Shown piece by piece: positions 1 to 32,177 of a DNA stretch of 32,177 nt; position 1 is the first letter of the stretch, and every line of letters begins with the position of its first letter. The position numbers and the translations under genes are program-made. This stretch comes from Promethearchaeati archaeon. GTDB taxonomy: Archaea; Asgardarchaeota; Heimdallarchaeia; JABLTI01. The stretch is taken from assembly GCA_013166835.1 (NCBI GenBank), contig JABLTI010000020.1, positions 1 through 32,177 on the forward strand. Reading direction: 5' to 3'. The notes beneath the pieces are model-generated. The model saw nothing but the letters and a program-made list of their open reading frames with translations. It had not been told where the DNA came from and ran no database searches.

Positions 1-1571
1 CCATTATAATCTTCTGTAGTGATGATGGAGATACCTGGTAAATCATCGTTATTGTTATCTAGATATTTCTTAGCAGCAGTATACCTCAGTATTTGCAAGT
101 AAGTTTTTGGTTCATCTAACTCATTATATGGTTGTGATAAAATTATAATTTCATTAAAAGTATCATCATCCATATCCGCAACTTCTACAGCATGAATTTT
201 TACTACTTTTTCACCAAAGATATCTGTAGGATCATAGGGAGAATCAAAATCATCATTAAATTCATCTTTACCTGAATCATAATATAAAATCAATAATTGA
301 CCCTTTTGATCACTACAGACAATTTCCGCTTCTGAGTCATTATCCGGGTTTCCTATTGTTATATAACCCGTTAATCCTGGGGTATGGATATAAACATATT
401 TTGACTGATCAAAATCCTTTGTGACATCATTCCAATCTGAAAAACGCAATAATCGACTATCTTCTCCACAAACATAGAGTTCTTCTTCACTGTTTCCATC
501 AAAATCATATGCAGCGATTCCTTTCACCTGAAAGAGTTTACTTTGATGACCAGTGGTCCATGAAGACCAAATCCTTGTCATCTCTCCATCTAAGAAATCA
601 TAGATTGCCAACAAGTAATCCCCATTCTCATCTGTTTCATTAGAACTGACTATTATTTCTAAATCGCCATTACTATCAACATCCATTGTCCCCATAAATA
701 CTCCATTATTTATTCCAATAACATCAGATTTTATGTTAGTGTTTTCTTCAATTACATAATCAGCATAAAAATCGGGTAACCCTGTATCTTTTCCTATATA
801 GATATCTCCAAGAAATCCAGCATTCGATCGTATTTCTGAAGGAGTTGAACTAACATAAGGCCAAGAAATCTCTTCATTAAACGAATCATAGCTTTCAAAT
901 GCTTCAAACCCAATCCCGGTAATATTTCCGGGTAATATTCCTAATATTGCTAGAGGAACTCTAATTTCATATTGTCTATGAGAAGTAGGTTCAAAATATG
1001 ATTCATTGTATGCAGTATTCATTAAAATTTGTGATCCTGCTAAGGGTATACCAGGAGAATTTGATTCGATCTCTATCCAAGTTTTTGTTGAATCACTAAA
1101 ATAACTATAATAAACAGTAGCTCCAGGATCAGCTTTCAGAATTATTGCCCTATCATTACTTGTAAAAACACCATTCTGATCTCTATCAATATAGATTGCT
1201 GCACCCCAAATAGTTACAGGTGTTTCTGTTTGAAAATTCACCATATCTAGTCCTATGTACAAATTAGTATTATCGTTTTGCAACAGAATTTTCGAATCGA
1301 AATTTTCATCAAAATCAAACATACTATAAACTGCTGCTGCAGACCACTCAGTTGCTAAAGAGCTTGAATTAAAAATTATTTTGCCATCTATTGTTGGACT
1401 GGCGTCATTCCATAAAGAGAAAATTTCAGTTGGTGTTGCTTGATTTGTATGGGCTGAGCCATAATCTATTGGATTAAGGTGATTCACATAAAGCGTAATA
1501 ACTAACATTAATACAAGTAAAATAAGTTTAGATATTTGTTTCTTGCTAATCTTAATTGATCTTTTAAACAC
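1..1571 (-). CDS. Secreted protein with DOMON/CBM9-like domain and FG-GAP/VCBS-like repeats (partial, runs off the window start)
   Basis: Not in the ORF track; translated by hand from GTG at 1571 (AAAGGGGG upstream) and open to position 1. It has a basic plus hydrophobic N-terminus (MFKRSIKISKKQISKLILLVLMLVITLYV), then PTIDG..EW and YEIRVPL motifs, then Ca-binding repeats DVDSNGDLEIIV, YDFDGNSEEELYV, GNPDNDSEAEIVC and ADMDDDTFNEIII. Confidence 0.8.
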   Translation of the reverse strand, partial: MFKRSIKISKKQISKLILLVLMLVITLYVNHLNPIDYGSAHTNQATPTEIFSLWNDASPTIDGKIIFNSSSLATEWSAAAVYSMFDFDENFDSKILLQNDNTNLYIGLDMVNFQTETPVTIWGAAIYIDRDQNGVFTSNDRAIILKADPGATVYYSYFSDSTKTWIEIESNSPGIPLAGSQILMNTAYNESYFEPTSHRQYEIRVPLAILGILPGNITGIGFEAFESYDSFNEEISWPYVSSTPSEIRSNAGFLGDIYIGKDTGLPDFYADYVIEENTNIKSDVIGINNGVFMGTMDVDSNGDLEIIVSSNETDENGDYLLAIYDFLDGEMTRIWSSWTTGHQSKLFQVKGIAAYDFDGNSEEELYVCGEDSRLLRFSDWNDVTKDFDQSKYVYIHTPGLTGYITIGNPDNDSEAEIVCSDQKGQLLILYYDSGKDEFNDDFDSPYDPTDIFGEKVVKIHAVEVADMDDDTFNEIIILSQPYNELDEPKTYLQILRYTAAKKYLDNNNDDLPGISIITTEDYN

Positions 1572-1827
1572 CAGTAAATCCCCCTTTCGTTAAATGGAAA
1601 GTACCTCTATTTAAAAGACAATTCTTTATTTACTAGTCTAAGATATATATAGGGAACTATTTTAAAAACAAAATGATTGTGGCAAAATCCATCAAACACT
1701 TATTGAAAAAAGAAAAAATAACATTTTCGGACATATTGTTTTAGTCGATTTGCCTTAAGAAAAAGAATATTATCTATAAAGCAATAAAATGATGCTAGAG
1801 AAAAGAAAATAATATCTAATTTAGGCT

Positions 1828-3999
1828 TTGGGTGCTTATTATATGCCGAGAGAATTGAAGCTGTTAAGAAAGAATTATTCAGAAATACAAAAGAACGAAA
1901 TTTTCCAAGCTATTCGTAGTATTCGTAATAATATTGACTTAAAAAGTGATGAGAAAGAAACTGTTGAATTTGCGGAATTATTATTTCTATTGTTAGAGCA
2001 TTTTAACAAAACAAGTGATTATAACAGTGCAAGAATCATACTTAATCAACTAGTTGAAGTTGCTTGGTGGGCACAAGAAGAATTAACAATAATTGATTTT
2101 CTTTCTCAAGGAATTTACAAAATTCTTATGGATAGTAATTCTGCACGAGGAGAAGATAGAACTAATCTCTTTAGTGATTTTATAGATATTATTGCCAGAT
2201 TTCCAGAGAATCGAAAAATTTATTCTGCAATATCTCGAGCAGCTATTGAGCTAATCAAATGGGGAACTGATAAAGAAATTATTAAGATTCTTGAAATCAT
2301 GAATCAAAAATCAGCTGTTTTCCCGCTTGTAGAATCCATACAAATTCTTGATGCTAAGGTTTTCATGAGCATCCTCTTTTATCTCGAAGAACAAAATTGT
2401 AAAACTATTAAATTTATTTACAATAAATTCAGTAGCTTTGCTATCAGTAATTTTGAAGAAGAGCAGGATGGTGGAACTGCGAGAATTTCTACTGTTTTAC
2501 TCGGTGAAGAAGTTAATGAGATTTTACAGGAAGGAGCTATTAATGCAATCATTAACATGGCTCGAGTAAATAGTAAAAATGAGTGTGAAGAATGTTTACT
2601 CGGGATTAGAAGAGTAATTCAAGATTCAGAATATCTTCTCCGAAAAGATGGAAAAGAATTTTTCAGAGATATTTATCGATTAAGTTACACTTTGGATCAA
2701 TACAAATTATGGGATCACTTCCTTGATTTACAATTAATTAAGGATCTTAAAATAGAGAGAGATAATGATGAAAAGTATCATATGGCTGAGAAAAAGCTCT
2801 TTACCATCCAAAAAACTATGCGGATAGAAGAATATGATTCTTTGAAAAGCAGGAGAAGAGGATTAAGACTTGCTTATGATTTGGAAGATCTTAATGATCT
2901 TGAAATGATAATTACTGAAATCACTAAGCAAAAGCTTCCAGAATTACAACCAGTAAATTTAGTAGCAGAAATTGATGCAATAATCGATGATGATGAGTTA
3001 TTAAAAGAACATCTGCGAGAAATTGGAGAGATTCCACAAGATAGACAAAGTCTTGATGAAATGCAAGATCAAATTACAAAAAGCGATGATGTGACTGTAC
3101 CTGCTACTAAAGAAGATAAAATTGAAGAGCAAATTGAATTCTTAAGACAACTCGAACTGGAAAATGATAGATATTTAATGAATCAGATGGCGCATGCGAA
3201 AGGTTTGATCCTTGCTGTTGGAATGTTTGGTTTCTATAGTCCAACACTTAATATAACACCAGAAGAAATTCTCTCTCATTTAGAAAACATATGCGAACAG
3301 AATATGATAATTGAATTAGTTGAACCATTAGTTAGAGCAGTAACACTACGAGCTGCTCGTTTTGATCATCATGCAGCTAATATTCTACTGGAATTGCTTA
3401 ATAGTAAAGGACAAAAATTTCTGACAAAGCATTACAAGTTATACAATTTCATTGACAATCTTGTAAGATTAATTAGTTATTTAGGAAGAACAGGTAAGAA
3501 AGAAGTTTTAATTAAGATAAAAAGTGAATTAGAAGAAGCAAATCGTCTAAGTTTAGATGATGAAACAATTCCACTTAAAATTGCCAGAGCTATAAATGAA
3601 GCTATTCTCTCATATTCTGCTGAAGATGAGCTACAAAAGATTGAGCTTTTGGAATTAGTTAGGGAATTAGCAAAAAGACATTCCTATAACTCAGATTTGC
3701 AAGTGAAATTTGTTGAAGGTCTTAATTTCTTAATCCTCGATTCAGGATTTTCAGATATAAAAATAACAATTCCTCTCATAGAGGAACTGATCGAATTTGC
3801 AAGATCATATCGAAATAACCAGCAAATAGAAGAAAAAGCTGCTCTTGGAATCTTATGGGGAATTGCTTTAGCAAAAATCAACAATCAAACAGGCAAATTG
3901 GATTCCTATAGAAAAGAAATCGATTTCATATCATCAAATTATCCTGAAAGCAATTATCTCAGAAAAATACAAGCTCTAACAGATGTTATACTAAAATAA
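1828..3999 (+). CDS. Hypothetical alpha-helical repeat (HEAT/ARM-like solenoid) protein
   Basis: 723-aa ORF, Leu/Ile/Glu-rich, with degenerate helical repeats and no recognisable catalytic motif. Likely start is ATG 1843. Confidence 0.65.
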   Translation: MGAYYMPRELKLLRKNYSEIQKNEIFQAIRSIRNNIDLKSDEKETVEFAELLFLLLEHFNKTSDYNSARIILNQLVEVAWWAQEELTIIDFLSQGIYKILMDSNSARGEDRTNLFSDFIDIIARFPENRKIYSAISRAAIELIKWGTDKEIIKILEIMNQKSAVFPLVESIQILDAKVFMSILFYLEEQNCKTIKFIYNKFSSFAISNFEEEQDGGTARISTVLLGEEVNEILQEGAINAIINMARVNSKNECEECLLGIRRVIQDSEYLLRKDGKEFFRDIYRLSYTLDQYKLWDHFLDLQLIKDLKIERDNDEKYHMAEKKLFTIQKTMRIEEYDSLKSRRRGLRLAYDLEDLNDLEMIITEITKQKLPELQPVNLVAEIDAIIDDDELLKEHLREIGEIPQDRQSLDEMQDQITKSDDVTVPATKEDKIEEQIEFLRQLELENDRYLMNQMAHAKGLILAVGMFGFYSPTLNITPEEILSHLENICEQNMIIELVEPLVRAVTLRAARFDHHAANILLELLNSKGQKFLTKHYKLYNFIDNLVRLISYLGRTGKKEVLIKIKSELEEANRLSLDDETIPLKIARAINEAILSYSAEDELQKIELLELVRELAKRHSYNSDLQVKFVEGLNFLILDSGFSDIKITIPLIEELIEFARSYRNNQQIEEKAALGILWGIALAKINNQTGKLDSYRKEIDFISSNYPESNYLRKIQALTDVILK

Positions 4000-4334
4000 T
4001 CGGCTAAAGATTTATGTTAACATAAAATCATTTTTTCGAGCAGTTAGCTTTTCATTCTGATAGCTTTGAATAAACAATTACACCATTTTTACTTAGCTAT
4101 TTGTCTAATTAAATTGTCTATAGTAAATTCTTGAATAAACTTATTAATAACATTGGTTTATTATATGCGATGGTTTGGTCGTAAAATATTTATAATATTT
4201 ATGGGATTCAAAAAACCAAGGTTCATTTTTTTGCGTAAGTGAACTAACATACCATCATCACAATGATTACATCTATTTAAAGAAGTAGAATATCGCTACT
4301 AGCATAGATAAAAAAAGAATTGGAGAATAGATAA

Positions 4335-5489
4335 ATGATTAATCCACATGGTGGTAAGCTAATTGATAGAGTTGTTTCAGAAAAGAAACGAGAAAAAATC
4401 CTTAGAGAGTACAAAGAGCTCCCTCAACTAAAGATTTCTAACGAAACAATTGAGGACATAAACAATATTTCTCATGGAGTGTTCAGCCCCCTTAAGGGAT
4501 TCATGGGTGAAGAAGACATTGATTCCATAATCAAAAATGATCGACTTGCTAATAATCTTCCCTGGACAATACCAATTACGTTAAATGTATCTAAGAAAGT
4601 TGCAGATCAATACTCCAAAGGAGAAGAAATAGCAGTAATTAATGGTGAACAGAAAATAATTGCTATTCTACATCTTGAAGAGAAATTTCCTTACAAGAAA
4701 AAAGAAGTAGCTGAAAGCGTTTTTCAAACTCTAGATATGGAACATCCAGGCGTAACCAATGTTATGAATTCCCAAGATATTCTATTATCAGGAGAAGTTG
4801 ATCTTATAAACACTGATATTAAACGATTTAAAGAATACACGTTCTATCCTAAAGAAACAAGAAAAATATTCAAAGAGAAGAAATGGAAAACTGTAGTGGG
4901 ATTCCAAACAAGAAATGTGCCACATTTAGGGCACGAATATGTACAAAAAGCAGCGTTAACTTTAGTAGATGGATTATTTGTTAATCCGATCATAGGGAAG
5001 AAAAAGAAAGATGATTTCTTGGATCCAGTGATTTTAGGATCGTATAATATTCTGTTGGAGAATTATTATCCAAAAGAAAAAGCTACAATGGGCATTTTAA
5101 GAACAAGGATGCGTTACGGTGGACCTAAAGAAGCGATCTTTCATTCAATTATGCGTAAGAATTTTGGTTGTAGCCATTTTATTGTTGGACGAGATCATGC
5201 TGGTGTTGGTGATTTTTACGGACCATTCGATGCCCATGGTATCTTTGAGAAATTCGATGATTTAGAGATCCAACCTATTTGCTTCAGATCTTTTTATATT
5301 TGCGAAAAGTGTTCTGGTGTCGTCTCTGATAATGTCTGTCCTCACGATGGTACTGAGTATCAGAAATTTATTAGTGGTAAGAAAATACGCACTATGATTA
5401 TGAATAAAGAATTAGATAATTTAGGAGAATACATGCGACCAGAGGTTGCCCAGTATTTGATTGAACAAAAAGATTTGTTTGTTAAATAA
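4335..5489 (+). CDS. sat: Sulfate adenylyltransferase (ATP sulfurylase)
   Basis: PHGG N-terminus, FQTRN-HLGH, MRYGGPKEA, VGRDHAGVG, and CxxC..CPH zinc site. GGAGA RBS. Confidence 0.97.
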   Translation: MINPHGGKLIDRVVSEKKREKILREYKELPQLKISNETIEDINNISHGVFSPLKGFMGEEDIDSIIKNDRLANNLPWTIPITLNVSKKVADQYSKGEEIAVINGEQKIIAILHLEEKFPYKKKEVAESVFQTLDMEHPGVTNVMNSQDILLSGEVDLINTDIKRFKEYTFYPKETRKIFKEKKWKTVVGFQTRNVPHLGHEYVQKAALTLVDGLFVNPIIGKKKKDDFLDPVILGSYNILLENYYPKEKATMGILRTRMRYGGPKEAIFHSIMRKNFGCSHFIVGRDHAGVGDFYGPFDAHGIFEKFDDLEIQPICFRSFYICEKCSGVVSDNVCPHDGTEYQKFISGKKIRTMIMNKELDNLGEYMRPEVAQYLIEQKDLFVK

Positions 5490-5507
5490 TTAAAGATGTG
5501 ATTAAAT

Positions 5508-6056
5508 ATGAATGACCCCGGTTTTGTTGTATGGTTTACTGGTTTATCCGGCTCAGGAAAAACGACTTTAGGAGTTGTTTTAGAGAAAGAATTGTTGAAA
5601 CGTAATTTACGCGTTCAAAGACTTGATGGTGACATTGTAAGAAAATCTCTCACAAAAGACTTAGGTTTTTCAGAAGAAGATCGTAAGAAGAACATAGAAC
5701 GAATTACCTTTGTCACACGTTTACTTGCTAAACATGGAGTTGCTACCTTAGTCTCTTTCATTTCACCCTATATATCAGTCAGAGATAATGCAAGAAAAGA
5801 AGTAAACGAAGAAAGTGCAAAATTCGTTGAAGTCTTTGTGAAAGCCTCTGTAGAGGAATGCGCTAGAAGGGATGTTAAGGGTTTATACGAAAAAGCATTT
5901 GCTGGTGAAATCAAAAATTTTACTGGTGTAAGTCATCCCTACGAAGAACCTCCTAAATCCGAACTAGTTTGTGATACTGAAAATGAAACTGTTGAAGAAA
6001 GTGTTCTGATTATTTTAGAATATCTTGAGAAAGAGAAAATAATTCCAAAATCGTAA
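5508..6056 (+). CDS. cysC: Adenylyl-sulfate kinase
   Basis: WFTGLSGSGKTT, LDGD, DLGFSEEDR, ISPY, RDVKGLY and FTGVSHPYEEP motifs. Starts 18 bp after sat. Confidence 0.97.
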   Translation: MNDPGFVVWFTGLSGSGKTTLGVVLEKELLKRNLRVQRLDGDIVRKSLTKDLGFSEEDRKKNIERITFVTRLLAKHGVATLVSFISPYISVRDNARKEVNEESAKFVEVFVKASVEECARRDVKGLYEKAFAGEIKNFTGVSHPYEEPPKSELVCDTENETVEESVLIILEYLEKEKIIPKS

Positions 6057-6065
6057 TCATAATCC

Positions 6066-6092
6066 ATTTTCTCTTTTTATCATCTTTTTTTT
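6066..6092 (+). terminator. Putative archaeal oligo-T terminator after cysC
   Basis: T-rich tracts (TTTTCTCTTTTTATCATCTTTTTTTT) directly after the stop codon. Confidence 0.4.
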
Positions 6093-6176
6093 AGTAAAAT
6101 TTAATAGCTTCCTTGTTATTTCTTGTATAATCGGTTTGGCATTTACCGAGAGTACATTATATTGAGGCTCATCAAT

Positions 6177-7298
6177 ATGAAAGATCATTGGATAGTCAAT
6201 AAGATACCACTAGCTGGCTCTTCAATAAGTAATATTCTTAGATTGTTAATCCAGAATAAATTGAGAGTACATCCAAAATATTGGCTGCGTTTAGCTTATG
6301 CTTGGACTTTAAGTAGTGCTACAATGTTTATGCGTTTTGTTGAGAGACTTAGTTTCAATAGAAAAATCAACAAACATCAGTTAAAAGAAGATCCGATTTT
6401 CATAATAGGTCATTGGCGTAGTGGAACAACCTATATGCATTATCTTTTTGCACAAGATGAAAGCAAAGGACTATGTTCCAATATTGAAGTTTATGCACCA
6501 CATTACTTCATGGCTTTTCCTAAATTCACTAGAAAATTGATTGAATTCTCTTTGCCTGAAACCCGGCCAATGGATGAAATAAAGATTAATGCTGACTTAC
6601 CTGGTGAAGAAGAACATTCTATGGGAGCATATCACAAATACGGTTTCTTTCATAGTATGATTTTTCCAAGAAACTTCAAAACCTATGCTAGTTACAAATC
6701 TTTCGACAATGCAAAGCCTCGAGATTTGAAAAAATGGAAGAAGAAATATCAATTCTTTCTTAGGAAACTCTCAATTAGGAACAGAGACAGGAAGCTTGTT
6801 TTAAAGAATCCTGCAAATACCTATCGAGTAAAACATCTCCTTGAAATGTATCCTAACGCTAAATTCATTCACCTGTATAGAAATCCGTATGAAATTTATT
6901 CATCGACAATCAAGTTTCACAACGATACAATTAAGGTATTTACCCTACAAACTTGGGATTATGAGGAGTTAAAACAAAATGTTCTTGATATCTACAAAGA
7001 ACTCTATGTAGATTTTGATGAAAAGATAAAAGACGTTCCCAAAGAGAATTGGCTTGATATAAAGTATGAAGACTTCATTAGAGAACCTATGAAGACTATG
7101 GAGAAAGTCTACAAGGATCTAAAAATCGATGGATGGGATGAATATCAAGAAGCAATTCAAACTTTCAATGAAGAACAAAGAAAATACAAACTGGTAACCT
7201 ATACTCACTCAGATGAATTAATCAATACAATCAATGAGGATTGTAGCTTTATACTCAAGAAATTTGGTTATGAGAAACTTGAAACTAAGGGCAAATAA
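6177..7298 (+). CDS. PAPS-dependent sulfotransferase (Sulfotransfer_3 / mycobacterial Stf3-like)
   Basis: PIFIIGHWRSGTT (5'-PSB loop), RPMD, LKNP, AKFIHLYRNPY (3'-PB) and IKYEDF. Likely start ATG 6177 (ORF track begins at 6123). Confidence 0.92.
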   Translation: MKDHWIVNKIPLAGSSISNILRLLIQNKLRVHPKYWLRLAYAWTLSSATMFMRFVERLSFNRKINKHQLKEDPIFIIGHWRSGTTYMHYLFAQDESKGLCSNIEVYAPHYFMAFPKFTRKLIEFSLPETRPMDEIKINADLPGEEEHSMGAYHKYGFFHSMIFPRNFKTYASYKSFDNAKPRDLKKWKKKYQFFLRKLSIRNRDRKLVLKNPANTYRVKHLLEMYPNAKFIHLYRNPYEIYSSTIKFHNDTIKVFTLQTWDYEELKQNVLDIYKELYVDFDEKIKDVPKENWLDIKYEDFIREPMKTMEKVYKDLKIDGWDEYQEAIQTFNEEQRKYKLVTYTHSDELINTINEDCSFILKKFGYEKLETKGK

Positions 7299-7345
7299 TT
7301 GCCTTTTACACTAATCATTATTATTGCAGTAAGATTAATAACTGC

Positions 7346-7353
7346 TTTATAAA
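7346..7353 (+). promoter_or_regulatory. Candidate TATA box for second sulfotransferase
   Basis: TTTATAAA about 50 bp upstream of ATG 7399, with AGGTGG RBS in between. Confidence 0.4.
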
Positions 7354-7398
7354 AATCAAACATGATTGGTAGAATATAACCTTTTACAGGTGGATTCA

Positions 7399-8556
7399 AT
7401 GGGCAAAAAACAGGAGAAAAAACCAAAAAAAAATAGAACTCATTTAGTTGTGAAAGAAGAACCACTAGCAGGTATGTCTTCTATCAATATCTGGCGTTTA
7501 TTATTTCAGAATAGATTTAGAATTCATCCAAAATATTGGTTACGCTTCTGGTATGCCATTTTTCTGAGCTCAGTTATGACTCCTCTAAGAGTTCTTGAAG
7601 CGTTGAGATTCAAACGTAAGATTAAGAAAACAAAAATCATCCAAGATCCTTTATTCGTTATAGGTCATTATCGAACAGGTACAACATATCTAATGACTAC
7701 TTTAGCTTTAGATAAGAGTAAAGGCTATGTTTCTAACTTAGAAGGATATGCTCCTCATTATTTCTTAGGTGCTGAAAAAATAATTACAAAAATTCTTGAT
7801 GCCTCTTTGCCAGCGACACGTCCAATGGATAATGTGCCAATGGGTTCCTCTGAACCAACAGAAGAAGAATATTCCTTAGGAGCTATGCATAAATATGGTT
7901 ATTATAATGGTTTCATTTTTCCAAGAAATTTCAAATTGTATTCCAAATACAATTCATTTGATCAATGCTCAGAGAAAGATGCTGAGAAATGGCAGAAAGT
8001 TTTTTGGTTTTTCTTGCAGAAAATGACTTTGAAATACAATGGAAAAATGCTTATTCTAAAAAATCCTGCGAATACTTATCGGTTAAAGTATTTGCTTAAA
8101 ATGTATCCCAATGCAAAATTCATCCACATGTATAGGAATCCCTATTTGATGTATGCTTCTTCTGTAAGATTTTTCAGAGAAGTCTTTGCCATTTATGCTC
8201 TACAAACTTGGAAAGATGAAGATTTGCAACAAGGAATTCTAGACAATGTCAAAGAAATGTATGAGAAGCTAGATGTCGATAGAGCTCTCATTCCAAAAGA
8301 AAATATCATTGATATCAAATATGAGGATCTAATCAAAGAACCAATGAAACAATTCGAACGAATTTACAAAGAACTAAAAATTGATGGCTGGGAAGAAGTC
8401 AAAAAAGACATCAAAGCATACACTGATTCTCAAAAATCATACAAACCAAATAAATGGAATATATCAGATGATTATATCAAAAAAGTCAATAAGCACTGGG
8501 ATTTCATAAGAGAGCAACATGGTTACGAAAGAATAGAACCAAAAAACAAAAAATAA
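7399..8556 (+). CDS. PAPS-dependent sulfotransferase (Stf3-like), tandem paralogue
   Basis: PLFVIGHYRTGTT, RPMDN, LKNPANTYR, HMYRNPY and IKYEDL; colinear with the upstream paralogue. Likely start ATG 7399 (ORF track begins at 7366). Confidence 0.92.
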   Translation: MGKKQEKKPKKNRTHLVVKEEPLAGMSSINIWRLLFQNRFRIHPKYWLRFWYAIFLSSVMTPLRVLEALRFKRKIKKTKIIQDPLFVIGHYRTGTTYLMTTLALDKSKGYVSNLEGYAPHYFLGAEKIITKILDASLPATRPMDNVPMGSSEPTEEEYSLGAMHKYGYYNGFIFPRNFKLYSKYNSFDQCSEKDAEKWQKVFWFFLQKMTLKYNGKMLILKNPANTYRLKYLLKMYPNAKFIHMYRNPYLMYASSVRFFREVFAIYALQTWKDEDLQQGILDNVKEMYEKLDVDRALIPKENIIDIKYEDLIKEPMKQFERIYKELKIDGWEEVKKDIKAYTDSQKSYKPNKWNISDDYIKKVNKHWDFIREQHGYERIEPKNKK

Positions 8557-8570
8557 GAAAATGAAAGGAA

Positions 8571-10748
8571 TTATTTTTCCTTTAATTCCTTTATTTTTTC
8601 ACTCACCTTTTTCTTGTAATCCGCTTTTATTTTCTTGATTTTCTCGGCTTGTTTCTGTTTATCTTTATATTTTTTAGGTTGACAGTATTTATCAAACCAA
8701 TCTACTATTCGTTGCAATCGATCTAATCGTCTATTTGGTTGACCTGATCTTGAGAGCTCGTGTCCTTCTCCGGGATATCGAACAAGTTCTAAATCAAGGG
8801 TTGGGTTTAATCGTTTAACTGCTGTATAAAGCATTTCAGCATCTGGGATTGGTGCTCTGTAATCGGTTTCACTGTGAATAATACAGAGAGGTGTTTTGAT
8901 ATTCTTTGCATAAGCTGCTGGTGATCGTTCCCAGAGGAATGCGGAATCTTCAAGTGGTGTTACGCCAAATTCATCATCTATGAGAATTCTAGCTCCGTCA
9001 GTTGTTGCCCAAAAACTCGAAATAAAGTATACTCCTCTTTGAGATACTGCTGCAGCAAATCGGTCGTCATGACCAACAATCCAAGCTGTTAAGAATCCGC
9101 CATAAGATCCGCCGGTAAGTCCCATTCGCTTTTCATCAATGTAACCTCTTTTCACAACCTGGTCAACACCAAGTAATATATCTTGAGAGTCATCATCACC
9201 CCAGGCTTTCTCTGCTCCTTTGTAAAATGCTTGACCGTAACCATTGCTACCTCGAGGATTACAATAAAAAACAACATAACCTTCAGCAGCAAGAAGCTGG
9301 AATTCATGAAACATGGGAATGCTCTGGTGATTACTCCACATCACGTGTGGACCACCATGCATGTTCAATGCTAAAGGATATTTCTTTTCAGAATCGAAGT
9401 CAGGTGGGGTTAATACCCATCCTTGAATTTTGAAATCATTGTTATGTCCATCATACCAGATTTCTAGGGTTTCCCCGAGTTTCTTTCCATCAAGGAGGTC
9501 TTTGTTTGGTGCATGTAAAAGTTCCTCTTTCTTAGAGGTTATATTATATTTGAAGAGCTTTGATGGATCATTCACATAAAATGCTGGGTATGCTAACCAT
9601 TCGTTGTCTTCTGAAATATCAAATCCATAAATCAATTTGTCTCCTACATCAACGATTTTTTCTAGTTCTCCAGAAGCAATTTCACATCGCCAGATTATGG
9701 CTATACCATTCTCAAAAACAAGGAAGTAAAGATACTTACTATCTTTTGTCCACTTTGGAGATAAAACGTTGTTGTCAATATCTTCTGTTATTATTCTACT
9801 CTCTTTTGTTTCAAGATTGTAAATGCAAAAATTGGATTGACCTAACGAACCCATATCTTCATTACCAATTTCTGCAGCTAGGTATTTTCCATCAGGAGAT
9901 AATTTAAAGCTTGCACCCCAAGCATAATGATCTTGAATTAAAGGCATGACTTCCTCATCTGGAGTAATTTTTACGAAATCCCAAATTCTTGATTCGTCAC
10001 CTGTGCCTGGTTTCTGTCTCGCACTGATTACAAATGAATCATCTGGACCAAACTCAACAGTAGTGTAATCATCAGTGGTACTATTTGTCCAACGCTCCAC
10101 TTTTTTGGTTTCTATATCAATAATGTGGATTTGTCCTTTACGATCATCAAAATATGAAGTACCTGATCTGTAAACCTCTCGAGTTATTATTCTGGGTTCT
10201 TTTTTCTTCTCTTCTGCTTTCTTCTTACCCATTTGAAGTAATGCTGTATCATCTGGTTCTATGAGTTTCAATTCTTCAGGGGTAGGTTCTACTAGCTCCT
10301 CTTTGTTTAGTCTTGAGATAAAAACAATCTTCTTTCCATCCTTACTCCAATCGAAAGAGGGCATAATACCATTAGACATTTTTGTAAGTTGGATTGCTTC
10401 ACCACCATCAAAAGGCATGAGATAAATCTGTGGTTTCGGTGGTTCAGTTGGTTTTCCGGGGGTTGGTTTCTTCAATACAGTTCGTACGGAAACAAAAGCC
10501 AAAGTTTTACCGTCTGGAGACCATTTCATACTAAAATCGCTTGGTAATCCCTGAGTAAATTGCTGAGGTTGTTCTCTATGACGCCAGATAGAATTCCTAT
10601 AGCCATTATCATCCCTAATTGCCTGATTAATGACATAATAAACTTCATCAGATTTAGGTCTAATCTTTGTATCAACAATTTGTTTTAGCTGAAATAAATC
10701 ATCTAAACAAATTTTTTGCTTTTCTTTAGAATTTTCTTTTTTAGACAT
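8571..10748 (-). CDS. S9 family peptidase (acylaminoacyl/dipeptidyl peptidase-like)
   Basis: N-terminal PD40-type propeller repeats (WSPDGK), HGGP, NPRGSNGYG, nucleophile GGSYGG, Asp in ETDYR and His in GEGHE. Confidence 0.95.
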   Translation of the reverse strand: MSKKENSKEKQKICLDDLFQLKQIVDTKIRPKSDEVYYVINQAIRDDNGYRNSIWRHREQPQQFTQGLPSDFSMKWSPDGKTLAFVSVRTVLKKPTPGKPTEPPKPQIYLMPFDGGEAIQLTKMSNGIMPSFDWSKDGKKIVFISRLNKEELVEPTPEELKLIEPDDTALLQMGKKKAEEKKKEPRIITREVYRSGTSYFDDRKGQIHIIDIETKKVERWTNSTTDDYTTVEFGPDDSFVISARQKPGTGDESRIWDFVKITPDEEVMPLIQDHYAWGASFKLSPDGKYLAAEIGNEDMGSLGQSNFCIYNLETKESRIITEDIDNNVLSPKWTKDSKYLYFLVFENGIAIIWRCEIASGELEKIVDVGDKLIYGFDISEDNEWLAYPAFYVNDPSKLFKYNITSKKEELLHAPNKDLLDGKKLGETLEIWYDGHNNDFKIQGWVLTPPDFDSEKKYPLALNMHGGPHVMWSNHQSIPMFHEFQLLAAEGYVVFYCNPRGSNGYGQAFYKGAEKAWGDDDSQDILLGVDQVVKRGYIDEKRMGLTGGSYGGFLTAWIVGHDDRFAAAVSQRGVYFISSFWATTDGARILIDDEFGVTPLEDSAFLWERSPAAYAKNIKTPLCIIHSETDYRAPIPDAEMLYTAVKRLNPTLDLELVRYPGEGHELSRSGQPNRRLDRLQRIVDWFDKYCQPKKYKDKQKQAEKIKKIKADYKKKVSEKIKELKEK

Positions 10749-10845
10749 AATTAGTAATTCAAACTTCTGAATTAATAAATCTAGTTTTGTCTCTTTTTGA
10801 TGATAGCAAAAAAGTGAATATTAAATTAAAAAAAATAAAGAAAAT

Positions 10846-11322
10846 TCACGTCTTCTTGGATGATGCTTTAACCATTGCGTCTACGCTAGCATATCCGAAT
10901 TTTGGAGCTAATTTATCAAGAGCATTTGTTGCAGCCTCTCTAACCAACAGGCTTTTGTCATCAGCTTTTGCTTTGTTTAATTCGAGTACTGCATAAATGA
11001 CATTATCACCCATTCCTTCTAATACTATTGCAGCACGTTGACGGACCTTTTCACTTGGATCTTCTCTTAAAGCTTTAACTAATGCTGGAACTGCTTCTTT
11101 TGCTTGATTACCTATCCATTGAAGAGAAATCGCTGCTTCAACACGAACATTTTCACTTTTATCTTCTAATAAGGCTTTAATTAATTCAGGAACAGCTTCA
11201 TCTGCTGCTTGTGTTCCAATCCAACCTAAATCCCTTGCTGCTTCTATTCGAGTGCTTTCGCCCCAGCCCTCTCTTAATTGCCAGATCATTTTATCTAGCT
11301 TTTTCTTATCTGGTCCGCTCAT
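10846..11322 (-). CDS. HEAT repeat (PBS-lyase-like) protein
   Basis: Repeats such as VRVEAAISLQWIG..AVPALVKALRED..VRQRAAIVL..VREAATNAL. Likely start ATG 11322 (ORF track begins at 11364). Confidence 0.88.
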   Translation of the reverse strand: MSGPDKKKLDKMIWQLREGWGESTRIEAARDLGWIGTQAADEAVPELIKALLEDKSENVRVEAAISLQWIGNQAKEAVPALVKALREDPSEKVRQRAAIVLEGMGDNVIYAVLELNKAKADDKSLLVREAATNALDKLAPKFGYASVDAMVKASSKKT

Positions 11323-11440
11323 AGTGGTAAATCCTATTCTTTTATTAAGGAAACATTTTAACAATTAATGAACAATAAAATATTATTAGCATTAGTAGTA
11401 AATAAATTACACTGTTCGGTATAAAGAAACTGCATATGCT

Positions 11441-11487
11441 ATTATATAAATTGCATGGTTGTAACTAGATTTTTCCTTAAAATCTAG
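11441..11487 (+). promoter_or_regulatory. TATA-like box followed by perfect 9-bp inverted repeat
   Basis: TTATATAAA at 11442-11450 and CTAGATTTT-N5-AAAATCTAG at 11465-11487, in a divergent intergenic region. Confidence 0.5.
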
Positions 11488-11535
11488 CGGAAATATTGAA
11501 TTATTGTAAAAATAGAAGTTCGGATTGAGATAGAT

Positions 11536-13161
11536 ATGACTTTACGACACAAAAAACATCCTACAATTTCTATTTTTCTTTTAATTCTATTACTGTCTAA
11601 TTTTGTTTTTATTTCACAACCCGACTTTCCTCTCTTAAAAGCTCAAACACGCAACGAACAAATAGAACTTACTGCCGATTTTGCACCAGTAAAGTCATCA
11701 GATTATTTGTTAGGTGTCACTTATACTTGGCTTGAGGATTTCAAAGTTATCGGATCAGCAGTTATCAGTGATTCCATTGGGAACAGTTACATCACTGGTA
11801 CTATTAATACAGATCTTTTAACAACTACAGATATTTTTATTGGGAAAACAAATTCCTCAGGAGGAATTTTGTGGTTGAAGAAATGGGATTTCCAGGAAAA
11901 AGATATCGCTAATGACATAGTTATTGATGAAAACAGAAATCAGCTCTTTGTTATAGGTGAAACCCTAGTTAATACTACTTTTGGATATTCCGATATGCTA
12001 GTAGTTTGTTTTGATTCCATTACTGGTGAAGAGATTTGGAATGCAACCTATGGTGAACTTGCACTCTCTGAGGAGGGGAATTCAGCTATTTATTACTCAA
12101 GTAAAATATACATTACTGGAACTCAAACAACATATTTCCATTTATACTCCTCACCAAATATTTTTTCAGTATGCATTGATAGCCTAAACAGCTCTCTCCT
12201 TTGGATGCAAAACTATACTAACTCCTCATACGACATTTCACCATCAATCATTTTTAATGAAAACCTAGGAGAGCTCTTTTTAGTCTTTAATCGTTACCTA
12301 AAAATATCAAATTATCAACAGTATCGTTTTCATTTAAGCAAACTATTGTTGAATGGGAGTTTGATTTGGGAATTTGTTTATGGAATAGATGATAGTATCA
12401 AGATCAATGATATTGCTTTTTCGAAATCAACAAATATGATAAAATTAACTGGTTATTGCAATGAAGATGAAAATCCTGAATACAAAGATGCAATTTTACT
12501 CTCACTTGATACTTCTGGGAACTTGTTGCAGGAAATAAAATTTGGCAGTGAGAGCTTTAATGAGTTTGCTTTAACAATATCTACTGTAAATAGTTCTTTA
12601 TTCATTGGGGGATATGGAGATAGTGAAGTGAAACGCAATCAGGCATGTTTCTTATCAAAAATTAGTTTGGTCGGGGATGTTTTTTGGTTTGAAAAAATAA
12701 ATAAATTCGTTATAAGCTCAATTAATGGTTTGTCGATCGATTCACAAGACAGACTCATTATAGTTGGTTCATGTAAGTATGATTATGATTACCTTTTTGA
12801 AAGATTACTTTTAGCAATCACTAAGGATTCTGACAGCGATGGTTTAAGTGATTATTTTGAAAGCAGTATTGGAACTGATCCGGAGAACCCTGATTCCGAT
12901 GGAGACGGTTACACAGATGGGGAAGAATATCTTAGCTATACAGATCCATTGAAATCCAGCAGTAATCCAAAAAATAGACAAAGAATGAGGAATTTTGCCA
13001 TTTCATTATTCACATTGTTATTAGTATTTTTTTCAATAATTCAATTCAGCATTAATACGTTTTCACAAAAAAAGCAACCAAGTGATACAACACCAATTGC
13101 TAAGTTATTTGAGAAAATTAAGACGAAACTAAAGAAAAAAAAAGTTCGAATCAATAGATAG
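11536..13161 (+). CDS. Membrane-anchored surface protein: beta-propeller (SBBP-like) plus Ca-binding TSP3-like repeats
   Basis: Signal-like N-terminus, repeats such as DSIGNSYITG / GEEIWNATYG, the segment DSDSDGLSD..GTDPENPDSDGDGYTDGEE..TDP, then a C-terminal TM helix and Lys-rich tail. Confidence 0.8.
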   Translation: MTLRHKKHPTISIFLLILLLSNFVFISQPDFPLLKAQTRNEQIELTADFAPVKSSDYLLGVTYTWLEDFKVIGSAVISDSIGNSYITGTINTDLLTTTDIFIGKTNSSGGILWLKKWDFQEKDIANDIVIDENRNQLFVIGETLVNTTFGYSDMLVVCFDSITGEEIWNATYGELALSEEGNSAIYYSSKIYITGTQTTYFHLYSSPNIFSVCIDSLNSSLLWMQNYTNSSYDISPSIIFNENLGELFLVFNRYLKISNYQQYRFHLSKLLLNGSLIWEFVYGIDDSIKINDIAFSKSTNMIKLTGYCNEDENPEYKDAILLSLDTSGNLLQEIKFGSESFNEFALTISTVNSSLFIGGYGDSEVKRNQACFLSKISLVGDVFWFEKINKFVISSINGLSIDSQDRLIIVGSCKYDYDYLFERLLLAITKDSDSDGLSDYFESSIGTDPENPDSDGDGYTDGEEYLSYTDPLKSSSNPKNRQRMRNFAISLFTLLLVFFSIIQFSINTFSQKKQPSDTTPIAKLFEKIKTKLKKKKVRINR

Positions 13162-13256
13162 AATGAATTCATTTCTTTTCTAAAGATTTAAGAATCTACG
13201 CCAATCAAATGAAAATCGTTCATCATAAACAGATTAAATTATCTTGAGGTTAATTC

Positions 13257-14090
13257 ATGCCAACTTGTCATAGCTGCGGTTCAATTGTTGAAGAAGGAAA
13301 AAAATCATGTCCATTTTGTGGAACAAAAATTAGATCCGATGTTTCCATAGTTCAACCATCTGAAATCGATGATGAAACAATTGAAATTATCATTAAACAG
13401 AAAGCAGTTCCAATAATCGGTGAAGAGCAAGATAGTGATACTATAGTTCTTCATACTCCTGATATTGAGGAAATGGAATCTTTTGATGATGATGAAGAGC
13501 AGATTATAACTCAAACATTGGATATTGTTCCAGAAAGAAACTACATTTATTGGTTTTTGTTAGGAATTATTAGTGCAGGCATAATTTTTCTCATTTATTT
13601 ATTCTTGAATATTCAAGATCTCGAGAAGCATTCACAATATCCAAAAGATCCTCGAGCAGATTCTATCAAAGTTAATTCTTCTCAAACACTGCTGTTCTTT
13701 CTTATAGCTGTGTGTTTTGGCTTCATACCTATTTTGTGGTGGATTTACTATAAAAAGTATTCAAGTCTATATTATCACCTTAGAAATCAGAGAAATAATT
13801 TTGCACCTTTCAAAATTCCTCATCCAATTTACTATATGCTTCCCTTGATTTGTTCACAATTACTAGCTATAGTTCCATCAATTATTGGATTTGCTATACA
13901 AGTGAATATACGAATTGAAATGCCAACTCTCTTTTGGGGATTATTTGGTGGAATATTAGTTCTCTCATTAATACCCATTGTTTTGGATTATCTCTGGCAG
14001 AGAGCATTCAATGCTCATATAAAAACAACCATGGCAAAATTACAAATCATGGGCAAGATTCGAGCCAAAGACACAGAAAACAAGATGTAG
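13257..14090 (+). CDS. Zinc-ribbon membrane protein (DUF4234-like TM region)
   Basis: CHSCG..CPFCG, acidic linker and about four TM segments. GAGGT RBS. Confidence 0.75.
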   Translation: MPTCHSCGSIVEEGKKSCPFCGTKIRSDVSIVQPSEIDDETIEIIIKQKAVPIIGEEQDSDTIVLHTPDIEEMESFDDDEEQIITQTLDIVPERNYIYWFLLGIISAGIIFLIYLFLNIQDLEKHSQYPKDPRADSIKVNSSQTLLFFLIAVCFGFIPILWWIYYKKYSSLYYHLRNQRNNFAPFKIPHPIYYMLPLICSQLLAIVPSIIGFAIQVNIRIEMPTLFWGLFGGILVLSLIPIVLDYLWQRAFNAHIKTTMAKLQIMGKIRAKDTENKM

Positions 14091-14129
14091 TTTTAACGTG
14101 TTTTTATAGTGAAATCTCAATAATATACT

Positions 14130-14399
14130 ATGCAGTTCATAGACTCACGCAATTGTTGCTGGAATTGCGAGTATTTACGAATAGATAATTTTTGCTTAGC
14201 AAAGGGAAAATACATCCTTTCAAAGAACACTAGCAAAACCAGAGATTGTTCACTTTTTAGTTGTAAAAATCTTAAATCAAGCGAGGATATTAAGGAAATT
14301 AAAACTGCAGGTGTTAAAGAAATCAAAGAAATCCTTCTTGAAGTTCAAAATGGGTCAGCTACTAATTCTATGAGACAAGAATCAGCTGAAAAGAAGTGA
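14130..14399 (+). CDS. Small Cys-rich protein (possible metal/Fe-S binding)
   Basis: CCWNC-x8-C-x17-C-x4-C. TTTATA about 25 bp upstream fits a leaderless mRNA. 3' end overlaps the convergent gene by 32 bp. Confidence 0.5.
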   Translation: MQFIDSRNCCWNCEYLRIDNFCLAKGKYILSKNTSKTRDCSLFSCKNLKSSEDIKEIKTAGVKEIKEILLEVQNGSATNSMRQESAEKK

Positions 14400-14979
14400 G
14401 ATAAACAAAAATGCCTGAAAAAGCAAAGACATTTTCCGAGCTGTCAAATTCCCACAATTCAAATACTATTTTGTAGCCATTTGCATCGTACCCTAAATGA
14501 GTGAGAATAGTTGAATTGAAATTAAATGTCATTTCAGTTTGAGTAGTCGGGCCCCACTGTTCGTCTCTATTCAGAACTTTGCTTTTCCAATATTCTTCAT
14601 AGAAATAAGTAGAGGTATTTGATCCAAAAGTATCCTCATCAATGATTAGAGAATACAATCCAATTTTTAGCCGAACTTCAAAGAATTTAGCTATTTGATA
14701 TTGATTTTTTACCATAAAGAATAATGATATGTTTTCTGATAATCCTTCAGTTTGATTATAGATAACACTTGTTGGATAATTATCGGCTATATAGAGCTCA
14801 TCGGTTTCGTTATATGTTAGGATACTTAGTTCTGCATATCCACTTCCACCCAATGGAGGTGTGAAAATCATTATTGTGGTGACAATGATACCAATTAAAG
14901 TTAAGACCATTACAATCTGAGCAAAAAGCCTGAAATTGACTTCTCTTTTTGCCTTTGGTTGTTCCTCATTTGAATTCAT
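14368..14979 (-). CDS. DUF1616 C-terminal-like extracellular domain protein
   Basis: Single N-terminal TM followed by YAELSIL..ADNYP..VKN..YKIVFELW, which resembles the DUF1616 ectodomain. GTGGTGA RBS. Confidence 0.7.
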   Translation of the reverse strand: MNSNEEQPKAKREVNFRLFAQIVMVLTLIGIIVTTIMIFTPPLGGSGYAELSILTYNETDELYIADNYPTSVIYNQTEGLSENISLFFMVKNQYQIAKFFEVRLKIGLYSLIIDEDTFGSNTSTYFYEEYWKSKVLNRDEQWGPTTQTEMTFNFNSTILTHLGYDANGYKIVFELWEFDSSENVFAFSGIFVYLTSFQLILVS

Positions 14980-14993
14980 TTTTTTTCACCACA

Positions 14994-15398
14994 CTATTCA
15001 TCCTCTATGTATACGATCTCTAAGTCCTTGAATTCATCATCACGTCTATTTTTGTACCAATCTCTAATATTCCTACCAAAGAAGACAATTATTGCTGCAA
15101 CGAGAATTATATTGAATGGAATTAGAATGTAAGGGAACAATCTTCCGGTCTTTAAATCAGTAATTAGTTCAGTTGTTTCCTCTATAACTTCTTGTGCTTT
15201 TTCATATGCATCATCATAAAGACCATTGTTATAATCTTGAATTGCAGTATTAATTTTTGTAATTTGTTGAGTTATAATAATGCCTTCTCTACTTGCTTCT
15301 TCTATTTTAGTAAAAGCAGTTGTTATTGCATCATATGCTTCTGTTTTTGTTGCTCCTGATATGAAATTTGATTTATTAAATACAGGTATGAAAAACAC
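14994..15398 (-). CDS. Small helical membrane protein (start uncertain)
   Basis: Helical ectodomain, C-terminal TM and basic residues. The reading frame stays open upstream of the GTG to 15467 and encodes a signal-like segment. Confidence 0.7.
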   Translation of the reverse strand: MFFIPVFNKSNFISGATKTEAYDAITTAFTKIEEASREGIIITQQITKINTAIQDYNNGLYDDAYEKAQEVIEETTELITDLKTGRLFPYILIPFNIILVAAIIVFFGRNIRDWYKNRRDDEFKDLEIVYIEDE

Positions 15399-15480
15399 AA
15401 CTGATAAGAAAAGGCAGATTATGACAATTTTTCTTGAAAAAAGGGTTTTTTTGTTAAAGATTTTTTTTTAAACAAACCAA

Positions 15481-16191
15481 TCATTCATCCTTTATTTCAG
15501 TTGTTGATTTCTTTTTCTTTCGTTGAAATATAAATCCATCTCGAGCGAGTTTTATTCTCAATACGAAAGTAATTATCATACAAACTAGTGTTATAATAAT
15601 CAAGCTTAATCCTATTGATAGTGGTGTAAAGTGAAACGTATAATTTAGGAATAGTCCATCAAGAATCAATACAAGTAAGCTCAAACCAATTGCAGTAGCA
15701 CCTCTTTCTAAGAATCTAAAATTATCATTAATTTCTGGAAAAATCGCAGAGGTTAAAGACCAGCCTGTTAAGATTAGCATAAAGAAGCTAACTATAGCAT
15801 ATCTCACATAAAAGAAGAAACCACTCTCAACATCTATTAGAACAAATATCAGAACTAAAGCCATGACACCAATACTTATCCAAAACTCTTTGGTGTAATA
15901 GTTATTCTTGATAAAATACTCTTTAGGTTTCTTGGGTAGTTCAGTAGGTATTGGAATTGGTTCTTGCAAGGTAATTTCTTGATTGATTTCCCTTTCTCTT
16001 ATCACGGATATTATTTCTTCTTCTGGTATTTCGTATTTCTCTTCAACGATTTTGATTAAAGATCTAATATCCTTTGGTTTGACTTCACCAAGAACAGAAT
16101 CTATATTATTATTAATTTCCTCTTTTCGCTTTGCTGCTTCGATCTTCTCTTTTCGATCGTTTTTACTCTTCTTTTCCTTCGACAAAGACAA
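15481..16191 (-). CDS. DUF1616 N-terminal-like multi-pass membrane protein
   Basis: Charged N-terminal domain, then about four TMs with GWSLTSAIFP..LER..AIGLS..GLFLNYT, typical of the DUF1616 membrane part. Confidence 0.75.
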   Translation of the reverse strand: MSLSKEKKSKNDRKEKIEAAKRKEEINNNIDSVLGEVKPKDIRSLIKIVEEKYEIPEEEIISVIREREINQEITLQEPIPIPTELPKKPKEYFIKNNYYTKEFWISIGVMALVLIFVLIDVESGFFFYVRYAIVSFFMLILTGWSLTSAIFPEINDNFRFLERGATAIGLSLLVLILDGLFLNYTFHFTPLSIGLSLIIITLVCMIITFVLRIKLARDGFIFQRKKKKSTTEIKDE

Positions 16192-16220
16192 TTTCTCCTA
16201 GGGAAAAAAGGAAGGAATTC

Positions 16221-17690
16221 TCATTCACTTCCAATTGATGTCACAGCTGCTTTTGAGTTTACTAATTCACCAGGTTTGTCTCTTAATCCCACAACCCAAC
16301 CAAGTGTTATTATTAGTTGATGCATCCATATCCACATCATCGAGAACGCTCTTACTTTCAGAGCACGATAAATTAGCATTAAACCTACAAATAAAAGTAT
16401 CCAGAATAAAAATGGCAACCAAGTTGTTACCATATCTGCTAGGTTTTCGTACAGCAGAGGTTTTGTATCTTTTATACCACCAGTTGCGACTGACCAAGTA
16501 GCCCATCTTTGGAATCCAAGTCTAAGGAAGTTAAGTGGAAAGATAATTACCGGAGTTAAACCAATTGCAATTCCTTTATTCACTTTCTTACTAGGCGTTA
16601 CGTAAAGCAAAGCAACCATCAGAGCAAACAGCAGAACACCAGAACTAACAACATTCGTAGTAAATGCATTATCAGGATTCAGCAATTGAAACGTTGATTG
16701 CCACCAGAACGTATTGTATGTTTCTGCACCTACTTGGAGTGCACCAAATGAACCAGCTATATTATCAGATGCCGTACCAATAACTCGATTTAAAGCTGGG
16801 ATAAAACCAATTCCTATAATCACTAATGATATTCCAGCGAATGTAGAGAAAGTTCTCTTAAAGAAAGACCATTTATTTGATTCGATTTCCTCTTTAGGAT
16901 AAAAATTCTTGCTTGTAATTTCTTCTACTCGAGTAGGAACACTTCCTTCTGTAGTAGATTCTTCATAAGAAACAACTTTATCTAGATAAAATGCTTTTCC
17001 TTGAATTCTCCAAGTTATACGCTTGAAACCATCTACCATTGCGTCTATCCATGCTCCGAACGTCGAAACTATTCTCACTCCAGTTCGCTCTATTACCAGA
17101 GTAAAAATTACTATTCCTACAAAGCCAAAGACTTTACTCAGCATATCATGAGCCCAGAAAAACGCCTTATCAGCATCTCCCCATAATTTGTATAAATATT
17201 CAGTAAACCAGAAATGAAATGCAACTCGAAAAGTATTACCAATATGCATCATTAATAAATTAGTAACATGTGCAACTGCTTTGTTTTGCCACTTTGCTGG
17301 TGTAATGAAAATCAAAGTCATTAGTAATGCACCTGCTTCCATCCCTGTACATGCTCGAATAATGAGGAGTGTACGTGGGTAGGTACCCATTCTTATTCCT
17401 GGAAAATGGGGATAACCAAAATAAACATTTGAGTTTGTTAATGGATCAGGGTCAATTCTTTGGTAAAATCCTACTGAAAATTCACTGGTATCCAAGCCAA
17501 ATATTGAATCTAATAACCAAACAGAATTATCCCTCACCAATACTTCAAGAAATTCAAACGCTCCTAACCAATCTAATACGAAGTAGAGGAAAAACATCAA
17601 AACTATAAAAGCAGGGAAAGTCTTCAAAAAGAAGTTTAGTCTATCTCGTGAAGTATTCGGGTACCAGGATACATAACTCATGTTCATCAA
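16221..17690 (-). CDS. Tandem-duplicated archaeosortase/exosortase family protein
   Basis: Domain 1 has IIRAC114TG, NTFR155 and AH181DM (Cys-Arg-His triad). Domain 2 is homologous, with S349, R390 and A418 at those positions. Multi-pass membrane protein. Confidence 0.82.
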   Translation of the reverse strand: MMNMSYVSWYPNTSRDRLNFFLKTFPAFIVLMFFLYFVLDWLGAFEFLEVLVRDNSVWLLDSIFGLDTSEFSVGFYQRIDPDPLTNSNVYFGYPHFPGIRMGTYPRTLLIIRACTGMEAGALLMTLIFITPAKWQNKAVAHVTNLLMMHIGNTFRVAFHFWFTEYLYKLWGDADKAFFWAHDMLSKVFGFVGIVIFTLVIERTGVRIVSTFGAWIDAMVDGFKRITWRIQGKAFYLDKVVSYEESTTEGSVPTRVEEITSKNFYPKEEIESNKWSFFKRTFSTFAGISLVIIGIGFIPALNRVIGTASDNIAGSFGALQVGAETYNTFWWQSTFQLLNPDNAFTTNVVSSGVLLFALMVALLYVTPSKKVNKGIAIGLTPVIIFPLNFLRLGFQRWATWSVATGGIKDTKPLLYENLADMVTTWLPFLFWILLFVGLMLIYRALKVRAFSMMWIWMHQLIITLGWVVGLRDKPGELVNSKAAVTSIGSE

Positions 17691-17824
17691 ACCTTATGTT
17701 GTTTTCTTGATAATTATTCAAAAAGATTTGCTTTGCTTTTCTAAGGTTATGTGTTAAATAAATTAATGTTATCTTAATAATAGAAACAAAAATATTTGGA
17801 ATTATTATAAAAAAATAGAGTTGT

Positions 17825-18139
17825 TTATGGTTCATTTTCTAACCATTTCTTTATGGTTTGTTGACCGAGTCCGGTTATTTTCCAAAGATTTCGCCTCTCT
17901 CTTTTCTCCATCAAAACTACATTTTCAAGAAGCATGTTTTTTAGATGATAAGCAATCGAGGCATAATTAGAACCGATACCGTCTGTGATTTCTGCAGTTG
18001 TGAAGAACTTTAAGGGATCATCGTAAAGGAATTGAAGAATTTTGTTCCTCATCTTTAATCCTATACGAGTATTCCTTTTTTTTCTGAGAATTGCTTCTGA
18101 ACGTTCAATCTTTTCTTTTGGCAAATACCTTCCAACCAA
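17825..18139 (-). CDS. Winged helix-turn-helix transcriptional regulator (ArsR-like)
   Basis: RNKILQFL..TTAEITDGIGSNYASIAYHLKNM..ENVV followed by a beta wing. TTG start. Confidence 0.8.
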   Translation of the reverse strand: MVGRYLPKEKIERSEAILRKKRNTRIGLKMRNKILQFLYDDPLKFFTTAEITDGIGSNYASIAYHLKNMLLENVVLMEKRERRNLWKITGLGQQTIKKWLENEP

Positions 18140-18295
18140 CTAAAATAGTAAAATTCCTATGATATTATACTTATTTTCTTAATTAATGATTTCTATCAGC
18201 ATCTTAAAAATAAGTCGGTTATAATAGCACATTTTTTATAGAAGCGAAGTAAAAATCGACAAAGATTAGTTACAATGAGAAGTAGGTTGATTCCA

Positions 18296-19399
18296 ATGAG
18301 CAAAACAAATGAAGAAATTGAAGTTATTAAAGGCACAGGCAATGTACGTTTTGAGAAACTCTCAAGATATGCTAAGATTAGAAGCCCATTAGAGAAATTC
18401 GAAGTTGTTGAGCAAAAAATAGAGTTTCGTAAAGATCCATTGATCAATCATTGGTCTAGAATTAACCAACTAAGAGCTGATCGTGTTAAACAAGCATTTG
18501 CTCCTGGAGAAGACTTTGAAACTAATTTACAGTCGGTTGTTGAAAATTCTGCAAAGAAATGTTTCTTCTGCCCAGAGAATATGACAAAATTCACTCCGAA
18601 ATTCTCTGAAGATTTAGGATTAGGTGAGAGAATTACTGTTGGAGAATTCAACTTATTTCCGAATCTTTATGTGTTTTCGCAATATCATGCAGTAGGAACC
18701 TTAGGTAATGATCACTTCACTCAATTAGATAAATTTACTCCAAAAATTTGGCAAGAAGCAATTGAGGGAACAATGAAATTCTTCAAAGCAGTCCATAATT
18801 CTGATAAGAACGTAAAATATCCATCTATTAATTTCAACTTTTTACCTCCTTCGGCTTCATCGATAATTCATCCTCACATACAAGTCATCCAAGATATTAA
18901 AGCTACAAAATTAACAGAAAAATTACTTCGTAAAAGCCAACAATACACAAATGAGACTAAGAGTAATTATTGGTTGGATTTAATTGCATCCGAAAGAAAC
19001 CTTGGTGAACGTTTTATCGCTGAAAATGAATTTATGACTTGGTTAGCTACCTATTCACCAATGGGCAAGAATGAATTAACAGGAATTGTTACTATCCCGA
19101 AAACTGATATTTCCACTTTTACAAAAGCAGATTCCAGAGATTTGGCTGTAGGACTAACTAAAGCATTTAAAGCTCTGTACCTTGCAAGAGGAGCAACATC
19201 AGTCAATATGGCATTATATTTAGGACCTATTGGTCAAGATAGATCTGATGATTACAGGATTAATTTAAAGATAGTAAGTAGACCAAACTTACTTCCAAAT
19301 TACACAGGAGATATAGGTTTTATGGAATTACTTCATTACGAACCAATTGCTGCTGCAAGTCCTGAAAGTATAGCTGAAACGGTACAAAAGTACTTCTAA
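18296..19399 (+). CDS. galT: Galactose-1-phosphate uridylyltransferase (GalT)-family HIT nucleotidyltransferase
   Basis: RKDPL, CFFCPEN, FPNLY and ASSIIHPHIQ (HxHxQ). Likely start ATG 18296 after AGGTTGA. Exact substrate is not certain. Confidence 0.8.
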   Translation: MSKTNEEIEVIKGTGNVRFEKLSRYAKIRSPLEKFEVVEQKIEFRKDPLINHWSRINQLRADRVKQAFAPGEDFETNLQSVVENSAKKCFFCPENMTKFTPKFSEDLGLGERITVGEFNLFPNLYVFSQYHAVGTLGNDHFTQLDKFTPKIWQEAIEGTMKFFKAVHNSDKNVKYPSINFNFLPPSASSIIHPHIQVIQDIKATKLTEKLLRKSQQYTNETKSNYWLDLIASERNLGERFIAENEFMTWLATYSPMGKNELTGIVTIPKTDISTFTKADSRDLAVGLTKAFKALYLARGATSVNMALYLGPIGQDRSDDYRINLKIVSRPNLLPNYTGDIGFMELLHYEPIAAASPESIAETVQKYF

Positions 19400-19525
19400 A
19401 TCAGAGTACCGAGTTTGCCAAAAAAACAGTAAAATGCTACTTTATTTTCTCATTAATTATTATTATATATAGCAATAGAACAACCTTTTTTTAGTTAAAT
19501 ATGTGTTTATTAAATATAATTTCCC

Positions 19526-19538
19526 AAAAGTTATATAA
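19526..19538 (+). promoter_or_regulatory. Candidate BRE-TATA upstream of the GTPase cluster
   Basis: AAAAG-TTATATAA in the intergenic region before 19644. Confidence 0.35.
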
Positions 19539-19643
19539 CAAATGAAGCAATTGAAGATTTGATAAACGAGTCATTTATCAAAATTTCATTTACTGGAATT
19601 CATTGAAAAGAACAAGACAAAGGTATTTGGAGATAAAAAAGGT

Positions 19644-20606
19644 TTGAGTTTCCTTAGAAGATTAATTAGCGCTGACAAAAGAAAAGGTTTAGATGGTGGT
19701 CCTGCCAAACAACATGTTGCTATTATTGGATTAGATGCAGCTGGAAAAACTACTATTATGAAGAGGATATTACGTTCTGAATACACTCTTTCCAAACCAA
19801 CTTTTGGAGTAAACATTGAAGTATACAGATATCGAACTTTAGAATTCGTTGTTTGGGATCTTGGTGGTCATGCTCCCATAAGAAAAACATTATGGAAGAA
19901 ATTCGTTACTAAAGCTCAAGTTATTGTTTTTGTAGTGGATGCTGCAGATAAAAAGCGTTTTAATCTAGCTAAGGATGTTTTCTATGAATCTTTAGAAAAC
20001 ACAGAGCCAAATGCTCCTATTCTTTTCTTAGCAAACAAATCAGATAAAGAAGATGCTGCCTCTTCAGTAGAAGTAATGGAAGCACTAGAACTTCAGAAAA
20101 TGACCCGATCTGATAGAACGTTCAATATGTTTCGTTGTTCAGCTTTAACAGGTGAAGGATTATTCAATGCTTGGGATTGGCTTGTAGATATCGTTGCTAA
20201 AGACAAACACGTTCCAACCTGGCATGTAAAAATATTCTCCGCAGTTGCATTTGATTCAAATGGTAAAGAATTAGATCAAGCCATTTTTGGTAATCCAACG
20301 CAACAAGCAAAAGTGGCTACGGCTTATCGGGAATCTATAAAAGAGACGGAACGGTTTGCTAAACAGATGCGAGACTATAATGAGGCTGTAACAGTATTAG
20401 AAATCATGGAAGATTATCAATTAGTTATTACTAAAAACAAGTTATTTGTCTTGGGTATTCTCATAGACGTTAACGATCCTGTTAGCAGGGTTTTAACAAT
20501 TGCAAGTCGTATTTTTGATGCAATTGAAATGGATTATCTCAAAGGAATATCTGTTTCGTTAGAAAAAGTGATTTCAAATTATTTCCCCTTAGACGCAATT
20601 TCGTGA
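19644..20606 (+). CDS. Arf/Sar1-like small GTPase fused to a C-terminal longin/roadblock-like domain
   Basis: GLDAAGKTT, PTFG, WDLGGH, FLANKSD and CSALTGEGL..WL. N-terminal amphipathic helix and an approximately 130-aa C-terminal alpha/beta domain. TTG start after GGAGA. Confidence 0.9.
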   Translation: MSFLRRLISADKRKGLDGGPAKQHVAIIGLDAAGKTTIMKRILRSEYTLSKPTFGVNIEVYRYRTLEFVVWDLGGHAPIRKTLWKKFVTKAQVIVFVVDAADKKRFNLAKDVFYESLENTEPNAPILFLANKSDKEDAASSVEVMEALELQKMTRSDRTFNMFRCSALTGEGLFNAWDWLVDIVAKDKHVPTWHVKIFSAVAFDSNGKELDQAIFGNPTQQAKVATAYRESIKETERFAKQMRDYNEAVTVLEIMEDYQLVITKNKLFVLGILIDVNDPVSRVLTIASRIFDAIEMDYLKGISVSLEKVISNYFPLDAIS

Positions 20607-20614
20607 AATCACTA

Positions 20615-20650
20615 TTTTATTTCTTTTATCCTTTATTTTTCTTTTTTATT
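20615..20650 (+). terminator. Putative oligo-T terminator
   Basis: Several T4-T6 runs immediately after the stop at 20606. Confidence 0.4.
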
Positions 20651-20743
20651 TACACACCGATAATCATTTATAAAATATTGTTTCTAAATAATAGTAAAAA
20701 AAGATATACTTAGGTGATTTCCTTCGTGAAGGGAGAGGAATCT

Positions 20744-21709
20744 ATGAAAAAAACAAAAAGTGCAATAGAAGCATTCTCTAATTACTTGCAAAAGAAAGAA
20801 CATATCATACCTTGGGTTCTATTAATTGGAGAAAAAGGATCAGGTAAGACAACTTTGCTTTATTATCTACTATCATCCAATCGTGACAAAGTTTTCCCAG
20901 AAACAGCTCTTAATTGGATAGATATTTCTTATGGGGCAGAATGGTTTAAACTTATAGATTTAGGAGAGGAAATCTTAACGGATAATATGGTTACAGAATA
21001 TTTCTTGTCAATTGCAGATGGAATTGTCTATGTTATAAATGGAGAATCAGATGAATCCCTCAGAGAATCCACAGAACAGTTCCATAATATTGTGGATAAA
21101 ATTCCATCGAATGTACCACTTCTTATTATGATTAACAAAAGAGATCCTGAGAAAGACGTTAATCTGAGCCAAGTTTTAAGTAATTATGATCTTGGTAGAA
21201 TTTCTTCACCAACAGATCCTCGATCATTTCACTTTGAGATCTGTACAATTATAACAGGGGAAGGCATCTACAGAGCTTTTGATTGGTTTGTCTCGAAACT
21301 AATGGCTTATGAAGGCTATCATGAGATAGTAAATGTTCATAGAGTGTTAATCTATGATGTAAATGGTTTACTTGATTTTGATGCTCAATTTTCAAATATA
21401 ACAGATAGTGAACAAGACGCTGTTTTAATTACTGGTTTATTGTCTGCTCTTAACTCCATGACGAGAACTTTATTTAAAGATTCCAGTTTTTTAGATGTTG
21501 TAACAGTGGGAGATTATTCCATGGTTCTTGTTTCAAGCAAACAAAAGATCTGTTGTTTGTTTGTTGAACGAGGTGGAGCTATTGGTAAAGCGAAGCAAAT
21601 AGCAGAAATGATACTTGATAGATATTTAGAAGAAGGTGAAAGTGGACGAATTGCTATAGAGAATATTGTGGAAGAAAGCAAGCATAAAGATGAAGATATA
21701 TCCATTTAG
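20744..21709 (+). CDS. Divergent Arf-like GTPase fused to a longin-like domain
   Basis: GEKGSGKTT, degenerate G3 (DLGEE), INKRD and CTIITGEGI..FDWF. The C-terminal LIYDVNG..LITGLLSAL is longin-like. Likely ATG 20744 after GGAGAGG (ORF track begins at 20714). Confidence 0.85.
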   Translation: MKKTKSAIEAFSNYLQKKEHIIPWVLLIGEKGSGKTTLLYYLLSSNRDKVFPETALNWIDISYGAEWFKLIDLGEEILTDNMVTEYFLSIADGIVYVINGESDESLRESTEQFHNIVDKIPSNVPLLIMINKRDPEKDVNLSQVLSNYDLGRISSPTDPRSFHFEICTIITGEGIYRAFDWFVSKLMAYEGYHEIVNVHRVLIYDVNGLLDFDAQFSNITDSEQDAVLITGLLSALNSMTRTLFKDSSFLDVVTVGDYSMVLVSSKQKICCLFVERGGAIGKAKQIAEMILDRYLEEGESGRIAIENIVEESKHKDEDISI

Positions 21710-21868
21710 CAATTTTTATTAATTTAAAATCAAGATAATGATAATACACTGTAGAGATATCGGTTAAAGCAAATTTATAAATTTAAAAAAATATATCAAT
21801 GCAGAATCATTGCACAAAAATCAAAACATCAATCAAAAAATAAACACAAGAAGAAAGGATGAGAAGAA

Positions 21869-22672
21869 ATGTCAGGAATGGAATCGAAAAAAGAACATTT
21901 GTTAGGAATCGTGTTTGTGACCTTTGAAGATACTGGTCCCTCAGTAATCTATAATGATACTGACCTCACTGAAGAGCAAACACTTACTTTGGCAGTAGAA
22001 GGAATGACTATTGTAGGTCTAGATGAGGGATCACAAGGAAAAACATTGAAAGAAAAAAAGGCATCAATATTTGATACCATGGATGATAAACGTTCGTTCG
22101 GACCATTACCTGTCCCAGATGCTCAAGATCTTCGTGCAATGGCTATTACTTTCGATGTTGAATCTGTTGATTCATCTGATCATAGAATTACGGAATTCGG
22201 TCGAAAATGCATTTTATTCCTTCTCTTTAGAGAGGATTATACGCGAGAAATTCTTGACGCATATGGCTTAATCAAACCATATTTCTCTGTTATAGTAAGA
22301 GATGTAACATCTGAAAATGATTTAACTCATGCAAACTTACTAGACATGTCCCGAAAGATGGGTTTGCTCTTTTCAGGGAAACTCCCTCGTGTCTTCACAC
22401 TTACGGAAGATGGTTCTCCAAAAGAACTAATAGGGAAGAAAATTCCTGCATCAGATGTTTTCTTAGTTGCAGACAAAAACAAAAGCACCTTATCAATTCT
22501 CTTCTATCATCCGGATCCAACAGTTTGGAGAAGAAGACAAATTTACAAGAGTGCTTCAGAATTGAATTCAAGTGTCTTTAAGAATAAATTGAAAGTTATC
22601 ACTGTCACCGAAATAGCAGAGATGTCTAAGATACTTGATAGGTTAAATGTATCCATTGAAAAAATATTTTAA
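21869..22672 (+). CDS. Longin/uDENN (NPRL2-like) domain protein with C-terminal gelsolin-like domain
   Basis: N-terminal GIVFVTFEDTGP..FGPLP..AITF..DHR..CILFLL. C-terminal approximately 95 aa VFTL..DVFLVAD..ILFYH..VWRRR..ASEL..KVITV matches the gelsolin-fold pattern by eye. Confidence 0.6.
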   Translation: MSGMESKKEHLLGIVFVTFEDTGPSVIYNDTDLTEEQTLTLAVEGMTIVGLDEGSQGKTLKEKKASIFDTMDDKRSFGPLPVPDAQDLRAMAITFDVESVDSSDHRITEFGRKCILFLLFREDYTREILDAYGLIKPYFSVIVRDVTSENDLTHANLLDMSRKMGLLFSGKLPRVFTLTEDGSPKELIGKKIPASDVFLVADKNKSTLSILFYHPDPTVWRRRQIYKSASELNSSVFKNKLKVITVTEIAEMSKILDRLNVSIEKIF

Positions 22673-22675
22673 TCC

Positions 22676-22718
22676 ATGAGAAAAGGCAGATTCGCTTTTC
22701 CTCATTTATTTCTTATTT
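22676..22718 (+). terminator. Hairpin plus T-tract terminator-like element
   Basis: ATGAGAAAAGGC-AGATTC-GCTTTTCCTCAT (12-bp stem with one mismatch and one G-U) followed by TTATTTCTTATTT. Confidence 0.5.
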
Positions 22719-22737
22719 CCCTTTAAGTCTGTAGAAA

Positions 22738-22753
22738 CGAATAGCTTTATATT
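22738..22753 (+). promoter_or_regulatory. Candidate BRE-TATA for Rab-like GTPase
   Basis: CGAATAGC-TTTATAT about 50 bp upstream of the ORF. Confidence 0.45.
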
Positions 22754-22799
22754 AAATGTTACATTTTAATGGTTTGTTAAAACAGATTTCTCTAAAAGA

Positions 22800-23351
22800 A
22801 TGAAAGCATTAGGGGCGCTGCAATTGTCAAAAATCATTGCTAAGGTTGTATTTGGTGGGGATGGTGGAGTAGGAAAAACCACACTTATTCAGCGTTATCT
22901 TACAGGTGAATTTATAGATACAACTAAGTTGACTATTGGTGTTGGATTCCACATCCATCAGATGAGTTATCAAGGCAGAGATATTTCTTTGAGTGTCTGG
23001 GACTGTGGAGGACAAGAACAATTCAAGCAAATGGGTATTTTTGATAATTATTTCAGAGGAGCACTTGTTGCTATTTTGATGTTTGATTTAACTCGAGCCT
23101 TATCTATTGGTGGACTCGATACTTGGCATAGTTTCGTAGACCAAAGCGTTAAGACTGATATAATAATTATCGGAGGTAAAAGTGATCTTCCAAGAGATCC
23201 TCTCCTATCTGATGATATAATAGAAGAGACAATCAAGAAGTATAAGGCTAAAAGATATATTGAGACTTCATCTGCAAATGGACTTGGAGTAGATTTGGTA
23301 TTTAATGAAATTGCTCGATTATCATTAGATAAAATACCTGATTTGTATTGA
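22800..23351 (+). CDS. Rab-like small GTPase
   Basis: GDGGVGKTT, TIGVGF, WDCGGQEQF, YFRGA, GGKSD and ETSS. Alternative TTG start at 22824. Confidence 0.92.
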   Translation: MKALGALQLSKIIAKVVFGGDGGVGKTTLIQRYLTGEFIDTTKLTIGVGFHIHQMSYQGRDISLSVWDCGGQEQFKQMGIFDNYFRGALVAILMFDLTRALSIGGLDTWHSFVDQSVKTDIIIIGGKSDLPRDPLLSDDIIEETIKKYKAKRYIETSSANGLGVDLVFNEIARLSLDKIPDLY

Positions 23352-23356
23352 AATCG

Positions 23357-23842
23357 TTAAAGATGATATTTCGTTTTTAATTTGTCTATCATTGCAATAA
23401 CATTAGGAATAGCCGCTTCCACCTCTTTTGAAAGTCCAACTCCGAAACCAGCTATATTCTTTACTTGCACACCAATGATCCTTATTTCTTCTGGGAGCTT
23501 AAAGTCCTTTATTGCGAAGACAAGCTTTAAAGCTGTTAATGCATCGAAACCATGTGTAGAACTTAATCCTTTTACTTCTGGAAGATTCTTATCCTTAATT
23601 TGAAATTCAACAATTTCACCTGGTGTAAGGTTTTCAATATCAACTGCATCTATAATAATTACATATTTCCACCCATCAAGAGCTAAAGCAATATCTACTC
23701 CGCCCGTCCCTAAATCAGTAATTTTAATGGTATCAGGAAAAGGGATTTTTTCTAATTCTTGTATAATTCTAATCGCTATTCCATCATCTAAACGAGTTAA
23801 ATTTCCAACACCAATGATGTGTAGATCTTTTCTTTTTGGCAT
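23357..23842 (-). CDS. Hydrogenase maturation protease (peptidase A31)
   Basis: IIGVGN..DDGI, DLGTGG, IIIDAV, STHG and GLSKEV motifs. Confidence 0.92.
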   Translation of the reverse strand: MPKRKDLHIIGVGNLTRLDDGIAIRIIQELEKIPFPDTIKITDLGTGGVDIALALDGWKYVIIIDAVDIENLTPGEIVEFQIKDKNLPEVKGLSSTHGFDALTALKLVFAIKDFKLPEEIRIIGVQVKNIAGFGVGLSKEVEAAIPNVIAMIDKLKTKYHL

Positions 23843-23884
23843 TGTAATTCATTCCATTTGATTTGGGATTAAACCTCAATCAGA

Positions 23885-25651
23885 TTATAGGTACGGTGTT
23901 TGTGCTCTTTGTTTTATGTTCCGATTTAGAAAGAAGTTAATAATAACACTAACAATTTTCATTATACCTATAAACATTAATCCCCAAGTTAAGAAATTGG
24001 TAATAGCTGTAAGCCATTCTGTATTTCCAACTTCTACACTTACCACAGCTAATGCAGAGATAACATTGTTTGTTATATGAATAAAGATAGCTGATTCTAT
24101 GCCATATTTTACAAATGCATAGCTAAGAAAGAATCCCGATAAACTTGCTTGCACAATCTTCCAAGCGCCCCAACTACCTGTCCAACCTTCCCAATGAGCA
24201 AACCCGAAAATTAATGATGAAATTCCAATAAAGGACCATTCCACATAACCAATGGTTTTGTATTTACCCCTTATAGCAAGAAAAATATTAGAAACTTTTA
24301 GTCTTTTCTTCTCAACATTTTTTTCTATGGATACAGAATCTGTCATAGCATTTTCTTGAATAATGAAACGGATCAATACAACAAAAATCATCGGAACACC
24401 AATAAGAATAAGTCTAAAGCTAAGTTCTTCAAAAACACCAGCCCAAGCAACAGCGATTATTGAAACAAATGGATCTTCAGCAATCGGTCCAGTATCTCCT
24501 CCTGAAATAAATGGAGTTAATATTAGTATGATAATTATAGAAGAAATCATGGACGCACCTAGTAATTCAATTGATTTTATGAAAGGCATGTTTTTTATTT
24601 GGTAAAAGGCAGTGGGCAGAATCCCTTTCCTCTCTTCTAATGGACTTAGTTTGAGAATGTGAAGTTCTTGTTGTGAACTGGATTTTTCTATGTCAGTATC
24701 TAAGAGTTCGGTAGTATCGTCTTTCTTTTCAGTTCCACCAATTACATCAGGATCAGAACGTTTTCTCTTGAGCAAATATTTCACAAGTGTTGGTAAAGTC
24801 ATGAGTAGAATACAAGAAAAGTAAATGAAGAATAACAAAATGTAGATGTTTGATTTAGTCATATTGATTGGTATGATAAAAATGTAAAACAACCAAAAGT
24901 ATTCATTTATTGATACAATTTCATTTGGATTATAAAAAATCCAACCAAATATAGAGACTATAATTAAAATTGCAACTAGACTTGAGAGTCCAAGAAAGAG
25001 GAATCTTAAAATTTTATAGAGACCATTCCAAGCATCGTTATCTGGTTTATACGTAAGCAAAGAAATTCCTGCAGTCATGAAGATTACTACAGGGAGAAGA
25101 TTCATTCCTATCAATGCACCATAAAGCGCAGCTTTGCTAAGTCCAAAATCTGCAGTTCCTAATAATTCTAAAAAGACATCCGATTCAGTTACAAAGAGGG
25201 TTATAAAGAAAGTTACTAAAGCACCTATACCTAACACTATGAATATAATTCCAAAAACCATAGCAATTGTGTTTCTTGATTCCAATCTTTGTCTTCGTTG
25301 TTGTTCTTTAAGTCTTTCCTGAACATCTTGAGGTAGTTTATGAAGTGGAGTATATACTGATTGTTTATCACTAGCAATTGAAATTGCAGGTGATTGTTGT
25401 GCACGTTGAGTTGATTGCTGAGTCAATCTCATTGGTGAACCACAGTAACCGCAGTAGGAATTATAGATTGGAACCTCTACTCCACATTTACTACAATTTA
25501 CTTTATCTACGAAATGATGACCACAAAAGTTACAAAAAAGGTTTGCTTGAGGATTTTTCTCTCCACAATTTGTACAAATAGTTGACTCTTTGTCAGTTTC
25601 AGTGACATCTTCTTTTTCTTCATTGGGTGAATTATTGTTCTCCTCTTCCAT
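23885..25651 (-). CDS. Double zinc-ribbon CPBP (type II CAAX protease/Rce1/Abi family) intramembrane protease
   Basis: Four CxxC pairs at the N-terminus, many TMs, and EELSFR, FGFAH and HITNN motifs. Confidence 0.88.
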   Translation of the reverse strand: MEEENNNSPNEEKEDVTETDKESTICTNCGEKNPQANLFCNFCGHHFVDKVNCSKCGVEVPIYNSYCGYCGSPMRLTQQSTQRAQQSPAISIASDKQSVYTPLHKLPQDVQERLKEQQRRQRLESRNTIAMVFGIIFIVLGIGALVTFFITLFVTESDVFLELLGTADFGLSKAALYGALIGMNLLPVVIFMTAGISLLTYKPDNDAWNGLYKILRFLFLGLSSLVAILIIVSIFGWIFYNPNEIVSINEYFWLFYIFIIPINMTKSNIYILLFFIYFSCILLMTLPTLVKYLLKRKRSDPDVIGGTEKKDDTTELLDTDIEKSSSQQELHILKLSPLEERKGILPTAFYQIKNMPFIKSIELLGASMISSIIIILILTPFISGGDTGPIAEDPFVSIIAVAWAGVFEELSFRLILIGVPMIFVVLIRFIIQENAMTDSVSIEKNVEKKRLKVSNIFLAIRGKYKTIGYVEWSFIGISSLIFGFAHWEGWTGSWGAWKIVQASLSGFFLSYAFVKYGIESAIFIHITNNVISALAVVSVEVGNTEWLTAITNFLTWGLMFIGIMKIVSVIINFFLNRNIKQRAQTPYL

Positions 25652-25849
25652 TAATAAACCACCAAATCATTTGAAATTAAATTCACTAATCTATAGTAGT
25701 TATTATTGCTGTTCACATTTTAAACAATTGCATTCTTTTTTTATTGGGTTTTTAATTTAGAGGTTTATTAAGAAATTCCCTTGATGAACAATTAGCAGTT
25801 TGTAAAAGTATAACACAAATCTGAGAATTAAGAAGGTTGTAATGATCAA

Positions 25850-26581
25850 ATGAGTAAAATTTCTGGAATATTACTTGATTTTGACGGTGTTTTATCCTCT
25901 ATTGTCGTGAGATTAGGGTGGCCGTTCTATCATGCATTAAAGAAAGTGAAACCGAATGCAAGAAAAATGGAAATTTTGTACTCTCTTAATGAAATAATGA
26001 ATATGTACTTGAAAGAAGAAAATCGAAATCTATTTTATGTTCCAAAAATGGTAATAAAAATAAGTAGAAATCTTCAACTAAATTATTTTCAAATGTTTAG
26101 ATTTATAGTCTATCTTCTTGTTTTAATAAAGAAAAATAATAATAATATTGCTCCTGAGGATCGAGCAGATGATGTTTTGAAATTTGTTACTAATAATTAC
26201 AAAACAGCTATTGTAACTCATGCTGAAAGAGAGGTTATTCATTCAGCATTTAAGAAATTCAAGTATCTGAAGGATATTGATGTAATAATCACACAACAAG
26301 ATATGAAATACACGAAACCACATCCTGAAGGATTAAATAAAGCAATGAAATCCTTGGGATTAAAACCAGATGAAACTATTTTTGTTGGAGATTTACCACA
26401 TGATATACAAGCAGGAAAAAGAGCAGGAACTTTGACTTGTGCGGTCGTTAATTTCGAAGGAGCTGAGCAAGGTAAAAGAGATGTTCTGAAACGCTTTAAA
26501 CCGGATTTCATAATTAATCATGTAAGAGATTTACCAAAGCTTCTTAGAAAGTTGGAAAAAAAATCTCTGCTTGGTTATTAG
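25850..26581 (+). CDS. HAD-superfamily hydrolase (class IA)
   Basis: DFDGVL, IVT, KPHPEG and FVGDLPHDIQAG motifs. Confidence 0.92.
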   Translation: MSKISGILLDFDGVLSSIVVRLGWPFYHALKKVKPNARKMEILYSLNEIMNMYLKEENRNLFYVPKMVIKISRNLQLNYFQMFRFIVYLLVLIKKNNNNIAPEDRADDVLKFVTNNYKTAIVTHAEREVIHSAFKKFKYLKDIDVIITQQDMKYTKPHPEGLNKAMKSLGLKPDETIFVGDLPHDIQAGKRAGTLTCAVVNFEGAEQGKRDVLKRFKPDFIINHVRDLPKLLRKLEKKSLLGY

Positions 26582-28497
26582 CTGGAATCATCTGAAATGA
26601 GTTTTGGTATATCAATAATTATAATCGAGCCTTTTGTTTTATCTTTTTCATCTCGATCTTTAACTGAGATATAACCTTTGAAACTCTCAATTATAGCTTT
26701 AACAAGAGTGAGTCCAAACCCAGAACCATGGATAGTGCCTTTACTTCTTGCATATCTATCGAAAAGGAATTTTTTCATTTCCTCTCCAATTCCTGGACCT
26801 TGATCCATGAATTCAATTCGCCAATATCCATCAAAATCATCAGATGTAGATATATTGATTTCAATTATAATCTCATCACTTCGATCATACATGACAGCAT
26901 TATCTAAAATATTGAAAAATGCGTCTTTTAACAATTCATTTCCTAAAGTGAAATATTTCTTTGTTTTCAAATTATGATTTATAGTTATCACTCGTGGTTC
27001 GAATTTATCCAAAAGTGCTTCTTTTGCTTTTTCTAAAGCAATATTAATATCATAAGGAGTGTAATCATATCCTTTCCTTTTGATTTTGAAAAATTTGTCC
27101 ATATTTGCTATTAACTCACCAATACGCAAAATTTCAATTCGACTTTTTCTTTGTTTAATGATTGAATCTGTAGGATTTGATTCAACTTTTAGCAATGACA
27201 AATCTATTTGCGACAATGCATCTTGGCAGAGATTCAAAACATCATGAAATAATAAATCACTGTAAAATTCTAGTTCACCTTTTTCTTCTCGAAGAGAATT
27301 TACTAATTGTCTCAAGTCACTTACAGGATCTAAAACCAAAATGAAGCCAGCTTTTTCTTCAAAAGAGATTGGAGAAATTTGCACTCTGAAAGGTAAAGGC
27401 ATTCGATCTTTTCTTATGCAAGTTATTTCTCCTACATAATTTTTCCTAGTAATGTAAATCTTATTCATTTCACTAAGAAGCTCTTTAGCTGCATCCTTAG
27501 TTTGGAATAATAAGCTAATATCTTCTCCTGTTAACGTTTCCACAGAATATTGGAGAATTCTTTCAACGGCATTATTTATCCAAGTTATCTTCTGATTGAC
27601 TACATTCATTATTATTGATTCACTATTATTCATAATTGATTTGAAGAAATCAATAGCATTTACAGATGTTTCAGAGCTTTCAGGTACATGTTGTCTAAAA
27701 AATAAAAGAATTCCTTTTGATAAATCATTTCTATCAATAGCATTTCCATGTATTCTCACAGATATTTCTACATCATTTTTTGATTTTAGAATACCCTGAT
27801 AAAATAGCTCGCCCTTACTCTTCAAATCTCTATTACATGCAAGCAGAAATTTAGCATAGTCATCTTGATTTCTAAATAAAAATTCTAAGGAGTGATTTTT
27901 CACTTCATTGTGTTTATAATCGAAAAACTTTTGCCAATTCTGAGAAGTCCAATAAATCTGATTGTTTTTCATGAATACTACTGGTGTTTTGATTACATTT
28001 ATCATGATTTCAAAATCGCGATCTTCCGAGATAGCTTTGATTGGCATGAGTTCCTCTGTGATATCAAATTCAACTAATAAATAACCAATATGTTTCTTAG
28101 ATTCTGACTCTAGAAACTTTTGAGAGATACCTCGTATCCAACGCATTTCCCCAGAGGGCTTAAAAATACGATACATAATAGGAATAGAATAACCATCATG
28201 TTTAAACTTAGAGAAATTTTCTTTAACTAAGATACGGTCATCAGGATGAATATAGCCGTAGGTTGTTAGGAGCTGAAAATCTTCAAAAGAATAACCTATG
28301 ACCTTCTCTGAATTTTGAGTAGTATAAAGTAATTCATCGTTTAAATCAATAAGAGAAATTCTGATGTTAATTAGATCTTCAAACATACTTGCCCACATTA
28401 CAACATCATGTTCATCTAGAATGTCTGTATATTTGGTGATCTTCTTTGATTTGGAAGAAATCTTCTCTCCAGCTGGTTCTTCTCTGTTAATACGCAT
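26578..28497 (-). CDS. Cytoplasmic multi-PAS sensor histidine kinase
   Basis: PAS/PAC motifs (IHPDDR, GEMRWI; about three PAS domains), H-box FHDVLN, N-box NILDNA, G1 DQGPG and G2 GSGFGL. No TM segment. Confidence 0.93.
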   Translation of the reverse strand: MRINREEPAGEKISSKSKKITKYTDILDEHDVVMWASMFEDLINIRISLIDLNDELLYTTQNSEKVIGYSFEDFQLLTTYGYIHPDDRILVKENFSKFKHDGYSIPIMYRIFKPSGEMRWIRGISQKFLESESKKHIGYLLVEFDITEELMPIKAISEDRDFEIMINVIKTPVVFMKNNQIYWTSQNWQKFFDYKHNEVKNHSLEFLFRNQDDYAKFLLACNRDLKSKGELFYQGILKSKNDVEISVRIHGNAIDRNDLSKGILLFFRQHVPESSETSVNAIDFFKSIMNNSESIIMNVVNQKITWINNAVERILQYSVETLTGEDISLLFQTKDAAKELLSEMNKIYITRKNYVGEITCIRKDRMPLPFRVQISPISFEEKAGFILVLDPVSDLRQLVNSLREEKGELEFYSDLLFHDVLNLCQDALSQIDLSLLKVESNPTDSIIKQRKSRIEILRIGELIANMDKFFKIKRKGYDYTPYDINIALEKAKEALLDKFEPRVITINHNLKTKKYFTLGNELLKDAFFNILDNAVMYDRSDEIIIEINISTSDDFDGYWRIEFMDQGPGIGEEMKKFLFDRYARSKGTIHGSGFGLTLVKAIIESFKGYISVKDRDEKDKTKGSIIIIDIPKLISDDSS

Positions 28498-28675
28498 CAG
28501 AAGTACAAATCCGTAAACTACTTTGTATTTACAATTAATATATTTAATTATAATGACTCACAAAAATCTTGAAATTAAATAAATCAAGTATTCAGCTATA
28601 TTAAAAAAGAATGACTATGTATAACTATAAAGGTTGTACGGTTAATTTATTGTTTGGAAAAAAACCGAAACCGGA

Positions 28676-29857
28676 GTGTCGACGATGGGTACCAATAAGG
28701 AGATTCTATTTGTAGACGGTATTTCTAAGATTTTCGGTAAAGCAGGCGCTGCTCAAAGTGTTGTTGCTTTAGATAACATTTCTTTCTCACTAACTCCTGG
28801 TGCGAATTCCATTCTTGGTCCAAATGGAGCAGGAAAAAGTACTCTGATTAAGATTTTACTTGGTTTTCTTAAAACAGATAATGGAACAGCACAAGTACTT
28901 GGTTATGATATATTTAAAGAAGGAAAAAAAATAAGAGAAATTGTTGGCTACATGCCAGAAACCCACACTTTGATACCAGGTGTAAATGCAATCAAACAAG
29001 TTTCTCTTTTAGGAAGGATTGCAGGTCTACCTAAAGCCGAAGCTATGCAGAGAGCCCATGAGACTTTACAGTATGTTGGTCTTGATGAAGCTCGGTATAG
29101 AAAAGTTGATGAATTTTCGACTGGGATGCTTCAAAGATTGAAGCTGGCTCAATCAATTGTAAATGATCCAGAATTAGTGATTCTTGATGAACCTACAAAT
29201 GGTTTAGATCCAAAGGGGAGATTAGATATGATTGCTTTAATTCGTGAAATCAGTAACGAACACGCAATCAATATTATTGTCTCTTCTCATCTTCTCCCTG
29301 ATGTTGAAGCAACTTGTGATTACGCAACTATACTTAATCTTGGGAAAGTAGTTGCTCAAGGGGGAATTACAGAGCTTACTGGACAAGAAGCGATAAGTCA
29401 AGAACAGAGAATAATGAATGTCCGAATTAAAGGTGATATGAATGATTTTCTTGTCGGATTAAAAGACAATGGGTTAGCATTTCAAGTTGTTGAAAAAATA
29501 ATCCAGATTCCTTTCCTTAAAGATGACATTTCCCTAAAGATTTTAGAAATAGCTTACAAAACAAAAGTGCAAATAAGATCTATGACCCCTAGAAAAGCTA
29601 TATTAGAAGATGTCTTTGTCCATAAAATTGAAGATGTTCAAGTAATAAAAGAAGAAAGCAAAATTCTGAATACAGAAAGTGAAATGAAAATCACTTCTTC
29701 CGAACTAGAAAATCTAATTCCTTTTGTAAATCCTGAAGAAGAACAGAGACCTCTGGTGAAAATTGAAGACAAATACGTTCGGAAAAAGGATTTTGATGAA
29801 GCTGTGAAGAAATTACAAAAGAAAATTAAGAAAAATCGTGGAGAAGAAGAAAAATGA
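28676..29857 (+). CDS. ABC transporter ATP-binding protein
   Basis: GPNGAGKST, FSTGM signature, ILDEPTNGLDP and SSH. Confidence 0.95.
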   Translation: MSTMGTNKEILFVDGISKIFGKAGAAQSVVALDNISFSLTPGANSILGPNGAGKSTLIKILLGFLKTDNGTAQVLGYDIFKEGKKIREIVGYMPETHTLIPGVNAIKQVSLLGRIAGLPKAEAMQRAHETLQYVGLDEARYRKVDEFSTGMLQRLKLAQSIVNDPELVILDEPTNGLDPKGRLDMIALIREISNEHAINIIVSSHLLPDVEATCDYATILNLGKVVAQGGITELTGQEAISQEQRIMNVRIKGDMNDFLVGLKDNGLAFQVVEKIIQIPFLKDDISLKILEIAYKTKVQIRSMTPRKAILEDVFVHKIEDVQVIKEESKILNTESEMKITSSELENLIPFVNPEEEQRPLVKIEDKYVRKKDFDEAVKKLQKKIKKNRGEEEK

Positions 29858-30765
29858 GTGTCTTTGATCGTAGTTACAGAAGGTATAGCGGAGAGCTAAA
29901 AGGAAGATGGGCGAGAATTTGGGCCATTGCAACAACCACTTTTCGTGTTCAATTCTCTGGTAAAAAAATCATCTTCTTACTTATTCTATGCAATTTACCT
30001 GTGATATCATTCACATTAATGATTACATTTATGGCAATATTTTCCCCGGCAATGGTCACATCGTTTATTTTAGATATTTTTGGAACTGTAGATGTTGCTA
30101 TGTATACGGTTATTAATTTCACATTTAATCCAGGACTAATCTTCTTACCGATAGTTTTTGTTTGTGCGTTAAATGCTGGAACTATTGCTAATGATAAGAA
30201 ACACAATAGTTTAGCACTTTATATGGCAAAACCAATTGATAGAATTGATTATATCATAGGAAAAGCATTATCGATTTATATGGTATCATCGTTTGTTACA
30301 TTAATACCATGGATAGTCTTTTTGATTGCATTCACACTACTAATGGGAATTAGCGGATCACAATTCATAGATACTCTCTGGGTCTACCTATCAACAGCTG
30401 CTTCATCATTATTAGTAATCCTCTTTCTTGGTTCGATAGTTCTAATGTTTTCTGCAATGAGTAATCAAAGTGTACTAGCAGGAATCCTATCAATATTGGT
30501 TTTGTTTTTACCATCACTTATTACAGGTGTAATTGCAAGTGTGCCTGAACTAAGTGTTGATTGGCTCAACTATTTCTCAATTTCAGCTTTGCTGACGTCC
30601 TCAATTCATGTAATCTTCGGATTGCCGGAATTTGATGCATCATTCTTTGGAGAATTCTTTACAAGTAGTATTCGGGGAAGCATAGCAATAATAGTTGTTC
30701 TCGGGATAATAATAGTGACTATTCTCTTAACCATCAATCAACTCTACAGGGAGGAAATCCATTAA
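29854..30765 (+). CDS. ABC-2 type permease
   Basis: About six TMs and IANDKKHNSLALYMAKPIDRIDYIIGK. ATGA overlap with the upstream gene. Confidence 0.9.
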   Translation: MSVFDRSYRRYSGELKGRWARIWAIATTTFRVQFSGKKIIFLLILCNLPVISFTLMITFMAIFSPAMVTSFILDIFGTVDVAMYTVINFTFNPGLIFLPIVFVCALNAGTIANDKKHNSLALYMAKPIDRIDYIIGKALSIYMVSSFVTLIPWIVFLIAFTLLMGISGSQFIDTLWVYLSTAASSLLVILFLGSIVLMFSAMSNQSVLAGILSILVLFLPSLITGVIASVPELSVDWLNYFSISALLTSSIHVIFGLPEFDASFFGEFFTSSIRGSIAIIVVLGIIIVTILLTINQLYREEIH

Positions 30766-31703
30766 TGAAAAGTTACTTCATAGAAACTTATGATCTGAAC
30801 AAATGGTACAAAGAAGTAATGGCTTTGAATAAAATATCTGTAAAAATCGACAGAGGAATAGTTGGACTTCTTGGACCGAATGGTGCTGGAAAATCAACTT
30901 TTCTGAACATCGCTACAGCTCAACTTAGACAAAGCTCAGGGGAAATCTTTGTTGAGGGACATGAAGTTTGGAATAATTCCGAAATTTTGAAGAAAATTGG
31001 TTTTTGCCCAGAACAAGAAAAGCTTTTGGAATGGATGACTGGTCGCAAATTCGTTAGGGAATTGGCAAGATTAAGTGGGATTCCAAGAGAACAAGCTGAG
31101 AAAGCAGCTAGAGATGCTATTGAAATTGTAGGATTAACAGGAAGTATGGATCGTGCAATTAAGGGTTACTCAAAAGGTATGAGACAAAGGATTAAAATTG
31201 CTCAAGCAATTGTTCATGATCCTGATATATTATTTTTAGATGAACCTTTACAATCAACAGATCCAATTGTAAGAAGAGATTTGGTGAAGCTAATTCAAGC
31301 ATTAAGTAGGGATCATGGAAAGGATATCTTAATCTCGAGCCATATTCTACATGAAGTTGAGAGAGTAACCTCGAATATCCTTTTAATTTTCGCAGGTAGA
31401 GCAATAGCACAAGGAGATATTAGTAATATCAGGGATTTGATGGATAAATATCCCCACACAATTCGCATTCGTACAAAAGATAGGAAAAAACTGGCAACTT
31501 TATTGTTAGATTATGATTTTGTTCAGAACATCGAAATGGATGTTCTAAATGATGATTATATCGATATCCGGACAGCAGATCCAGATAAATTCTATTGCTT
31601 AATACCAGAAATCGCCATTGAATCGAAACTTGAAATTTATGAGATGACCAGTCCAGATGCAGGATTGGAAGCAGTCTTTGAATATCTTACAAGAGGTTGG
31701 TAG
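30765..31703 (+). CDS. ABC transporter ATP-binding protein
   Basis: GPNGAGKST, YSKGMRQR, FLDEP and SSH. TAATG stop/start overlap. Confidence 0.95.
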   Translation: MKSYFIETYDLNKWYKEVMALNKISVKIDRGIVGLLGPNGAGKSTFLNIATAQLRQSSGEIFVEGHEVWNNSEILKKIGFCPEQEKLLEWMTGRKFVRELARLSGIPREQAEKAARDAIEIVGLTGSMDRAIKGYSKGMRQRIKIAQAIVHDPDILFLDEPLQSTDPIVRRDLVKLIQALSRDHGKDILISSHILHEVERVTSNILLIFAGRAIAQGDISNIRDLMDKYPHTIRIRTKDRKKLATLLLDYDFVQNIEMDVLNDDYIDIRTADPDKFYCLIPEIAIESKLEIYEMTSPDAGLEAVFEYLTRGW

Positions 31704-31714
31704 GAGGAAACAAA

Positions 31715-32177
31715 ATGGAAGAAATTTATACTGATTTAACCCAATATGAGAAAAAACACAAGTGGTCAAATAGATTTGGTTCATTGTATAAATTATACAT
31801 GAGTAAGCTTTGGTCAACCTTAATTCGAGACAAGAAAACTTGGATTTTTAATATGCTTGTACTTTCACCAATTATTGCAGGACCCATAATTGCTTTAGCA
31901 GCGCAATATATTGATGCTGATGATTATTTCAAACTATATTCAGATATCATGTTCATGGGGTATTTTGGGATAATTATTCCTTTGTTTACTATGTATATAG
32001 CTTCGATGATGTTTAATGATGAGATAGGTGATAAATCTATAACTTACTTGACTTCAAGACCAATAAATAGATTCGAACTTGTAATTGTGAAATATATTAG
32101 TTACTTGTCTATAGTCCCAATCTTTACTGTTATTGCTACGGGTCTGAATTACTTATCATTTAGTATATTCGGAGGAT
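31715..32177 (+). CDS. ABC-2 type permease (partial)
   Basis: Not in the ORF track. GGAGG RBS, ATG 31715, open to the window end, with TMs and FNDEIGDKSITYLTSRPINRFELVIVKY. Confidence 0.88.
   Translation, partial: MEEIYTDLTQYEKKHKWSNRFGSLYKLYMSKLWSTLIRDKKTWIFNMLVLSPIIAGPIIALAAQYIDADDYFKLYSDIMFMGYFGIIIPLFTMYIASMMFNDEIGDKSITYLTSRPINRFELVIVKYISYLSIVPIFTVIATGLNYLSFSIFGG

Follow-up and report, generated by a model that had tools for sequence, protein, structure and literature searches.

The window analysed here is 32,177 nt in length and covers positions 1-32,177 of contig JABLTI010000020.1 (assembly GCA_013166835.1) of a Promethearchaeati archaeon (Asgardarchaeota; Heimdallarchaeia; JABLTI01). 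As listed in Table 1, four ORFs (g1-g4) follow one another on the plus strand at 19644-23351, with the same limits as the four adjacent, co-oriented genes of the original prediction. The three small-GTPase domains it had named were recovered by Pfam, as Arf in g1 and g2 and as Ras in g4. Its three longin/roadblock-like domains were also found, by model and Foldseek in the g1 tail and in g3, and by alignment to g1 in the g2 tail; the gelsolin-like domain of g3 was recognized through ProGel 7c2f_B by both Foldseek and profile comparison, g3 as a whole matching no Pfam and no NCBIfam family. The g1-g2, g2-g3 and g3-g4 spacers are 137, 159 and 127 nt in length, respectively, and AT-rich; owing to these spacers, g1-g4 may not form a single transcript in this window.

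Table 1. Genes and C-terminal domains of the g1-g4 locus (positions in the window)
Feature	Position	Strand	Size	Assignment	Basis
g1	19644-20606	+	320 aa	Arf-family GTPase (aa 22-182) with C-terminal domain	Pfam, model, Foldseek
g1 C-terminal domain	20199-20603	+	aa 186-320	Predicted longin/roadblock fold	Model, Foldseek
g2	20714-21709	+	331 aa	g1 paralogue, Arf-family G domain with C-terminal domain	Pfam, BLASTP
g2 C-terminal domain	21299-21706	+		Predicted longin/roadblock-like domain	BLASTP
g3	21869-22672	+	267 aa	Predicted longin (aa ~9-145) and gelsolin-type domain (aa ~170-260)	AF2 model, Foldseek, profile
g4	22800-23351	+	183 aa	Rab-like (RasL-type) small GTPase	Pfam Ras

The G domain of g1 matches Pfam Arf with 149.5 bits (E 8.9e-44; cut-off 22.3 bits). 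The list of the 60 best-matching PDB sequences for g1 is headed by Arl1 (2.2e-32) and Arf1, and contains neither a Rag chain nor a Sar1 chain. g1 also matches the structures of HodArfR1 (8oul, E 1.1e-27) and ArfR (8oun), and it gave no match to PF04670 (Gtr1_RagA) at E ≤ 1. All the G motifs are kept, including WDLGGH in switch II and NKSD in G4. The catalytic position of switch II is occupied by a histidine, and the DLGGH motif is found in the g1 orthologues of both the window's own family (f1, 9/9) and a second family of the same Asgard class (f2, 4/4). The N-terminus of g1, MSFLRRLI, is Arf-like; judged by eye from the sequence only, it contains F3, L4, L7 and I8, compared to F3, F4, L7 and I11 in HodArfR1 (ArfR in the sense of Vargova et al.).

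The C-terminal domain of g1 was modelled with a pLDDT of 91.9 and has the longin-type strand order bbabbbaa. With this model, Foldseek returned 19 PDB matches at E ≤ 1e-3, longins and roadblocks alike. Mon1-Ccz1, Ragulator and Ragulator-Rag entries are among the Foldseek matches of the tail, as is 6ehr, the complex of LAMTOR with the RagA/C C-terminal domains. The domain is thus predicted to be of longin/roadblock superfamily fold, the two types not being separated by the fold search.

g2 is a paralogue of g1; BLASTP aligned the two proteins with 24% identity over 282 aa (E 1e-21), covering both domains. Residues 34-195 of g2 match Pfam Arf with 69.7 bits (E 2.8e-19; cut-off 22.3 bits), and its Gtr1_RagA score, 21.4 bits, is below the 22-bit cut-off. 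The PDB ranking of g2 is also Arf-type, with Arl1 and Arf1 foremost, the ArfR structures matched and no Rag chain among the 60 best sequences listed. Based on Pfam and PDB ranking, we assign both G domains as Arf-type and not Rag-type; therefore, the term Rag-style, as used below for g1 and g2, refers to architecture only. The C-terminal half of g2 aligns with that of g1 and matches Pfam Robl_LC7 weakly (E 0.075), in line with its assignment as a longin/roadblock-like domain. As the g2 orthologues are 316-321 aa in size and start with MK..K, the true start of g2 is likely the ATG at 20744, which gives 321 aa.

The P-loop of g2 (GEKGSGKT) is intact, but its switch II reads DLGEE, lacking both DxxG and the catalytic residue. 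DxxG is gone in all 23 g2 orthologues (19 in f1 and 4 in f2), in which the P-loop is retained, and the G4 aspartate is present in only 9/19 orthologues of f1. g1 and g2 form an asymmetric pair, one with full motifs and the other a dead switch. Due to the loss of DxxG, g2 probably does not cycle and is probably a degenerate, non-switching partner. Paralogy, adjacency and fold point to a g1-g2 heterodimer, which we consider probable; like Rag/Gtr GTPases, the two proteins would pair via their C-terminal longin/roadblock domains. In the section on Asgard small GTPases of Tran 2024 (PMC10933270), one operonic GTPase-roadblock pair of Prometheoarchaeum MK-D1 is predicted to form a Gtr1/Gtr2-like dimer. 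Like g1 and g2, these are adjacent Asgard GTPase-longin/roadblock fusions, Arf by sequence annotation; different from the present locus, neither a linked longin-gelsolin gene nor a degenerate partner is mentioned in the sections covered. The same paper states that, in MK-D1, operons do not as a rule combine a GTPase with longin or roadblock genes, and that Asgard genome layout rarely helps to match regulators to GTPases.

The AF2 model of g3 has a pLDDT of 87.4. For its longin domain, Foldseek matched the Asgard longin 8yqg_B (E 1.2e-4) as well as 8adl_U, 9o5a_H, 7t3a_B, 7mge_C and 4zy8_B. The Foldseek entries for g3 include the SEA complex, GATOR1 and C9orf72-SMCR8 (7mge_C, 6v4u_A), and also TRAPPII and DENND10; one longin-only g3 profile found no PDB chain at E ≤ 10. 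The longin domain contains the motifs G23-P24, G78-P-x-P81 and S102-x-D104-x-R106. In the alignment of the g3 family, which comprises 66 sequences with identity down to 16%, G23, P24, D104 and R106 are conserved in 64, 65, 64 and 62 sequences, respectively. In the AF2 model, strand 2 (E24-29) begins at G23-P24, and the region between strands 4 and 5 contains R106, a candidate arginine finger 82 residues past the GP motif.

GAP longins of the folliculin/NPRL2/SMCR8 type are reported to be marked by a GP motif and an arginine (Traffic 2025; PMC12290439). The GP motif, at the loop end before strand 2, is reported as specific to GAP longins and absent from non-GAP longins (section 2.4 of that study); the arginine fingers are FLCN R164, NPRL2 R78 and SMCR8 R147, and the distance from GP motif to arginine in SMCR8 is 78 residues. 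The g3 longin carries this signature, with R106 as the putative arginine finger. The same study reports 15 GP-motif longins of FLCN/SMCR8 type from Heimdallarchaeia (Data S1), in which GP motif and arginine are arranged as in g3. It leaves their partner GTPase open, asking whether ArfR or Rag/Gtr GTPases partner them, and genomic context, operons and gelsolin are unmentioned.

For the regulatory role of g3, GEF activity had been listed first in the original prediction. The GP motif and the near-invariant R106 favour a GAP role instead, and we hold GAP activity of g3 to be a tentative assignment, at slightly less than even odds. As a platform or GEF comparable to Mon1-Ccz1, TRAPP, DENN or Ragulator, g3 would use its longin, perhaps together with the g1 and g2 tails, to open up the nucleotide pocket in g1 or, where present, in g4. 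Most longin-domain regulators are GEFs (PMC12290439, section 2.4), and the TRAPPII and DENND10 entries of g3, the Mon1-Ccz1 and Ragulator entries of the g1 tail and the location of g4 next to g3 in f1 are all consistent with such a role. However, a motif reported absent from non-GAP longins is near-invariant in the g3 family along with R106, and the f2 operon lacks g4, which therefore cannot be the core client; a platform or GEF role of g3 is unlikely.

At E ≤ 0.01, none of the 66 g3 family members matched folliculin-, NPR2- or SMCR8-type families, and PF06218 has no match in the genome. The PF11704 matches were rejected as g3, all three in the genome being other genes. The only leads of this kind are weak, namely one Atlas cluster in which 19% of the members carry NPR2 and one ORF on C14, weakly matched by both folliculin- and NPR2-family profiles. 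Known longin GAPs act as longin heterodimers; g3 carries a single longin domain.

The second domain of g3 superposed on Thorarchaeota ProGel (7c2f_B) with a TM score of 0.74 by target and an rmsd of 2.7 Å over 90 columns; the g3 family profile matched the same chain with an E of 6.8e-4, and 7whg_G, 7c2h_G and gelsolin G2 entries were among the other gelsolin matches of Foldseek. Like ProGel (Akil et al. 2020; PMC7444086), g3 has a single gelsolin-type domain; different from the ProGel, 1DGelX and 2DGel forms of that study, it is fused behind a longin. The ProGel sequence YLWRG aligns with ILFYHPD of g3, the LWRG core (W-x-G motif) being replaced by LFYHPD. Because of this replacement, actin binding by the g3 domain is doubtful. 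Its long helix opens with W220-R221-x-R223, which is common to the f1 and f2 orthologue.

In both Sar1 and SR-beta, the switch II catalytic position is occupied by a histidine, as in g1; these Arf-family GTPases are regulated via a gelsolin-type domain (Sec23-Sar1) or a longin domain (SR-beta/SRX). By analogy, the gelsolin-type domain of g3, and not its longin, could touch a Sar1-like g1 and supply the catalytic residue, which would make g3 a stand-alone forerunner of the COPII GAP gelsolin module. The g1 histidine, the conservation of W220-R221-x-R223 between f1 and f2 and the Sec23 chains in the g3 Foldseek list are in agreement with this possibility. The Sec23 matches, however, are weak (probability 0.47-0.51, rmsd near 17 Å); R221 and R223 are poorly kept in the g3 family, in 16/66 and 18/66 sequences compared to 62/66 for R106; and g1 is nearest to Arl1/Arf1 rather than to Sar1. 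In addition, g3 has none of the trunk, barrel and zinc-finger domains of Sec23, and the locus lacks the SRP receptor context of SR-beta/SRX. We therefore regard a Sec23-like action of g3 as quite improbable.

The g1-g2-g3 order is kept in both f1 and f2, with the proteins diverged to 30-39% identity. In f2, g2 adjoins g3 in all 10 genomes covered by both homologue searches, the triad is complete in 4/4 wide regions, and its gaps are only 3 and 12 nt in the complete genome L023. In f1, g2 adjoins g3 in 10/11 loci, the contig of the eleventh stopping 55 nt past g3. Orthologues of g2 (E ≤ 1e-25) were found in 37/301 Asgard genomes, all of f1 or f2; the 261 genomes searched from a further 28 Asgard families gave none. 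Within the genus, all four genes stay together and the flanking genes are the same. As the order is kept in many genomes, the g1-g4 arrangement is not due to chance, and the g1-g2-g3 triad very likely acts as one functional unit. Inheritance of the order by descent, the genes being neighbours with no physical or regulatory coupling, is highly improbable: although the triad is limited to two families, whose related genomes are not independent, and this window has long spacers, the order survives despite the divergence and despite flanking genes that differ between f1 and f2, the f2 gaps are very short, and where the genomes contain further paralogues of g1 and g3, these are unlinked.

g4 matches Pfam Ras with 112.8 bits (E 1.5e-32), and its closest PDB sequences are Ypt6 (9.4e-24), Ypt7 and Rab11. 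It contains the motif WDCGGQ and ends with KIPDLY, lacking a C-terminal (prenylation) cysteine. Conservation of gene order holds for the triad but only in part for g4, which directly follows g3 in 11/11 f1 loci from two genera and in f2 follows the triad in 0/4 wide regions and 0/8 loci, with no homologue in the downstream DNA covered. Since its linkage is seen only within f1, g4 is an add-on to the triad and not its core target. The original four-gene cascade, in which the main output is the Rab-like g4, acted upon by dimers of the g1, g2 and g3 longin domains, is supported by this f1 linkage and by the shared flanks within the genus. It conflicts with the f2 triads that lack g4, one complete f2 genome having an NYN nuclease as the next gene, and g4 may be an incidental neighbour, as 12 of the 13 g4-like tblastn matches (E ≤ 1e-6) in this genome are other GTPases; we consider the cascade rather improbable.

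Taken together, these observations are best read as a three-gene switch module, in which g1 and g2 form a Rag-style heterodimer on Arf-type G domains and g3 is the cognate GAP; we give this reading a probability of about 0.5. With its Arf G domain, full motifs and switch II histidine, g1 would be the working switch, and its Arf-like, putatively amphipathic N-terminus is predicted to associate with membrane when GTP is bound. g2, with its P-loop kept and DxxG lost, would be the non-cycling paralogue partner. g3 would regulate the pair, most likely as the GAP of g1, its longin presenting R106 beside the GP motif in a manner similar to folliculin, NPRL2 and SMCR8. The gelsolin-type domain may either connect the switch with actin or, in the manner of Sec23, assist in gripping the G domain, and g4 would be joined to this core module in f1.

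Like the Rag/Gtr system with its longin GAPs (NPRL2-NPRL3, FLCN-FNIP), the module contains a pair of paralogous GTPases that both end in a longin/roadblock fold, and a separate longin protein with GP motif and conserved arginine. Different from that system, the G domains belong to the Arf family and not to Gtr1_RagA, and g2 has no switch II. The regulator differs as well: g3 is a single chain of longin and gelsolin domains, whereas the Rag GAPs are longin heterodimers that bear DENN or other domains, and g3 is not homologous in sequence to NPR2 or folliculin. The C9orf72-SMCR8-WDR41 (CSW) complex is a longin-based GAP for an Arf-family GTPase, the role proposed for g3, and also has a GP motif and an arginine finger (PMC12290439), for which R106 of g3 is only a candidate; CSW requires two longin subunits plus DENN modules, whereas g3 has one longin plus gelsolin. 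The triad might even be a prokaryotic form, surviving to this day, of the eukaryotic systems of longin GAP and paired GTPase (GATOR1/FLCN-Rags, CSW-Arf). In this case, the longin/roadblock tails would hold the Arf-type GTPase to its dead-switch paralogue, a GP/Arg longin GAP of one chain would turn it off, and the gelsolin domain of this GAP would couple the switch directly to Asgard actin, but we consider this unlikely. If true, it would be the first assigned Asgard GTPase-regulator pair and would connect small-GTPase signalling directly with the cytoskeleton before eukaryotes.

Asgard genomes encode eukaryote-like small GTPases by the dozen, along with many longin/roadblock proteins, and, to our knowledge, the regulators have yet to be matched to their GTPases. 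With its triad intact in two families, the locus offers a concrete, biochemically testable answer to this matching problem. Whether the combination had been described was left undecided in the original prediction: the individual components are already known (Tran 2024; Traffic 2025), while neither the g1-g2-g3 triad nor the longin-gelsolin fusion was found in the literature searched. The dead-switch partner GTPase and the fusion of a longin to a gelsolin-type domain are two unreported features, and both bear on the origin of Rag-type and Arf-GAP-type systems and on their links to actin or COPII-like GAPs. As a side observation, contigs from RNA libraries of two studies span parts of g1 and g3, a weak hint of expression.

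The original prediction had proposed four adjacent, co-oriented genes (g1–g4) at this locus, and the ORF listing of the window confirmed it (see table). The start of g2 is probably the ATG at 20744, because the g2 orthologues are 316–321 aa in length and begin at the aligned position. With this start, the spacers between the four genes are 137, 159 and 127 nt; they are AT-rich and contain TATA-like runs. The G+C content is ∼33% across the whole locus. A promoter/terminator scan, which used a sigma-70 model unsuited to archaea, gave counts at the shuffle level. The flanking genes in the window are unrelated to the module; they encode one 374-aa protein without assignment, HycI protease, one zinc-ribbon membrane protein and HAD hydrolase. 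Throughout the genus, the zinc-ribbon protein is retained on the downstream side of the module, with 42% identity; by eye, its C-terminal part resembles a CPBP/CAAX-type protease, a family that was not reported by Pfam. The window corresponds to contig C2 of the own assembly (G000), for which completeness and contamination are 84.75% and 6.79%, respectively.

Features of the window and related copies elsewhere in genome G000
Feature	Location	Strand	Content
g1–g4	19644-23351	+	exact span of the four ORFs
g1		+	320 aa
g2		+	331 aa as listed; probably 321 aa
g3		+	267 aa
g4		+	183 aa
Sulfate-activation/transfer cluster	4335-8556	+	ATP-sulfurylase with PUA-like domain (1.1e-77), APS kinase (2.9e-60), two tandem Sulfotransfer_3 (1.4e-34 and 3e-28)
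Zinc-ribbon membrane protein	23885-25651	-	588 aa; N-terminal double zinc ribbon (6e-09), many predicted membrane helices
Histidine kinase	26578-28497	-	PAS-PAS (PAS_9 1e-20, HATPase_c 2.7e-17)
Further unlinked copies	C50:21237-22187, C140:5231-6112, C251:42843-43604, C156:18936-19610, C184:1221-1928, C4:3451-4230		two GTPase-longin fusions of full length (identity to g1, 43% and 27%); four g3 longin-family members (one 44% identical over full length)
PF11704 (Folliculin) matches	C18:2765-2983, C106:14753-14938, C14:8792-8962		two above cut-off

Matches to the g3 family were found in 40 of 41 related genomes, and 20 regions were compared: two with a same-genus orthologue, four from f2 (a second family of the same Asgard class), five with a ∼45% identical g3 paralogue and nine with a more distant g3 homologue. 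In both same-genus regions, the upstream gene, g1-g2-g3-g4 and two downstream genes are retained. All four f2 regions carry g1-g2-g3, at ∼38–39%, 30–32% and 38–40% identity, respectively, but no g4. Conservation of the gene order in relatives, as originally predicted, therefore holds for the g1-g2-g3 triad in f2 and in f1, the window's own family, but not for g4, which is a family-level addition. Among the f1 loci, g4 follows g3 in 11/11 and g2 precedes g3 in 10/11; the eleventh contig stops 55 nt past g3. By coordinates, g2 adjoins g3 in all 10 f2 genomes common to the g2 and g3 searches. In the complete f2 genome L023, the gaps within the triad are 3 and 12 nt, and the next gene encodes one NYN nuclease. 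A small GTPase lies upstream of this triad; as the three other f2 regions do not share it, we left it out of the module.

With a cut-off of E ≤ 1e-36, a search of 83 genomes of the class identified g2 orthologues in 10/11 f1 relatives and 28/31 f2 genomes, and two more f2 genomes have partial copies at contig ends; the other families gave paralogue-level matches only, or none. With the g2 query at E ≤ 1e-25, g2 was found in 37 of 301 Asgard genomes (the own genome, 10/11 f1 and 26/28 f2), and in 0/261 genomes of 28 other Asgard families.

We also considered the ∼45% g3 paralogue as a marker of a duplicated module; this was rejected, as none of its five regions contains g1 or g2 homologues. Regions of the more distant g3 homologues have no g1 or g2 either (0/9). 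In three of these nine, one g4-like Ras-family GTPase is located within ∼4 kb: ∼2.6 kb downstream of the g3 homologue in genomes L032 and L034 of family f4, and at a distance of ∼2.8 kb in L033, where both genes share one strand. This hints at a recurrent, looser longin-GTPase neighbourhood beyond the triad. Six further unlinked copies are present in G000 (see table), and no g1 or g2 homologue adjoins them where neighbourhoods were inspected.

Pfam assigned the G domains of g1 and g2 to Arf (8.9e-44 and 2.8e-19) and that of g4 to Ras (1.5e-32). Among PDB sequences, g1 is closest to Arl1 (2.2e-32) and Arf1, and also matched HodArfR1 (8oul, 1.1e-27); g2 is closest to Arf1 (6.2e-11), and also matched GerdArfR1 (8oun, 7.1e-10); g4 is closest to Ypt6, Ypt7 and Rab11. 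The 8ou* structures are identified as Asgard ArfR proteins, such as HodArfR1 and GerdArfR1, in the available part of one preprint (10.1101/2024.02.28.582541). No Rag chain is present among the best 60 PDB sequences listed for g1 or for g2; the Pfam family Gtr1_RagA gave no score for g1 and 21.4 bits, below cut-off, for g2. By these sequence rankings, the G domains of g1 and g2 are both Arf-family. The two proteins are paralogous along the whole length (BLASTP, 282 aa aligned at 24% identity, E 1e-21).

The two paralogues are asymmetric in their switch regions. The g1 orthologues have switch II (W/F)DLGGH in 9/9 f1 and 4/4 f2 sequences; NKxD is kept, and the N-terminus reads MSFLRR.. or MSFYEF... 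Sar1 and SR-beta likewise carry His at this switch II position. DxxG is missing from all 23 g2 orthologues, in which switch II reads DLG(K/E)E and similar in f1 (n = 19) and EADEE/EVDEE in f2 (n = 4). The P-loop GxxxxGK(T/S) is kept in g2, and the G4 aspartate is present in 9/19 f1 and 4/4 f2 sequences. Judged from these alignments, the loss of DxxG dates back to the f1/f2 split, and g2 thus looks like a conserved, non-cycling partner.

The C-terminal regions of g1 and g2 had been predicted to be longin/roadblock folds. Residues 186–320 of g1 were modelled with pLDDT of 91.9 and pTM of 0.86 (51-row alignment); the element order is strand-strand-helix-strand-strand-strand-helix-helix. Foldseek gave 19 PDB matches at E ≤ 1e-3, with probability of 0.99–1.00 among the matches listed. 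They include the longins zeta-COP, sigma-adaptin and Ykt6 (TM 0.61, the best among the matches listed) and the roadblocks dynein LC7, Asgard Roadblock 9jue and 7f8m, LAMTOR chains, MglB and Ego3. By its model, the g1 tail is therefore of longin/roadblock fold with longin-type order; Foldseek does not distinguish longin from roadblock. The g2 tail was assigned by alignment with g1 and one weak Pfam match to Robl_LC7 (E 0.075).

Pfam and NCBIfam searches assigned the g3 protein to no family. Its close relatives share 78% identity or more. From 1.84 billion representatives, one 16-sequence profile retrieved 96 proteins at E ≤ 1e-3, of which 44 reached ≤ 1e-10 and 5 reached ≤ 1e-30. In the AF2 model (pLDDT 87.4, 66-row alignment), the N-terminal half matches the Asgard longin 8yqg_B by Foldseek (E 1.2e-4, TM 0.64 by target), as well as SEA complex, GATOR1, C9orf72-SMCR8, DENND10, TRAPPII and Lst4 chains. 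The C-terminal half matches Thorarchaeota ProGel 7c2f_B (TM 0.74, rmsd 2.7 Å), Lokiarchaeota 2DGel and human gelsolin domains; 7c2f_B was also matched by the family profile against PDB sequences (E 6.8e-4). The LWRG core of ProGel is not retained.

Conservation among 66 family sequences is mostly in the longin, and gelsolin positions are variable. The conserved longin residues are D21 (60/66), G23 (64/66), P24 (65/66), G78 (64/66), P81 (61/66), D104 (64/66), R106 (62/66) and G111 (61/66). In the model, G23-P24 is located at the start of strand 2 (E24-29), and R106 between strands 4 and 5; judged from topology, the R106 hairpin would adjoin the strand 1-2 hairpin in the longin sheet order. According to the available part of PMC12290439, a Gly-Pro (GP) motif just before strand 2, beside the arginine finger, is specific to the GAP longins FLCN, NPRL2, SMCR8 and C9orf72; it is present in 15 Asgard longins, and the authors ask if ArfR or Rag/Gtr GTPases are the partners. 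Operons, genomic context and gelsolin are unmentioned in that part. At the sequence level, g3 has no link to these four families: phmmer against PDB and Pfam searches with the 66 members linked g3 to no known family, the longin-only profile had no PDB match at E ≤ 10, PF06218 had none in the own genome, and the three PF11704 matches there do not include g3. One of the three, the C14 ORF, is also a weak match of the g3 longin profile (E 0.012), and may bridge the g3 family and folliculin-type longins. As a lead only, one ESM Atlas cluster had NPR2 annotated on 19% of its members (score 0.90).

Complex prediction of g1, g2 and g3 (the scored partner) with two GTP gave 0.64, 0.61 and 0.52; the partner-replaced controls gave 0.00 and 0.00, and the control with g2 swapped for one unrelated protein 0.65, so that these scores count neither for nor against the complex. 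Our observations fit a functional triad, in which g1 would be the switch, g2 its fixed partner and g3 the cognate regulator. As a model for g1-g2 we propose the tail-to-tail pairing of Rag/Gtr heterodimers, with the longin/roadblock tails joining the two proteins. Most likely, g3 would be a GAP that uses R106 beside the GP motif. By analogy, its gelsolin domain could bind actin like ProGel, despite the loss of the LWRG core; alternatively, it could touch the G domain in the manner of Sec23. Binding and catalysis by the module, its attachment to membranes and its contact with actin are all inferences.

In the available part of Tran 2024 (PMC10933270), GTPase-longin/roadblock fusions and one operonic pair are already published, and a Gtr1/Gtr2-like dimer is predicted for the operonic pair in MK-D1; its Discussion states that MK-D1 GTPase genes are generally outside operons with longin or roadblock genes, and that partners therefore cannot be read from the layout. 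Asgard gelsolins in print, as far as covered by the part of PMC7444086 available, are ProGel, 1DGelX and 2DGel, and according to the available part of Zhu 2025, it is precisely the gelsolin domain that Asgard Sec23-like proteins lack. Full-text literature searches (main texts; supplements may hold entries) returned no description of the triad, the longin-gelsolin fusion or the dead-switch partner.

RNA-library contigs of two studies map onto g1 and g3. Contig set X1 is at least 99% identical at 20000-20237 and, in four pieces, at 21804-22512; set X3 is ∼95% identical at 19846-20281 and 21880-22687; set X2 is probably DNA. None of the contigs covers g2 or g4, a result that carries no weight. 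The contigs on g1 and g3 give a weak hint of transcription of g1 and g3, because DNA carry-over is possible and the contigs are strandless.

Elsewhere in the window, no response regulator for the PAS-PAS histidine kinase was found among the ORFs scanned. Judging by the sulfate-activation/transfer cluster, this Asgard archaeon may sulfate some acceptor in a PAPS-dependent way.
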